Source: Mobula hypostoma
Lineage: Eukaryota
DNA: 64,000 nt
Direction of reading: 5' to 3'
Assembly: GCF_963921235.1 (NCBI RefSeq)
Contig: NC_086097.1
Coordinates: 20,152,001-20,216,000 of the forward strand
Shown: positions 1-64,000 of the stretch, piece after piece
Numbering within the stretch: position 1 is the first letter of the stretch
How the letters are laid out: each line of letters begins with the position of its first letter
Program-made: the position numbers and the translations under genes
Notes under the pieces: model-generated
What the model was told of the DNA's origin: nothing
The model's input: the letters and a program-made list of their open reading frames with translations, nothing else
Databases searched by the model: none

Positions 1-210
1 GCTTTTGTAGCCTTTTGCAGCTTCATACATCTCTACAATTCTTCTAAGGTCCTCTAAAAGTCATATGCACGGTGCACATGAACAGATCTTTCTTGAGAAG
101 AGCAGACTCTGTCAGTAACCTGACTTTGCATATCTTTTTTATAGGGCAGGACACCGACAATCCACACCTTCAATCTCATCTCATTGATTGGAATACCTGA
201 CTCCAAATAG
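1..210 (-). mobile_element. Probable Tc1 5' fragment
   Basis: Reverse strand resembles a Tc1 upstream region and N-terminus (LRRIVEMYEAAKGYK). Confidence 0.5.
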
Positions 211-3200
211 CTTTGCACCTATTTTTCTAAGAAATAGATGTAATATTAGATCACATTTATGCAGAAATAGAAAAAATTCTACAGAGTTCACAAAGTTTCT
301 AGCACCACTGTAGATCGATGTTTGCAAAGGTGGCCGACTGATCCAAGGGGAAATGACAAATTGGATGCAAAGTGGAAAGAAGCAAAAAGTTTTTTTTAAA
401 GTTGTTGAGTTTATTTTCACATGCACAAATACATTCATGTACAGGTACTTGGAAACAGCATGACATGTTGTTACATAAGCAGTATACACAGGGAAAGCAT
501 AAACATAATTGGAACAAAATTATACAAGAAAGAACAATTCGTATGAAACAAAGTACATTGTAGTGCAAAGTGAGGTAGTGATTAGGTTATGCAGCTTGGT
601 TTCAAGAACTGAGTGGTTGAAAGGAAGTTGTTGTTCCTGAACTTGGTGATATGGGACTTAAGCTTTCTATACCTCCTTCTCAATAGTAAAGGCATGACCT
701 GGACGGTGGGGATATTTGATGAAAGATGTTTCCTTCTTGAAGCAGCGTTTGATGTAGATACTACTGATGGTTGAGAAGGTTGTGTGTTTGATGTATTGGG
801 CTGAGTCCACGACTGTCTTCTGCAGCTTGTGTTCCAGCACACTTGAATTGCTGTACCAGATCATGATGCAACCAGTCAGGTTACTTAAAACAGTTGTTGA
901 GTGTCACTGAGTCGTCGTCAACTCATGTAATGAGGTTATCATAAGGTTTTCGTGGCAAGGTATAGAAGAAGATTGCCAGGCCTTTCTTCCATGCAAGTAC
1001 TGCTACTGCCTAGGTTGTATAAACTCAGGATCATCCGCCGTGAAGTCCAGTGATGATGTAACTACACCACCGGCCAGCCCAAACTGCACAACAATACAGT
1101 TTGTTAACGTGTTCAGTGACATGCTGAACATCTTTGATCTTACAAGAAAACGACACTGCAACACCTTCTTTACAATTGCATCCATGTGCTGGGCCCAGCA
1201 CAGGTCATTCAATATGTTAATATCCAGGAATGAACCCTCTCATAGGGTCAACGGCCATCTAGCAAACACGTGCCGTGAAGCGTGGAAAGGGCATCCCTTG
1301 CATCGAAGCTTGGTCTGGCCATTCACTGCAACAGAACCTCCCCCAGCCGTCTTGGACCCCACCATGCCGCTGGATCCGGGAGATGATGTCGAAAGGATGG
1401 GTCTGGACCTGTGCAACCCCCTATTCATCTAAAATCCACTCACGCACACGCTGTTTCTTTCTGAGGAGCGGGGTACCACCCCACTAACTGACTGATGGGA
1501 TGGATAGCCAGAGAGAGAGAGATCCAGGAATTTAATGTTGCTGACTCTTTCAACTGCTGATACACTGACATAGACTGATGTACATCCGCCTTTCTTCCCC
1601 CTTCTTGAAGTTAACAATTAATTATTTAGTTTCACGGATACTGTATCATTTCTATATAAGGAGTAGAACGGGGGCTAAGCATGCAGCTTTTGAGATGCTC
1701 CTGTGTTGAGGTCAGCGAGGAGAAGACGTTGTTACTTATCCTCACTGATTGAGATCTGCTGGTGAGGAAGTCAAGGATCCAGTTTCAGAGGTCAAGGTCT
1801 TGAAACTTGATGAAGTTGATAGTTGATGAATAGAAAGCTTAAGTCCCATATCACCAGGTTCAAGAACAACAACTTACTTTCAACCACTCAGTTCTTGAAA
1901 CCATGCTGAACAGCCTAATCACTACCTCAGCAGCCTTTCTTGAGATTTTTATAAATAGCAATCACTCCTCCTCTCATTCTCTGTTCCTTTCCTGAGATTT
2001 TTTGACGCACATCAGGTTACTGTTATCCAAATTGTCCAGAGCAGAGTGAGAAGCTAGAGAAATCATGTCTGCTTTTGTGATTGGAAGATTGGTTTTTAGT
2101 GAAGTTCTACTGGGCTTGCTACTTCCCAGCTTTTTGTAATGTATGGTTATCACTTAGACCCAAATGTAAAAAACATTTTTTTTGTTATGTATTCATTTAA
2201 GGGATGTAGGCAGACTGAGCCAGCATTTAATTGCCCATCCCAAGATGCCTTGGGAAGGTGCTAGTGAGCTGCCTTCTTGAACTGGTGTAGTTCATGGGTT
2301 GAAGGGTTCTGTCTAAGAAGCCCTGGTGAGTTTCTGCAGTGCATCCTGTGGAAGATACAAACTGCTGCTACTGTGGTTTTGTGGTGTAGTTTCTAGTTAT
2401 AGTGTTTCTAGGCAGAAGATGGGGCAAAGACATGCAGGTTTGATCCTACCTCAAAGAAAACGTGTGCTCTACATCTTACCCAGTCCTAAGTTAGAAGTCT
2501 TCCCTGATGGTCACCTAAACCAAATCTTGGGCCTCTCGTAAATGTTGAGAATAACATAACGGATGACCCCCTGACTGCATTGAGCTGAGATCTGTTTGGG
2601 TTTCCTGCTGTAGATTGGTTTAATTAGTGGCTGCTGTCACAAGTAGTTTTCTCTGCCTAAAGCACCATCAAGTGGTATCAGGAGAAATGAGTACTCCTCC
2701 AGGACTGCGTTACATACCTGAAGGAGCTGGTGCAAATTGCAATTACTCCCCTCCTCATTCTCCATTCCTTTCCTAAGATTTTCCTCAAAGCTGCTGTAGA
2801 AGGGACAGGGAGCCCAGATTTGATTCAAAGTGTGATCAGTGCTGCCAACTCAGCAGCTACTCACATGTGACTTGATATGGTTTTAGATTATGCTTCAGGC
2901 TGTTCCATTCGGATGAAAAAGGCCATTTCTTATGCCCATTATGTAACACAGGTTTAGCAAACCTACTTCTGCCTCTGTTTTTGATATCTTGCATCAATGC
3001 ACCTTTAATTTTCTCAATCCATTGAAGTTCAAGATCTGTTTTGTGGTCGTTACCTAAACTACTGACAAATCCTCTTTCTGCCATTCCACCCAGGGGTATA
3101 TTGTTCACACAAATAAACATGCCACTTCACACCTGGGATCCAACATAGGAGCTTTATGCCAGCAAGCTCTTTTTCCATACAACAGAGTGTATATATATTC

Positions 3201-3617
3201 CACACTTCTTGATGGGGTACTGATTTACTTGCAGTAACACACAAAAAGCTGGAGGAACTCAGCAGGTCAAGCAGCATCTATGGAGGGAAATGAACAAGTT
3301 GACATGTTGAGACTCTTCGTCAGGACTGGAAAGATAAAAAGAAACTTAGACGTTATAAAAGGGTGGGGGAAAGAGTGGGGCAGAAGCTGGCAGGTGATAG
3401 ATGGAGTAAAACACACGAAATGTCGGGGGATGACATTTTGGGACCAGACTCTTCATGAGCAATTTGAAAGAAAATATTTCTCTCTGTTTTGTATAGAAAT
3501 AACATATTGTACATTTCAAACAATTCTGCAAACATTTAGCAACAATTTTGTGAATTACTATAACCATTAAGATTTTGCAAAATATTCTGATTTTTAAAAA
3601 ATATTCTTGACTATTAG

Positions 3618-3679
3618 TTACTTGGGCTTTGGATTGAAAGTAGCAAGACTGGCTGTACTGGGAGCACTGGAAACAAGGG
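3618..3679 (+). CDS. ENTPD5: ENTPD5 internal coding exon (S)YLGFGLKVARLAVLGALETR
   Basis: AG acceptor 3616-17 and GTAAGT donor at 3680. Translation matches vertebrate ENTPD5 SYLGFGLKAARLATLGALETE. Upstream exons not found in the window. Confidence 0.93.
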
Positions 3680-3984
3680 GTAAGTGCATTCAAAAATAGA
3701 TTATTAAAGATTTTTTAGATTGTATAATTTAACAGAAGATGTCAGGTGCTAGAATTTTGCCCATTTCAGTTTTTCCCCTGGGCCAATCAATTGGAAATAC
3801 AGGTAAACTTGTCCTTGAACAAGTTTCTGAAGAGGAAGAAGAGATGTTAATTAATGAAGTAATTTTACGTGCAGGTCCCAGTGCTCTACAATCTATCCCA
3901 ATTACACTACGGGGAAGAATCTTGCTTTGGGGACAATACAGTAACTTCCGGATAGACTGTTGTTTAAATATGTCATACCAGAGA

Positions 3985-4241
3985 TGTGGAGAAATTTCTA
4001 AAGGGCAGGGGGTGGTGAATTTGTGGAATATGTTACCACAGGCAGCTGTGGAGGCCGTGTCATTGGGTGTATTTAAGGCAGAGCTTGATAGGTTCTTGAT
4101 TGGACATGGCATCGGAGGTTACGGGGAGAAGGCCTGGGAATGGGACTGAGGAGGGGAAAAAAGGATCAGCCATAATTGAGTGGTGGAGCAGACTCGATGG
4201 ACCAAATGGCCTAATTCTGCTCCTATGGCTTGTGGTCTTAT
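3985..4241 (+). mobile_element. CR1 3' fragment
   Basis: VVNLWN.LPQ..VEA.SL..FK.ELDRFL, followed by a 3' UTR. Confidence 0.85.
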
Positions 4242-4651
4242 AATGAAGGCAAATTCATTCAGGCATTGTCATGCTTTCTAACGATCACTGTTAGAAAGTG
4301 TTTCCCCACCCCTACTGCCCAAAAGGAGGGAAGCTGAAATGCAAAACGTTACAGGTATTCGAAATCTACTATAAAAGGAGAATCTGGGATATTTGGGTTA
4401 GGCAGCATCAGTGAAGGGAGATACAGATATTTTTCTATTCCCAGAAATTTTTCTTCTAATGAGAGAAGCTTGGGGCTAACTATAGAACCCACCATCTCCA
4501 TGGCTGAGATTCTCTGTGTGGACAGGGAAGTAAACTCGGCATTTCCCTGGTTTGTCTGGCCAGTGCTGAGCCATGATGACTTGAGTTACAGTATTGGTGC
4601 TGAAATAATTCAGAAATTGAGGTTCTTGGTCGTGTGCATGGATGTTAAGAG

Positions 4652-5390
4652 TCATAGAACACAACAGCACAAAAACAGGCCCTTCAGCCCATCAAGTCTG
4701 TCCTGAATGGCCTACTTCTGCTCCTATATCTTATAGTCTTATGGTCTCATAGATCTGCACCTGGATCCTTCTATACCTCTCCATAGCTCTCCATATCCCT
4801 CCCGTCCATATACCTATCCAAATTTTTCTTAAATGTTGAAATAGATGAGCTAGCAGCTCTTTCCACACTCTCACTACCCTCTGAGTGAAGAAGTTCCTCT
4901 TGGTCCCTTAACATTTCACCTTTTACCCTTAATCCATGACCAACCAGCCTCAGTTGGAAAAAGCCTGCTTTCATTTACCCTATCTATACCTCTCATAATT
5001 TTGTATACCCTCATCAAACTTACACTCAATTTTCTATGCTCTAGGGAATAAAGTCCTTAACTTATTCCACCTTGCCCTGTAACTTGGGTCCTCAATAGTG
5101 CCAACATCCTTATAAATTTTCTCTGCACTCTTTCTGTCTTATTTACATCTTTCCTGTAGTAAGTGACCAAATACTCCAAATTAGGGCTCACTAACATCTT
5201 TTACAATTTCATCATAACATCCCAACTCCTGTAATCAGTGCATTGATTTATGAAGGCCAATGTGCAGAAAGCTTTCTTTATGACCTTACCTACCCGTGAG
5301 AACACTTTCAAGGAATTTTAGATCTCTATTCCCAAATCCCTCTATTCTTCCCCACTCCTCAGTGCCCTACTGATCACCATGTAAGACATA
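4652..5390 (-). mobile_element. Old CR1 3' fragment(s)
   Basis: Reverse-oriented ORF2 C-terminal and 3' UTR similarity to the other CR1 copies. Boundaries approximate. Confidence 0.7.
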
Positions 5391-5393
5391 CAA

Positions 5394-5459
5394 TACAGTG
5401 CAAAAGTCTTAGGTACATATGTTTAGCTAGGGTGCCTAAGACTTTTGTACAGTACTGTA
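5394..5459. repeat. Short palindromic MITE-like hairpin
   Basis: CAAAAGTCTTAGG...CCTAAGACTTTTG inverted arms with TACAGT/ACTGTA ends. A second half-copy lies at about 6400-6432. Confidence 0.6.
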
Positions 5460-5714
5460 TTTGTCAATATGGAGTGAAGAGTGGGTTTATAAATCTGGTG
5501 GGAGTGGTGGCAAAGGTGGGGATGGTGTGGGTACAGACACACCTAACCCTGCGACACCAGACTGATCATTTGATTCCAAACAATTGGGTTATTGATCATT
5601 ACAGAGTGTCTCTCTAGTGCTTCCTGCTCCCTCCCCTCTTCCTTCCTCTTTTCCAACCATGATTCCCATCTCTGTGCGACCTTGCCACTCTCGGTCCACA
5701 ACGGAGACCCATAT

Positions 5715-6330
5715 CAGAATCATAGGATCGTCAGATATAGGAGCAGAATCAGTGCATTTGGCCCATCGAGTCTGCTCCACTATGGTTGATACATTTTTTT
5801 CCCTCTCCGTGCCAATCTCCTGCCTTCTCCCTGTATCCCTTCATGCCCCAACCAATCAAGAATCTGTTAACCTCTGCCTTAAATATATTAAGACTTGGCC
5901 TCTACAGCTGCCTGTGGCAAAAAAAAAACTCCACAGATTCACCACTCTGTGGCTAAAAACAAAAATGCCTGCTCATCTCTATTCTAAAAGTTCGTCCCTC
6001 TATTCTGAGGCTGTGGCCTCTGGTTCTAGACTCACCCACTGTGGGAAGATTCCTCTCCACATCCACTCTATCAAGGCCTTTCAACGTTCGATAAGTTGCA
6101 GTTAGGTTACCCCTCATTCTCCTGAATTCTAGTGAAAACGGGCCCAGAGCCATTAAACGCTCTTCGTATGACAAGCTATTTAATTCTAAAATTATTTTAG
6201 TGAACCTCCTTTGAACCCTCTCCAGTTCAACACATCCTTTCTAAGATAAGGGGCCCAAAACTGCTCACAATACTGCAAGTGAGGCCTCACCAGTGCTTCA
6301 TAAAGTCTCAGCATTACATTCTTCCTTTTT
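5715..6330 (-). mobile_element. CR1 3' fragment
   Basis: SYEERL..LG..SLEFRRMRG...SRTRGHSLRI. Confidence 0.85.
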
Positions 6331-6810
6331 ATCAGGTCTATCATCACTCACATGTGTCATTTTTTTTTTGTGCAGCAGTACATAAAATAATTATGCATGT
6401 ACATATAGCTAGGGTCCCTTAGACTTTTGCACATCCCAAAGTGCTACAACTCACACTTGCCTGCATTAAATTCCATCTGCCACTGGAAGTCTTTTTTTTC
6501 CCCAGCAGGTCCAGATCAAACTTTGACGGTCTTCCTCGCTGCTCTATTGTATTTTTTTTGTTCTACTGTGCATGTGTGCAAGAAAATGAATCTTAATGTA
6601 TGATGACATGTACATATTTTGATAATAAATTTATTTTGAATTTTGAACCAACTCTGTTCACAATTGTTCCATCCCATCATGAACATAATGGTAGGTATTC
6701 AGTGATAAAACAATTCTCTTTAATGAATGATTTTATGTCTGGAATATCTTCACTATGTATCTTTGTTTTTTTTTAACTTGTATATTTCTAAAATCCATTC
6801 TTCCATTCAG

Positions 6811-6912
6811 CAGATGAGAGCAGAAGGTACAGAAGTTCATGTCTACCACCGTTCGTGAAGGCAGAGTGGAAATTTAGTGGTGTCAACTATAAGTTTGGTG
6901 GAATGAAGGAAG
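6811..6912 (+). CDS. ENTPD5: ENTPD5 exon ADESRRYRSSCLPPFVKAEWKFSGVNYKFGGMKE
   Basis: CAG acceptor, GT donor at 6913, 102 bp, phase-compatible with neighbours. Matches the RSACLP..AEW.F.GV.Y..GG motif. Confidence 0.93.
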
Positions 6913-7744
6913 GTACGGACCACTTAAGCAGTCAGCCTTTGGTCTACACGCACTCCATATCATCTTCAGATGAGCGTCCATGAAGTATTGACCCTATCTC
7001 AAAGGTTGTGTTGCCAAATAAACGTGCTGTGGTGAATTTGGGACTTTCGCAGAAAGGGGCGCTGTTTATGGAATACATCAGTAAACTCTTTGTGTTTACC
7101 TATGTCTCCAATGCTACTTTTGCAAGGCATTGGTTGGTTAATGCATCACATTAGATCAAACTCTCTTGTCTGCCTTGATTCAAAAAATATAACCTACATT
7201 TTAAAGAGCTCTTTTTATAACCTAATATCAGTGGGGCAAACTGCAGAGTAGAATTAGTTTAGTAACATGCAAAAAACTACTAAGGTTCCTGCTATCATCA
7301 TCTTAGCTGTTTCGGAACTGAATCGTTCAACAATGCTCCACTTCAAGAATACATTGGGCCGACCTCTATGGTAGATATTCAAAAATAAAGATATTGTGGA
7401 ACTCCGTTACATAAATGAAGTTAGTGCAACATTTCTTCAGTTCTGTCATCAGTGGAGAAAAAGCAGACTTGAACAAGTCCCAAAGCACTTTATATTGCTG
7501 TTTTTTTTCAAAAGAGCAGCCAATATGTGCACAGGAACCCCCCCCCCCCCCAATTAGTGATCATGGGACTTTTTTTTGACCAATAATTATCCTTCCAGTC
7601 AAAGTATCCCAGCTCTTTGAAATAATGCAGTGGAATATTTTACATACATCATATATCAGGTGTTTATCTCATCTACAGTTGTGATTATGCTGCACTCTGT
7701 AACTACTACCTTGGTGTTTTAGGCATAGATTTTTACTGACAATA

Positions 7745-7975
7745 CGGTAATGTAGAGTTAGTGTAATGTTTAATGGTGCTAGTGACCCGGGTTCAATTCC
7801 CACGTATATCTGTAAGGAGTTTGAATGTTCCCCACATCACAATATGGATTTCCTCCATGTACTCTAGTTTCCTCCCTCATTCCAAAGTTGAACAGATTAG
7901 TAGGTTAATTGATCACACAGGTGTAATTGGGTGGCAAGGCCTCATTGGGCCTGTTACTGTGCTGAATCTCTAAGT
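7745..7975 (+). mobile_element. V-SINE/HE1-like SINE
   Basis: B box GGTTCAATTCC plus a V-domain-like TGTAAGGAGTTTG...GTTTCCTCCC..TCCAAAG. Related copies near 8340 (-), 17950, 18440 and 21700. Confidence 0.65.
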
Positions 7976-8526
7976 AAAAGGCAAATAGAATTGTTATGTC
8001 CAAATCTATGGAAACACTATTCTGTGCTCCAGGCCAGAAAAGGAAATTTCCAGCCAAGGATCCAATTTCTGTATACTGTCCTGTCAATATGCTGTGTGTG
8101 GTTGTTCCTTTGTTCTATACTTGTTCCACAGCAACCTCCAAAGAGAGAAGGAAAGCAGTTCTGTAGTTCTGTGGTAAAATGTAACCACCCTCTCAATCAG
8201 ATTAGTTTTATCTGTCATGTGTATACACACTGAAATACAGAGTGAAATGCATTATTTGTGTCAACGACCACCACAGGGCGAGGATATGCTGGACGCAAGT
8301 GTTGCCATGTTTCAGGCACCAATACAGCATGCCCGCAAACTTACTAACCCATACGTTTTTGGAATGTGGAAGGAAACCTACGTGGTCACAGGGAGAACAT
8401 ACAGACTCCTTATAAACAGTGGTGAAAATTGAAGCTCATCACTGGTACTGTAAAGTGTTACTCTGGATGCCACTCTACCGTGCACCCAGACAGCATGTGT
8501 AAATAGAATTATGTTTGTCCTCTCAG

Positions 8527-8667
8527 TTCCCTCTAGCTTCCAGTCCTGCTACACCGAAGTCATTAAGGTAATACAGCAGAAACTCGATCAGCAAGATGAG
8601 ATCAAGAAGAGGAGTTTCTATGCCTTCTCTTATTACTACGATCGAGCAGTGGATGCAGGAATAATTG
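8527..8667 (+). CDS. ENTPD5: ENTPD5 exon VPSSFQSCYTEVIKVIQQKLDQQDEIKKRSFYAFSYYYDRAVDAGII
   Basis: Contains the hallmark SFYAFSYYYDRAVD. AG/GTAAGT boundaries, 141 bp. Confidence 0.96.
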
Positions 8668-9339
8668 GTAAGTAAAGAAATGTTACGTTTCCTTGGTCTG
8701 TCTGTATACTTTAGAAACCAGTTTTGAAAAGCTTTCTTGGAAGTGTAAGAGACCGCAGGTGCTGGAAACTGGAGCAACATACAAAGTGTGAGGGGAACCC
8801 GGCCGGTCAGGCAGCAGCTATGGAGCGAAATGGTCAGTCGGCCATCTTGACTGGAAAGAAGGGTGGGTGGGGGAGGGGGAGGGAGAGCCAGTATAAAAAG
8901 AAAGGGTGAAGGGCTGGAGCAAGAGCTGGCAAGTGATAGGTGGATCCAGGTGAGGGAAGTGATAGGCAGACAATGGTGGGATAAAGTCAGAATCTGGGAG
9001 GTGATAGGTGGAAGTGACAAAGGGCTGAAGATGATGGAACCTGATGCGAGAGGACAGTGTGGCATGGAATAAAGGAAGGAAGGTGGGGAAAGGGAACTGT
9101 TGGGAGGAGAGTGAGAGTCATGGGCAGGTGGGGGGTGGAACAATGGAAAGATGTAAGGTTATGGGTACCAGTTGGATCATGGAGAGAAATAGAGGTAATT
9201 GGATAGAGGGGGTGCGGTTACCAGATGTTTGAGATTTGATGTTCCTGCTGCCATGTTGGAGACTGCCCAAGTGGAATAGGAGGTGTTATTCTTCTAATTT
9301 TCTTTCGGCCATGACCAAAAATATTTTTGTTTTGTATAG

Positions 9340-9396
9340 ATCATGAAAAGGGTGGTGTTATACTTGTGAAGGATTTTGAATTAAAAGCAGAAGAAG
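9340..9396 (+). CDS. ENTPD5: ENTPD5 exon DHEKGGVILVKDFELKAEE
   Basis: TAG acceptor, GTAACT donor, 57 bp. Matches DYEKGGILKVEDFERKARE. Confidence 0.94.
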
Positions 9397-10749
9397 GTAA
9401 CTGTTTTAATTATTTGAACTGGGAATACAGTGGATTCCAGTTAATTGGGCCATTGGTTAATAAGGACAGCTGCTCATTTGGAAAATTCTTAAAGAACAAA
9501 AACAAATAGAGAAAAATGCCAGGATTCCCTTCATTTGTTTGGGACCCTGTACTGCTTAACTGGGGCAGGAGACTTGCTGAACAGGTTTTAACTAACGACA
9601 GTCATGTGCACTTGTGTGGCATTTGGCACTACACTGTGCTTCAAGTGAACTGTTTTTAAATAGCGTTGGTGGCATATGTTTGTGTTCAAAAAGCACTGAT
9701 CAATATCACTAATAGTGAGAAATCAGCAGTAAGACAATTCAGAGCATCACACATAAAATGCTGGAGGAACTCAGCCGGTCAGGCAGCTTCTATGGAAATG
9801 AATAAACAGTCGCTATTTCAGGCCGAGACTCTTCTTCAGGACTCAGAACTGTTTTGCTCACTGTGGTTTCAAGCGTTGAGGCTTGGAGATGCAAGAAACG
9901 GTCAGGAGTGAAAATGAAACAATTTTCCTTCTTCAACAAGTTAGGAACTATGAAGAATTTGAAGTTATCGACAATCATCTTGAATATTACCGCACAGGAT
10001 ACAGCTCTCACCTGTGGCTCCAGGTAGCTGTTTGCATGCAGCAGTAGCCACACCCTAGTACACCACTTCGATAGGCAGGCTAAACCAGGTGAGGGTGGCC
10101 GGTGGGCCTCAGACCCCAGTGAGATAGGGACATGCCTATCCTAGCAGGCAAAGTCAGCTCTGGAACTCACAGTGGATGAGATCTACAGGTGAGATGCAGC
10201 GGCCAGGAAGGCGGTCTGCAATGCTAGGTGGAGAGTGAAGGGCACAGAGGAGTTGTGGTCATCCACTGCAACCAAGGAACACTCCAGTTGTGACATCTAC
10301 TCGCACCATTGGACCAATACTTCCAAGGTCGAGAGAGTGGAACTTCCCCAGTGCAATGGCTTTTCTGCTTTAAAAACCCTCTCGTACAGGTTTCTTGTCA
10401 TTGTCAGATATAACAAAACAACCACCAGTAGCATTGGTAGTGTTCTGTATTTAATCTAAATACATAATTTGTTTGACTTTTTTAATACCTTTTTTAACTA
10501 TTTCCATTAAACTTCAGCTAAATGGGGCAGCTGCTTAACTACACCAAAATGTACTGTCCCAATAAGAGCACAATACCATATAAGGTAGGAAGGTAACAAG
10601 GAATTACTGGGAAGTATAGTGTAACATAAGAAGGTTTGAGTGCACATCTACAGACCCACAAAGATAGATATCATTATGGGGTAATTTTAAAACAAAGTAA
10701 GCAGAACATTTATTGTCTCAGATTTCATAGAGTCAACTGAGAATTAGAA

Positions 10750-11147
10750 AAAAACATAGAGAAACTTACAGCACAATACAGGTCCTTCGGCCCACGAAGT
10801 TGTGCCGAACATGTCCCTACCTTAGAAATTACTAGGGTTACCCATAGCCCTCTATTTTTCTAAGCTCCATGTACCTATCCAAATGTCTCTTAAAAGACCC
10901 TATTGTATCCGCCTCTACTACCGTTGTTGGCAGCCCATTCCACGCACTCACCACTCTCTGAGTAAAAAGACTTACCCCTGACATCTCCTCTGTACCTACT
11001 CCCCAGCACCTTAAACCTGTGTCCCCTTGTGGCAGCCATTTCAGCCCTAGGAAAAAGCCTCTGACTATCCACACGATCAATGCCTCTCATCATCTTATAC
11101 ACCTCATCTTCCATCACTCCAAGGAGAGAAGGCTGAGTTCACTCAAT
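10750..11147 (-). mobile_element. CR1 3' fragment (same family as 22300-26205)
   Basis: Closely similar to 22300-22680. FTQRVVSAWNGLP. Confidence 0.85.
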
Positions 11148-13352
11148 TCTGGTGGCCTTTCAGGAAAGAGAGAAGATTACAACATCTGAGAAAGTTTGAA
11201 TGGGTACATGGAGGGGAGAGGCATAGAGGGCTATGGTCCAGATGTGGGAAGATGGGACTAGGCAGAATAACAGTTTGCCAGATCTAGGTTGGCCTGAGGG
11301 ACAGTTTCTGCATGTGATGTTCTATGACTCTGAGACACAGCAGCAATTCCAACTGAACGTAAAGCTGCAAAGGAGTGAATTATTTGTTTAAAGTTGACCC
11401 CAGTTTTTTCAACATTATAAAAATATTTTGCTTCACATAACATTGTAGCCTTGAACTATGAGGTTCTGTTTTGAACCTGAAACTATTTTGAGAATGACTC
11501 TACAAAAAAAGCAGCAAAGTTTAAATTCGCAAGCTGTAAAACGTGGAGCATTGTATTTGATGCTTTGGAAATGAAAGCTAAGCTTAGGTTTTCACTCATA
11601 CAGTCTATGTACTATACGCCACGATAAATTGAAACATTTAAGAAACGGGCTTTTGGGAGCTATATAGGTTACAGCAGGTAGAAGAATCAGTAAACAACTT
11701 TTTCTCTCTTAGTAAAAAGTTCAAAGTAAATTTATTAATGTACATGTATGTCACCATATACTACCTGGAGATTCATTTTCTTGCAGGCACAGTAAGTACA
11801 AAGAAACACAATAGAATTAACAAAAAACTACACACACACATGGACAAACAACCAATGTGCAAAAGATGGCAAATGGTGCCAGTACAAAAGGAAAAACAAA
11901 ATAACAATAGATAAGTAATAAATAATATTGAGAACATGAGTTGAAGGGTTCTTGAAGGTGAGTCCATAGATTGTGGAATCAGCTCCGTGTTGGGGTGAGT
12001 GATGTTTTCCACACTGGTTCAAGAGCTTGATGTTGAAGGGTAATAACTGTTCCTGAACCTGGTAGTATTGGATCCTCTAGCTCCCCCCTGATGACAGGTG
12101 CAAAAAGCAACCAGGGCTTGGATGCTGGATGCTGCTTTCTTGTGACAATGTTGTATATTTTTTGAGCTCATAGGACTAGATGTTTAATCCCTTTGATGGG
12201 TAGATCCTAACTCGGGTCATAGCATAGAGATCTTGAGGTGGGTGGCAGATGCTTCCTAGGGGTCACCAGGTGGGCACCCGCTTCTTAGATGTTTCGTCAT
12301 TTTAAGCCCACTACATCTCCAGAGGGCCCAACAGTGTCCCAGGTGCATCCTCCCCTCCACATCTGGTCACCCATGGGTCATTTTGAGACCCAGCTGCCAT
12401 CACTCCTCTTCATCCATAACCTTTGGCTGGTTCTAGAGCCTGAAGCTTGAGGAGTAGTAACTATTCCTGAACCTAGTAGTATTGGGTCCTTTACCTCCTT
12501 CCTGAAGACAGGTGCAGAAGAGACCAGGGCCTGGATGGTAGATGCTACTTTCCTGTGACAATGCTGTACTTATTATAAAACTGTAATAAGGGTTCAACTC
12601 AAGTTTATTGTCATTTAACTAGATATATGTATACTGTCAAATGAGACGTTTCTTTGGACCAGAGTGTAAAGCACGGTAACACACAATAACTTGGGAAATT
12701 AGGAATTAAATCTACAAATGAATGAATTGTGTATAGATAAAGTGCATAAATTCAATATTGTAAGGTACAGTTCAAATTATCTGGCGACTCTTCAAATGCG
12801 ATGCAGCAGGGAGTTCAGAAGCCCAGTGGCCTGAGGGGAGAAACTGTTTCCCATCCTGACTGTCATTGTGCATGGGAGTCTCCTGCCTGATAGTAGAAAG
12901 TCAAAGGGGATGATGGATGGGTGGTATCCTTGATAATACCAAGGGTCCTGCATATGTAGTGCTCCTGATAAATGTCCCTGATGGATGGTAGGGAGACCCC
13001 TATGACTCTGAATCTCTATGATCTTCATATTGGAAGAAGGTACGATAGTAATGTTTAAGAGATACGTCGACAAGCACATGCATAGAGATTTTTGAAATTT
13101 TCGTTATTTTTTTTTCTCCAACGGCTTTCTGAGAGGCGGGACTGCGCAGGCGTGTGACGTCGGGCAGTGCAGCGCGGCAGATTTAAAAGGAACAGAGCCT
13201 CATAGAGCGGGCAGCGTAGTTTGCGGGCTGCGGAGTGAGCCGGGAGCAGAGTGAAGACTTAAGGGCTTTGGCTCAACGGGCTTAGGCGGAAGCGGGCGAG
13301 GCGAGGAAGGTTTGACATTCATTTTCTGTTGCTATTTGAGGAGAGGGGCATT

Positions 13353-14288
13353 ATGACTGTGAGGGCAGTTTGCTGTTCTCGGTGTCGGATGTGGGAGGCC
13401 CAGGAGTCTCCAAGCCTCCCGGACGTCTACATCTGCGCCAAGTGCATCGAGATGCAGCTCCTAAGGGACCGCGTTACGGAACTGGAGCTGCAGCTCGATG
13501 ACCTTCGTCTGGTCAGGGAGAGCGAGGAGGTGATAGAGAGGAGTGGAAGGCAGGTGGTCACGCCGGGGCCACGGGAGGCAGACAAGTGGGTCACGGTTAG
13601 GAGGAGGAAGGGGAAAAGGCAGGTGATGGGGAGTACCCTGGTGGCTGTGCCCCTTAACAACAGGTACTCCTGTTTGAGTACTGTTGGAGGGGACAGCTTA
13701 CCCGGGGGAAGCAACAGTGGCCCTGCCTCCGGCACAGAGTCTGGCCCTGTAGCTCAGAAGGGTAGGGCAAGGAAGAGGAGGGCAGTTGTGATAGGGGACT
13801 CGATAGTAAGGGGGTCAGATAGGCGATTCTGTGGACGCAGTCCAGAGACTCGGATGGTAGTTTGCCTCCCTGGTGCCAGGGTCCGGGATATTTCTGATCG
13901 TGTCCAAGATATCCTGAAGTGGGAGGGTGAAGAGCCAGAGGTCCTGGTACATATAGGTACCAATGACATAGGTAGGAAAAGGGATGAGGTCCTGAAAGAA
14001 GAATATAGGGAGCTAGGAAGGGAGTTGAGAAAAAGGACCGCAAAGGTAGTAATCTCGGGATTACTGCCTGTGCCACGCGACAGTGAGAGTAGGAATGCGA
14101 TGAGGTGGAGGATAAATGCGTGGCTGAGGGATTGGAGCAGGGGGCAGGGATTCAAGTTTTTGGATCATTGGGACCTCTATTGGTGCAGGCGTGACCTGTA
14201 CAAAAAGGACGGGTTACACTTAAATCCTAGGGGGACCAATATCCTGGCAGGGAGATTAGCGGGGGCTACTGAGGTGACTTTAAACTAG
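13353..14288 (+). CDS. CR1 ORF1 (zinc finger, coiled coil, SGNH esterase-like domain)
   Basis: First ATG at 13353. CxxC...CxxC, heptad region, GDS motif (VIGDSIV), GTND, DGLHLN. Confidence 0.93.
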   Translation: MTVRAVCCSRCRMWEAQESPSLPDVYICAKCIEMQLLRDRVTELELQLDDLRLVRESEEVIERSGRQVVTPGPREADKWVTVRRRKGKRQVMGSTLVAVPLNNRYSCLSTVGGDSLPGGSNSGPASGTESGPVAQKGRARKRRAVVIGDSIVRGSDRRFCGRSPETRMVVCLPGARVRDISDRVQDILKWEGEEPEVLVHIGTNDIGRKRDEVLKEEYRELGRELRKRTAKVVISGLLPVPRDSESRNAMRWRINAWLRDWSRGQGFKFLDHWDLYWCRRDLYKKDGLHLNPRGTNILAGRLAGATEVTLN

Positions 14289-17200
14289 AATGGTTGGGGG
14301 GTGGGAATCAAATTAAAGAGGCTAGGTGTGAGGAGGTTAGTTCACAACAGAGGGATGGGAACCAGTGCAGAGAGACAGAGGGGTGTAAAGTGAGCGTAGA
14401 AGCAAAAAGTACGAAGGGGAAAAGTAAAAGTGGCAGGCCGACAAATCCAGGGCAAGCATTAAAAAGGGCTAAGAGAGTTGTAAAAGAGCGCCTGAAGGCT
14501 TTATGTGTCAATGCAAGGAGCATTCGTAATAAGGTGGATGAATTGAAAGTGCAGATTGTTATTAATGATTATGATATAGTTGGGATCACAGAGACATGGC
14601 TCCAGGGTGACCAGGGATGGGAGCTCAACGTTCAGGAATATTCAATATTCAGGAGGGATAGACATGAAGGAAGGGGAGGTGGGGTGGCGTTGCTGGTTAA
14701 AAAAGAGATTAACGCAATAGAAAGGAAGGACATAAGCCGGGAAGATGTGGAATCGATATGGGTAGAGCTGCGTAACACTAAGGGGCAGAAGACGCTGGTG
14801 GGAGTTGTGTACAGGCCACCTAACAGTAGTAGTGAGGTCGGAGATGGTATTAAACAGGAAATTAGAAATGTGTGCAATAAAGGAACAGCAGTTATAATGG
14901 GTGACTTCAATCTACATGTAGATTGGGTGAACCAAATTGGTAAAGGTGCTGAGGAAGAGGATTTCTTGGAATGTATGCGGGATGGTTTTTTGAACCAACA
15001 TGTCGAGGAACCGACTAGAGAGCAGGCTATTCTGGACTGGGTTTTGAGCAATGAGGAAGGGTTAATTAGCGATCTTGTCATGAGAGGCCCCTTGGGTAAG
15101 AGTGACCATAATATGGTGGAATTCTTCATTAACATGGAGAGTGACATAGTTAATTCAGAAACAAAGGTTCTGAACTTAAAGAGGGGTAACTTTGAAGGTA
15201 TGAGTCGTGAATTAGCTAAGATAGACTGGCAAATGACACTTAAAGAATTGACGGTGGATATGCAATGGCAGGCATTTAAAGGTTGCATGGATGAACTACA
15301 ACAATTGTTCATCCCAGTTTGGCAAAAGAATAAATCAAGGAAGGTAGTGCACCCGTGGCTGACAAGAGAAATTAGGGATAGTATCAATTCCAAAGAAGTA
15401 GCATACAAATTAGCCAGAGAAAGTGGCTCACCTGAGGACTGGGAGAAATTCAGAGTTCAGCAGAGGAGGACAAAGGGCTTAATTAGGAAGGGAAAAAAAG
15501 ATTATGAGAGAAAACTGGCAGAGAACATAAAAACGGACTGTAAAAGCTTTTATAGATATGTAAAAAGGAAAAGACTGATAAAGACAAATGTAGGTCCCCT
15601 GCAGACAGAAACAGGTGAATTGATTATGGGGAGCAAGAACATGGCAGACCAATTGAATAATTATTTTGGTTCTGTCTTCACTAAGGAGGACATAAATAAT
15701 CTTCCAGAAATAGTAAGGGACAGAGGGTCCAGTGAGATGGAGGAACTGAGTGAAATACATGTTAGTAGGGAAGTGGTGTTAGGTAAATTGAAGGGATTGA
15801 AGGCAGATAAATCCCCAGGGCCAGATGGTCTGCATCCCAGAGTGCTTAAGGAAGTAGCCCAAGAAATAGTGGATGCATTAGTGATAATTTTTCAAAACTC
15901 GTTAGATTCTGGACTAGTTCCTGAGGATTGGAGGGTGGCTAATGTAACCCCACTTTTTAAAAAAGGAGGGAGAGAGAAACCGGGGAATTATAGGCCCGTT
16001 AGCCTAACGTCGGTGGTGGGGAAACTGCTGGAGTCAGTTATCAAGGATGTGATAACAGCACATTTGGAAAGCGGTGAAATGATCGGACAAAGTCAGCATG
16101 GATTTGTGAAAGGAAAATCATGTCTGACGAATCTCATAGAATTTTTTGAGGATGTAACTAGTAGAGTGGATAGGGGAGAACCAGTGGATGTGGTATATTT
16201 GGATTTTCAAAAGGCTTTTGACAAGGTCCCACACAGGAGATTAGTGTGCAAACTTAAAGCACACGGTATTGGGGGTAAGGTATTGGTGTGGGTGGAGAAT
16301 TGGTTAGCAGACAGGAAGCAAAGAGTGGGAATAAACGGGACCTTTTCAGAATGGCAGGCGGTGACTAGTGGGGTACCGCAAGGCTCAGTGCTGGGACCCC
16401 AGTTGTTTACAATATATATTAATGACTTGGATGAGGGAATTAAATGCAGCATCTCCAAGTTTGCGGATGACACAAAGCTGGGTGGCAGTGTTAGCAGTGA
16501 GGAGGATGCTAAGAGGATGCAGGGTGACTTGGATAGGTTGGGTGAGTGGGCAAACTCATGGCAGATGCAATTTAATGTGGATAAATGTGAAGTTATCCAC
16601 TTTGGTGGCAAAAATAGGAAAACAGATTATTATCTGAATGGTGGCCGATTAGGAAAAGGGGAGGTGCAACGAGACCTGGGTGTCATTATACACCAGTCAT
16701 TGAAAGTGGGCATGCAGGTACAGCAGGCGGTGAAAAAGGCGAACGGTATGCTGGCATTTATAGCGAGAGGATTCGAGTACAGGAGCAGGGAGGTACTACT
16801 GCAGTTGTACAAGGCCTTGGTGAGACCACACCTGGAGTATTGTGTGCAGTTTTGGTCCCCTAATCTGAGGAAAGACATCTTTGCCATAGAGGGAGTACAA
16901 AGAAGGTTCACCAGATTGATTCCTGGGATGGCAGGTCTTTCATATGAAGAAAGACTGGATGAACTGGGCTTGTACTCGTTGGAATTTAGAAGATTGAGGG
17001 GGGATCTGATTGAAACGTATAAGATCCTAAAGGGATTGGACAGGCTAGATGCGGGAAGATTGTTCCCGATGTTGGGGAGGTCCAGAACGAGGGGTCACAG
17101 TTTGAGGATAGAGGGGAAGCCTTTTAGGACCGAGATTAGGAAAAACTTCTTCACACAGAGAGTGGTGAATCTGTGGAATTCTCTGCCACAGCAAACTGTT

Positions 17201-17293
17201 GAGGCCAGTTCATTAGCTATGTTTAAAAGGAAGTTAGATATGGCCCTTGTGGCTACAGGGGTCAGGGGGTATGGAGGGAAGGCTGGGTTCTGA
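14273..17293 (+). CDS. CR1 ORF2 (APE endonuclease plus reverse transcriptase); no AUG upstream of the EN domain
   Basis: Open from 14273 to TGA 17293. Motifs ITETWL, YRPP, MGDFN, SDH, KSPGPDG, YRPVSLTS, QGSVLGP, FADD. The track start at 14294 is TTG; the first in-frame ATG is at 14897. Confidence 0.93.
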   Translation, partial: GDFKLEWLGGGNQIKEARCEEVSSQQRDGNQCRETEGCKVSVEAKSTKGKSKSGRPTNPGQALKRAKRVVKERLKALCVNARSIRNKVDELKVQIVINDYDIVGITETWLQGDQGWELNVQEYSIFRRDRHEGRGGGVALLVKKEINAIERKDISREDVESIWVELRNTKGQKTLVGVVYRPPNSSSEVGDGIKQEIRNVCNKGTAVIMGDFNLHVDWVNQIGKGAEEEDFLECMRDGFLNQHVEEPTREQAILDWVLSNEEGLISDLVMRGPLGKSDHNMVEFFINMESDIVNSETKVLNLKRGNFEGMSRELAKIDWQMTLKELTVDMQWQAFKGCMDELQQLFIPVWQKNKSRKVVHPWLTREIRDSINSKEVAYKLARESGSPEDWEKFRVQQRRTKGLIRKGKKDYERKLAENIKTDCKSFYRYVKRKRLIKTNVGPLQTETGELIMGSKNMADQLNNYFGSVFTKEDINNLPEIVRDRGSSEMEELSEIHVSREVVLGKLKGLKADKSPGPDGLHPRVLKEVAQEIVDALVIIFQNSLDSGLVPEDWRVANVTPLFKKGGREKPGNYRPVSLTSVVGKLLESVIKDVITAHLESGEMIGQSQHGFVKGKSCLTNLIEFFEDVTSRVDRGEPVDVVYLDFQKAFDKVPHRRLVCKLKAHGIGGKVLVWVENWLADRKQRVGINGTFSEWQAVTSGVPQGSVLGPQLFTIYINDLDEGIKCSISKFADDTKLGGSVSSEEDAKRMQGDLDRLGEWANSWQMQFNVDKCEVIHFGGKNRKTDYYLNGGRLGKGEVQRDLGVIIHQSLKVGMQVQQAVKKANGMLAFIARGFEYRSREVLLQLYKALVRPHLEYCVQFWSPNLRKDIFAIEGVQRRFTRLIPGMAGLSYEERLDELGLYSLEFRRLRGDLIETYKILKGLDRLDAGRLFPMLGRSRTRGHSLRIEGKPFRTEIRKNFFTQRVVNLWNSLPQQTVEASSLAMFKRKLDMALVATGVRGYGGKAGF

Positions 17294-18436
17294 GTTGGAT
17301 GATCAGCCATGATCATAATAAATGGCGGTGCAGGCTCGAAGGGCCGAATGGCCTACTCCTGCACCTATTTTCTATGTTTCTATGTTTCTATGAAATGGAG
17401 TGATGTAAGCCATGTGCAGGCAAATAGGCTTAGTTTGGATTAGTACCATGTTCGGCACAGACTCCCTGGGTCAAAGGACGTGTTCCTGTGCTGTTCTGTT
17501 CTATAGGGAACATTTGTGGAATTATTACCACAGATGATAAATAGTTATTAATATGGAATTTGCTTCTGTATGGAGTTGCTTTCAGATGAATAATTGATGT
17601 ATAATTTCATGACAATATAAAGGTAGTTGGGGAAATAAATTGCAAGAATAATATGAAGAGATAGATAGGTTAAGTAAGTGGGCAAAAAGTTGGCAAGTGG
17701 GAAATAGTGTAGGGAATGTAGGGGCATCATTTTGGTAGGAAGAATCAAAATCCAGAATACTGCTTAAATGGAGACAAAGGTTTTAAAGAAACACTGTGAA
17801 GGGATCTTATTGTCTTCGTGTATAAAACGAAGTCAGTACAGAGATTAATTAGAAAAGCAAACAGCTGCTGTTCTGTACCGCAGAAGGGGCTTTAGAAAGT
17901 AATATAAAAGTTGGGAAGTTGCTGCTGGCATAGCAGGGTTGGTGTAACCATGGTAAGCATAGCAGTTGGTATGATGCTGTTATAGCTCAGAGCGTTCCGG
18001 AGGTCAGTTCCGATGCCACCTGAAAGAAGTTTGTACATCCTTCCCGTGACAGCATGGGTTTCCTCCAAGTGCTCCAGTTTCTTCCTGATTAATGTAAACT
18101 GTCCTGTGATGAGGCAGGGGTTAAATAGGTGGGTTGCTAGGCACTATGGCTCGTCAGGCCAGAAAGGTCTCTTTCATGCTGTTTCTCTAAAATAGGACTT
18201 ATTTCATAATTTACTGGCATAATTTACATATTACTATTTAACTATTTATGGTTCTATTACTATTTATGGTGCAACTGTAACAAAAACCAATTTACCCCCG
18301 GGATCAATAAAGTATGACAATGACTATGACTAGAGAAGCCCTGATCTTATTGAATGGTTAGTAGACTCAAGAGATCCAATAGTATTCACCTTTTGTATGG
18401 AAACTTAAACTAGTTTGACGATTGCTCTGGAAAATG

Positions 18437-18705
18437 CCACAGTAGCATAGCAGTTAGCATGACACAATTAAAGCTCAGGGTGTTCCACAATTCAGAGTTC
18501 AATTCCAGCACTGTCTGTAGGGAGTTTGTATGTTATCCCATGAACACATGGATTTCTTCCCACGCTCCAAAGACATACTGGTTAGTGGGTTGGTTGGTCA
18601 TTGTAAATTGTCCTGTGATTGGGCTGGGTTTGTATCGGTGGGTTTCTGGGGGGCACAGTTTGTTGGCTGGAAGGGGCTGCTCTACGCTGTGCCGAAATAA
18701 AAATA
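18437..18705 (+). mobile_element. V-SINE/HE1-like SINE
   Basis: GAGTTCAATTCC B box and the same V-like domain. Confidence 0.65.
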
Positions 18706-18965
18706 TCAGAAGCAGTAACATTTAAATTTGCCAGGAAGTGTAAAACATAGAACATAGTCATTTATGTTTTGGGAATAAAAGCTAAATATAACTTTTTACC
18801 TTTGCGCCTTGGGTACAGTACACTTCTAAGTTTCAAATGTGTGTTTGAGAGGTACATGGGTATGTTAGAGGACAGGAAGATGACTACGGGTGATGTGTTA
18901 CACAACTGATGGTTTGTCACCTCTGAAGATTTACCTGTAATCCTTATGATCTCTTTATATTGCAG

Positions 18966-19081
18966 TATGTGAAGACATAAATGAGGTGACAACAGGCAGT
19001 CCCTTCCTCTGCATGGATCTAACATATATCACTGCCTTACTCAAGGAAGGGTTTGGATTTTATGATGACACAAAACTCCAT
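18966..19081 (+). CDS. ENTPD5: ENTPD5 exon [39 protein letters not shown]
   Basis: [20 protein letters not shown] motif. CAG acceptor, GTAAGC donor. Confidence 0.96.
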
Positions 19082-19897
19082 GTAAGCACAGCATGTGTTG
19101 TGATTTTACTGTGTTGTAGCCAAAGTGCAAGAATGTTACAGTGTGAGGATTCTTCTATTGTTGAGCATACCTACCCTATATGCAAAGGATATCTATGTAA
19201 ATTTTATATATAAACGCCAGCTCAGACAGGAGTACATAATTAGGACACATTTAGGACAGGACTTATCAATTTTAATTGCAAGTCTTCAATTAAGTTCACA
19301 CTTTTTCAAAATGCATAAGACCACAAGATATAGGACCAGAATTATGCTATCGAGTCTGCTCCACTATTTCATCATGACTGATCGATTTCTCCCTCATTCC
19401 CAATTGCCTTTGCCTTAAATATACCCAATGACTTGGCCTGCACAGACACCTGTGGCATATTGCAGGGGATTTGCTTGCCTTGCTCTGCTGATTGACAACT
19501 TTGTCTTTTAAATGTTTACTTTTGAATATAGTAAAATGCAAGGTGAAAAATATCCAAAAATTCAGCTAAGGTTGCAAAGCATTTGAAAATAGGTTTACCT
19601 TGAATACCTCTGAACCCCAAAAAAAAAACCCACATGTATTCTTTAGCTAAACAGAAGTCCTGTTGTGAGTTTTAACGTAGAATTTAATTTGCCATGTACT
19701 TGAGTAACAAACACAAAATGCTGGAGGAACGCAGCAGGTCAGGCATCATATATGGAAATGAATAAAGCCTATTATCTAACTGGCTTTATAAAGAAAGAAT
19801 CAATGCTGGTATCTCTTTACTTTTGATTATGGCCAAACTGACCTTGTTCTTGACAAGTTTATTTTGTGATGAAATTCTCCTCCTTTGTTATTTTCAG

Positions 19898-19984
19898 CTG
19901 GCCAAGAAAGTCAATGATATTGAAACCAGCTGGGCACTGGGAGCAGCATTTCATTTCATCCAGTCATTGAGGACAGCACCCTGA
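19898..19984 (+). CDS. ENTPD5: ENTPD5 terminal coding exon [28 protein letters not shown]
   Basis: Polypyrimidine tract plus CAG acceptor, apyrase conserved region 5 (ETSWALGA), TGA at 19982-84. Confidence 0.96.
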
Positions 19985-21660
19985 ATTCAAAAATAGATCA
20001 CGAAGCCAATGATGCACATCGACTTTGTTTGAAAATGATTCGTATTTGCCAAACAAGCAAAGTAATTTTGATTCCTTTCACTGAAACCGACCCAAAGATG
20101 TTTCCCGATGGTCCTCGTGGCTGTCATTTCTCCCACTGGTACGAGGAAGAGGTTATTTTTCAGCATTTTTACAAAATGATTGGGAGGGAAAAAATCAAAC
20201 CATGGAAGTTTATGAACTTAGAAACAATGGGTGACACACCTTCTTGGATCTAAAGTACTGAATTGTGTGATAATTATGCAGAAATTCACCCTCTTATTGT
20301 AATTCAGGAACAAGCTTGATATGTTCAAGGCTGCAGTAAAACTTTTAACACCCTTAGCAATATTCACTTGAAATGATGAAAGTACAGAAATGGCAAGTTA
20401 TACAAGACTTAATCAAATCTTTAAAAATCTTAAATGGAAGCCCAGTCTTTAAGATGTTTTTATCATTTAGTGGAGATTTAATAGAATAATAGACAAAGGA
20501 GAAAGCCCTTAACTCCGAGTGGAGTCATCAGGACACTGTCATGACTCTACTCAGAGTTTTTTTTTTAAAGCAGGCTTTCTTATTTTTACGAGGCTGAGTT
20601 GCTGGCTCGATGCTCAACCCAGCGCAGATGGAAAGTGTGCAAGGGAGCCAGCTGGATTCGAACTCTGGAGCCTTCGCTCCGAAGTCCGGCACTGATGCCA
20701 CTGCGCCACCAGCCGGCCACTGTTGAGGCAATAAGGCTGTCAAATCTTCCTATTGAACAACTTCTGGCTCTTGCAACAGCTGAAAGCGGTGAAGAGGGAG
20801 AAGATTAATTTTACCTGTGAAGAATGAGAAGATACTTTTATGACAGTCTTAGATGCCTAATAACAAAGTTAGTTTAGGGTGAGGTTAGCCCCAGATGTTC
20901 TAAACACTCTTCCTCTGATATTATCACTTTAGTTGTAACTTCAAGTGACCCACCTTTCAGCCCCTGTATCAATTTAAATGCATCTTTCTGAATTTTAAAT
21001 AGAGGATTGAAATAAAATATCTACTGGTACTGAGGATGCAAAATCCAGCTTTAATTAGATGAAGCCTATGAATTGACTTGTACGATAAACCACATCACTT
21101 CTGGGGTCTTAAGGTGCTGATTAATCAATAGTAGTGACACTGGAAAGACTAATCTTTTAAGGTTGCTTCAAATGAGATATTCTATCCACCTAATCTATAT
21201 TTAAATAATTAGAGTGGATATATTTAAAGTCTTAAAATCAGTTTTACAGATCTAGTTTACACTACAGGGAGCTTAACTTCTTAATACTGACTTGTCCTCA
21301 CTCAACAAGTTAACTCTGAAGTTTAAAACTAACCTGTTTGCAACTCAGTTTTCAACCAAATAAAGGTCTGGATTCTGGAAAGCAGGAGCGTATTTTTAGC
21401 TGAGAAACACAAGTGGCTGCTGTCTGCAAAATTTCTTGCAACTGCACGTGATCTCTATTCCAGAATCCATTCTAGCTCCTGCAAAACAATACTTATTTTT
21501 GAAATGCAAATTGCACTTAACTTTGGCTGTAATTAATACTTTATACAAAGAGTCACTTGTGATTATTGAAAAATTTTGAGGACATCATGTCATGTAAATT
21601 TAATGTTTGATATTTTGTACCAACTATTTTTTTTAAATTAAACAATATTGAATATATGCA
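19985..21660 (+). other. ENTPD5: Probable ENTPD5 3' UTR
   Basis: AT-rich, repeat-poor sequence after the stop. AATAAA near 21011 and 21359, ATTAAA near 21637. True end unknown. Confidence 0.5.
20490..20718 (-). mobile_element. tRNA-derived SINE in the ENTPD5 3' region
   Basis: Minus strand begins GGCCGGCTGGTGGCGCAGTGG (A box) and contains GAGTTCGAATCC (B box). Non-tRNA body follows. Confidence 0.8.
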
Positions 21661-22299
21661 CCGCTTACTGTCATAGTAGCAGAATATACAGAACAACACT
21701 AAGTTGGCCCAGTAGGGTACAGCAGCAATGACCTGGGCTCAACTCCAACCACTGTCTAAAGAAGTTTGCACGTTCTTCCCCCATGAATGTATAGGTTTCC
21801 TCCCACATTCCAATGACGTACAGGTTAGTACTAGGGTTAATTGATCACAAGAATGTAACTGGGCTACAAGGGTTTGTAGTGCCAGAAAAACCTGTTGCCC
21901 ATAAAATAAAGAACCTGCATTCCTCTCCATCAGCTTTTAGCAACCATTCAAGCTCTTCAAAACCTAAACAAATCTTAACATGCACAGCCTTCTTTATTAG
22001 GCAAAACGCATTAAATGTAGCCGCAGCATATGATGTAGATTGGCAATAGTACTCAAGTTTCACTCAGACTAAGATGGCCCCACAGTGGCATTGTTTTTCC
22101 AACCTTGTTGCAATAAGGGCATAGTTTAATAAAAGTAGCCAAGTTGTTTCTTAGAAAGCACATAATTCACTAGCAAGGGCATGAAGGAAGGGTTTTTGTT
22201 GTAATGTGCTGCAAATCAAACCTGACACAACCTCTCAGGATGTACCCCTTGAGCCTTATACGTCTACAACACCACTGTCTATAGCCAGGGAACCTTTTC

Positions 22300-25200
22300 A
22301 GAAACATAGAAAACCTCCAGCACAATACAGGCCCTTCAGCCCACAAAGTTGTGCCAAACATTTCCCTACCTTCAATTACTAGCCCTCTATTTTTCTAAGC
22401 TTCATGTACCTATCCAAAAGTCTCGTAAAAGACCCTATCATTTCCACCTCCACCACCGTTGCCGGCAGCCCATTCCACGCACTCACCACTCTCTGCGTTT
22501 AAAAAAAAAACTTACCCCTCACATCTCCTCTGTACCTACTCCCCAGCACCTTAAACCTGTGTCCTCTTGTGGCAACCATTTCAGCCCTGGGAAAAAGCCT
22601 CTGACTATCCACACGATCATCTTATACACCTCTATCAGGTCACCTATCATCCTCCTTCGCTCCAAGGAGAAAAGGTACTACATCTACTGCTCTTCCTTCA
22701 TCAATGTGTTTAGACACATTCTCAAGCTGTTTTCATAAGGCATGCTCTCCAATCCAGGCAACATCCTTGTAAATCTTATCTGCACCCTTTCTATGGCTTC
22801 CACATCCTTCCTGTAGTGAGGCGACCAGAACTGAGCACAGTACTCCTAGTGGGGTCTGACCAGGGTCCTATATAGCTGCAACATTACTTCTCAGCTCCTA
22901 AATTCAATTCCACGACTAATGAAGGCCAATACACCATATGCCGCCTTAACCCACAGAGTCAACCTGCGCAGCTGCTTTGAGTGTCCTATGGACTCGGACC
23001 CCAAGATCCCTCTGATCCTCCACAATGCCAAGAGTCTTATCATTAATACTATATTCTGCCATCATATTTGACCTACCAAAATGAACCACTTCACACTTAT
23101 CTGCCACTTCTCAGACCAGTTTTGCATCCTATCAATGTCCCGCTGTAACCTCTGACAGCCCTCCACACTATCCACAACACCTCCAACCTTTGTGTCATCA
23201 GCAAACTTACTAACCCATCCCTCATTCAAGTAATTTATAAAAATCACGAAGAATAAGGGTCCCAGAACAGATCCTTGAGGCACACCACTGGTCACCGACC
23301 TCCATGCAGAATATGACCCATCTACAACTACACTTTGCCTTTTGTGGGCAAGCCAGTTCTGGATCCACAAAGCAATGTCCCGTTGGATCCCATGCCTCCT
23401 TACTTTCTCAATAAGCCTTGCATGGGGTACCTTATCAAATGCCTTGCTGAAATCCATATATGCTACTTCTACTGCTCTTCCTTCATCAATGTGTTTAGTC
23501 ACATCCTCAAAAAATTCAATCAGGCTCGTAAGGCATGACCTGCCCTTGACAAAGCCATGCTGACTACTCCTAATCATATTATACCCCTCCAAATGTTCAT
23601 AAATCCTGCCTCTCAGGATCTTCTCCATCAACTAACCAACCACTGAAGTAAGATTCACTGGTCAATAATTTCCTGGGCTATCTCTACTCCCTTTCTTGAA
23701 TAAAGGAACAACATCCACAATCTTCCAATCCTCCAGAACCTCTCCTGTCCCCATTGATGATTCAAAGATCATCGCCAGAGGCTCAGCAATCTCCTCCCTC
23801 ACCTCCCACGGTAGCCTGGGATACATCTCATCCAGTCCGAGCAACTTACCCAACTTGATGCTTTCCAAAAGCTACAGCACATCCTCTTTAATATCTACGT
23901 GCTCAAGCTTTTCAGTCCACTGCAAGTCAGCACTACAATCACCAAGATCCTTTTCCATAGTGAATACTGAAGTATTCATTAACTACCTCTGCTATTTCGT
24001 TCGGTTCCATACACACTTTCCCACTGTCATACTTGATAGGTCCTATTCTCTTACATCTTATCCTCTTGCTCTTCACATACTTGTAGAATGCCTTGGAGTT
24101 TTTCTTAATCCTGCCCGCCAAGGCCTTCTCATGGCACCTCCTGGCTCTCCTAATTTCCTTTTTAAGCTCCTTCCTGTTAGCCTTATAATCTTCTAGATCT
24201 CTAACCTTTCCTAGCTCTCTGAAACTTTTGTAAGCTTTTCTTCTTGACTAGATTTATTACAGCCTTTGTACACCACAGTTCCTGTACCCTACCATAACTT
24301 CCCTGTCTCATTGGAACATACCTGTGCAGAACTCCACACAAATATCCCGTGAACATAAGCCACATTTCTTCCGTACTTTTCCCTGAGAACATCGGTTTCC
24401 AATTTAAGCTTCCAGTTACCTGCCTGATAACCTTATAATTCCCTTTACTCTAATTAAACGCTTTTCTAACTTGTCTGTTCCTATCTCTCTCCAATGCTAT
24501 TGTAAGGGAGATAGAATTATGATCACTATCTCCAAAATGCTCTCCCACTGAGAGATCTGACACCTGACCGGGTTCATTTCCCAATACCAAATCAAGTACA
24601 GTCTCTCCTCTTGTAGGCTTATCTACATATTGTATCAAGAAACCTTCCTGAACACACCTAACAAACTCCACCCCATCTAAATCCCTTACTCTAGGGAGAT
24701 GCCATTCGATATCTGGGAAATTAAAATCTCCCATCACGACAACTCTGTTATTATTACACCTTTCCAGGATCTGTTTCCCTATCTGCACCTCGAGATCCCT
24801 GTTAGTATTGGGTGGCCTATAAAAAAACACCCAGTAAAGTTATTGACCCCTTCCTGTTCCTAACCTCCACCCACAGAGACTCCGTAGACAATCCCTCCAT
24901 GACATCCACCTTTTCTGCAGCCGTGACACTGTCTCTGATCAACAGTGCCACATCCTCACCTCTTTTGCCTCCCTCCCTGTCCTTTCTGAAACATCTAAAA
25001 CCCAGCACTTGAAGTAACCATTCGTGTCCCTGAACCATCCAAATGTCTGTAATGGCCACCACATCATAGCTCCAAGTACTGATCCACACTCTATACTCAT
25101 CCGCTGTGTTCATGATGCTTCTTGTGTTAAAATAGACGCATCTCAAACCATCCGTCTGAGCACGTCCCTTCTCTATCACCTGCCTATCTTCCCTCTCACA

Positions 25201-26205
25201 CTGTCTCCAAGCTTTCTCTTTTGTGAGCCAACCTCCTCTTCCTCAGTCTCTTCAGTTCGGTTCCCATCCTACAACAATTCTGGTTTAAACTCTCCCGGGT
25301 AGCCTTAACAAACTTCCCAACCAGGATATTGGTCCCCCGGGATTCAAGTGCAACCCATTATTTTTGTGCGGGTCACACCTGGCCCAAAAGAGGTCCCAAT
25401 GATCCAGAAATCTGAATCCCTGTCCCCTGCTCCAATCCCTCAGCCACGCATTTATCCTCCACCTCATTCCATTCCTACTCTCACTGTCGCGTGGCACAGG
25501 CAGTAATCCCGAGATTACTACCTTTGCAGTCCTGCTTCCAACTTCCTTCCTAACTCCCTGTAGTCTGTTTTCAGGATCTCTTCCCTTTTCCTCCTATGTC
25601 ATTGGTACCAATATGTACCATGACCTCTGGCTGTTCTCCCTCCCATTGCAGGATATCTTGGACTGATCTGAAACATCCAGGACCCTCGCACCTGGGAGTC
25701 AAACTACCATCCAAGTTTCTTTCCTGCATCCACAGAATTGCCTGTCTGATCCCCCAACTATAGAATCTCCTATCACTACTACCTTCCTCTTCCTTTCCCT
25801 ACCCTTCTGAGCTACAGGGCCGGACTCTGTGTCAGAAGCACGGCCACTGTTGCTTCCCCCAGGTAGGCTGTCCCCCCCAACAATACTCAAACAGGAGTAC
25901 TTATTGTCAAGATGTACAGCCACAAGGGTACTCTCTAGTACCTGACTCGTGCCCTTCCCCCTCCTGACTGTGACCCACTTGTCTGTCTCCCGTGGCCTCG
26001 GTGTGACCGCCTGCCTATAACTCCTTTCTATCACCTCCTTGCTCTCCCTGACTAAATGAAGGTCACCGAGCTGCATCTCCACTTCCCTAACACGGTCCCT
26101 TAGGAGCTGCAGCTCAACACACCGGGTGCAGATATGGCTGTCTGGGAGACTCCAGGCCTTCCCACATCTGACACCGAGCACAGAAAACCGGCCACAGGAA
26201 GCAGT
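22300..26205 (-). mobile_element. Near full-length degenerate CR1 (second family)
   Basis: ORF1 fragments (VIGDSIV), EN (YRPP, MGDFN, SDH) and RT (QHGF, QGSVLGP, FADD) with many frameshifts. Tail at about 22300. Confidence 0.92.
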
Positions 26206-26223
26206 GAATCTTTACCAGATTTC

Positions 26224-26926
26224 AACAGACAATAGGTGCAGGAGTAGGCCATTCGGCCCTTTGAGCCAGCACCGCCATTCACTGATCATGGCTGATCATC
26301 CACTATCAGTATCCAGTTCCTGCCTTATCTCCATAACCTTTGATTCCACTATCTTTAAGAGCTCTATCCATCTCTTTTTTGAAAGCATCCAGAGACTTGG
26401 CCTCCACAGGCTTCTGGGGCAGAGCATTCCATATATCCACCACTCTCTGGGTGAAAAAGTTTTTCCTCAACTCTGTTCTAAATGGCCGACCTCTTATTCT
26501 TAAACTGTGGCCTCTGGTTCTGGACTCACCCATCAGCGGGAACATGCTTCCTGCCTGCAGCATGTCCAATCCCTTAATAATCTTACATGTTTCAATAAGA
26601 TCCCCTCTCAGCCTTCTAAATTCCAGAATATACAAGCCCAGTCGCTCCAATCTTTCAACATATGACAGACCTGCCATCCCGGGAATTAACCTTGTGAACC
26701 TACGCTGCACTCCCTCAATAGCAAGAATGTCCTTCCTCAAATTTGGAGACCAAAACTGCACACAGTACTCCAGGTGTGGTCTCACCAGGGCCCTGTACGG
26801 CTGCAGACGGACCTCTTTGCTCTTATACTCAATTCCCCTTGTTATGACGGCCAGCATGCCATTAGTTTTTTTCACTGCCCGCTGTACTTGCATGCTTGCT
26901 TTCAGTGACTGATGTACAAGAACACC
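26224..26926 (-). mobile_element. CR1 3' fragment (third subfamily)
   Basis: ORF 26306-26893 LVRPHLEYCVQFWSP...FFTQRVV, followed by a 3' UTR. Confidence 0.9.
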
Positions 26927-27195
26927 TTGATTTCAATCAAGTGGTTGTCTTAAACTAAATGCTAGTTAATGAACGTGACAAGGAAGTTAATGTTTTATAA
27001 TCCTTTAGATGCAGAGGTTCCCATTTTTTTTAATGCCATGGACTAATATCAGTACGCAAGGGTCTGAGGAACTCAGGTTGGGAACCCCTGCTAGAGACAC
27101 TAAATATGGCCCTGAAACCCCTAGTACTGTCATCAGTTATATTTCATTCCACCTTCATGTACAAGAATAAACTGGTATACAAACAAGAGAAAATC

Positions 27196-28090
27196 TTCAG
27201 ATGCTGGAAACCCAACACACAAAATGCTGGAGGGACTCAGCAGGCCAGGCAGCATCTATGAAAAAGAGTACGGTCAACGTTTTGGGCAGAGACCTTTCAG
27301 TAGGACTGGAGGGGGAAAAATAAATGAGTAGATTTAAAAGGTGGGGTGAGGGGAGGGAGAAAGAAACACACGGTGATAGGTGAAATCGGGAGGGGAAGGG
27401 ATGGAATAAAGAGCTGGGAAGTTGATTGGTAAAAGAGTGACAGGCTGGAGAAAGGGAATCTAACAGGAGAGAAAGAAAAGAAGGGGAGGAGCACAGAGGG
27501 ATGTGATGGGCAGGCAAGGAGATAAGGTGAGAGAGGAAATGGGGATGAGGACTGGTGGGGGGGGGAAGGGGGTTGGTGGCGCATCACTGGAAGTTTGGAA
27601 AAAAAATCGATATTCATGCAATCAGGTTGGAGGCTCACCAGAAAGAGTAAAAGGTGTTGCTCCTCCACCCTGAGTGTGGCCTCTGTGGCAATGGTAGAGA
27701 GGCGGTGGATTGACATATCGGAATGGAAATGAGAAGTGGAATTAAAATGGGTGGTCACTGGGAGATCCTTTTTTTGTTCTGTTGAATGGAGCGTAGGTGC
27801 TTGGCAAAGCAGTCTCCCAATCTATGGGAGACACCTTTTCTTTTCTTCCATGGCCTTCTGTCCTCTGCTATTAGATTCACCCTTCTCCAGCCTTGTATGT
27901 CATTCACCAATCAACTTCCCAGCTCTTTACTTCAGCCCTGCCCCTGCTGGTATCACCAATCACCTTGTGTTTCTCCCTCCCACCCTTTTAACTCCAGTCC
28001 TGCAGAAGGATCTCAGCCTGAAACGCCAACTGTACTTTTTCTATAGATGCTGCCTGACCCGCAGGGTTCCTCCAGCATTCTGTATGTGTT
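27196..28090. mobile_element. Penelope-like remnant with inverted partial copy
   Basis: EATLRVEEQHL...LQPDCMNIDF on the minus strand. 27832-28090 is an inverted copy of about 27210-27480. Confidence 0.75.
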
Positions 28091-28967
28091 AAAAGGCCAA
28101 TCCAATATTGGCTTTAATCCTTCTTTCCTGCTCTCCTCATACCCTTTGTCTCCCCTTATAATTTGAATCTCAGTCATTACCTTGAATCAATTCAATGCCT
28201 GGCAGAGTATTCTAAAGATTAACAGGCTGCGTGGTAGAAATTGCACGACAACAGACAAGGCGGCTCTAGAACAGGTATTCAAAACTGCCCAAAGCATCAC
28301 CGGCACCAGCCTACCCATCAAAGGACATAGGAAAAGGACCAATAACGCCATGACAGATCCCACCCACCCTGCCCATGGACTGTGCCCCATTCCATCAGGG
28401 AGGAGGCTACGCAGCATCCATGCCGGGACCACTAGACTCAAAAACAGTTACTTTCCCCAAGCACTAATGCCGATCCACACCTCCACAAACACACCCAAAC
28501 CCCCCCAACCACTTTATCACTTCCTGTCAGTCATCTTATGTACAGACACTCCTGTACCTAGCATCACTCTACAGCCGTACAATCAATGTATACAAGCTTT
28601 CTCGTGTATTTATATTTGTGTTTTTTTAAAAATCTGAATGTGGTTTCTTGTGCTGCATCAGATCTGGAGAAATAATTGTTTCATTCTCCTTTCCATTTGT
28701 GCACTGGAAATGACATTATACCAATCTTGAACAATTAGAAGAAATCCTTTGTCTTCTCAATCTGAAATGGGTAACCCCTTATCCGACACCGATGCCTCCT
28801 AATTCTTGAAAGCTACTCAAAGAGAATCATCTTCTTGGCATCCACCTTACCAATACTGTTTCAAAGAGTTGTATTCTTTGGATATTATGAGATCAACGAG
28901 TGTATGAAAAGTACATGAAATAACTCAGGAATTAACCATGCGAGTCTTCTCTGAGAACAGTTCAAAG

Positions 28968-29007
<40 letters not shown>
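28968..29007. repeat. (TA)n microsatellite
   Basis: Direct observation. Confidence 0.95.
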
Positions 29008-29011
<4 letters not shown>

Positions 29012-29210
29012 ATATTAAATATAAAGGTCAAAACAGTACACTGTACACTAAATTTAGACTCACCCACATCTTGTGATGTTGTATCTAAACTAAACAACTT
29101 TCAAGCTGCTTTGCATTATCTGTCCTAATAACTTGCCGGACCTGCATGCTAACTCTTACACAAAGTTGTAGATACATCTCAGTGCAGCACCGAAAACCAG
29201 CCTTCCTTTC

Positions 29211-29248
29211 TAGTCCTGACGAAGGGTCTCGGCCTGAAACGTCGACTG
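29211..29248 (+). ncRNA. Minimal type-I hammerhead ribozyme motif (Penelope-associated)
   Basis: TAGTC-CTGACGA-AGGGTCTCGGCCT-GAAAC-GTC-GACTG: core boxes, stem I, stem II, palindromic ACGT stem III. Confidence 0.75.
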
Positions 29249-29479
29249 CGCCTCTTCCTATAGATGCTGCCTGGCCTGCTGCGTTCACCAGCAACTTTGA
29301 TGTATGTTGCTTCCTTTCACGCTGTCTACTTCTCACTATCAGTAAAGCAGCCAGCATAATTACATTCTTCTCCTCTGCTGTTAAATCTCTTAAACACACC
29401 TCTTGTATGTGAAAAATAAATTCATGACTTCAAAATCTACCTAGTCATGGCCAGTACCCCTGATTGTCTATTTGCCCTG

Positions 29480-30327
29480 CACTATATTTGCTATTACAAA
29501 AAATAAGAGACATCTTGGGAATCAAAGTTGGTGGTGAAAACATCAATAATTTCAGATATGCGGATGACACTGTGTTAATTGCAAGTACGGAGGAAGAACT
29601 ACAAGACCTAATTGATATAGTTGTTGAAGAATGTGCAAAAATGGGTCTATCTATCAATCGTAAAAAGACGATGTATGGTGATATCCAAAAAAGAGAATCC
29701 TATCTGTAGGCTGAAAATAAACAGGGAAGACATAAAACAAGTACAGAACTTTTGCAACTTAGGAAGCTGGGTGACATCAGATGGCAGGTGCGACATGGAC
29801 ATCAAAAGAAGAATAGGGATGGCAAAAGACACCTTTACGAGAATAAAGAGTATACTGACCAATACTAAACTAGGCATGACAACCCGCCTCAGAGTACTGA
29901 AGTGTTACTATCCAGTTATGTTATATGGATCAGAATGTTGGACAATATCTAATAACGTGAGGAAATGAATTGAAGCAGCAGAGATGTGGTTTTTGAGGAG
30001 GAAAGAATATTATGGACGAAACGAATATCTAACGAGGATGTCATGAACAGAACAAGCACAGAAAGAAATAATGTATGAGGTCATGAAAAGGCAACATAAC
30101 TTCATTGGACATGTGATTAGGAAAGAGGAGTTAGAATGCATGGTAATTATGGAAAAGACTGAAGGGAAGAAAGCAAGAGGAAGGAAAAGACAAATGATGA
30201 AGGAGACAGCAGCCAGAGAACTGGAAATGAATACCAGTGAATTGATCCACTTGACCTGAAACAGGAGTGTGTGGGCCATGGCAGTCAAAGCTCAATCTGG
30301 GCATGGCACCTGATGAAGATGACGAAG
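29480..30327 (+). mobile_element. RTE-clade LINE 3' fragment
   Basis: GIKVGGENINNFRYADDTVLIA, DIKRRIGMAK, MLYGSECW, and a (TGA/GAT)n-like tail. Confidence 0.88.
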
Positions 30328-31172
30328 ATATTTGCTATTGTTAAGATTACCGTATTCTGCATTCTACATTTTTGCCTTGTAATACTTCAGTAAAGTGATT
30401 CATCTATGTTTTTCACTGTAATTCACTACACAATTAACAAACCACTTCCAATTCCAATTATGTCTTAAGTACCAAATTCCCCAACCCCTTGGTACCACAA
30501 CAGTCTTTTAGTTTCATTGCATTTGCTTTTCAATCCTCCCAATGGATAACCTCACATTATACTCCACCTTTCCAAGTTTTCGTCCAGTCACTCAACTGAT
30601 CAAGTTCCTGGGATGGCAAGGACTTTAGGTGGGTGGACTATGGTGTATTGACTATAGTTTAGAAGAAAGATTGGATCACTCATTTGAAATATATAAAATT
30701 CTATAAGGATGAAATGATTCCCTTTTCATAAAACCCCTGCTTGATTTCCTGCTTTCACCTTGATATGGAGGCTTTAGAAAGGAGGCAGAAGAGGTTCACA
30801 AAGATGCTATCTGGATTAGAGGGCATGTGTTACACAGAGATGGGAACATACTTCTGGGAAAGTGGCAGAAACAGGTTGGGTAGCAATGTTTAAGAGGCAC
30901 TTAGACAGACATGAACAAGCAGGGAACAGACTGCCATCACTCAGGACAAGCCCTCTTATTGCTACCATCCAGAAGACACAGGAGTTGAAGACACACACTC
31001 AATTTTAGGAACCAGTTCTTCCCACCCCTCCACACCAACAGATTTCTGCACAGATAATAAACCCATGTACACTATGTCACTACTTTTTGCTCTCTTTTTG
31101 AGTTACTTATTTAACTTTATAAATATATATATTTTTAGTTATTTATAGTTTTAAATTATGTATTGTAATGTA

Positions 31173-32075
31173 CAGTCAGCCCTCCTTATCCGCGAGGGAT
31201 TGGTTCCGGGACCCCTCGCGGATACCAATAAACACGGATGCTCAAGTCCCTGATTCAACCTGTCTCAATGCAGTGGACCTTAGGACCCAGCGGAACCCCG
31301 GACCTTATTTAACCTGTCTCAGTATGGTGGACATTAGGGCCTGGCAGCAGAGCTCTGAATCTGCAGTGTTTCTGCTCACGAAAATAATCACGATCACGAT
31401 TGAGAATAAAGTGGAAATAATAAAGCGATCAGAAAGAGGTGAAATGTCATCAGTCATTGGAAAAGCATTAGACTACAGTCGGTCAACGATTGGAACAATT
31501 TTAAAGGATAAAGTGAGAAAGGCCCTGCCCCGATTAAAGTTACAATTATTACTAAGCAACACAGTGATTTAATTATTGGGTTCTGAAGTTTTGGGTTTTT
31601 GATCCTCCACATCAACCCAGCATGGATGGAGCGCGTGCTCAGGAGCGGTCTGTCACTGGATCGAACTTCCGTTCCCAAGCCCATTGCTGAAACATACGTT
31701 TCTTAAGTATTTTATGTGCATAGAAAGGTAAAATATATACTATATACTAAGACAAACGTTTGACTAACTGACGCTAAATAATACCAGATGTACCTGTTCC
31801 GACTTACTTAGTAAGAGAACTTCCGGTTTTTTATTGATCCCGATCCACGATAACCTATGCACATCCTCCCATATACTTTAACTCATGTCTAGATTACTTA
31901 CAATATCTAATACAATGTAAATAGTTGTTATACTGTATTGTTTAGGGAACAATGTCAAGAAAAAAGGTCTGTACATGCACGAACAACAAGCACTGGAACA
32001 GCACTTCCAGGTTTTCTCAATTCGCGGTTGGTTGAATTCGCACATGCGGAACTCGCGGATAACAAGGGCCGACAG
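31173..32075 (+). mobile_element. Tigger/pogo-type non-autonomous DNA transposon
   Basis: TIRs CAGTCAGCCCTCCTTATCCGCG / CGCGGATAACAAGGGCCGACAG, TA TSD, CENP-B-like HTH remnant ITIENKVEIIKRSERGE...STIGTILKDK. Confidence 0.9.
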
Positions 32076-32497
32076 TACTGCTTCCATAAAACAATACATT
32101 TCATGACATAAGCCAGTGATAGTAATCTTAATTCCGGGAGCTAGAGACCACATGCAGAGAGGTGGGATTAGTTAGAGTGGATCGTGATGGTGGGCCACGT
32201 GACTTGTTCCTGCGCTGTTCTTTATTTCACGTTCTAACATCACCAGGGAAACAGTTTACTACATGCACTGCCCAGTTCAAGGTAGCAAGCTCTGTCATCC
32301 TATAAAGCAGCAGTCCCCAACCACCGGGCTGCGAGGAAACGATATGAATTGGCGATATGAGTCAGCTGCACCTTTCCTCATTCCCTGTCATGCCCACTGT
32401 TGAGCTTGAACACACGCGAGGTCATTACCCGCGCGTCATCCATGTCAGCACGGGAAGGAGATCAACTCCCCGAGCTTGCAAATGACGGCAGGCTGAA

Positions 32498-35455
32498 ATG
32501 TTTGACATAACATCTCTGTCGGCATTCTGGATCAAAGTCAAGGCTAAGTATCCTGAGATAGCCACGAAAGCACTGAAAATGTTGCTTCCATTTGGCAGGC
32601 CGACAAATCCAGGGCAAGCATTAAAAAGGGCTAAGAGAGTTGTAAAAGAGCGCCTGAAGGCTTTATGTGTCAATGCAAGGAGCATTCGTAATAAGGTGGA
32701 TGAATTGAAAGTGCAGATTGTTATTAATGATTATGATATAGTTGGGATCACAGAGACATGGCTCCAGGGTGACCAGGGATGGGAGCTCAACGTTCAGGGA
32801 TATTCAATATTCAGGAGGGATAGACACGAAGGAAGGGGAGGTGGGGTGGCGTTGCTGGTTAAAAAAGAGATTAACGCAATAGAAAGGAAGGACATAAGCC
32901 GGGAAGATGTGGAATCGATATGGGTAGAGCTGCGTAACACTAAGGGGCAGAAGACGCTGCTGGGAGTTGTGTACAGGCCACCTAACAGTAGTAGTGAGGT
33001 CGGAGATGGTATTAAACAGGAAATTAGAAATGTGTGCAATAAAGGAACAGCAGTTATAATGGGTGACTTCAATCTACATGTAGACTGGGTGAACCAAATT
33101 GGTAAAGGTGCTGAGGAAGAGGATTTCTTGGAATGTATGCGGGATGGTTTTTTGAACCAACATGTCGAGGAACCGACTAGAGAGCAGGCTATTCTGGACT
33201 GGGTTTTGAGCAATGAGGAAGGGTTAATTAGCGATCTTGTCGTGAGAGGCCCCTTGGGTAAGAGTGACCATAATATGGTGGAATTCTTCATTAACATGGA
33301 GAGTGACGTAGTTAATTCAGAAACAAAGGTTCTGAACTTAAAGAGGGGTAACTTTGAAGGTATGAGACATGAATTAGCTAAGATAGACTGGCAAATGACA
33401 CTTCAAGGATTGACGGTGGATATGCAATGGCAGGCATTTAAAGGTTGCATGGATGAACTACAACAATTGTTCATCCCAGTTTGGCAAAAGAATAAATCAA
33501 GGAAGGTAGTGCACCCGTGGCTGACAAGAGAAATTAGGGATAGTATCAATTCCAAAGAAGTAGCATACAAATTAGCCAGAGAAAGTGGCTCACCTGAGGA
33601 CTGGGAGAAATTCAGAGTTCAGCAGAGGAGGACAAAGGGCTTAATTAGGAAGGGGAAAAAAGATTATGAGAGAAAACTGGCAGAGAACATAAAAACGGAC
33701 TGTAAAAGCTTTTATAGATATGTAAAAAGGAAAAGACTGATAAAGACAAATGTAGGTCCCCTGCAAACAGAAACAGGTGAATTGATTATGGGGAGCAAGG
33801 ACATGGCAGACCAATTGAATAATTACTTTGGTTCTGTCTTCACTAAGGAGGACATAAATAATCTTCCAGAAATAGTAAGGGACAGAGGGTCCAGTGAGAT
33901 GGAGGAACTGAGCGAAATACATGTTAGTAGGGAAGTGGTGTTAGGTAAATTGAAGGGATTGAAGGCAGATAAATCCCCAGGGCCAGATGGTCTGCATCCC
34001 AGAGTGCTTAAGGAAGTGGCCCAAGAAATAGTGGATGCATTAGTGATAATTTTTCAAAACTCGTTAGATTCTGGACTAGTTCCTGAGGATTGGAGGGTGG
34101 CTAATGTAACCCCACTTTTTAAAAAAGGAGGGAGAGAGAAACCGGGGAATTATAGGCCGGTTAGCCTAACGTCGGTGGTGGGGAAACTGCTGGAGTCAGT
34201 TATCAAGGATGTGATAACAGCACATTTGGAAAGCGGTGAAATGATCGGACAAAGTCAGCATGGATTTGTGAAAGGAAAATCATGTCTGACGAATCTCATA
34301 GAATTTTTTGAGGATGTAACTAGTAGAGTGGATAGGGGAGAACCAGTGGATGTGGTATATTTGGATTTTCAAAAGGCTTTTGACAAGGTCCCACACAGGA
34401 GATTAGTGTGCAAACTTAAAGCACATGGTATTGGGGGTAAGGTATTGGTGTGGGTGGAGAATTGGTTAGCAGACAGGAAGCAAAGAGTGGGAATAAACGG
34501 GACCTTTTCAGAATGGCAGGCGGTGACTAGTGGGGTACCGCAAGGCTCAGTGCTGGGACCCCAGTTGTTTACAATATATATTAATGACTTGGATGAGGGA
34601 ATTAAATGCAGCATCTCCAAGTTTGCGGATGACACGAAGCTGGGTGGCAGTGTTAGCAGTGAGGAGGATGCTAAGAGGATGCAGGGTGACTTGGATAGGT
34701 TGGGTGAGTGGGCAAACTCATGGCAGATGCAATTTAATGTGGATAAATGTGAAGTTATCCACTTTGGTGGCAAAAATAGGAAAACAGATTATTATCTGAA
34801 TGGTGGCCGATTAGGAAAAGGGGAGGTGCAACGAGACCTGGGTGTCATTATACACCAGTCATTGAAAGTGGGCATGCAGGTACAGCAGGCGGTGAAAAAG
34901 GCGAACGGTATGCTGGCATTTATAGCGAGAGGATTCGAGTACAGGAGCAGGGAGGTACTACTGCAGTTGTACAAGGCCTTGGTGAGACCACACCTGGAGT
35001 ATTGTGTGCAGTTTTGGTCCCCTAATCTGAGGAAAGACATCCTTGCCATAGAGGGAGTACAAAGAAGGTTCACCAGATTGATTCCTGGGATGGCAGGTCT
35101 TTCATATGAAGAAAGACTGGATGAACTGGGCTTGTACTCGTTGGAATTTAGAAGATTGAGGGGGGATCTGATTGAAACGTATAAGATCCTAAAGGGATTG
35201 GACAGGCTAGATGCGGGAAGATTGTTCCCGATGTTGGGGAGGTCTAGAACGAGGGGTCACAGTTTGAGGATAGAGGGGAAGTCTTTTAGGACCGAGGTTA
35301 GGAAAAACTTCTTCACACAGAGAGTGGTGAATCTGTGGAATTCTCTGCCACAGCAAACTGTTGAGGCCAGTTCATTAGCTATGTTTAAAAGGAAGTTAGA
35401 TATGGCCCTTGTGGCTACAGGGGTCACGGGGTATGGAGGGAAGGCTGGGTTCTGA
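32498..35455 (+). CDS. Chimeric ORF: 32 aa of hAT transposase C-terminus plus intact CR1 ORF2 (985 aa)
   Basis: Real ATG at 32498. FWIKVKAKYPEIATKALKMLLPF (hAT dimerization region) runs in frame into CR1 GRPTNPGQ. Expression unknown. Confidence 0.7.
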   Translation: MFDITSLSAFWIKVKAKYPEIATKALKMLLPFGRPTNPGQALKRAKRVVKERLKALCVNARSIRNKVDELKVQIVINDYDIVGITETWLQGDQGWELNVQGYSIFRRDRHEGRGGGVALLVKKEINAIERKDISREDVESIWVELRNTKGQKTLLGVVYRPPNSSSEVGDGIKQEIRNVCNKGTAVIMGDFNLHVDWVNQIGKGAEEEDFLECMRDGFLNQHVEEPTREQAILDWVLSNEEGLISDLVVRGPLGKSDHNMVEFFINMESDVVNSETKVLNLKRGNFEGMRHELAKIDWQMTLQGLTVDMQWQAFKGCMDELQQLFIPVWQKNKSRKVVHPWLTREIRDSINSKEVAYKLARESGSPEDWEKFRVQQRRTKGLIRKGKKDYERKLAENIKTDCKSFYRYVKRKRLIKTNVGPLQTETGELIMGSKDMADQLNNYFGSVFTKEDINNLPEIVRDRGSSEMEELSEIHVSREVVLGKLKGLKADKSPGPDGLHPRVLKEVAQEIVDALVIIFQNSLDSGLVPEDWRVANVTPLFKKGGREKPGNYRPVSLTSVVGKLLESVIKDVITAHLESGEMIGQSQHGFVKGKSCLTNLIEFFEDVTSRVDRGEPVDVVYLDFQKAFDKVPHRRLVCKLKAHGIGGKVLVWVENWLADRKQRVGINGTFSEWQAVTSGVPQGSVLGPQLFTIYINDLDEGIKCSISKFADDTKLGGSVSSEEDAKRMQGDLDRLGEWANSWQMQFNVDKCEVIHFGGKNRKTDYYLNGGRLGKGEVQRDLGVIIHQSLKVGMQVQQAVKKANGMLAFIARGFEYRSREVLLQLYKALVRPHLEYCVQFWSPNLRKDILAIEGVQRRFTRLIPGMAGLSYEERLDELGLYSLEFRRLRGDLIETYKILKGLDRLDAGRLFPMLGRSRTRGHSLRIEGKSFRTEVRKNFFTQRVVNLWNSLPQQTVEASSLAMFKRKLDMALVATGVTGYGGKAGF

Positions 35456-35551
35456 GTTGGATGATCAGCCATGATCATAATAAATGGCGGTGCAGGCTCG
35501 AAGGGCCGAATGGCCTACTCCTGCACCTATTTTCTATGTTTCTATGTTTCT
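32594..35551 (+). mobile_element. 5'-truncated CR1, near-identical to 13089-17392
   Basis: Colinear with about 14432-17390, same (TTTCTATG)n tail, short TSD ATTT (32590-93 / 35552-55). Confidence 0.95.
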
Positions 35552-35798
35552 ATTTCCAGCATACCTCTGCAATGAATGCAACAAAAACTAAATTGCGGAA
35601 TAGACTGGACATAAGGAACCCTGTTCGAGTATCACTGTCTCTCATCACCGTGTTGTTGTAGGAAAACAAGCCCAGGGCTCCCACTGATTCAGCGATATTG
35701 GTGTGTTGCAATGGTTTTATATGTTCATACGGGTAAAATATGTGCTGTGTGTTTAATATCCAAACGTTACTTAAAATGTTATGATGCTATTGACTTAT

Positions 35799-36020
35799 AT
35801 AACCATATAACAATTACAGCATGGAAATGGGCCATCTCTGCCCTTCTGTCCGTGCTGAACGCTACTCTCACCTAGTCCCACTGACCTGCATCAGCCCATA
35901 GCCCTCCATTCCTTTCCTGTCTATATACCTATCCAATTTTTCTTTAAATGATAATATCAAACCCGCCTCTACCACTTCTACCGGAAGTTCTTTCAACACT
36001 TACTTCCAGCTCCCCTGATA
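35799..36020 (-). mobile_element. Short CR1 3'-end insertion within the hAT element
   Basis: CR1-type 3' UTR and tail in reverse, flanked by the 10-bp direct repeat ATTGACTTAT (35789-98, 36021-30). Confidence 0.75.
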
Positions 36021-36639
36021 ATTGACTTATCACTATATTCATGCGAGGAAAATATGTGCTGTGTGTTTAACATTAAATTCATTAGATAAACCCTTTCGTA
36101 AACAAAATTGAGTGTATTAGCCACTTATCACCTATATTCCGGTCGTGATTACCCCCCCCCCCCCGGAACAGAACCACTAAAAACGATTTGTAGAAAAAAA
36201 AATCGGCACGTACACACGTCACGCATGCGCACTGGTGCCCGCGCAAGGCTTCATGGTCATTGTAGTATTCCTGGAGTAAACCCAACGTATTTGGCTGCTA
36301 CTCTTGTCCGTTGGCAACCCCACCCCACCCCCACCACCCCCAGGTCGGCCGGTCCGCAAGAATATTGTCAATATTAAACCGGTCCGCAATGCAAAAAAGG
36401 TTGGGGACCCCTGCTATAAAGAAGTGTTAGTCATACAGTATCAAAAACACCACACTGGATGAAGAGCAAGGAAACAGACTGCACCAGTTTTTATATTTAC
36501 CATGTATTCAATATTAATAAATTACAAAATATTATAATTCAGTCCTACAGATCAAACAGCAGGAAATTAAAAGCTTTTGCCGCCAGCATTCTCAGTATCC
36601 TTGGGAGACAGGAGACCTGCAGCAGTTGCAGAATACAAT

Positions 36640-36669
36640 TCATTTACTGACAAACGCCATGATCTGGTC
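36640..36669 (-). CDS. COQ6: COQ6 terminal coding exon DQIMAFVSK*
   Basis: Polypyrimidine tract plus CAG acceptor. Matches the C-terminus EQIMAFASK; TGA at 36642-36640. Confidence 0.94.
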   Translation of the reverse strand, partial: DQIMAFVSK

Positions 36670-37249
36670 CTGAAAAAGAGAAAAGTTATTTGTTTAAAAA
36701 GAAAAAAAAATCAGACTCCAGCCAGTTTCAAACTCTCCGCAGCAGAACATACTCTCCAGTTGTTTAAAGACGACTGAGAAGCAGGCACAATGGGCTGAAT
36801 GGTGTGAATCTGCTCTATGTCTTAGGCCTTGGGTGTAAAGCGACTGGACCCAACCCAGCCACAGACCTGCATCGACATTGGAGAACAGCCTCCAGGTGGT
36901 GTGCAAGAGCAGCACAAGACTCAGACTGTCACAGATGAAGAGTTTTGACCCAAAACATCACAGGGAACTTCTGTGGAGGCCAATCCATTTCCCTCCACCG
37001 ATGCTCCCTGACCGGTTGAGTTCCACTCACTTATTGATTTAATTCATTTCAAGAGGTTATAATAATCAGGAATTGCTTATGTTAATGATACCTTACACTT
37101 TGAATGTAGGAAGCTGCCTACTGGATCTGTCCCAGATCCCAAGGGAACAACCCCTTTCCTTTGTACTTCTGCACCATGTTGTCTTTAACATGTTGATTAA
37201 CTCCCATTTGATTCTCTTTTGCCATTACCCCAAGGTTGTTTACCTATCA

Positions 37250-37840
37250 CAGAGTCACGGAAACAGTCCCTTCAGCCCATCTAGTCCATTCTGAATTATT
37301 ATTCTACCTGGCCCCATGGACCTGAACCAGGACCATAACCGTCCATACCCCTCCTATCCATGTACCCATCCAAGCTTCTGTTAAATATTGCAATTGAACC
37401 ATCCTTCATCATTTCTGTTAGCAGCTCGCTTCACACTCTTACCACCCTCTCTGAAAATGATCCCCCTCAGGCCCCCCTTAAATATGTCACCTTTTATCCT
37501 TCACCTACAACCTCTAGTTCTAGTCTCACACAACCTCAAAGGAAAAAGCATGCTTGCTATCTATACCCAATTTTCTATACCTCAATCAAGACCCTCCTCA
37601 TTCCCCTACACTCCAGGGAATAAAGTCCTCGCCTATTCAACCTTTCCCTATAACTCATGCCCTCAAGGACTAGTAAGCATCCTTGTAAATTTTGTCTGCA
37701 CTCTTTCAATCTTATATTTTTCCTTAAGTGACCAGAACTACATACAGTACCTCAAATTTTGCCTTATCAATGTCTTATACATCCCAACTCCTGTACTCAA
37801 TACTCTTGATTCATAAAGGCCAAAATGCCAAAAGCATTTG
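37250..37840 (-). mobile_element. Old CR1 3' fragment in the last COQ6 intron
   Basis: Similar to 4652-5390. Confidence 0.7.
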
Positions 37841-38078
37841 GACATCTGAGAGGAACACAAGGGGAATATCAAACAGAGGGCACCCAAGGTGAGGATTGAT
37901 CCTGTGTCCCTGGAGCTCAGCATGAACCACTAACCACTTCACCATGCCTTCTGCGTTCCCCTAACACTGTACGAACCTTCCTTCTGCCAGTACCAACCCA
38001 AGCGTACCTGCCCCCTTACAGACCAAGATAAATGACTGAGCATTCAAAACCCTCATCTTGAAGAGCATCACCGATTAC

Positions 38079-38245
38079 CTTAACAGGCGCGAGGGCATTG
38101 GTTGCCTGCAGGCCAAGACTCCTCAATAAGACCATGGGCGTACTTTTGGTTGAGTACAGCCTCTTCAGCATGTCTATTGCAGCCATGATAGGGAGATTAT
38201 GTCTCTGACGCTCCGTTTCAAATGCATTCAGATGTTCAATGGACC
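38079..38245 (-). CDS. COQ6: COQ6 exon [56 protein letters not shown]
   Basis: [15 protein letters not shown] and GLQATNA motifs. CAG/GTAATC boundaries, 167 bp. Confidence 0.96.
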
Positions 38246-38394
38246 CTGGATGAAAAAGGGAAGACTGTGATGGAGCAGTCACAACACAGCTTAGATCTAG
38301 AGGGTAGTGTTACTCAGAAGAGCAGGTGTCCTTCAGTAGAGAGGCAAAACATTATTAGGAATAGAGTGAAGGCTATCATGAAATATAGATTACA

Positions 38395-39045
38395 GGTGAT
38401 CCATATTTGCCTCCCCATGGTTTGAAATCTGGCCAAAAAGCAGTTCACAGATAGCAAAGCATTCATTCAGATTGGAGTGCTGTTCCACAAAGGCAATGTT
38501 CCTGTGGACAGATGTTCCTGTGGACAGATGAGACAAAAGTTGAACTTTTTGGCAGAAGTGCACATCGCTATATCTGGAGGAAAAAGGACACTGCACACCA
38601 ACACCAGAACCTCACCGCAACTGTGAGGCATGGTGGAAGGAGCATCATGGTTTGGGGATGCTTTGCTGCCTCAGGGCCCAAACAGCTTGCAATCGTTGAG
38701 GGAACAAGGAATTCAAAATTGTATCAGGACATTTTACAGGAAAATGTCAGGGTAGCAGTCCGTCACCTGTAGCTTAACAGAAGTTGGATAATGCAGCAAG
38801 ACAATGATCCGAAAGACAAAAGCAAATCAACAACAGAATGGTTTAAAAAGTACACTTGTGTTTTGGAATGCCCGAGTCAAAGTGCTGACATTAATCCTGC
38901 AGAAATGTTGTGGAAGGACCTGAAGCAAGCAGTTCATGCAAGGAAGCCCACCAAAATCCCAGAGTGGAAACAGTTTTGTAAGGAGTGGCTTAAAATTCAT
39001 CCAAGCCGATGTACAGGACTGATCAATGGTTACCAGAAATGTTTC
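38395..39045 (+). mobile_element. Tc1 transposase fragment
   Basis: WTDETKVELFG, MVWGCFAASG, QQDNDPK, PSQS.DINP (DDE domain, degenerate). No TIR pair found. Confidence 0.88.
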
Positions 39046-39451
39046 AAGGACTCTACAACTCGTGTTCTCAGCGTTATTTATTATTGCTGTTGGTTTTTTT
39101 TGTGTTTGCAGTTTGTCTTTTGCACACTGGTTGTTTGTCAGTTTGTGTGTGTGTGCAGCTTTTCATTGGTTTTTATTCAACTTTTTGTTCTACTGTGAAT
39201 GCCTGCAAGAAAATAAATCTCAGGGTAGTGTATGGTGACATACATGTACTTTGATAATAAATTTACCTTAACTTTGCACTTCATCTTTGAAATACAAGAA
39301 TAATTACTGATGAGTATCCTTGGTTCAACAAACTAATGTAATCTGTACTTAAAGTCCAGCAATATTTAGATAAGTTTGTGAAATTAGAAAGATAAATTGC
39401 TTCCTAGCTCCACACAAGCTAGTTAAATTAACAGCACAAGGAGACTCTTAC

Positions 39452-39567
39452 CCAGGTCTTTGCCATTGAAGGCTGCCTCACTGAGATGCTGTGAGAGAGA
39501 GGTCACATCCCCGAAGCCCAGGTTGACTCCCTGGCCTGCCAGTGGGTGAACTTTGTGGGCAGCGTCA
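39452..39567 (-). CDS. COQ6: COQ6 exon [38 protein letters not shown]
   Basis: GDAAH..HPLAGQG.N.G FAD-binding motif. CAG/GTAAGA boundaries, 116 bp. Confidence 0.97.
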
Positions 39568-41109
39568 CTGCAGAGAAAGAGAGAGAAAACTTAATGCAAT
39601 TGTGAAACCATCTGGCCACAGGTCACTAGATCCAATGAATACTTCACATTAGGTCAACCATCTGCATCACTTCTGATCAATAAAGTAGAACTAGAATTTT
39701 ACATCAGAATCACTTGAGATGGTACTTATTGTTCAATCTGTATACAAATAGCAGCATCAATCACACAGGACTGTCAATCCAGGGAGTGCCCTCTTGTCAT
39801 TACCATCCAGAGTCAAACAAGCCTCAAGACCCACACTCTATTCAGAACCAGCTTCTTCCCCACTGCCATCACATTTCTGAACAATCCATGAATACTACTG
39901 CGTTATTCTTCCTTTTTTTTAAAAAAAAAGCCATTTATTACTCTAATTTATAGTAACTTTTTGTCTTTGCACTGTTTTGCAATATCAAAAAAAATTCATG
40001 TCATTTATGTTAATAATAATTCTGATTCTGAAAGCTGGGATTTATTTAGCGGAATTATTTAGGAATTCACGATATATCGACAAGGAAGTTTTTGACTTCA
40101 TTAGGGCACCCAGCTTCCCTGTTCAACCCATTGCTCCCACCCCACTATCAAAAAAAAATAAGTCTGCTTCCATGGTTAAGTTTTCCAAATTCTATAAGAG
40201 TTTTATAAGAGGCACAGATCACGTGGATGGCCAGAAGCCCACCACCACCCCCGCCCCAAGGCAGGAATGGCTAATACAAGGGGGCATAATTTTAAAGGTG
40301 ATTGGAGGGAGGTGAATGGAGGATGTCAGAGATGAGATTTTTAAATGGAGTGGTGGGTGTGTGGAATGTGCTGCCAGAGGCAGATATAGAGGATATTTTA
40401 CAGACTCTTAGACGAGCACATCGATGAAAGAAAGATGGAGGGCTGTGTGGGAGGGAAGGTTTAGATTGATCTTGGAACAGGTTAAAAGGTCAGCAGAACA
40501 TTGTGGGCCAGGAGGTCCTATACTGTGCTGTGCATTTATTGTATTTTTACAGCTCAGTAACAGGCCTTCCAGCCCTCGCTACCCAATTACTTCCAAGTGA
40601 TTAATTAACCTATAACACATACATCTCTGCAATGTGGGAGGTACTGCTCTACGTACTATTACATTTTTAATTGGTTACCATCGCATAGGTGTCAAATCAC
40701 AGATGCTGACTAACAAATTAAATGCAGACCGGCTTGTGTATCCTCATTACTCAACAAATCATCATGCATGAAATATATCCGAAATGGGTCTATTGCCTTT
40801 AAGTGTAATGCTGTTATATGAAGCATTTATTTTAAAATTGACAACTGGCATTTAAATGAAATGGCAACATGAGGGATGTTATGACCAGTGACCAGAAAGC
40901 TGGTAAAACAATAGGGTTTCAGGAGGGAAGAGGTGGGGAGCTTTCTGCTGCGAGTTCCAGATTATGCCGTCTAGCCAGCTTGATAAACGTATTAGAATTT
41001 GTTTTGACAAGGAGCAGAGATCCAGATATAAACTTGCAATCCTACATCTCCTCATCACTTCTATTATAATCATTCTACTCCTTTTGATTTGATCTGTGTG
41101 AACAGTATG

Positions 41110-42770
41110 CAAGGCAAGCTTTTTAAAAGTCATCACGGGAAAATCTTGCCTGACAAATCTGTTTGTACTCTTTGAGGAATCACAGACAGTATTATCAAAG
41201 GGGTCAGTGGATGTTGTTAACCTGGATTTTCAGAAGGACTTCAACAAGTCGCTGCACGAGGCTGCTAAACTAGATACGAGCTAATGGCATTACAGAAAAG
41301 ATACAAGCATGGATACAGCATTGGCAGGAAGCAAAGCGTGGGAATAAAGGGAGCCTGTTCTGGATGGCTGCGGTAACTGGTGGTGTTCCGCAGGGGTTAG
41401 CACTGGGACTGCTTCTTTTCACGTTATATGTTACTGACTTGAATGATGGAATTAATGGCTTTCTAGCCAAGTTTACAGACAATACAAAGGTTAGGTGGAG
41501 GGACAGGTAGTATTGAGGAAGCAAAGAGCCTGCACAAGAATTTGGACAGACTAGGAGAATGGGCAAATAAGTGGCAGATGAAATATAGCGTAGGTAAAAT
41601 TGCAGGTTGAGCCAGTGGCAAGGAAGGCAAATGCATTATAAGTGTAACACCCTGGGAAAGATTTCACTGCTAACATAATGGTCTTTCTGTAGAAGCCGTG
41701 TTTGGGTTATGGTTAAAGATAACAGGTGCTTTGGAAAGTCAGCCCCCCAATGAAGGGAGTGTGATTTTTGTGTTGTGCGCGAGCTGGGTTTTTGGTTCGA
41801 GGGAGATAAAGGCAGAAGGCACCGGAGAGAAGAGGTCGTAGACTCAACCCGGAGTGGGACCATGATCTGACGAAGGCCGATGAGATCGAAGGAGGATCGG
41901 TGAAGGGGAAACCATGAGCTCCAACTTGTGCACATTAGATGGTTTCACTAAAATGGGCCCTTTTCCTTTTTTTGCTTTTTCTATACTAACCCTTCAGTCA
42001 AATTAAGAATTATAAAGCTGAATCATTTAATGTATGTGGTGTACCGTCTGTTATTTTGTGGTACTGATTGTAACAGGGTAACAAATCACGCAGCATCCAC
42101 ACAAACAGGAGGTTTCGAGGCAGACTTACACCTCAATCTCCCACGTTTGGCAGGGCCAGAGGTTGTCTTCCCTAGACATACGCAGCCCACAGAACCAGAG
42201 TGTTTCATTAGCATTCACTTTGAGTGGACTAAATTATAAACGCAAGGACGTAATGCTGAGGATTTACAAGGCATTGGTCAGATGACACTTGGAGCACCAT
42301 CAGCAGTTTTATCTAAGAAAAGATGTGCTAACATTGAAAAGGATCTGGAGAAGATTCACAAGGATGATACTAGGGAAAAAAAAAGTTCACACATGAAGAC
42401 TGTGATGGCTCTGGGCCTTTACTCACTGGAGTTTAGAAGAATGAGGGGGAGCTTACTGAAACCCATCTAATATTGAAAGGCACAGATGTTTCCTATAGTG
42501 GGGGAGTCTTGGACCAGTGGGGCGAATCTTTAGAACAGAGAGGAGGAGAAATTTCTTTCATTAAATGATGGCGGATCTGTAGGATTCATTGCCACAGACA
42601 GCTGTGGAGGCTGAGTTATTGGGTATATTTAAGGCAGAGATTGATAAATTCTTGATTATGGGGAGAAGGCAGGAGAATTGGATTGAGAGAGATAATCAGC
42701 CATGATGGAATGGTGGAGCAGACTTGATGGGCTGAATGGTCTAATTTTGCTTCTATGTCTTATGGTCTTA
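41110..42770 (+). mobile_element. Degenerate CR1 3' half interrupted by a solo LTR
   Basis: Decayed RT motifs and a CR1 3' UTR/tail near 42760. Confidence 0.8.
41643..42207. mobile_element. Solo LTR
   Basis: TGTAAC...TTTCA termini, 4-bp TSD TAAG/TTAG (1 mismatch), shares blocks with 63362-63973. Confidence 0.8.
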
Positions 42771-43028
42771 GGTGACAATAAACCAATACCAACACAAAAT
42801 AGCAGAAATTCAAAAGGAAGCTGCAGATTTGCACTGACCCAAAGGGAGGCACTGTAGAACAACAGTCATAAACTGCTGTAGAAATCAAACGAGAAGCAAG
42901 AGCATTCTTCAGCTGATTTTGTGCCTGTCCCAGGGACAGCATTGGACAAGACAGCAGTAAGATGGCTTCCTTGATTTACAGCCTCAGGCAGGTTCATGAG
43001 AGAGAAAAAAAAATTACTAAAATCTTAC

Positions 43029-43231
43029 CCGATCAGGGCAACTCGCGGTCCAACATACTTGGTGGCATGGCCCAGCCCCAGTGGAAACATAGCCCTGCTT
43101 TTTGGGTCGATGCGCGCCACGCTTGGTGGAAGCTGGCGTGCTGACGTGCCCGACGGCATCAGGAATGCAAATGCCGTTTTCCACATGGAGTTGGCGGTGG
43201 CAACGAATTCAGAATGATTCTCATTACTCCA
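43029..43231 (-). CDS. COQ6: COQ6 exon [10 protein letters not shown]...[39 protein letters not shown]
   Basis: SARQLPPSV and FPLGLGHA motifs. CAG/GTAAGA boundaries, 203 bp. Confidence 0.96.
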
Positions 43232-44011
43232 CTGTAACACATAACAATTGACAGCATTACCAGACAAAATAATCATTCTAAAGGAAACATCACGTCTTTT
43301 ATTATCTACCAAAAGTCAACATGTGACAATCCAATTCCAGCAAGCATCCGTAGCTCTCTGACAGGAGGCAAAGATAAATATGGTGGTAAAGCATGTATTG
43401 GTATATTATGTGTCATATCTAACAAAATACTATGAAAACCTACAGTTTAGACAAATCAAATAATTACCCAGAGTATTCAGATAGAATGTGGGAAATCAAT
43501 AACAAAAGAGAATAAAGTACATAAGCTACCAAAAAAGTGCATGAAGGAAAACGATAAAGTATTATGATCATAACGAGGTAGATTGTGAGGCCAAGAGTCT
43601 ATTTTATCGAACCAAAGGTCCGTTCAAGAGACTGGGATAAAAGCTGTCCTCAAGTCTGATGGTACAAGCTTTCAGGCTTTTGTGTCTTCTGCCCAATGGG
43701 AGGGGGAGAACAGAGTGTGCCCTGGGTGGGTGGGGTATTTGATTAAAGTGACTGCTTCACTGAGGCAGCTGGAAGGGTAGACAGAACCTGCAGAGCAGAG
43801 AGTTATTCCTGTGATGTGCTAAGCTCCATCCACACATCTCTGTAGCTGCTTGTGGTCACGTGCAGAGCAGTTACTATACTGAACAGTTGTACAACCACTC
43901 TATTGGTATTTTCATTATTGTCACATGTACAAATACAGTGAAAAACTTGTCTTATATAGTTTATACAAATCAAATCATTACACAGTGCTTTGAGGTAGAA
44001 CAAGGTAAAAA

Positions 44012-46968
44012 TCAAGATCAAGGCAATCTGAAATCAAGATGGCGCTGTGTACGGCAGCCATGTTGCGAGCTCCATTCCAAATCTACAGTATACTACTAAT
44101 TGCTACAATTTTCTTAGCATTTTCTGTTCAAGTAGCTGACAGTCACATCGGATACGATAGACTGCCCCTTCTGAACGTCAGAAAGACAGCATTTACCCAC
44201 TAGTGCTGCCTTTCCTACACTGGGAACCCCTGCTTGCACAATCCATGGGAGACTCATCTCTTACACCCCCGCTACCTCGGACGAAGCGCCGGAGGAGAGG
44301 AAAAGGGTCGGCGTCCTGGTGAGGCCGAGATGGCGTGCAAATCAACCGCTGCTCCCTAGCATACTCCTGGCTAGTGTTCAGCCCCTGGAGAACAAGCTGT
44401 GCGAACTGAGAGGCAGAATCTCCTACCAGCAGGAAAGAAAGGACTGTAACATTTAGTACTTTGTGGACACCTAGCTGATGGAGGAGATACCAGACCATAC
44501 TATCGAGCCCTCTGGGTTCTCCCTGTTCCGTGCGGACAGATCAAAAAACCTCTCTGGGAAGAGTAAAGGAGGATGGGGTATGCTTCATGGTCAACAAGGC
44601 TTGGTGTGACCCCCAGGATGTGCATACACTCAAATCCTTTTGCTCCCCAGACCTGGAATACCTGGTGCGGTTGTGCAGACCCGACTGGCTGCATAGGGAG
44701 TTCACGGCTATTATCATCACAGTGGTGTACATTCTGCCGCAGCCTGATACTGACCTGGCTCTCAAGGAACTGTACAAGACCGTCAACACACTGGAGACTA
44801 CACACCCAGAGGCTGCCTTCATCGTCGCCAATGACTTCAATCGAGCGTCGCTGACTAAAGTCTCTCTGAAGTTTTGTCAGCACATCCAGGTGAGCTCTCG
44901 TGGAGATAGCACACTTGACCACTTCTACTCTTCCTTCGCAATGCTTACAAAGTTCTCCTTCGCCCAGCTTTTGGAAAGTCAGATGCTGGTCCGACAATCA
45001 GTCTCCATGCTGCAGGACTGCTTCGATGACATCGACTGGAACATCTTCCATGATGAGGATGTCTCCCAATTCACAGATGGACTCACGTGCTTCATCTGGA
45101 AGTGCATCAATGATGTTGTCCTCCAGAAGTCGGTCAGGGTATTCCCGAACCAGAAACCCTGGATCAATAGTTCCATGTGAGCAGCACTTACCGTGCAACA
45201 CAGAGCTTATGTTGCCGGTAATCAGCTCGAGCTCAAGAAAAACAGCAACGATCTGTGAAAAGCTATCAAGGCTGCGAAACAACAATACAGGGACAAGATT
45301 GAGTCCAGATTCACTCTGAATAGCACACGTGACTTGTGGCGAGGGCTGCATACCACCGCAGACTCCAAAGCCAAATGTAGTGGTGCCGCCAACAACGCAA
45401 CCTCTCTCCCAGACGAGCCCAATCGCTTTTATGCTCGGTTCAATGTCGCTATCTCTGAGCCTCCGAGGAAAGCCACTGCGACAACCTGCAACCTGCTCAT
45501 CTCTGAGGCTGAGATACACAGATGTTTCCGACAAGTGGACAGTGGCAAGGCTGCAGGACCAGACGGCATCTCAGGGCGAGTACTCAGGATGTGCGCAGCA
45601 CAACTGGCAGGTGTGTTTACTGACATTTTTAATCTCTCCCTCTCCCAGTGTAGAGTGCCCTCCTGCTTCAAATTATCCACCATTGTCCCTGTACCAAAAA
45701 AGACCAAGGTAACATGTCTGAATGACTGGCGTCCTGTCGCTCTCACCTCAATAATAAGCAAATGCTTTGTGAAGCTGGTCAGGGATTACATCTGCAGCTT
45801 GCTACCACCCACACTGGATCCCCTACAATTCACCTACCGACACAACCGATCCACAGACGACACAATAGCCACTGCTCTACATAGTGATCTTACACATCTG
45901 GAGAAGGATGCTTATGTGAGAATGCTGTTCTTGACTACAGTTCAGCATTCAACACCATAATTCCCTTCAGGCTCAACAGGAAGCTCAGAGACCTCGGCCT
46001 TGTCCCGGTCTTGTGCAGCTGCATCCTGGACTCCCTGTCAGATCACCGGCAGTTGGTAAGAGTGGGCTCCATCACCTCCACCCTCTGACTCTCAAAACAG
46101 GAGCCCCTCAGGGCTGTGTACTAAGTCCCCTCCTTTATTCCTTTGTCACCACCCACAGCTCTAATCTGCTAATTAAATTTGCCGACAACACTACATTGAT
46201 TGGCCTAACCTCAAACAATAATGAGGTGGCCTACAGGGAAGAAGTCACCTCTCTAACACAGTGGTGTCAAGAAAACAATCCCTCCCTCAATGTCACAAAA
46301 ACAAAGGAGCTGGTTGTGGATTACAGGAGGAATGGAGACAGGCTAACACCTATTGACATCAATGGATCCAGGGTTGAGAGGGTAAACAGCTTTAAAATCC
46401 TCAGCATAAACATCACCGAGTACCTCACGTGGTCTGCACACACCAGCTGTGTGGTGAAAAAGGCACAACAGCGCCTTTCACCTCAGACGGTTGAGGAAGT
46501 TTGATATGGGCCCCGAAATCCTAAAAGCTTTCTACAGGGGCACAATTCAGAGCATCCCGACTGGCTGCATCACTGCCTGGTATGGGAACTGCACCTCCCT
46601 TAATCGCAGGACTCTGCAGAGAGTGCAGAGATTCAGGACATTTACAAAGACAGGTGTGAAAAAAGGGCCGAAGGATCATTGGGGACCTGAGTCACCCCAA
46701 CTACAGTCTATTCCAGCTGCTACCATACGGGAAACAGTACTGCACATAAAAGCCAGGACAAACAGGCTCTGGGACAGCTTCTTCCACCAGGCCATCAGGC
46801 TGATGATATCACGCTGATTTGAGTGTATTTCTAGGTTACATTGACTGTTCTATTTAGTATAAATTACGTACTTTGATTGCACAATGCACATTTAGACGGA
46901 GACATAACGCAAAGATTTTTACTCCTCATGTATGTGAAGGAAGGAAGGAAGAAGTAAAGTCAATTCAA
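44012..46968 (+). mobile_element. Rex1/Babar-type LINE, near full length, frameshifted
   Basis: EN fragments and RT motifs [59 protein letters not shown]. Inserted into an older repeat that resumes at about 46969. Confidence 0.9.
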
Positions 46969-49900
46969 ACAATAACAATGCAGAACAAAAGCTACTGAAA
47001 AAGTGAAGTACAGGTAAAGTGCAAGATCATAACCAATTAAACTGTGAGGTAAAGAGTCCACCTTATCATACGTACAAGATCTACTCAAGAATCTGATTAC
47101 GGTGGGACAGAAGCTGTCCTTGAGTTTGCTGGTATGCATGTGCTTTCAAAATTATTTATCTCCTGCCCAATGGGAGGGGGGTGAAGAGAGGATGCCCAGG
47201 TGGATGAGACGTTTTGATTATGCTGGCTGCTTTACAGACACAGCAAAAAAAATATGGACAGTCGATAAAGGGAAGACTACTTTTCTGTGACGTTCACAAG
47301 AGACTCCACAAACACTAGAAATCCAGAATAACACACATGAAATGCTGGAGGAATTCAGAGGTCAGGCAGCAACCATGAAGGGGAATAAACAGTCAGTGTT
47401 TCAGGCCAAGTACTGATGAAGGGTCTCGGCCTGAAACTTTATTCCTCTCATAGATGCTGCCTAACCTGCTGAGTTCCTGCAGCATTGTGTGTATCTTGTG
47501 ATGTTCACCTTCATCAGTCAGGGCAAGGTATCAAAGTCATGTTGAAGCTGTATAAAATTTCAGTTAGGTTGAACTTGGGAGTACTGTAATGCAGTTCTGA
47601 TCACCTTATTACACAGTTAGTGACTATAAAAGAACAAGGGCAATGGAATGTGAAACCATTGGGTTTGATGTTTTTGGAATCAACAAAAGGTGCGTAAAGC
47701 ACCCTTCCAACTTCAGGATGTTACAGAGCAGTTTAAAGCTAATAATCTGTTCTGGAACATTGCACTGGTGTGATGTGGGGAAACTCAATGGATCACCTAC
47801 AAAGCAAGCTCCCAACATTGGAATGTGAATGGGATCAGAAAACCTATTTTCAGTGAGGATTACTGAGGGACAGACTTCAACCTTGACTCAAGGAGAATTA
47901 CCCTAGTCTTCCACAGAGTACCATGGAATCTTACACACACTGGGGAAAGGAGACAGAGCCCGTGCACAGAGGCTCATCTGACAGGTGCCACCTCTTGACA
48001 AGACGGCTATACAATAATACCAAATAATAAACATGACGCAATATCCTATAACGCGGGGTTATCTCACTTGACTTAAACTGTCCAGCATGACCGGACTCAA
48101 CTCCAATTGTGCATTGTACACTTCTGTAGCTTTTAAATACAACAATATTTGCTGAAGTTGAGAGCTTCAGGTTCTAAACATCACCAATAGCATATGCCAG
48201 TCCAACCACACATATACCACAGCCAAGAAACTCACTAATGCCTCTACTCCCTCCAGAAGTTAAAGAGATCTGGTATACTCCTGTCAACCTTTACCAATTC
48301 TGAAAATATACCACAGAAAGCGTCCGATCTGGATGCAACAAGGCAACTACTCTGCAAGAAACTGCAGAGTTGTGGACACAGCTCAACACACGACAGGAAA
48401 CAGCTTTGCTTCCATTGACTCTACAATACTCGCAGCCTCAGTAAAGCAGCCAGCATAATGAAAATCACCACCCGCCCCGGACGTCCTCTCTTCTCCCTCT
48501 CCCAACAGGCGGAAGATACAGAAGCCTGAAAGCAGGTACAATGACAGCTTTTATAGGAATATTGATTGGTTCCCTAGTACGATAGACTATTGACTTCCCA
48601 ATCTATCTCGTTATGATCTTGCACAGCACTTTCTCTGAGGTAGAATAATGTACTATAGAGTGCAGCAGCTACAATGATTTGATCTATAAGAAGAGTACAC
48701 AAGGTTTTTCACTACTTCAGTAAATGTGACAATAATAAATCAATTCCAATTCAAGAAAATGGCTCAAATATTCATGAAAGGATACGCTACTGCAACTTGC
48801 CATGCCATAAAAGTTATTAAGATACAAATAACACTGCAGCAGCAGGGAGGAAAGGAAGTGAAGCTCCAAGGGTGTCCAGTTGATGAGCAGACTCTGTTGT
48901 GTTCCTAAAGAGAACAAACAGCCTGTAAAAATCAACAGACACGTGCAGAATGAATGGTCTCAGCAGAGGCAGTACAGAGCTACTGACCCACAGAGACACG
49001 GGGCAGTTCAAGTCAACCCTCAAAAGAGGAGAATTAAAAGCAGTATATGGATTGAATCCCCAGCTCACCGAGCTCTGCCGTCTGAAAACAGAACCTGTGC
49101 TGGAAAGTGAAAGGATGCAGGTTTGCAAAGTGCGCCTGCACAGAACTCCCATGAAACCAAAATAACTAATATTTCCACATCAAACGTTCAAAGCTCAAAG
49201 CAAATTTATTACTGAAGTAAGTATAGTCTATACAACTTTGAGATTCATTTTCTTGCAGACAGCCACAAAACAAAGAAACACAATGGAATCCACAAGAAGC
49301 ACCCACACAGAACATGAACTACAGAGTCCCTGAAAGTAAGTCAGCAGCCACGGAGCCAGATCAGCACTGAGGGAGACGGTGCCCAAAGGCCGAAGGCCAG
49401 ACCTGCAGCGTCAATTCATCACCGAGGTGACTGAAGTTGATCCGGGAGCCAAATGGCTGCAGGGCAACAACTACTCCCAAACCTGGCAGTGAGGACCCAA
49501 GACTCCTGCACCACCCACCCAATGGCAGCAGTAAGAGAGGGAGACATGTCAAGCTCAGGTGGGGGATCTTGGCTGGCACAGATCCTCGGCCCTCTGCCTC
49601 CAACGCTTCAACAGGGCCCAAAGCCACCCCAGCAACGGCCACATCCTCAAGAGTCCAGTTCACCGAATCCCTCAGATCACAAAAATGTCATATCGTTCAG
49701 ACAGCTCAAAAGCGCACCTCCCAGACGGAAATTACAGGCTGCAGATTTAAGTGCTCGTAGTCCAGAAGATGTCTATTTAGTAGAATAACTAGTATATTGC
49801 TGCATATTGCCAGCGCCATTTTGGAAAGCCACAGTCTTTTTTCTGTCAATTAACATTCCTCTTACCCTGTTGTTGCCATTTCTACCCTGCATCCCCCCCC

Positions 49901-50563
49901 CCCCACATTAGTATCCATCTAACCATTCTGCAGGGGAAATGGGAGGGGCTCAGGAGTGGTGGTAGAGATATTTAAGAGACACTTAGATAGGCACATGGAT
50001 GAAAGGCAAATGGAGGACTATGTGGGAGCAAAGGGTTAGATTGATCTCAAAGTAGGTTAAAGGATTGGCACAACATTGTGGGCCGAAGGGCCTGTACTCT
50101 TCTGTGCTTATACAGCAAGTATCAAGCACCTATTTTCTTCAATCACCACAAATGCATTGGCCCTAGTAATTGCTGATCAAAGCAGATAGAAAGAATTGGA
50201 GGAATATTTTAATCTCTCTCCACATTGCCACTTGTCGGGCAGAGCCAGTCTCAAAGTGCTTTCACTCTGAAGGTGCATGCAGCCAGTTGCTGTGAGAGGT
50301 GTGGATGTTAGAAAGTGATAAAAAAAAAACAGGAAGAGCAAGACAGGCAGCACCCTGCTGCACAAATTTTCTGCTCAAAGATGCCGTTAGCTGCAGCCAG
50401 ACCCGGAAAGTTTGTAATCAGAAACGGCATTGCTGGTCGTTTCCCCCAACACCTCTCCACACTTACTGCTAGTGCCAGAGAGCTGAAAGCAGCCAGCTCT
50501 GTACAGACCGATGACCACGAGTGCAATCCCCACTCAAATCTGGCAATTCCAACATACACTTAC

Positions 50564-50671
50564 AAATGCTGAATTGATGGCATCGACAAACGTTTCTTCA
50601 TCCACGTTGAGCAAGTCGGTGGCATGCTGGTGAGAGGTCGACCATACCAAGGAGCTGAGGTTATCAGAGAG
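50564..50671 (-). CDS. COQ6: COQ6 exon [36 protein letters not shown]
   Basis: SSLVWSTSH motif. TAG/GTAAGT boundaries, 108 bp. Confidence 0.96.
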
Positions 50672-51984
50672 CTAGAGAAAGAAAGAGTGGATTATTCCCC
50701 AGAAAGTATGCCCCATTAAAAGTATCTTCAGAGCGGGATATCAAAAAATATCAGCTTAATCACACAAACCAAATATTCAAGGTGATCACACTCCTGTAAC
50801 AAAGTTCCAGCATTGGTTTTGCTTCCTCTCTGCTGGACTTATTCATCTTCCCCTATATATACCACCTCCAGACAGATTAACTGTAATTAACAAGTATCCA
50901 TCACTCTCTCTTGGACAACAGTAACTTGAACGACCTCAATCTCCACTAACCACGGATATTTCCTTTGTTCTCTCCACCCTCCCCTCTTTTCTTTCCAACT
51001 TCAGACACACTAAGCTCGACCTGTAACACTAACTCTCTACTTGGACCTGCTGAGTATCTGCAGAATTAATTCTCTCTTTTAATGGCTATTACTTTACTTC
51101 TCACCATCCAGAATGTGCCCTCATCAAAACTACCTTCATGGAGTAGGTAATGCATCAGGGAGATGCACACTCTACGTTTTAGAAACAGCTTCTTCCCCTT
51201 TGCCATCAGATTCTTGAACTGTCCATGAACCCATGACCTCAATTTTGCCCTCTTTTTGCACTGTTTATCTTTTGTATTTCTTATTGTAAAATATAGTAAT
51301 TTTTATGTATTGTACTGTACTGCTGAGCAAAAAACAAATTTCACAAAATATTCAGTGATAATAAACCTGATTCTGGTTCAGACTCAACTCTCAGTTTTCT
51401 TGGCCTCCACAAAGCTCAAAGTTGAGAAGCAACACCTTAAACTCACAATTGACACTTTACACTTCAAACCTCAACACCGAATACAACAAAAGACATTTAA
51501 CAATTCCAATCTCATACCTCATAATTCCTCTATTTGTTGGCTTTATCTCCTCTAGTAATTCATTCACCTCGTCTTATTTTCAACAGCTCCAAACACAATC
51601 ACTCTTTCAACTGATAATCCTACCAAGGGTATCAATTTAATAGACCCAGTACATAACAGGTAAAGCCCTCCCAACCATTGAGCACATATATATGATAATG
51701 ATACACTGTTGTAGGAAAGCAGCATCCATCAAAGACCCTCACCACCCAGGCCATGCTCTTTTCGCACTGCTGTTCTCAGGCAGAAGGTACAAGAGCCTCA
51801 GGACTCGCACCACCAGGTTTAAGAACAGTAACTACCCACAACTGTCAGGCTCATGAAAAAAAAGGGGATAACTATAGTCACCTGTAGATGTCCCCATAAC
51901 CAATGATCTCACTTCAAGGACTCTGATTTTGGATCTCCCCCTCCCCCTCCCACTTTCAAATCTCTTACTAACTCTTCCTTCAGT

Positions 51985-52022
51985 TAGTCCTGACGAAGGG
52001 TCTCGGCCTGAAACGTCGACTG
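51985..52022 (+). ncRNA. Minimal type-I hammerhead ribozyme motif (Penelope-associated)
   Basis: Identical 38-mer to 29211-29248. Confidence 0.75.
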
Positions 52023-52489
52023 TACCTCTTCCTAGAGATGCTGCCTGGCCTGCTGCGTTCACCAGCAACTTTGATGTGTGCTGCTATTGTTTGTCAAGGA
52101 CTATCTTGTTATTTCATGTCCTTATTATTTATTGCCATTTATTTATACTTGCAGTTGCACAGTTTGTTGTCTTCTATGCTCTACTTAATCTTTCACTGAT
52201 TCTGCTATAGTTACTAATCAATAGATTTGCTGAGTATAGCCACAGGAAAAGGAAAGAATCTCAGGGTTGTACATGATGACATATGTACTCTGATCATAAA
52301 TTATACTTTGAAATTTCCACAGACCTTCCTTTCTGTTCTTGATGCCCCACCACTTCCTCAGCAGCCTAAAATGTGTTTCACCTCTAACTTCACCCAGTTC
52401 TGAGGAAGGACAATCAAGTCTGTATGAAACCTCTGTTTCTATTTCCACTCTGATGCTACAAGAACTTCTGAGTATTTCCACTGGTTTGC

Positions 52490-53770
52490 AAACATAAAAG
52501 ATCTGCAGATGCTGGAAATCCAGAGTTACATACTCAAAATGCTGGAGGAACTCAGCAAATCAGGTAGCTTCTATAGAGGAGAATAAAAAGTCAACGGTCT
52601 GGGCTGAGACTCTTCATCAAGACTAGAAAGGAAGGAGGAAGAAGCCAGAACCAGGTGGTGGGAGAGTAAAAGGAGTACAAACTAGGAAGCGAGGTAAAGC
52701 CAGGTAAGGGGGAAGGAAGGATGAAGTGAGAAGCTGGGTGTATTGGAGGGGTTGTGATTGTCATGTGACAGCACTGCCCACTACCTGGTCAGAAGGCACG
52801 CCACCTGCCAATCAAGATTTGACCCCTCCTCACCCATCAATGCACACCTAACCATTGGCCCCTTTAATTAGCCTTGTTCTTGGCCCCGGGCAATGGCCTT
52901 TGTAATCAGCTCAACTCTGCTGGCACTGAGCCATTGGCCCCCCCTGTGAATTACTTGGGCTGGACCGTCCAGCCCTCCTGCACTAAAAGGGTGCCACATG
53001 TGCTGGGCTCTCTCTTTTTTGCTACCTCCGAGGGACCACCCTGCTTCACTCTAGGCTGAGAACCGTGGAACAGTGCTGCAGAAACTATTGATGAGCTGCG
53101 CATTGAATAGGGTTGGGAGCGTTGATTATTGTCCCTAATAGCATAGAGCCGTGCTCGCACAGAGTCAAGAGGTGGCGGGTATTGTATTGACTTTTCCCTT
53201 GGTTGTACATGTGCGCACGCGCGTACTTTGTTCCCACACAATTTTATTAATTGTCCGCGTGTTTTATTGCGATCCAACTTTTCCCACGACTGCTGTAAAT
53301 TGTGCGCGTACGTGTTGCTTCTGTTGCCATTTTCTCACGTTCGCCTTCTGTAAATAAAATCCTTTACTACCAAGACCTCACCTTTGAGACCTACCGAATC
53401 TGTTTCCTCAATTACAACACTGGGAGATGGTAGCTAGAAAGGGGAAGGGCTGAAGAAGGAACCTGATAGGAGAAAAGAATGGACCACGGGAGAATGGGGA
53501 AGAAGAGCGGCAGTTGAGAAGAGAAGGGCGAAGAGGAGAGCCAGAGTGGGGAGTGGAAGAAGAGAGAAGGGGGAGGAGGAGGAAGAATTACTAGAAGTTA
53601 AAGAAATCAATGTTCATGCTGTCAGGGTGGAAGCTACCCAGATGGAATATGAGGTTTTGCTCCTTCAGCCTGAGAGTGGCCTCATCGTGGGAGAAGAGGC
53701 GGCCATGCACCAGCATGTCCAAATGGAAATGGGGATTGGAATTATATGCAGAACGAAGGCCTGTTTCTGT
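52490..53770 (-). mobile_element. Penelope-like element 3' remnant, interrupted by the solo LTR
   Basis: DEATLRLKEQNLIFHLGSFHPDSMNIDF resembles the GIY-YIG C-terminus. Pyrimidine-rich tract and the common GATGCTGCCTG...CCTCCAGCATTT end. Confidence 0.75.
52739..53419 (+). mobile_element. Solo LTR inserted in a Penelope-derived repeat
   Basis: TGTA...AACA termini, perfect 5-bp TSD CTGGG, AATAAA near 53353. Confidence 0.85.
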
Positions 53771-53905
53771 GTTGCAAATCCTACACAAAAATAATCCACT
53801 CCCAGTATGATTTTAATCAAATGTCCATAACTTAACGACAAACAATTCTGTGCAAAATCTGCATAGCCAGTTCAACAAAGAAAATCTCAAAATTTTAAAC
53901 TGTAC

Positions 53906-53968
53906 CGGGAGCATTGCAATTGGTCCGGTCACCAGGAATCGCTGCCAAGCCACATTGTTGTCCGTGGG
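53906..53968 (-). CDS. COQ6: COQ6 exon PTDNNVAWQRFLVTGPIAMLP
   Basis: NNVAWQRFL..GPIA.LP motif. TAG/GTACAG boundaries, 63 bp. Confidence 0.96.
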
Positions 53969-54703
53969 CTAGGATTTAAGAGAGATGAACTGTGAGAAGC
54001 AAAGGCATTTTGTCACAACACACGCTGATTTACCCTTCAATCATCATACTCCTAAACCAGTGTGGATAACCTTACTCACCTCACCGATTCCGCAATCTAT
54101 AGACTAACTTTCAAGGAGTCTACAACTCATGTTCTCAGTATTATTTGTATATCTACCTATCATCTATCCCTCTATTTATTCAGATGTGTGTTGCATTTAC
54201 GTAGTTTGTCTCCTTTCGCATACTGGTTGCTTGTCAGTCTTTGTGTAGATTTTCATTGATTCTGTGAATGCTGACAAGAAAATTAATCTCAGGATGGTGT
54301 ATGATGACATACACATACCTTAAAAATAAATTTACTTTGAATTTACTTCTGTAGCTCTTGTTCCTGCATTCACAATGAGCAGCAACGCCATTTACAACGA
54401 CGCCATAAACCACATGGAGAAAACAAGTTACCCCAGCCACCTAGAACTTCTCTGCCCTGAAATCATGGAGTATATTTACAAGGAGTGCTGCCACAAGAAA
54501 GCAGACTCCAGCAAGACCCTGCCCTCCCCACCATCCAGGCCAACCCTTTCCTCGCTAATATTAGAAAGGAGGTACAGGAGCCTTTGGTCGCACACATGAC
54601 CAAGTCAAGGAACGGTTATTATCCTACAACTATCAGACCCTTGAACCAGTGTGGATAACTTCACTCACCTTAACGCAAATACAACTCCGCAATCTATAGA
54701 CTC

Positions 54704-56118
54704 CATAAGACAATAAGACACAAAGGCAGAATTAGGCCATGTGGCCCTTCAAGTCTGCTCCATCATTCAATCATGGTTGATCCTTTTCTTTTCCCCCTCC
54801 TCAGCCCCACTCCCCAGCCTTCTCCCCATAACCTTTGATGCTGTGTCCAATCAAGAACCTATCAAGCTCTGCCTTAAATACACCCAATGACCTGGCCTCC
54901 ACAGCTGCCTGTGGTAATAAATTCCACAAGTTCACCACCCTATGGCAATAAAAATTTCTCCACATCTGTTTTAAATGGACGCCCCTCTATCCTGAGGCTG
55001 TGCCCTCTTGTCGTAGACTCCTCCCACCATGGCTAACATCCTTTCCACATCTATTCCTGTCAAGGCCTTTCAACATTCGAAAGGTTTCAATGAGATCCCC
55101 TTCATCTTTCTAAATTCCAGCACAAGCACAGACCCAAAGCCGTATCATTCCTCATATCATAGCCCTTTCATTCCCAGAATCATCCTTGTGAACCACCTCT
55201 GAACCCTCCCCAATGCCAGCACATCTTTTAAGTGAGGAGCCCCAAACTGTTCAAATACTCAAGATAAGGCCTTACCAGTACCTTATAAAGCCTTAGCAAC
55301 ACATCCCTGCTCTTGTATTCTAGACCTCTTGAAATGAATGCTAACATCGCATTTGACTTCCTCAACACCAACTCTACCTGCAAATTAACCTTTAGGTTGT
55401 TTTGCAAAAGGACTCCCAACTCCTTCTGCAGCTCAGATTTTTGGATTTTCTTCCCATTCAGAAAACAATCTGCACATTTATTTCATTTACCAAAGTGCAT
55501 GACCATGCATTTTCCAGCATTGTATTTCATTTGCCAATTTCTTGCTCATTCTCTTAATCTGTCTGTCCTTCTGCAGCCTGTTTCTTCAACACTACCTGCC
55601 CCTCCACCAATCTTCGTATCATCTGCAAACTTGGCAACAAAGCCATCTATTCCATCATCTAAATCACTGATAAACACCATAAAAAGAATTGGTCCCAACA
55701 CCAACCCCTGTAGATCACCACTGGTCACTGGCAGACAACCAGAAAAGGATCCTTTTATTCCCACTCGCTGCCTTCTACCAATCAGCCAATGCTCTAACCA
55801 TGCCAGTAACTTTCCTGTAATACCATGGGCTGTTAACTTGGTAAGCAGCCTCATATGGCACCTTGTTAAAAGGCCTTCTGAAAGTCTAAATATATAACAT
55901 CCACTCCATCACCTTCATCTATCCTAATTGTAATCTCAAAGAATTCTAACAGGTTCATCAGGCAAGATTTTCCCTTAAAGAAACCATGCTGACTTTGTCC
56001 TATCTTGTCCTGTGTCACCAAGTAGTCCACAACCTGATCTTTAACAATTGACTCCAACATTTTCCCAACCACTGAAGTCAGGCTATCTGGTCTATAATTT
56101 CCCTCCTGCTGCCTTCTT
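54704..56118 (-). mobile_element. 5'-truncated degenerate CR1 in a COQ6 intron
   Basis: RT fragments (QSQHGF, FADD) and tail. Splits an older repeat at ...TATAGACTC|ACTTTCAAGG. Confidence 0.9.
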
Positions 56119-56265
56119 CACTTTCAAGGACTCTACAACTCATGTTCTCTGTATTATTTATATTTTTATTATTTGTATGATTTCTCTTCTTTTTCACATT
56201 GGTCATGTCAGTCTTTGATTATGTGGAGTTATTTCATAAATTCTATCATATTTCTTTATTGTGTA

Positions 56266-56463
56266 TGTTGTGTATGTGGCCTGATTACACAACAATGCTA
56301 TTAATAAAAACGCTGGAGACGGGAGCTAAGTTTCATGTTTCTTTACTGGCATAATCAGAACTCAGCACACACATACAGATCAATATGCACCTAATAGCGC
56401 ATTCAACGACATGTTACTAAAACATAAAGTAGTCCCTTATTATACTGTAGGCTATACGGTACA
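56266..56463 (-). repeat. 3' LTR (198 bp)
   Basis: Direct repeat of 59939-60136. Preceded on the minus strand by the polypurine tract. Confidence 0.95.
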
Positions 56464-56476
56464 CTCCTCCCCTTTT
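56464..56476 (-). promoter_or_regulatory. Polypurine tract AAAAGGGGAGGAG
   Basis: All-purine run abutting the 3' LTR on the minus strand. Confidence 0.9.
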
Positions 56477-56786
56477 ATTTTAATAATGTATCAACTGTTT
56501 TTTTACTGGGGCACAATGCTAAGTATGTTTACCCTTAACATACAAACACCTACCATTTGTTTACTTAGTAACTTAATAATATCAAATTATAACAAGCCTT
56601 TTTCTTTTACTTTTGGTCTAAGACCCATTTATAACTCAAGTCTCTGGGGAGATCTTCTCTGCCTCTCCGGGTAATGTCTGTCAATAAACCTGTTTGTTTT
56701 AATAAGATTTCCATATAAAGCCACGAAAAGCTGACCTCTGAGCATAGAGAGTTAAGAAGATGTGCGCCTCCAACTTGCTAAGAGTT

Positions 56787-57713
56787 CTAGGGAGCAGATC
56801 ACCTCTGTATAATGAAGTCTCCTCTGTGCAGATGTCCTAGATATATGCATCCTTGTGCTATCACTTGTCTTCCTTACCCATATCTCATTTGTTCCAACTG
56901 AGCTAATTACACAATCTTCGTATTCTCCTTAGATTCCAAATAGATAGCCTGACCTTTATGATACCATCTCTTATCGTAATATAACTTTCCATCTCCTATT
57001 TGTGTTTCATATCTTTGTGCTGGTGATTCAGCAGGAGTGCTGGGAAGATGCTCAGGAGAGGACGGAGATGCTGGTCTTTTCAGAGGTTTAAGCTTATTGA
57101 GAGTTCGCAAATCTTCCATTATCTGTTCATCTGTTAACAAGAAATTTAACTGCGCAGATACAGGTTTTCGTCTTTTGTCTGTAATTGGAACAGGGTTATT
57201 AGGTCTCCTCCTTAGTTTCCTAGTCATTATTGGCTATACCTCCATAGAATCTCCAGTGAGTTCCATTGTTAGCCTCTCATTCTCAATCATCTTTTTCTTT
57301 TCTTCTAACTCAATCTTTTTATCTTCAAATTCCTTCACTGCTGCTTTCTTCTCTTTAATATAATTCCTTTCCACTTGATCTGTCTCCAGTTGCAGAAAAA
57401 GCTCTGCATTTCGTATTCTTTCCTTGTATTGTTGATCTAGTTTCTTCATCCTTTTCTGATACTCCTGCAAAGTGCCTTCCTGTAGCTGCTGTAGCTGTCT
57501 TTTGAGAGATGTCAATTTCTCCTGGTACATCTGCTCTTTTACTTCCAGGTAGTCTTCATCATCCTGCTTATTGGCAATATCAGTCTCCCTTGCATCCTCT
57601 GTATCTTCATCTGAGTCGCGGCCACGGATACTGCGTTCGTCCTCATCAATGCTGTCAAGGTCCTCCTCGTCATTGTAATAGTCAACAATGGGTGAGAGGA
57701 GAGCTGCAGACAT
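56787..57713 (-). pseudogene. SUDS3: Processed (intronless) SUDS3 retrocopy, full CDS span
   Basis: MSAALLSP...[52 protein letters not shown]...[11 protein letters not shown]...[13 protein letters not shown]...[13 protein letters not shown]...[20 protein letters not shown] matches SUDS3. Lesions: TAG at 57236-34, frameshift near 56912, TGA at 56801-799, and an 8-codon deletion relative to human SUDS3 as recalled. Confidence 0.95.
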
Positions 57714-59556
57714 CTTCCCTGCCGAGCTGCCCTCCTTTGTTGACACATCTAGTGCCTTGACGGTATGCCAATCCAACTGGATTTTTCTGAGCCATTCACA
57801 TCCCAGCAACTGTGGTCCTCCATTTTTCAGTACATAGAGGTCCAGCTGCTGTGCTTCGTCTCTGTAGGTCACTGTCCCTTTAATTTTACCTTTGGGACGC
57901 ACTTTCTGTCCTGTAAGTCTTTAGCAGTAGCTTAGTTCGTTTCAGAGGTATGTGAGAAAACAGTCATTTGTAGTCGTGTACAGAGATCACTGTTGAAGCT
58001 GACCCTGTGTCCAACTCCATTTTCAGTCTCACACCTGCCACTTGTGGAGTGATCCTTATTACTCTTCAATCATCTGTCTCTTTCACGCTGTGAAGTCGTA
58101 GACAAGACAATTCACTTTCGTCTGAGTCGTTTTCATCAGAACTGCTTTTTTCCATTTTGTGTACATTGTTGTATTTTCCTTCTGGGGTTTCTTGTTTCTC
58201 TGCATTTTGTCCTTTTTCTGCTGTTTACTAGCTTTGTATACTCTGGCAATGTGGCCCTGTTTGCTACAGTTTCTGCATTCTTGGTCTTTAAACCAACAGT
58301 CATCCAGGTCATGTGACCTGTCCCCACAACGGTAACATTTCTTTCCTTCATATCTGTTCAGTGACATTTTATTCGTGGCATATTCCAGAGATTTTTGTTG
58401 CATCTCGGGAGCACCCCGTGCCGCTGTTTCCATTGATATTGCAATGTTTAGCGCTTTCTCGAATGAAAGGTCTCCTTCACACAGAAGGTTTCACAGTGCA
58501 TGCCACACACTAACCTGTCCCTCAATGCGTCCAATAGACTAGCTCCAAATTGACAATGTTCTGATAATTGCGCAATTCAGCACAATATTCAGAAATGCTT
58601 TCATTTTTGCTCTGATTCCGATTGTGAAATTTAAATCTTTCAGCAATAACCAGTAGTTTAGGGTTTAAATGCTGTTGGAGAGGGTCTACTATTTGTTTGA
58701 ACGTTTTGTCAGCTGGCTTTTCGGGGGTTAACAAGTTCCGTAGCAGGCGGTATGTTTTTGTTCCCATAATGAGTAAGACACTGGCTTTCTTTTAATCCTT
58801 AACACTGTTAGGCTCACAATATAACTCCACTCTTTCAATGTCAGGCTACGTCCACAGTAGACAGGATAATTTTGAAAACGCCGGTTTCCCATAAAAATGA
58901 TAGGTGTCCACACCAGGTGTTTTTAAAAATACCTCCGTCCACATTAAAGCAGGTATTTGGGCGAATCTCCTCCTACTGGGCATGCACAGGACACATCTAC
59001 AGAAAACAAGCGAAGAGGAAACAGTATACTATTTCCGTTTCCGCGGCCGGCGTTGTGCTATTTCCATTGGTCAAAAATTAAGAGTACCTACAACAACAGC
59101 AAAAGAAAGTTTTCAACCATGTCTTTGAGGAATACAAAGAAAACCTCCGCTGGAAAAAGCAGCTATGAACACAGACAATAAAGTAAACAACACACACGAA
59201 GCCGTCCACCATTGTTGTTGTGGTGGTGTTGGAAGTTGCGTTCAAGAAAACAATGAAATGCTGCACTGCCACCACCATCTGTTCCGGTACGTCATAACAG
59301 CGTTTTTAAAAAAGCTCTGATTACCCCGTACACACTACACCTCCCAACCAGCATTTTTAGATTTACACACTCTGAAGAGCGTTTTAGAAAAGTTCCGTTT
59401 TCGGGGGAGGAAAACGCCGTTTCAGTGTGGACGGAGGGTCAAAACAAAGAGAAAAGGCTTCGGTTGCGGATTTATCCGGTCTACTGTGGACATAGCCTAA
59501 GTTGCCCAGTCTTCAATGCCACTATCAAATGCTATAATGGTTCCAATCACTGCCAT
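57714..59556 (-). pseudogene. Gypsy gag-protease, disrupted
   Basis: ATG at 59556 gives MAVIGTIIAFDSGIEDWAT|YIERVELYC across the MITE. Also seen: TYRLLRNLLTPEKP...IAERFKFH, zinc knuckles CYRCGDRSHDLDDC and CRNCSKQGH, protease MELDTGSA (58020) and LLGCEWL. Frameshifts and stops present. Confidence 0.92.
58844..59497. mobile_element. PIF/Harbinger-like MITE inserted in gag
   Basis: TIRs GGCTACGTCCACAGTAGACAGGATAA / GGCTATGTCCACAGTAGACCGGATAA. 3-bp TSD TAA (one copy mutated to TCA). Removing it restores the gag frame. Confidence 0.9.
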
Positions 59557-59924
59557 CTTTGTTACGTTAATTAAGCCCTGTTCTCCCCTTATTTTCCTCT
59601 TTTGACTCACACATCCTTTTTGCTAGCGCCACGAGCACACTCCGTCTAGATCTGTGTTGCCACTTTTCATCTCCCTTCTGGGGCAGGCAGACCCTCAGCC
59701 CCTGGGTGTCAGCGTTGGCTGTGGTCTCAGCTGGACGTGCTGCGGCTCCGACTGTGTCTCTTGGTTTCCTGACGTTCCCGACTCCAGCTGTGCTCATGCT
59801 TCCTTTCAGACTCGCAGCCTCGCTCTGCCTCCTTCTCCCACTCCTTGGCTCATTCCTTGCGCTCTTCTTCCGAGTGTCGTTATCAATTAAAACACGGCGT
59901 TCTGATACAATGTAGGCTCATTAA

Positions 59925-59935
59925 CCCTGTCGCCA
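59925..59935 (-). promoter_or_regulatory. Primer binding site TGGCGACAGGG
   Basis: Starts 3 nt inside the 5' LTR boundary with TGG (complement of tRNA CCA). Resembles the tRNA-Ser(GCT) 3'-end complement TGGCGACGAGG; tRNA identity uncertain. Confidence 0.8.
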
Positions 59936-59938
59936 ATT

Positions 59939-60136
59939 TGTTGTGTACGTGGCCTGGTTACACAACAATGCTATTAGTGAAAACGCTGGAGACGGGAGCT
60001 AAGTTTCATGGTTCTTTACTGGCATAATCCGAACTCGGCACACACGTACAGATCAATATGCTTCTAATAGCGCATTCAACGACATGTTACTAAAACATAA
60101 AGTAGTCCCTTATTATACGGTAGGCTATATGGTACA
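59939..60136 (-). repeat. 5' LTR (198 bp)
   Basis: Direct repeat of 56266-56463 with 12 substitutions by manual count. Followed on the minus strand by the PBS. Confidence 0.95.
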
Positions 60137-60317
60137 GTGCATTTTGTAAATGGCTGCAAGAAAATGAATCTCAAGATTGTATATGGCAACATATAAATAC
60201 TTAAGATAATAATTTACTTTGACTTTGAAATGACTGGCCCCAGGTATCCACTGTCCAACTTTTTAAAAAAAATTTTTTAAAAACAGCACTATGCAAGGAC
60301 AGAAGACGTCTACTTAC

Positions 60318-60425
60318 CTCAGCGAGGTGGAGGGTTGCAACCACAGCAGACTGATCGTACTTCCACTGTACAGTTTGAATGTTGGCAGACTGCCGTACCA
60401 TTGAGTTTGGGCCGTCTGCCCCAAT
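60318..60425 (-). CDS. COQ6: COQ6 exon [36 protein letters not shown]
   Basis: Flavin monooxygenase DG motif (IGADG.NS). TAG/GTAAGT boundaries, 108 bp. Confidence 0.96.
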
Positions 60426-62044
60426 CTACTTGGAGGAGAGATGCAACCTGTTTAATGTGAAGCTAAATTGAATAGAGAAAAATCACTCAATCAACACCAT
60501 GCAGTGATCAGTAACACATTCTAAAACATCGTATTAGTAAGATGGAGTCAGCTAGGTATTCCCTCACCTTTAGAATTCTGGAATGGACAAGTGTGAAACC
60601 ACCTTAGTAGCAAAAATAAAGCTCTATGGATTAACACAAGAAGAACACATACAAAATCTGAAGGAACTTAGCAGGTCAGGCAGCATCTATGGAAAGGAAG
60701 GGAGGCAGATCATACCTCCTCCCACACACACACATCTTCTCCCTCATCTGGCCTCACATATCACCTGCCTTGTGCTCTCACCTTCTTATTCTGGCTTCTG
60801 ATGAAGGGTCTCGGTCCGAAACGTCAACTGTTTAACCCCCTCCATAGATGCAGCCTGACTTCCTGAATTCCTCCAACACTTTTTGTGTGCTTCTCAATTA
60901 ATGTACTGTTCTACATTTAATAAACATCAGCCAGAGGACGGCTTCGGACCACCAGTGCTGGAGTGCAGACCATCTGCCACTTTCCCACTTCTCAGTCAGG
61001 TGGATTCGCAGAGAGAAGGGTGGGAAATGAGCCTCTATGAAATGGAAAGAACAGTGTCCACTCAGGGATACGTAAACCATGCAGTGTGGGACTCAGCGAT
61101 ACGGAGCACAGGGCACAATCTCTCCAAGTGCTGGGACACTATACCCTCCATATTCTCCTCCCACTTTAAAGCCAAAGAGGTGAACTAACTGCAGAGCAAG
61201 ACACAGAAAGTTGGAGGGCTCAGTGAGTCAGCCAACATCTATGGAGGCAAATGAAAGTTGATGTCTGGGGTCAAGACCCTTCGTTAGGAAGTCAATTTTC
61301 CATTCACAAAGAATGTGTAAATGAACCCTAGCTGAAGCAGAATCTATGACAAAATCCCAGAGCTACCAATACCGCTGCAAATGGTAGGACCTCCGTGGCT
61401 ACCCATTTGAATTCGACATCCTATTCTGACATGGGTGACCACAGCTCCTCCACTCCCACGATGAAGCAGGTTGTAAGAGCAACACCTTCTGTTCTGTCTT
61501 GGTAGCCCAACCTGATGGCATGAACATAGATCTGTCTAACTTTCAGTAATTATTTCCCCCTTCTTTTTTCAAATCCCCATTCTGGTTGCCCTCTCACTCC
61601 TCCTCTTCTCCTCACCTGCCCATCACATCCCTCTTGCTCCCCTCGGTGTTCCCTTTCTCCCATGGTCCACTGTTCTTTCCAATCAGCCTCCTTCTTCAGC
61701 CCTTAACCTCTTCCATTTATGACCTCCCAGCTCCTTACTTTACCCCCCCACCAATCTAGTCTCACCTATCACCTGGCCAGCTTGTACTCCTACCCGTCTC
61801 CCCACCTTCTCATTCTGGCTTCCTTTCCAGACATGAAGAGTTTTATCCTGAAATGCCAACTGTTTATTCACTTCCTTAGATGCTGCCTGACCTGCTATGT
61901 TCCTCCAGCATTTTGAGTGTGTTTCAAAGGGTAACAACAATGCCAAGGACAGGTATGCCTATTGAAATACTCAGCATGATGGTTCAACAGGCAAAGAACC
62001 CTGTCCCTTATAGCAGACAGTTTCATGGTTTGATTGTTGCTCAC

Positions 62045-62175
62045 CAGTAACTTGGTCTCCACTTTACTCCCATCAGCCAACTCAATCTGCACCCATGGTT
62101 TGCTGCCGGGCAACTGGTGGGGTTCAGGCCAGGTATACTTCACTGCTCTGCTCCTGTACAGCACGTGCACTCTGT
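62045..62175 (-). CDS. COQ6: COQ6 exon [44 protein letters not shown]
   Basis: TAG acceptor, GTGAGC donor, 131 bp, phase-compatible. Confidence 0.96.
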
Positions 62176-63125
62176 CTAAGGAAAACAACACCCAGCTAAG
62201 CAACGATCACTTCATCAGCCTTTCACTAGAACTTCACTGGCTGAATTGTAAAGAGTTCATCTTTGTGCTTGTTCAATGTCTCACCATCACAGTGGCCTTG
62301 AACATAGCAGAACTTTGGGAATTCCATCCTACTAAGGGAACAGGCATGGGAACATGAAAGTTAAGTGAACACAGGGGTGGAACTTGTGAAGAGTGGTGAC
62401 ATGATGATTGGCTCTGGTTCAGTGGCTTGAGATGATGCTATGTATTGGTCCACTTACTGCAGCACTTCATGTCAGGGGAGATGGCATAAAAATTGAGCAT
62501 TGGGGGGCCATGGGGGTAGGTTTTTAGGGGGGCCTCACTGATGAGCTGGTTGTCAACAGCACCTAACAGATCAACAGAATGGAAGGTGTGTTGCAGTGAA
62601 AGGGGCCCACACATACCTAGATAGGTATTTTAATGCTTGCTCTGTACTAACCTAATTGGAGTCTGTAGATAATTGGAGTTTGTGTCTTTCTGCTTATCAA
62701 AGCCACATTCGACAGCCCCGTAATGGAACAAAACACTAGCTGCCCTGGACACCTACAGTTTGCCCTTTACAAGGGGTGGCTCTGTGACATTCAACCCAGC
62801 CCCTCCCTGACTTCAAACCCCAATGTTCTGTGATGAACACCCCAAGGGAAGTAACACTTATTCTCATCAGAAACACATCAAGGCTCTGAGATCGAGTTTC
62901 CAAACTCATGTCCCCTTGCACAAACAAGACCTGCCATTTGAAGATAGGCCTCAGTTTAATGTCTCACCCCAAAGATGAGGAGCAGGATGGTAAATGTAAC
63001 ACAAGGATTGCCTTATCAGGATCTTGGGAAACTAAGTGGTGAGTTCTAAGCTTATGAACACGTTAAGTCACTGAAACCTTCCCAACCCCTCACGTGAATG
63101 TCCTGAGTTCAAGCTTCACACCTAC

Positions 63126-63252
63126 CTGCAGTGGCTGCCAGCTGTTTTGACAAAGCCATTAATATCACATCGTTCTCAACAATGAAGCCCATGTCCTCTG
63201 ACAGGTCAACTTTATCGAAAGTGATCATTGCATCAGAGCACTCGTCCCAAAC
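63126..63252 (-). CDS. COQ6: COQ6 exon [42 protein letters not shown]
   Basis: Matches COQ6 [32 protein letters not shown]/GTAGG boundaries on the minus strand. Upstream exons lie beyond the window. Confidence 0.96.
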
Positions 63253-63361
63253 CTGAAGGAAGAACGTCAGAATTTCAAACTCACCACAGCTAACAATCAA
63301 GCAAGAGGCGCAGCACAAACTGAACATCTGAGAAAGGTACAAGGAACCTATACAAACCTTA

Positions 63362-63973
63362 TGTAATGCCTTGGTTCTTTTTTTTTCCTGTTATGCTGTA
63401 CATATTTCATTTAGCAGTTCTGTAAGAGTAGTCTGCTCTGCTTTCAGCTTGGTTGGGTTATTGTTGAAGATAAGGGATGATGAGGAATGTGTCCCAACCA
63501 ATTAGGATGGGAAAACTGAGGGGAGGTTTTTCCTGGTGAGGGACACTAAGGTTGGGCTTGGGGCTTTTGTTCGGGGGAGGTGAAGAGAGAAGACACTGGA
63601 GAGAATAGGTTGTAGGATTCGATCCGGAGCGGAATTCGATGAAGCCGGGGCAATGACCACTTGAGGATCGGTGAATATGGCGAAATGTTGAGCTCCAACT
63701 TGTGCACATTTGACTGTTTAATTAAAATGGGCCCTTTTCTTTTAGTTTTTCTTTACTAACCCTTTGGTTAAGATTCATAAATATAATTCCTTTAATTGTA
63801 TGTAGTGTACTGTCTGTCATTTTGTGGCATCAATTTGTAACAGGGTAGCAAATTACACAGAATCTGCACAAACCAGGGCCTGGGGTGGAATAACCGACTC
63901 AATCTCACAAGTTCGGCGGGACCGGAGAGTGTCTTCCCTGGACTTATACAGCCAAGAAACCAGAGGGTTTTCA
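63362..63973. mobile_element. Solo LTR (related to 41643-42207)
   Basis: TGTAAT...TTTCA termini and a perfect 4-bp TSD CTTA. Confidence 0.85.
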
Positions 63974-64000
63974 CTTACAAAACTTGTCAGCCTCAGCTGG

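Follow-up and report, generated by a model that had tools for sequence, protein, structure and literature searches.

Introduction

Excerpts of PMC3894237 describe the translation of ORF2 in LINEs as a long-standing open question. SART1 and mammalian L1, like CR1, have a bicistronic LINE RNA, with a spacer of 63 nt in L1 according to a portion of PMC5972666. For Dictyostelium TRE5-A and TRE3-A, non-LTR elements of the L1 clade that differ from the element studied here in clade and in ORF1, an excerpt of PMC5911963 states that a −1 frameshift is needed for ORF2. A section of PMC5009743 names U_UUA_AAC, G_GGA_AAC, and A_AAA_AAC among the heptamers most prone to shifting. In PRRSV nsp2, frameshifting is protein-stimulated, with a wild-type spacer of 10 nt and a C-rich motif that is bound by PCBP/nsp1beta (PMC4937337).

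In most vertebrate species, according to part of PMC13343379, the retrotransposon landscape is dominated by elements of the CR1 group. For the vertebrate canonical CR1 LINEs with a zf/lz and esterase ORF1 (type IVB, CR1 subgroup 7; PMC4120745, PMC13343379), the papers examined contain 0 occurrences of frameshift or slippery site, and a literature search, with the founding CR1 papers outside its reach, found no report of CR1 frameshifting. Here, we analyzed a window of 64,000 nucleotides from Mobula hypostoma (NC_086097.1, positions 20,152,001 to 20,216,000; coordinates below are those of the window). We consider that a conserved heptamer, stop codon, and G-run in a CR1 LINE probably constitute a programmed −1 frameshift signal yielding an ORF1-ORF2 fusion.

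Organization of the F1 element

The window contains a full-length young CR1 LINE of family F1 on the plus strand (13135-17392), delimited by sequence and ORFs, with an approximate 5' end. ORF1 (13353-14288, plus strand) encodes 311 aa with N-terminal Cys pairs, an SGNH/GDSL esterase (Lipase_GDSL_2, E 1.5e-16), and a Leu-Asn-stop end. ORF2 (14273-17293, plus strand) lies −1 relative to ORF1 and is open over 1006 aa, with a predicted entry at 14285; a linker of ~75 codons is followed by an APE endonuclease (Exo_endo_phos, E 2e-11) and a reverse transcriptase (RVT_1, E 1e-33). A domain search found no protease domain in the element. The Cys motif and esterase of ORF1, as well as the endonuclease and reverse transcriptase of ORF2, fit an esterase-type canonical CR1 LINE. 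The 3' end (17320-17392), seen directly, has an inverted repeat and short tandem repeats of the TTTCTATG type but no poly(A), which is a trait of canonical CR1 LINEs. We place F1 in CR1 on the basis of its ORF1 relatives and the CR1-labelled library rows sharing its junction. F1 and the vertebrate canonical CR1 LINEs are alike in having two ORFs, an esterase in ORF1, endonuclease and reverse transcriptase in ORF2, and a short-repeat 3' end, and rows of a consensus library have the same ORF1/ORF2 junction.

ORF1 ends in ACT TTA AAC TAG (14277-14288), where the slippery heptamer U UUA AAC (14279-14285, plus strand) stands in X XXY YYZ phase and abuts the UAG stop (14286-14288), as the first-pass annotation had claimed. 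The corresponding stop is UAA or UGA in other lineages. The same annotation had described ORF2 as open in the −1 frame from 14273 with its first ATG inside the endonuclease, and this reading holds: the first in-frame ATG (14897-14899, aa 209) lies past the N-terminal half of the endonuclease, the motifs NARS (aa 80), ITETW (105), and VYRPP (179) all precede it, and 27/30 F1 copies have the same first Met. An out-of-frame AUG at 14290, also noted earlier and likewise confirmed, sits 1 nt past the ORF1 stop and opens an 8-codon ORF (14290-14316, plus strand). It is typical of F1 only, occurring in 30/30 F1 copies and in 1/25 of the F2 junctions listed. The junction is 99-100% identical in 40/40 scored genome matches to F1.

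F1 shares the heptamer and its phase with IBV and other coronaviruses; as in these signals and in retroviral gag-pol, the polymerase ORF is in the −1 frame and a minority fusion is predicted. Unlike the viral −1 signals, F1 is a non-LTR element with no detected 3' pseudoknot or stem-loop, and its stop abuts the heptamer.

F1 is recombinant, with ORF1 and the junction from the F2 lineage and ORF2 from the F6 lineage (approximate recombination point 14345-14360, plus strand). Before the crossover, F1 is 88% identical to F2 versus 69% to F6, and after it 93% identical to F6. F6, the ORF2 donor, has two in-frame AUGs and F1 has neither; F1 gained the out-of-frame AUG yet still amplified. A broken relic of the F6 G-run within F1 is ambiguous, because the crossover falls there.

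Conservation of the heptamer

The 7-mer TTTAAAC alone occurs 17 times on the two strands of the window, and a single heptamer match therefore means little. The first-pass annotation had also pointed to a copy of the older family F2 on the minus strand (25283-25289), in which the heptamer, the quoted peptide, and the lack of the ATG were all found. However, this copy is decayed, with CAG in place of the stop, unlike the TAG in 26/30 F2 copies, and a broken G-run; nor is it independent evidence, because the ORF1 end and junction of F1 are 88% identical to F2 (255/291). It is cross-lineage conservation, not a single match, that exceeds chance.

Among 21 lineage representatives drawn from the M. 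hypostoma genome and metagenome contigs, which are related lineages whose counts are not independent of one another, the Leu codon is UUA in 21/21 (background 12%), the Asn codon is AAC in 20/21 (33%), and U precedes UUA at the X position in 20/21 (26%). As a synonymous control, the top codon reaches a share of only 29-74% in 13 other conserved columns. Synonymous variation of the heptamer across families, which had been named beforehand as counting against the frameshift claim, was thus not seen. Both the amino acid before the heptamer and the identity of the stop vary (TAG 14, TAA 4, TGA 1, mutated 2), and the stop directly follows the heptamer in 19/21 representatives. Such conservation beyond coding need, together with a −1 frame open downstream of the heptamer in F1 and other lineages, is a feature of canonical frameshift sites.

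At the level of copies, the heptamer is present in 154/176 located by protein similarity in 7 families of the M. hypostoma genome, including 17/20 in F6. In the metagenome set of 26 loci, 12 end before the junction; all 14 loci containing it have the heptamer (12 exact, 2 with one mismatch). A published consensus library has heptamer and stop at the ORF1 end in 18/22 rows shown, as judged by eye, from crocodilian, lizard, frog, coelacanth, bowfin, chimaera, shark, and ray, a count that gives no denominator because the library shows each consensus only up to nucleotide 400. Six single-base variants of the heptamer gave 6 matches in this library, none in a CR1 row. These observations establish how the junction is laid out, that it is fixed in F1, and that it is conserved at synonymous positions.

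In 111 complete ORF1 C-termini, L-N ends occur in 81 and G-N ends in 15, and the residue before the dipeptide is compatible with an X base of U at L-N ends and of G at G-N ends (14:2 vs 0:13). A slippery-compatible dipeptide stands at the site in 33 of 45 distant non-LN relatives (null mean 12.7, maximum 23); in 9 of these 33 it is K-N, and the stop follows at a distance of 2-12 codons. The distant G-N and K-N ends, known from protein alone, match the dipeptides encoded by G GGA AAC and A AAA AAC. Searches for the junction DNA of these clades gave no match in viral contigs, a single bacterial match of 25% identity in genome contigs, and no junction in the consensus library; only L-N families were found among the copies read from the M. 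hypostoma genome. DNA of the F-F clade was likewise not recovered.

Search for a stimulator

Slippery heptamers without a stimulator shift weakly. The candidate stimulator is a run of six G (14296-14301, plus strand) that begins 10 nt past the heptamer. The first-pass annotation had set a G-tract 6 nt past the heptamer; the tract it quoted does start at 14292, but the conserved run starts at the 10-nt distance. G occupies offsets +17 to +21 in 19/20, 20/20, 19/20, 19/19, and 17/19 lineages. Six G is also the family norm, with 3530 exact genome copies of the F1 junction versus 70 with five G, the consensus length that had been said beforehand to speak against frameshifting.

A G-quadruplex or fold-type stimulator, as suggested earlier, was not borne out: we rejected the quadruplex, which is predicted in 5/19 lineages only, and found no conserved local hairpin or pseudoknot stem across 19 lineages (z −1.6 to +1.7; 0.70 at the F1 junction). 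An Rfam search returned only two matches, far below the gathering score. Since nested folds and duplex scans revealed no stem-loop or pseudoknot 5-9 nt past the heptamer, we do not class the F1 junction as a canonical structure-stimulated frameshift. We rejected long-range pairing of the G-run with a pyrimidine arm of the 3' UTR: F1, F3, and three F6 copies place it at rank 2-4 of about 100-136 sites, but it is poor in F2, F4, F5, F7, and distant loci. Pairing with the C-L-P-G codons ~420 nt upstream is recurrent but lacks support, as the Pro codons vary freely without compensation.

Because no RNA fold is conserved, we favor a pause at the G-run as the candidate stimulator. An unstructured conserved motif ~10 nt downstream characterizes the PRRSV type of signal, and the G-run with its 10-nt spacer corresponds to it, although the PRRSV motif is C-rich. 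The candidate signal is ~30 nt long, and the lack of a fold would make such a stimulator unusual in itself.

Proposed mechanism and alternatives

F1 combines a conserved slippery heptamer with a −1-frame ORF2 that lacks a usable start codon, and its copying enzyme is therefore likely made by slippage. Most ribosomes would halt at the UAG and release the 311-aa ORF1p, while a minority would slip with tRNA-Leu and tRNA-Asn one base back, from UUA AAC to UUU AAA. The old stop would then be read as Leu, and translation would run through the variable linker of ~75 residues into the endonuclease and reverse transcriptase, giving a predicted fusion of ~1313 aa. The expected outcome is a high ORF1p:ORF2p ratio, as in retroviral Gag:Gag-Pol. 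The least certain part is the stimulator, presumed to be a pause from the G-run at its 10-nt spacer, probably protein-bound and possibly aided by the adjacent stop.

Termination-reinitiation seems unlikely. Ribosomes would stop at the end of ORF1 and begin again in the −1 frame, from an AUG or non-AUG codon that overlaps the stop or lies close to it, to make a separate ORF2p; the heptamer and G-run would serve to tune termination or to tether the 40S subunit. A UGGGA tether located 30-90 nt ahead of the stop is a mark of stop-start termination-reinitiation of the SART1 or calicivirus type; it is absent in F1 and present in only 4/19 lineages. The direct abutment of heptamer and stop would suit reinitiation, as would UUG near the junction in F1, F2, F4, and F5, and the F1 linker has in-frame UUG and GUG codons. 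However, reinitiation predicts neither the X XXY YYZ phase nor the switching among L-N, G-N, and K-N, nor the constant position of K-N where the stop is displaced. The start position is not conserved either: an in-frame AUG by the stop is absent in F1 and lies within −1 codons 3-11 in 4/19 representatives, 6/19 lineages have neither an AUG nor a near-cognate start in frame in those codons, and F1 has its decoy out-of-frame AUG just past the stop. Family F6 and three shark consensus rows do have UAAUG in the −1 frame, which is the SART1-type stop-start in excerpts of PMC3894237 and PMC5972666, and according to a section of PMC5009743, ORF2 of mammalian L1 is initiated independently of its AUG. 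Unlike SART1, F1 and most CR1 lineages have no junction AUG.

Some in-frame AUG precedes the endonuclease in 11/18 lineages at scattered linker positions, that of F6 included, and two amniote-like loci have an AUG at −1 codon 5. These AUGs could point to a mixed system of ancestral frameshifting, in which some families also or instead reinitiate in the linker, or the fusion is cleaved later. Since their positions are non-homologous and AUG-bearing families such as F6 retain the heptamer, we regard this system as improbable, and it is in any case compatible with the frameshift reading for F1 itself. Hardly credible, and already largely refuted, is a cause of conservation other than decoding. 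A need for a C-terminal Leu-Asn would accord with the prevalence of L-N ends, but a protein-only cause is excluded by the fixed heptamer codons. Splicing, with an acceptor at the TAG that ends in AG, was rejected because stop identity varies and families with UAA or UGA lack the AG; among contigs listed from 4 runs, none recorded as RNA, no joint at the ORF1 stop was found, which carries no information on splicing. Polymerase slippage on the G-run, framing AUG 14290, has the five-G genomic copies in its favor, but they are 2% of the two forms together, and the upstream AUG is atypical in F2 and absent from other representatives.

Returning to frameshifting, we tentatively suggest a broader reading, which we hold possible rather than probable. 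An ancient −1 frameshift would be common to vertebrate and invertebrate esterase-type CR1, swapping U UUA AAC, G GGA AAC, and A AAA AAC; its driver would be a protein, either ORF1p or a host factor that recognizes G-runs, sitting on the G-run 10 nt past the heptamer in place of an RNA fold, and the reverse transcriptase would act as an uncleaved ORF1-ORF2 fusion. Against an ORF1-ORF2 fusion, a weak test among longer homologues yielded no natural full-length protein with ORF1 and ORF2 in a single ORF. If this broader reading is true, CR1 would exemplify protein-stimulated frameshifting encoded in a cellular genome. If the frameshift is conserved, CR1 ORF2 starts would be mis-annotated and intact elements wrongly called broken or AUG-less. 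An enzyme carrying the ORF1 esterase module would also call for a revised view of cis preference and of how CR1 particles assemble. As a separate observation, ORF1-ORF2 copies fused by indels were seen (P0035, P0058, and P0165).

The CR1 element and its ORF1/ORF2 junction

A full-length CR1 LINE delineated from sequence (13135‒17392, +) represents family F1. ORF1 (13353‒14288, +) encodes 311 aa with Cys pairs at the N terminus and an esterase of the GDSL/SGNH type, and the ORF2 frame (14273‒17293, +) encodes an APE endonuclease (EN) and a reverse transcriptase (RT). The nearest named relatives of ORF1 are from rays, the top one being a Mobula hypostoma protein (96%). Since 40/40 scored genome matches are 99‒100% identical across the junction, F1 is, by this measure, a young family. 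The first-pass annotation proposed that a −1 programmed frameshift at U UUA AAC (14279‒14285), directly before the ORF1 stop, joins the two ORFs; its coordinates and peptides were all correct on re-checking. The EN motifs lie at aa 80, 105, and 179, all ahead of the first in-frame ATG of ORF2 (aa 209), so a start at this ATG would cost half of the endonuclease. This Met keeps its place as the first one in 27/30 F1 copies, which are best matches and biased towards the query. The six-G junction was likewise borne out as the family form: the exact 32-base junction has 3530 genome matches vs 70 with five G, and the out-of-frame ATG at 14290 is thus no copy artefact. A second, 5'-truncated F1 copy (32593‒35550, +; 3' end approximate) begins within the ORF2 linker and so has no junction; its open frame (989 aa, with EN and RT) extends back into the flank, to 32486.

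Conservation of the heptamer

Seven CR1 families of the Mobula hypostoma genome were fetched with DNA or stored-protein queries, and copies were located by the esterase motif, with the last 12 residues left out. Of 177 copies examined, 176 were located, and 154 of these carry the heptamer, mostly at one offset: F1 30/30, F2 30/30, F3 16/29, F4 28/30, F5 17/17, F6 17/20, and F7 16/20, F3 being an old, decayed family. Three families, F2 among them (26/30 copies), use TAG as the stop and four use TAA. Two sets of copies drawn with distant queries carried the exact heptamer in 8/9 and 6/7 anchored copies, with one further unanchored copy in each.

A metagenome scan yielded 26 CR1 loci (23‒55% identity), 12 of which end before the junction. 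The heptamer is present in the remaining 14/14 (12 exact, one G UUA AAC, and one U UUA AAU); judged by protein similarity, nine are akin to CR1 of birds or reptiles, the other five being more distant. For the consensus library of PMC13343379, the first 400 nt per row were available; by eye, 18 of the 22 rows shown have the heptamer and stop where ORF1 ends, a count without a denominator. These rows include alligator, crocodile, bearded dragon, bullfrog, coelacanth, bowfin, halosaur, chimaera, sharks, and rays. Six single-base variants of the heptamer gave 6 matches in this part of the library, none in CR1 rows.

The heptamer does not vary synonymously across families, variation of this kind having been named as a refutation test in the first-pass annotation. 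Among 21 representatives (8 own-genome groups and 13 metagenome loci, the latter fixed by a short motif close to where ORF1 ends in the alignment), UUA encodes Leu in 21/21 vs 12% background, AAC encodes Asn in 20/21 vs 33%, and the base preceding UUA is U in 20/21 vs 26%. Top-codon use in 13 other conserved columns is 29‒74%, with a mean synonymous identity of 0.37. The residue preceding Leu-Asn varies (T, S, A, C, G, D, Y, or H), as does the stop (14 TAG, 4 TAA, 1 TGA, and 2 mutated). ORF2 is in the −1 frame in every readable lineage, with a −1 stop mostly 2‒6 codons upstream. This codon-level pattern argues that a nucleotide signal, not the peptide, is conserved.

Entry into ORF2

F1 is 88% identical to F2 and 69% to F6 over 14000‒14290, and 93% identical to F6 over 14900‒15400. 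By these identities it is an ORF1/ORF2 recombinant of the F2 and F6 lineages, with the crossover at approximately 14345‒14360 (+), at the G-rich tract of F6. The decayed minus-strand F2 copy, offered in the first-pass annotation as a second case, does share the heptamer but is not independent evidence given this recombination. F6 has an AUG overlapping the stop (UAAUG) in the −1 frame and a second Met usually at codon 20. Both are missing from F1, in which an AUG 1 nt past the stop is out of frame. Since F1 nevertheless exists in thousands of near-identical copies, its ORF2 evidently works without its own AUG.

Termination-reinitiation is a live alternative: F6 has its UAAUG, two loci have an AUG at codon 5, and 11/18 lineages have an in-frame AUG somewhere ahead of the endonuclease (codons 4‒90, some copy-specific); precedents in passages of PMC3894237, PMC5972666, and PMC5009743 are SART1 coupling and AUG-independent initiation of L1 ORF2. 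However, 7/18 lineages have no AUG ahead of the endonuclease, 6/19 lack both an AUG and a near-cognate codon in the vicinity, and UGGGA lies upstream in 4/19. We consider this junction of a known element to carry a genuine recoding-type signal with deep conservation, and on the comparative sequence evidence a −1 frameshift with an atypical stimulator is its most likely function, a reading we favor with good confidence.

In such a frameshift, tRNA-Leu and tRNA-Asn would slip in tandem from UUA AAC to UUU AAA, the old stop would be decoded as Leu, and translation would run on to about 1313 aa, while the majority of ribosomes would terminate at the ORF1 stop. A passage of PMC5009743 counts U_UUA_AAC, G_GGA_AAC, and A_AAA_AAC among the heptamers most prone to shifting. 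A G-run starts 10 nt past the heptamer, with G in 17‒20 of 19‒20 lineages at offsets +17 to +21. Stimulation by RNA folding or a G-quadruplex is not supported: no conserved local fold was found downstream (z −1.6 to +1.7 across lineages, 0.70 here), and a G-quadruplex is predicted in 5/19 lineages. Nor was a pairing partner for the G-run conserved among the long-range candidates examined. The protein-stimulated site of PRRSV, as described in part of PMC4937337, similarly has an unstructured motif after a spacer of 10 nt, an analogy of geometry only.

A full-text literature search found no report of CR1 frameshifting, and an older remark on the overlap in the founding CR1 papers is possible. 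No frameshift statement on the CR1 junction occurs in the available passages, one section, and supplement of PMC13343379, or in passages of PMC11303007, PMC4120745, PMC3905857, PMC2734521, PMC3894237, and PMC11835228. For TRE5-A and TRE3-A of Dictyostelium, part of PMC5911963 does state a −1 frameshift. A yeast LINE depends on its AUG, according to part of PMC1965478.

Possible heptamer switching in distant relatives, at the protein level

Among 111 complete ORF1 C-termini (142 proteins examined), 81 end in L-N and 15 in G-N. Q/K/A/V-G-N ends 15/24 proteins of a crustacean-type clade, one named from snow crab. For the preceding residue, pyrimidine-only vs purine-only codon ends are 14:2 before L-N and 0:13 before G-N, a bias expected for U UUA AAC and G GGA AAC, respectively. 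The anchor motif is present in 83 of 129 new distant representatives, of which 38 end in L-N, 7 in G-N, and 3 in K-N. A slippery-compatible dipeptide lies 21‒34 residues past the anchor in 33/45 non-L-N proteins, vs a null mean of 12.7 and maximum of 23 in 2000 draws, where relatedness of the sequences makes p-values overstated. K-N is at position 28 in nine non-L-N proteins, with the stop 2‒12 codons further on. A subgroup with a DGLHP motif, presumably fish L2-type ORF1s, has no such dipeptide signature.

Esterase-ORF1 CR1-like elements also appear outside vertebrates (L123, L125, L126, L127, L131, and the clade of P0128, the named snow crab protein). Passages of PMC4120745 place this ORF1 type in vertebrate subgroups only; a wider spread is remarked in part of PMC3905857.

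Other observations

In a CR1 copy at G000:C1:217918320-217919177 (+), an open frame of 1097 aa runs through ORF1, which an indel has probably fused to ORF2. P0020 (59% identity to F1 ORF1), a protein from a 4159-bp contig, bears the label Pseudomonas aeruginosa and is likely elasmobranch DNA contaminating a bacterial record. The decayed F2 copy is missing its own 5' UTR, and the 3' fragment of another CR1 family (26930‒26220, −) lies directly upstream. A Pogo/Tigger-like element (31170‒32078) has 27-nt terminal inverted repeats and a remnant of a CENP-B N-terminal domain. An open frame with an Sds3-like domain (57237‒57920, −; E 1.8e-8) is a host gene exon or a processed copy.

Follow-up and report, generated by a model that had tools for sequence, protein, structure and literature searches.

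A non-autonomous Ty3/Gypsy retrotransposon family of Mobula hypostoma with a SUDS3 cDNA in place of its pol core

Results

Structure of the element in the window

The window, that is, the whole stretch of DNA analysed here, comprises 64,000 nucleotides of Mobula hypostoma (GCF_963921235.1 NC_086097.1:20152001-20216000). Our data support the view that positions 60136 to 56266, read on the minus strand, are a single copy, old and decayed, of a Ty3/Gypsy LTR retrotransposon family that is non-autonomous (Table 1). A sequence-only reading of the same DNA had counted about 94% identity between the LTRs by hand; 186 of the 198 bases were indeed equal, and the alignment needed no gap. The primer-binding site that it had noted was found as a putative motif near the 5' LTR, separated from it by 3 nt and reading TGGCGACGAGG in less mutated copies. 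The polypurine tract was confirmed as well and preceded the 3' LTR in all 13 copies checked, with at most one base changed. As to the 5-bp target-site duplication, a duplication is present, but it is imperfect in this copy, TGCAC facing TACAC. The order Gag, protease, SUDS3 and pol tail was as described, whereas the sequence-only reading had been silent on the fact that the frames of Gag, protease and SUDS3 are all broken. A MITE-like insertion of 654 nt in gag was private to the window copy; it was missing from all 20 other copies and is not a component of the family. Fragments of a LINE reverse transcriptase lie close by, at 55546-56117 of the window.

Table 1. Features of the element copy, listed in element orientation, with positions counted from the first letter of the window
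Feature	Position	Strand	Remarks
Upstream target-site duplication TGCAC	60137..60141	-	equals downstream TACAC at 4/5 bases
5' LTR	59939..60136	-	198 nt, TG...CA
PBS-like motif TGGCGACAGGG	59925..59935	-	3 nt past 5' LTR, TGG-initiated
Gag with CCHC knuckles, then aspartic protease	57733..59556	-	broken frame
MITE-like insertion, 654 nt	58844..59497	.	inside gag; terminal inverted repeats GGCTATGTCCACAGTAGAC; flanks TTA and TGA
Protease DTG	~58011-58003	-	DTGS read
5' junction microhomology GGGCAGC, 7 nt	57726..57732	-	9/10 bases agree around it
SUDS3 5'UTR remnant, ~19 nt	57714..57732	-	alignment to parental exon 1
SUDS3 CDS, intronless, broken	56787..57713	-	Pfam Sds3 match; exon by exon 90-99% to parent
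SUDS3 3'UTR remnant, 111 nt	56676..56786	-	contiguous with coding end in parent's last exon
3' junction microhomology CAGAC, short form	56676..56680	-	comparison with autonomous relative
Last pol codons (integrase C-terminal tail) and TAA stop	56629..56675	-	match to pol frame end of autonomous relative
3' untranslated internal region	56464..56628	-	conserved among copies and autonomous relative; ends in polypurine tract
Polypurine tract AAAAGGGGAGGAG	56464..56476	-	adjoins 3' LTR
3' LTR	56266..56463	-	198 nt, TG...CA
Downstream target-site duplication TACAC	56261..56265	-	

The Gag-protease reading ends directly past a protease motif of 10 residues. In a sister copy, Gag-protease showed 59-61% identity to residues 1-399 of 1311-aa Gypsy polyproteins. 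The zf-CCHC match in the window reading had an E value of 7.5e-4 and lay under the Pfam cut-off, and a 352-aa gag-protease reading of a sister copy returned no Pfam family at E 0.001 or better. Beyond polyprotein residue 399 the element matches only the last codons of pol, so the cargo stands in a replacement and not in an interruption. Here the integrase-like tail of the sequence-only reading proved real, since RHYPERQRRSPQRLEL and the stop ending at 56629 match the pol C-terminus of an autonomous relative, RRYPERQRRPPQRLEL and its stop. Equally in line with that reading, no reverse transcriptase (RT), RNase H or integrase core was found in the element, which is therefore a non-autonomous derivative. 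Paired TG...CA LTRs with a short target-site duplication, the PBS-like motif and polypurine tract, and Gag CCHC knuckles together with a DTG protease are as in Ty3/Gypsy elements. The pol order protease, RT, RNase H, integrase of that group is absent from the chimera and present in a relative, P0123 (PR-RT-RH-IN, 1311-aa polyprotein). The autonomous relative in the genome matches polyprotein residues 2-1311. A 37-mer across the autonomous protease-RT boundary occurred at 192 places in the genome, against 0 for its control, and such autonomous relatives are possible helpers. The readable one is close to the chimera in the protease region and only ~80-86% alike in tail and LTR; it is a relative of the original recombination partner and not necessarily that partner itself.

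The SUDS3 cargo and its parental gene

The coding span of SUDS3 runs as previously reported, with the start codon at 57713 and the stop ending at 56787. It was recognised by Pfam as Sds3 (PF08598) with 35.1 bits in the window reading and 40.5 bits in a sister copy, the cut-off being 25.4. In the window the first stop of the SUDS3 frame follows after 159 codons. The frames were broken in 21 of the 21 copies examined (0/21 intact), and none of these reads as a working gene. Through the 5'UTR remnant SUDS3 comes to stand in frame with Gag-protease, an arrangement seen in 19 of 21 copies; by chance, an in-frame join is expected in one case out of three.

The parental gene was located by means of a degenerate pattern for eight residues that the copies lack, which gave one match in the genome, and its exon 1 was found with a second pattern. 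A search by DNA similarity, with the last exon as query, did not lead to the parent, as all 40 scored matches were copies of the family (91-93%). Parental SUDS3 consists of 12 exons over ~59 kb. Its coding sequence is intact and specifies 319 aa, which match a named ray SDS3 at every residue except for 8 extra ones in that record. Of its 11 introns ten are GT-AG and one is AT-AC, and the intronless cargo is therefore derived from RNA, as had been claimed; an intronless parent would have spoken against this. The claim that a complete mRNA was captured, however, did not hold: the 5'UTR is represented by only ~19 nt, the 3'UTR is shortened and 24 nt are missing inside exon 6. This last gap, between 57306 and 57307, is internal to one exon, has a copy of TGAGTTA on either side and removes 8 coiled-coil residues from SUDS3. 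Alternative splicing was considered as its source and discarded, since the missing stretch belongs to a single exon, is not bounded by GT...AG and falls short of the length of an intron. The ATTAAA motif was located inside the 3'UTR remnant where it had been placed (56703-56698). It does not mark the end of the parental mRNA, the 3'UTR of which continues past the captured portion. RNA contigs showed that the 5'UTR of authentic SUDS3 mRNA extends at least 168 nt beyond the captured part, so that a switch at this point was not forced by the template ending at the cap. In the 1.5 kb flanking parental exon 1 at either end we saw no LTR or Gypsy remnant, in comparisons that were not LTR-specific. 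Among the listed pieces from four RNA runs, none spanned either chimeric junction by at least 31 letters.

Junctions and junction forms

We mapped the junctions against the parent and the autonomous relative, a check that the sequence-only reading had proposed, and both the 5' GGGCAGC and the CAGAC at the 3' junction of the window copy turned out to be microhomologies. GGGCAGC is common to the protease-RT boundary of the autonomous element and the parental SUDS3 5'UTR. At the 3' junction, SUDS3 reads TTGACAGAC up to the joint and TGAAG beyond it, the autonomous element GGGCAGAC and GTTACCCGGAGAGG, and CAGAC lies in a stretch of 14 bases of which 10 agree. No poly(A) was found at this junction in either of its two forms, in agreement with the earlier observation.

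These forms differ in length. The window copy has the short one, which is secondary. The long form carries ~230 nt more of the SUDS3 3'UTR, and the short form a Gypsy tail longer by 16 nt. At the long junction there are only 2-3 nt of microhomology, and one base, A where the parent has G, is not cleanly accounted for by either template. Both forms retain the whole SUDS3 coding span. The short form is not a simple deletion of the long form, since its 16 nt of Gypsy tail are absent from the latter. This extra tail points to a further template switch at CAGAC, and the short form most likely arose by such a switch between chimeric RNA and autonomous RNA.

Family size and spread

A search with the SUDS3 segment and both junctions gave 604 first-look candidates, 40 of which were scored. 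All 40 were near full length, spanned both junctions and were 91-100% identical, the repetition that had been suggested as a check. A 37-mer over the 5' junction was present at 233 places in the genome with at most 3 mismatches, the short 3' junction at 125 and the long one at 106, while the controls (a reversed pattern for the 5' junction) gave 0 in each case. Compared like for like as 37-mers, the chimera is no rarer than the autonomous type (233 vs 192). The layout gag, protease, SUDS3 and tail was seen in 20 of 20 fetched copies. Different duplications at different loci had been named as the mark of transposition as a unit, and copies indeed have LTR pairs of their own. Among 10 other copies with both LTR ends mapped, five had perfect 5-bp duplications, no two alike: ACTTT, GGAAG, CCTGC, CTCCT and TGTAC. 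Four others showed no clear duplication and one a duplication at 4/5 bases. The chimera has thus spread as one unit, and its copies lie dispersed at hundreds of sites.

Discussion

The reading that we hold to be highly probable is that of a non-autonomous Ty3/Gypsy family which captured SUDS3 by template switching and spread as a unit, with the cargo as a passenger. Minus-strand DNA synthesis would have started on Gypsy RNA in a virus-like particle by copying its 3' end. A first switch would have taken the enzyme onto a co-packaged, spliced SUDS3 mRNA within its 3'UTR. The whole SUDS3 coding sequence would then have been copied, 24 nt being skipped between the TGAGTTA repeats of exon 6, and a second switch, at the 7-nt microhomology ~19 nt upstream of the SUDS3 start, would have led back to Gypsy RNA just past the protease. 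A double template switch had been put forward before, and it is supported by the position of both junctions in microhomology, as two switches predict. The product is devoid of RT, RNase H and integrase core and has SUDS3 fused in frame behind Gag-protease. It keeps the cis signals, as the earlier interpretation had it, namely both LTRs, primer-binding site and polypurine tract, and in addition gag and protease. The missing enzymes would have been supplied in trans by autonomous relatives.

Two other routes to the same structure have to be weighed. A SUDS3 pseudogene made by a LINE might have inserted into a resident Gypsy element that lost pol separately, the composite then being copied. The reverse-transcriptase LINE fragments nearby (55546-56117) are compatible with this, and a 2026 preprint (doi 10.64898/2026.06.26.734816) ascribes cartilaginous-fish retrocopies in general to non-LTR elements. 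However, the cDNA has no 3' poly(A) in either junction form and no duplication around itself, the two features by which a LINE insertion was to be recognised, and this alternative is therefore not borne out. The cDNA moreover begins inside the 5'UTR and ends inside the 3'UTR, and the loss of pol coincides exactly with its boundaries, at microhomologies shared with an intact element. We regard a LINE origin as extremely improbable. Read-through transduction, with a Gypsy element inserted within SUDS3 exon 1 or a short way upstream of it, a deletion or a read-through transcript joining protease to 5'UTR and only the 3' junction formed by reverse-transcriptase recombination, deserves more attention, since the 5' junction by its sequence would fit this process, known from retroviruses, and template switching alike. 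The junction falls within the 5'UTR part of exon 1, and Gag-protease and the cargo share a frame, as in gag-onc fusions; the 7-nt microhomology is compatible with a microhomology-mediated deletion, and the further 5'UTR of at least 168 nt in the authentic mRNA means that no switch was forced at the cap. Against it speaks that our comparisons over the 1.5 kb flanking parental exon 1 at either end, not LTR-specific ones, revealed no LTR or Gypsy remnant, and that the short 3' junction and the 24-nt skip share the microhomology signature typical of reverse-transcriptase jumps. Two switches are also the general pattern in what Tan et al. 2016 (PMC5131818) present. Taken together, read-through transduction appears unlikely, and capture by two template switches is the origin that we retain.

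A separate question is whether SUDS3 was more than a passenger. A Gag-protease-SUDS3 fusion minus 8 coiled-coil residues could have acted as a decoy that weakens Sin3-HDAC silencing and so aided the spread of the element, the cargo being selected while the family was active. If true, a mobile element would have turned part of the silencing apparatus of its host to its own use. Nothing but the 24-nt skip is missing from the coding sequence, which stands in frame with Gag-protease in 19 of 21 copies and is wholly retained by both junction forms, and by 37-mer counts the chimera is no less abundant than the autonomous type (233 vs 192). Non-CpG transitions shared by 2-4 copies altered an amino acid less often (31 N : 28 S) than private ones did (153 N : 66 S; Fisher p = 0.019). 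Yet 59 of the 62 variants shared by 2-4 copies are transitions, and repeat mutation at hot sites can account for most of them. Of the five non-CpG variants found at an intermediate frequency, in 5-16 of 21 copies, four are N and one is S. There is no coding site by which the junction forms can be told apart, and hence almost no internal branch for a test of selection. Twelve differences from the parent are common to at least 17 of 21 copies, 10 of them synonymous and 2 not; they may have arisen in the element or in the later evolution of the host gene. The frame is intact in 0 of 21 copies, only 3-4 of 127 scored copies are full-length without stops, which by a rough estimate is about chance survival, and an in-frame join has a one-in-three chance anyway. 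We thus find a functional cargo very unlikely; on present evidence SUDS3 is a passenger, and its copies have decayed.

The family offers a clear vertebrate case of a captured host cDNA that became part of a successful mobile family, with parent, autonomous relative and all junctions readable. It is also a natural record of reverse-transcriptase template switching, comprising at least three microhomology jumps and a later recombinant form. In the preprint mentioned above (doi 10.64898/2026.06.26.734816), SUDS3 is listed among the five genes with most cartilaginous-fish retrocopies, and retrocopy counts are discussed there by way of non-LTR activity and selective retention. The SUDS3 copies described here are Gypsy passengers, and their number therefore reflects transposon amplification and not repeated retroposition or retention. 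The same caution on counts would be merited for MIPOL1, SDF2L1, SLU7 and ZNF276, also named in that preprint. Finally, the in-frame fusion of Gag with a component of a silencing complex makes the counter-silencing hypothesis testable, unlikely as it is.

One comparison is with non-autonomous LTR elements of the ETn/MusD type, which retain gag without pol and are mobilised by relatives. Mouse ETn, which is moved by MusD, has kept LTRs, primer-binding site and polypurine tract, has no enzymes of its own and reaches a copy number similar to that of its helper. The SUDS3 chimera resembles this type in its retained cis signals, its absent enzymes and a copy number near that of its autonomous relative. 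In the ETn/MusD type, however, no host protein-coding cDNA can be recognised in the replaced interior. LTR elements of plants with captured genes usually hold fragments, often from several genes. Like maize Bs1 and the rice elements, the chimera has host cDNA in place of internal sequence; unlike them, it carries one animal gene with its whole coding sequence.

In acutely transforming retroviruses, spliced host cDNA replaces pol or env sequence, giving an in-frame gag-onc fusion in a virus that cannot replicate without a helper. In retroviral oncogene transduction, the 3' junction is formed by non-homologous recombination during reverse transcription. The SUDS3 chimera equally has spliced host cDNA in the place of pol and in frame with gag. 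In contrast to the gag-onc viruses it is an endogenous Ty3/Gypsy element without env that spread through the germ line to hundreds of copies, and its cargo is a corepressor subunit and not a growth-promoting gene.

Close precedents are the LTR-mediated retrocopies of metazoans described by Tan et al. 2016 (Genome Res 26:1663, PMC5131818), who had already set out the mechanism. They report microsimilarity at the fusion points with a median of 6 bp and remark that such loci can behave as non-autonomous elements; they also name maize Bs1 and rice retrocopies inside LTR elements, and cite Swain and Coffin 1992 and Goodrich and Duesberg 1990 for the transduction of retroviral oncogenes. The SUDS3 cargo has the characteristics by which an LTR-mediated retrocopy is recognised: it is intronless where its parent bears introns, it replaces the interior of the element, its junctions show microsimilarity, and neither poly(A) nor a duplication accompanies the cDNA. 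In all of this, including the retained LTRs, it is alike to the retrocopies of Tan et al. 2016 (PMC5131818). The retrocopies that they report are, however, single loci, with two Drosophila retrocopies at more than one insertion site, whereas the SUDS3 chimera occupies at least 233 junction places in a vertebrate, in two forms and with a near-complete CDS in frame with Gag-protease. Measured against that account, the mechanism is known, and the scale in a vertebrate is unusual.

Results

The element in the window

The window holds a decayed, non-autonomous Ty3/Gypsy element in which SUDS3 stands in place of the pol core. The sequence-only reading stood for the paired LTRs and for the order of the interior parts, in which neither RT, RNase H nor an integrase core was found. 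It needed correction on two points: the proposed 5-bp target-site duplication is imperfect, although flanking pentamers are present, and an insertion in gag had been overlooked.

Features of the window copy
Feature	Position	Strand	Remarks
Whole element	60136-56266	minus	bounded by two LTRs
LTR pair			198 nt each; 186/198 bases identical, gap-free
Primer-binding-like motif	behind 5' LTR		TGG-initiated
gag, then aspartic protease	first interior part		gag with CCHC knuckles
MITE-like insertion in gag	59497-58844		654 nt; 19-nt terminal inverted repeats (GGCTATGTCCACAGTAGAC)
SUDS3, intronless	ATG 57713 to stop ending 56787	minus	
SUDS3 3'UTR piece	after SUDS3 stop		111 nt
End of pol frame	after 3'UTR piece		last codons, RHYPERQRRSPQRLEL*
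Purine tract	in front of 3' LTR		AAAAGGGGAGGAG
Flanking pentamers			TGCAC vs TACAC, 4/5 match

The insertion is private to the window copy, being absent from all 20 sister copies. Its flanks are TTA and TGA where the sisters have one TTA, which resembles a 3-bp duplication of the PIF/Harbinger type. Every reading frame is broken; the SUDS3 reading scored 35.1 bits with Pfam Sds3 (cut-off 25.4), and the protease motif ELDTGSA was readable in a better preserved sister. A C run in the pol tail (AGAAGACCCC...CAGAG; window 56640-56655) differs in length between copies and is shortened and interrupted here. Directly downstream, on the minus strand at 55546-56117, lies a LINE-type fragment that does not belong to the element: two neighbouring open frames hit the reverse transcriptase model RVT_1 of Pfam at 27.4 and 24.3 bits, under its cut-off of 29.6.

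A dispersed family

The chimera has moved as a whole and forms a family. The genome from which the window comes (3.48 Gb, 200 contigs) was searched with a 1081-nt query of SUDS3 and its two junctions, which yielded 604 first-look candidates; a protein search yielded 1995. The 40 matches that were scored all covered 1071 nt or more of the query, were 91-100% identical to it and were scattered over many contigs. The gag-protease-SUDS3-tail layout was identical in the 20 copies fetched with flanks, most of them with both LTRs visible. Both LTR ends could be placed in ten: five had perfect 5-bp duplications, all different (ACTTT, GGAAG, CCTGC, CTCCT, TGTAC), one had a 4/5-base duplication and four no clear one.

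A 37-nt probe for the 5' junction (up to 3 mismatches) matched 233 places genome-wide, its reversed pattern none; since it detects just 13 of the 21 known copies, the true number of chimeras is likely above 233. A protease-RT 37-mer of the autonomous type, which could supply the chimera's enzymes, matched 192 places (control 0); the chimera is thus no less abundant than this type.

Divergence from the parent's coding sequence is 4.4-6.2% (median 5.3%), against about 8% between copies, consistent with a single burst from a founder resembling the parent. In 13 copies the two LTRs diverge by 6.1-12.7%, the window pair being the closest, and the family is old, with no sign of recent activity. Sister LTRs (e.g. 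in copies L024, L028 and L036) measure about 198 or 223 nt, depending on whether a segment of some 25 nt is duplicated; several elements have one LTR of each length. Two Mobula species have annotated 'SDS3-like' proteins of the retrocopy type.

The parental gene and the extent of capture

The nearest named protein matches were from Mobula (devil rays). Among named relatives, the residues ELKENLIA were present in the genuine SDS3 proteins of rays, sawfish and chimaera and missing from every retrocopy-type protein. A degenerate pattern for ELKENLIA had a single genome match, on contig C78, and exon 1 was located with a second one. The parental gene spans about 59 kb and has 12 exons; ten of its introns are of the GT-AG type and one is AT-AC. 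It encodes an intact product of 319 aa, identical to a named Mobula SDS3 save for 8 extra residues in that record. The intronless cargo is therefore RNA-derived, as had been proposed. The exon 7-8 intron (5737-8853, minus, of L050, a piece of C78) starts with ATATCCTT and ends with AC, with CTTAAC shortly before its 3' end, and looks like a U12-type AT-AC intron.

The proposal that a complete SUDS3 mRNA had been captured did not hold: the 5'UTR amounts to only about 19 nt, the 3'UTR is cut short, and 24 nt of exon 6 are missing. A spliced contig from RNA run X5 contains these 24 nt and, upstream of the 5' junction, a further 168 nt of parental 5'UTR. A contig of X5 extends 1146 nt past the window's 3' junction point; the parental mRNA therefore does not end at the ATTAAA at 56703. 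The missing segment lies between two copies of TGAGTTA, without intron ends, and is best read as a reverse transcriptase skip. A short form (the window copy and 10 others) carries 214 nt of the parent's last exon, and a long form (10/21) 443 nt.

Junctions

The gag-protease part shares 59-61% identity with residues 1-399 of 1311-aa 'K02A2.6-like' polyproteins (protease, RT, RNase H, integrase, in that order). When one of these served as query against the genome, relatives of nearly full length emerged. Among them was one that aligns with residues 2-1311 and contains 7 stops; the junction comparisons use two short pieces of it. At the protease-RT boundary this relative has ...AAAGGAGGGCAGC/AAGGCT, against ...GGGGGCGGGCAGC/TCGGCG in the parental 5'UTR and ...AAAGGAGGGCAGC/TCGGCG in the chimera; comparison of the three places the 5' junction in a 7-nt overlap, GGGCAGC, with 9/10 bases agreeing. 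The relative's pol ends ...GGGCAGAC/GTTACCCGGAGAGGCAGAGAAGACC...RRYPERQRRPPQRLEL*. In the short form, SUDS3 ...TTGACAGAC is joined to GTTACCC... within the overlap CAGAC, inside a patch where 10/14 bases agree; in the long form, ...GGACAATCT is joined to AGAGAAGACC, with an overlap of merely 2-3 nt. One listed match of the short-junction probe (contig C12, GTTTCAGGACAGAC...) is the autonomous element's own tail and no chimera, showing how alike SUDS3 3'UTR and pol tail are at this point.

Both forms were amplified (125 places for the short junction, 106 for the long, controls 0). They have the 5' junction and the 24-nt skip in common, and the short form has 16 nt of Gypsy tail missing from the long one, which rules out its origin as a simple deletion. 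Most likely it arose by a switch of reverse transcriptase between autonomous RNA and long-form chimeric RNA. No coding site separates the forms among the 21 copies.

Discussion

The anatomy of the chimera is that of the two-switch model of LTR-mediated retroposition, as set out by Tan et al. 2016 (PMC5131818). SUDS3 mRNA would have been co-packaged, the template switches would have followed an order that we infer, and RT and integrase would have been supplied in trans. Insertion of a SUDS3 cDNA into a resident Gypsy by a LINE is contradicted by the junctions, and the SUDS3 end bears no poly(A); template switching, as first suggested, is upheld. Read-through capture as the source of the 5' junction seems unlikely.

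There is little evidence of selection on the cargo. SUDS3 lies in frame in 19/21 copies, 84 or 81 nt separating the protease motif from the ATG, and the founder would have coded for a Gag-protease-SUDS3 fusion. No intact SUDS3 frame was found in the 21 copies. Of the 127 copies with the best scores in the genome, 10 give stop-free matches, 3-4 of them full length, about what chance survival would leave at a roughly estimated decay rate. Twelve differences from the parent are common to at least 17/21 copies, 10 synonymous and 2 not, and may equally belong to the host gene's own branch. For non-CpG transitions, variants found in 2-4 copies change an amino acid somewhat less frequently than private variants do (changing to synonymous 31:28 vs 153:66, p = 0.019), and repeated mutation can yield most of the 2-4-copy class. 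We regard the cargo as a passenger and consider a role as decoy very improbable.

Literature searches on SUDS3 retrocopies and on host genes captured by vertebrate non-autonomous LTR elements turned up no description of the chimera family. A 2026 preprint (doi 10.64898/2026.06.26.734816) counts SUDS3 among five top retrocopy parents of cartilaginous fish, with MIPOL1, SDF2L1, SLU7 and ZNF276; the part consulted connects the number of retrocopies with non-LTR elements and mentions no LTR vehicle. Retrocopies of the other four may also be transposon-borne cargos. Capture of a host gene by an LTR element is in itself of a known kind; what stands out here is how often the chimera is repeated in a vertebrate genome, that its cargo is nearly complete and in frame, and that a series of template switches can be read from it. 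The two-switch model also underlies oncogene capture by retroviruses, and the founder's fusion would have been like those of gag-onc viruses.

What the first reader, a model, noticed from the sequence alone, without database searches (positions are those of the whole stretch)
57234..57902. Captured SUDS3 is fused in frame to the Gag-protease polyprotein where RT would begin
Seen: one open frame runs from the protease C-terminal half ([26 protein letters not shown]) through a short linker ([11 protein letters not shown]) into the SUDS3 start Met and coiled-coil region, ending at a premature TAG. Established: Gypsy proteases process the polyprotein downstream of PR. Inference: the founder element could have made a Gag-PR-SUDS3 polyprotein and released or packaged SUDS3. 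An in-frame junction has a 1-in-3 chance by accident, and this copy is now disabled.
Basis: partly seen in the sequence, partly recalled or inferred. Interest (0 to 1): 0.7.

Follow-up and report, generated by a model that had tools for sequence, protein, structure and literature searches.

The report
Ray retrotransposon with in-frame SUDS3 cargo
This is one dead copy of a ray jumping-gene family in which a spliced copy of the host chromatin gene SUDS3 sits where the copying enzymes belong, joined in frame to the element's protease, but the cargo decays like unselected DNA, so the fusion is likely an accident of a single capture rather than a working protein.

Summary
Observation confirmed: one open frame (57920-57234, minus strand) runs from the C-terminal half of a Gypsy protease through the SUDS3 start codon to a premature stop. 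It lies in a 3.9-kb LTR element (LTRs 94% alike) in a COQ6 intron of a ray. RT, RNase H and integrase are replaced by an intronless SUDS3 coding sequence. It is not single-copy: sibling contigs in three DNA runs and eight annotated Mobula/Hypanus loci share one 8-codon loss, so all descend from one capture. Most sibling depth shares the in-frame junction (57726, 12 nt before the ATG) and lacks this copy's stop. The founder therefore probably had one gag-protease-SUDS3 frame. But one capture is one throw (chance about 0.3), and selection is not seen: 102 of 135 copy-private changes hit invariant columns (blind expectation 77%, orthologue control 4.5%). One weak contrary sign: silent changes are in excess in this copy. 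No RNA contig bridges the junction. New here: the leader carries a second captured host piece, the end of ACIN1. The scan found this family before at other loci of this genome. Verdict: LTR-mediated retrocopy with secondary amplification, a known kind; a functional fusion is unsupported.

The parts
59939..60136 (-). 5' LTR, 198 nt, TG...CA ends
   Evidence: 12 differences from the 3' LTR in 198 nt, K2P 0.064
59922..59935 (-). primer-binding-site-like stretch (starts TGG, 3 nt after the LTR); priming tRNA not identified
   Evidence: sequence; label from knowledge of LTR elements
59679..59879 (-). second captured host mRNA piece in the leader: last 60 codons of ACIN1 with its stop and probably ~30 nt of 3' UTR, sense to the element, decayed
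   Evidence: only hit of 179 candidates: Hypanus acin1b; tblastn 73% identity, E 1.85e-17, 59879-59712; 0 of 1000 shuffles reach the score; 1428-nt RNA? contig matches 59679-59859 and runs on at both sides
59500..59556 (-). first codons of gag
   Evidence: residues 1-19 of P0208 (weak alone, E 0.048)
58840..59498 (.). later insertion with terminal inverted repeats and a 3-nt target duplication-like flank (MITE; Harbinger-like is a recalled label), splitting gag
   Evidence: skipped by 10 contigs in X1, 9 in X5, 4 in X15 (main joint row); ends shown
58170..58839 (-). gag with zinc-knuckle region, broken (stop 58794; frame changes near 58570, 58490, 58179)
   Evidence: Retrotrans_gag E 0.062 and zf-CCHC E 0.00075, both under cut-off; 45-55% identity to P0208
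57912..58176 (-). spacer and N-terminal half of the aspartic protease with D-T-G at 58011-58003, broken (stops 58068, 57966; frame change at 57911)
57726..57911 (-). C-terminal half of the protease and start of the protease-RT spacer, up to the 5' switch point
   Evidence: loose ends at 57726 in X1 (2 contigs), X11 (11), X15 (1)
57714..57725 (-). 12 nt between switch point and ATG, inferred SUDS3 5' UTR; keeps the frame
   Evidence: 12 nt, multiple of 3; the parent's 5' UTR itself was not seen
56787..57713 (-). intronless full-length SUDS3 coding sequence; family-wide 24-nt loss at 57306; copy-level breaks at 57236 (stop), 56911 (frame change) and 56801 (stop)
   Evidence: (P0005 residues 1-326 in one alignment, E 4e-160)
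   Evidence: 10348 of 10361 depth in X1 and 1143 of 1160 in X11 read another letter at 57236
56705..56786 (-). probable start of SUDS3 3' UTR, no poly(A) tract
   Evidence: (RNA? contig X16 record 17 matches 56705-56913)
56629..56682 (-). probable last codons of pol after the 3' switch point
   Evidence: C-terminal 17 residues of P0185, 59% identity, weak alone (E 0.078); similar C-terminal motifs in P0208, P0234, P0310
56464..56475 (-). polypurine tract
56266..56463 (-). 3' LTR
56261..56265 (-). target-site duplication, 4 of 5 letters alike with 60137-60141

Best explanation
This is a decayed copy of a Gypsy-type LTR element whose RT, RNase H and integrase are replaced by a spliced host SUDS3 coding sequence in frame with the protease, likely by a double template switch during reverse transcription in one founder that then multiplied with borrowed enzymes and likely carried SUDS3 as an unselected passenger. 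Shown: LTRs, target duplication, broken gag and protease, intronless SUDS3 between protease and the probable last pol codons, many siblings sharing the junction frame and an 8-codon loss, neutral-looking decay, and an ACIN1 piece in the leader. Inferred: a SUDS3 mRNA was co-packaged in the particle; RT jumped to it 12 nt before the ATG and back near the end of pol; the founder kept LTRs, primer site and polypurine tract and so was copied in trans by an uncaptured partner; its gag frame would have read on through protease into SUDS3, so a fusion polypeptide may have been made, but nothing shows it did anything.
For: Structure. Replacement, not interruption: about 800 codons of a relative's polyprotein (P0185 residues ~196 to 996, holding RT, RNase H, integrase) are missing between the two switch points, and no poly(A) tract follows SUDS3. 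One capture, many copies: 10 of 169 SUDS3 proteins examined carry the 8-residue loss, namely this copy and 8 other loci (one with two isoforms) in Mobula birostris, M. hypostoma and Hypanus sabinus, while the 4 ray parent proteins keep it; 0 of 6060 depth in X1 and 0 of 3110 in X11 has the 24 nt back, only the RNA? contigs do; 1235 and 1132 contigs lie on 811 bases. Shared frame: no length difference reaches half of the DNA depth between 57643 and 57911, and 7 of the 16 listed DNA pieces cross 57726 with 31 or more letters on both sides. Neutral decay: 102 of 135 non-family changes in 9 copies fall on invariant columns against 77% expected blind (p 0.68), while 74 orthologues put 71 of 1572 (4.5%) there; ray parents differ at 0-1 of about 300-318 columns (P0004, P0012); private divergence of this copy (25 in 761 nt, 3.3%) equals half the LTR distance (3.0%). 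Family-wide SUDS3 changes hit conserved columns. Mechanism as described by Tan et al. 2016 (PMC5131818).
Against: This copy's private SUDS3 changes in 57150-57713 are 7 amino-acid-changing (stop included) to 8 silent, fewer than the 70-73% expected with a transition bias (p 0.025-0.045; p 0.004 without bias, counts made by hand); 4 of the 8 silent ones sit at CpG-type places, which the window-based model undercounts, and the protease half gives 7 to 2 (Fisher p 0.21). A first, cruder version of the column test gave a deficit at invariant columns (72 of 192 against 91, p 0.007); it vanished when partial and mis-modelled orthologues and the variable N-terminus were left out. Terminal decay says nothing about selection on the few source copies, and the founder branch holds too few changes for a rate. 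The capture took the whole coding sequence, in sense and in frame, and few listed contigs go on as uncaptured partner at 57726 (2 in X1, 11 in X11), which is what a cargo advantage would also give. Family-type SUDS3 5' contigs stand in two RNA? runs. Microsimilarity at the switch points was not seen because the parent's 5' UTR was not recovered.
Confidence: 0.7

Rival explanations
1. The frame was favoured for the RNA's sake, not the protein's: reading on through SUDS3 moves the stop of the gag frame close to the 3' LTR, which would spare the element RNA from nonsense-mediated decay and let it go on supplying Gag to itself, so in-frame captures out-multiply out-of-frame ones.
For: In-frame junction and an in-frame (24-nt) family-wide loss; amino-acid content of SUDS3 unconstrained; SUDS3 stop lies about 320 nt before the 3' LTR. 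Inference from general knowledge of mRNA surveillance.
Against: Two frame-keeping events have a joint chance of about 1 in 9-10, not small; no test of RNA stability; whether gag was open in source copies is only partly seen (length differences at 57911, 58179, 58567 carried by 23-88% of sibling depth).
Confidence: 0.12
2. One reading: the founder's Gag-protease-SUDS3 polyprotein was selected; the protease released, or Gag carried, an altered SUDS3 that disturbed SIN3-HDAC silencing of the element.
For: Whole coding sequence captured in frame right behind the protease; large amplification; silent excess in this copy; Sds3 gives the complex its dimerization through a coiled coil and is tied to pericentric heterochromatin (PMC8800102, passages), so a version with an 8-residue loss could act dominantly (inference).
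Against: Blind decay in 9 copies; no fusion among 48 longer proteins or 150 protease hits; no bridging RNA contig; no paper found linking SUDS3 to retrotransposon silencing among the 9 listed (listing only).
Confidence: 0.08
3. The captured SUDS3 and ACIN1 pieces served at the small-RNA level, as TART-A's captured nxf2 piece is proposed to: element-derived piRNAs or siRNAs lower the host genes, or the host-like sequence blunts silencing. The frame is then irrelevant.
For: Both cargoes come from nuclear gene-regulation genes; precedent PMC7785250 (abstract).
Against: No small-RNA data; ray SUDS3 protein is unchanged between Pristis, Mobula and Hemitrygon, unlike the fast-evolving target in the precedent; highly expressed housekeeping mRNAs are the commonest passengers.
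Confidence: 0.07
4. A LINE-made processed pseudogene of SUDS3 landed inside a Gypsy element, with the pol loss a separate deletion.
For: LINEs are the dominant retroelements of batoids (10.64898/2026.10.27.761883, passages) and are held to drive retrocopies outside mammals (10.64898/2026.06.26.734816, passages and section 6).
Against: No poly(A) tract or duplication around SUDS3; the cargo ends about 80 nt after its stop and both ends abut element sequence about 800 codons apart. It would still need LTR-driven amplification afterwards.
Confidence: 0.03

Closest known systems
LTR-mediated retrocopies of animals (Tan et al. 2016, PMC5131818; abstract and sections 6, 8, 9 read)
   Same: Spliced host mRNA between two parts of one LTR element; no LINE hallmarks; sense orientation; secondary copying as a non-autonomous element; several parent genes in one element.
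   Different: Their cases are mostly partial mRNAs in few copies; here a whole coding sequence was amplified to many copies and is found in two ray families, and the frame continues from the element's own gag-protease rather than only matching the parent's frame.
Maize Bs1 (as described in PMC5131818 section 9)
   Same: LTR-flanked chimera of pieces of several host genes; all copies share the switch points.
   Different: Bs1 has 1-5 copies and a reported hybrid protein; here there are far more copies and no sign of a functional product.
Gag-oncogene fusions of acutely transforming retroviruses (recalled; search returned 0 papers)
   Same: Host coding sequence replaces pol, in frame behind gag; the element is defective and needs a helper.
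   Different: No env, germ-line retrotransposon, no shown protein and no sign of selection on the cargo.
Drosophila TART-A with captured nxf2 sequence (PMC7785250, abstract read)
   Same: A retroelement carrying part of a host gene tied to silencing.
   Different: TART-A is non-LTR, acts through piRNAs, and its target evolves fast; ray SUDS3 is static and no small-RNA data were available.

Membership tests
LTR-mediated retrocopy (Tan et al. 2016) | host mRNA flanked on both sides by parts of one LTR element | tested here: met
   the 3' pol remnant is weak alone (E 0.078) but PPT and 3' LTR follow
LTR-mediated retrocopy (Tan et al. 2016) | introns absent | tested here: met
   residues 1-326 of ray SUDS3 align in one stretch of 921 nt; that the parent has introns is recalled and fits its splice isoforms
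LTR-mediated retrocopy (Tan et al. 2016) | no poly(A) tail or target duplication around the cargo | tested here: met
   read from the sequence
LTR-mediated retrocopy (Tan et al. 2016) | microsimilarity at the switch points | tested here: inconclusive
   the parent mRNA contigs stopped aligning at 57647, so its 5' UTR could not be compared
LTR-mediated retrocopy (Tan et al. 2016) | secondary copying with shared switch points | tested here: met
LTR-mediated retrocopy (Tan et al. 2016) | co-transcription with the flanking element | tested here: inconclusive
   family-type contigs on both sides in RNA? runs, none bridging by 31 letters each side; RNA status is a guess
Ty3/Gypsy element, non-autonomous derivative | TG...CA LTRs, primer site, polypurine tract, target duplication | tested here: met
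   priming tRNA not identified
Ty3/Gypsy element, non-autonomous derivative | gag with zinc knuckle and aspartic protease; order PR-RT-RNase H-IN | tested here: met
   gag and protease remnants in the window; the order is shown only in relatives at about 45% identity (P0208, P0234, P0310)
Ty3/Gypsy element, non-autonomous derivative | own RT and integrase absent | tested here: met
   no alignment of the relatives' RT, RNase H or integrase domains to the element
Gag-oncogene-type functional fusion (recalled features) | host coding sequence in frame with gag in a helper-dependent element | tested here: met
   junction frame shared by majority of sibling depth; openness of the whole gag-protease frame in source copies only partly seen
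Gag-oncogene-type functional fusion (recalled features) | cargo kept or shaped by selection | tested here: not met
   (102 of 135 changes at invariant columns, as expected blind); applies to inserted copies, source copies not resolved; one weak contrary count in this copy
Gag-oncogene-type functional fusion (recalled features) | fusion protein is made | not testable with these tools
   no ribosome or peptide data; no annotated fusion

The most novel reading that the evidence does not exclude
A vertebrate Gypsy element captured a core subunit of the SIN3-HDAC repressor in frame behind its protease and spread because the altered SUDS3 (8 residues short in the dimerizing coiled coil) was released or delivered as a dominant-negative against its own silencing: an oncogene-style capture used as a counter-defence by a non-infectious retrotransposon, possibly with a second, shorter leader-SUDS3 product (as in the Mobula gene model P0116).
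Probability: 0.08. Interest if true: 0.85.

Novelty: new member of a known kind. Interest (0 to 1): 0.42.

Why it matters
As it stands, it is a large vertebrate example of LTR-driven gene capture and it offers a plain reason for a published oddity: a 2026 preprint lists SUDS3 among the five most retrocopied genes of cartilaginous fishes and reads such lists as LINE-driven formation plus lineage-specific selection (10.64898/2026.06.26.734816, section 6), whereas the ray copies seen here share one founder lesion and so count as one capture multiplied by an LTR element. The other genes on that list could be checked for the same cause. If the fusion had been selected, it would be the first retrotransposon known to me to use a captured chromatin co-repressor subunit as a protein counter-defence; the many copies make that testable.

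Tried and rejected
No whole genome was held, so copies could not be counted or compared locus by locus; summed contig depth is not a copy number and is not used as one. No RNA holder was listed on record (20 of 24 runs hold a part, 10 studies, none half of the words; I laid 5 of the 24: X1, X5, X11, X15, X16; shares of the others are not used). ARAGORN found no tRNA in the window. Search for longer proteins gave no Gag- or protease-SUDS3 fusion (48 hits); none of 150 protease hits holds a SUDS3 motif. PDB search with the leader piece found nothing. A leader-to-linker joint as in gene model P0116 was not among the 15 joints shown (93 not shown), so splice, deletion or gene-model artefact stays open. 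First column test was replaced by a cleaner one: 143 orthologues cut to 74 full-length rows without long mismatch runs, columns limited to parent residues 57-222 and 233-325, changes shared by 4 or more copies left out, P0009 cut at residue 184. The script stopped at an LTR offset slip after printing the ACIN1 results; redid the rest. Paper searches for this family found no description: SUDS3 + retrotransposon (9 papers), SUDS3/retrocopy/gypsy/stingray terms (11), captured host gene/gag fusion terms (1), ACIN1 + SUDS3 + LTR + captured (0); the manta genome preprint has no SDS3 or SUDS3 and the VGP paper no SUDS3. Supplements of the bioRxiv retrocopy preprint (tables 8-11, copies per species) could not be seen and may bear on how many SUDS3 copies it counted and in which species.
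Full report
Observation. The minus strand holds a 228-codon stop-to-stop frame, 57920-57234, with the protease end motif, the linker and the SUDS3 start at 57713, closing at TAG. Pfam Sds3 is hit above cut-off. The first part matches the end of the protease domain of Gypsy polyproteins (434 hits at E up to 0.001, best 150 listed); full-length hits are single frames with the order gag, protease, RT, RNase H, integrase (P0208, P0234, P0310).

Anatomy. The frame lies in a 3.87-kb element: LTRs at 60136-59939 and 56463-56266 with TG...CA ends and 12 differences in 198 nt (K2P 0.064), a primer-site-like stretch, a polypurine tract and a 5-nt target duplication with one mismatch. tblastn of natural relatives maps gag from 59556, the protease to 57914-57741 and its N-half in another frame, and 17 C-terminal pol residues at 56682-56632 (weak alone, E 0.078); nothing of RT, RNase H or integrase aligns. 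Ray SUDS3 residues 1-326 align without introns at 57713-56793. This copy is dead several times over: a 658-nt insert in gag, stops at 58794, 58068, 57966, 57236 and 56801, frame changes near 58570, 58490, 58179, 57911 and 56911. The element sits in sense within an intron of COQ6 (three upstream exons match the COQ6 model). The nearest SUDS3 relatives are from Mobula, Hypanus, Hemitrygon and Pristis, so the host is most likely a myliobatiform ray (inference).

Not single-copy. Of 169 SUDS3 proteins examined (120 of 747 listed, 48, 1), 10 lack the same 8 residues: this copy and 8 further loci (one with two isoforms), three in Mobula birostris, four in M. hypostoma, one in Hypanus sabinus; the four ray parent proteins keep them. 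In public DNA runs 19079 and 17505 contigs lie on the element, with all 30 bins covered (X1, X5; repeats in the flank and the insert add to these counts), and 1235 and 1132 on the 811 bases around the junction (X1, X11), with tens of distinct contigs at most places. None of the DNA depth at 57306 has the 24 nt back (0 of 6060, 0 of 3110); only the RNA? contigs, which I take as the parent mRNA, do. So the copies descend from one capture that is at least as old as the Mobula-Hypanus split (inference; horizontal transfer not excluded). Depth is not a copy number; earlier scan notes speak of hundreds of copies, which I could not test.

The junction. Contigs that match the protease side break off at 57726 and go on in unlike sequence (2 in X1, 11 in X11, 1 in X15); I read these as the uncaptured partner element. 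Twelve nt separate this point from the ATG. Between 57643 and 57911 no length difference reaches half of the DNA depth, and 7 of the 16 listed DNA pieces bridge the junction (X1 records 5, 6; X11 records 12-16; individual pieces do carry gaps, 0-13 letters, at places not given). The stop at 57236 is private (10348 of 10361 depth in X1 differs), and 67% and 59% of depth differs in length from the window at 57911; 23-88% does so at 58179 and 58567. But since every copy inherited one junction, the evidence that the frame is more than luck remains one event at odds near 0.3.

Selection. After insertion: nine copies differ from the ray parent at 5-10% of residues where Pristis, Mobula and Hemitrygon parents differ at 0-1 (P0003 differs only in an isoform tail and one site). 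With 74 clean full-length orthologues, 200 of 259 core columns are invariant; 102 of 135 non-family changes in the copies fall there (75.6% against 77.0% blind, p 0.68), whereas orthologues put 71 of 1572 there. These annotated copies were picked by gene finders for long frames, which if anything favours finding constraint. This copy's private divergence (3.3%) matches half its LTR distance (3.0%). Before amplification: the family-wide SUDS3 has replacements at parent positions 43, 187 and 271 (columns 99, 99 and 96% conserved) and the 8-residue loss in an invariant stretch, against one silent family-wide change seen in 57150-57647; that is not the mark of purifying selection, though numbers are tiny and a deliberately altered protein would look the same. 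Against my reading: private SUDS3 changes of this copy are 7 amino-acid-changing to 8 silent (p 0.025-0.045 with transition bias), half of the silent ones at CpG-type places, and the first column test gave a deficit that did not survive cleaning.

Expression. In two runs guessed to be RNA, contigs of family type cover the SUDS3 5' part (X15 record 20, X16 record 27) and the protease part, and one contig of the uncaptured type is present (X15 record 22), but none bridges 57726 with 31 letters on each side (best: X16 record 28, 22 letters on the protease side). One RNA? contig matches the window across the insert edge without a substitution (X15 record 12), as COQ6 intron read-through would give. 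Contigs show neither strand nor level, so this is inconclusive.

A second cargo. An abundant 1428-nt RNA? contig matched the leader at 59679-59859 and ran on at both sides. The window frame there, with X at stops, found one protein, Hypanus ACIN1; its last 60 residues align at 59879-59712 with 73% identity (E 1.85e-17), ending at the same stop, and 0 of 1000 shuffles reach the score. The M. hypostoma model P0116 begins with this leader read in another frame (71% identity to 59853-59731) and continues into the same linker and SUDS3, so the ACIN1 piece is shared with at least one Mobula copy. Whether P0116 reflects a splice, a deletion or a modelling artefact is open.

Mechanism. The parts fit the template-switch model of Tan et al. 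(PMC5131818; abstract and sections 6, 8, 9 read): a host mRNA in the particle, two switches, a chimera that keeps the cis signals and is copied again as a non-autonomous element; they report such copies in mosquito, zebrafish, chicken and mammals, multi-gene chimeras, and Bs1 with shared switch points. Shown here: structure, multiplicity, shared frame, neutral decay. Inferred: the switches, the helper, the founder's open frame. Not shown: any protein, cleavage or packaging. I put 0.70 on a passenger, 0.12 on selection for frame at the RNA level, 0.08 on a selected fusion protein, 0.07 on a small-RNA role, 0.03 on a LINE origin.

Novelty. The kind is known. My searches found no paper on this family. 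A 2026 preprint names SUDS3 among the top five retrocopy parents of cartilaginous fishes without mention of an LTR carrier in the passages and section I read (supplements not seen). Earlier notes of this scan describe the same family at other loci of this genome, one of them the same in-frame question with the same verdict; I saw them after reaching my reading and they are not independent support. The ACIN1 piece is not named in the lines shown of those notes. Interest 0.42.

Noticed in passing
window 59679-59879 (-): The element's leader holds the last 60 codons and stop of host ACIN1, a second captured mRNA piece, also present in a Mobula copy.
   Followed up: yes
P0116 (Mobula hypostoma) against window 59853-59731 and 57779-56793: Gene model joins the leader directly to the linker and SUDS3, skipping gag and protease, with the SUDS3 start Met changed; splice, internal deletion or artefact not resolved.
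   Followed up: partly
P0122, P0006 (Mobula): Other copies show linker-like residues before SUDS3 but with a frame change (P0122) or loss of the start Met (P0006): copy-level decay at the junction.
   Followed up: no
window 58840-59498: MITE-like insertion with terminal inverted repeats in gag, absent from many siblings and far deeper in the runs than the element, so itself a high-copy family.
   Followed up: partly
window 60201-60425, 61895-62206, 63109-63390 (-): Exons of COQ6; the element lies in sense in the intron after the third of them.
   Followed up: partly
window 14431-17382 and 32593-35544: Several repeat pairs at a constant spacing of 18162 nt, 99-100% alike where shown: a near-identical multi-kilobase LINE-like copy or a local duplication.
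   Followed up: no
run X11 records 10 and 11 on window 57340-57719: SUDS3-like DNA contigs that stop at 57719 (one with 57 unlike letters upstream): rearranged copies or an independent SUDS3 retrocopy.
   Followed up: no
bioRxiv 10.64898/2026.06.26.734816 section 6: The other top retrocopy parents in cartilaginous fishes (MIPOL1, SDF2L1, SLU7, ZNF276) and PIWIL2 in amphibians may likewise be single captures amplified by elements.
   Followed up: no
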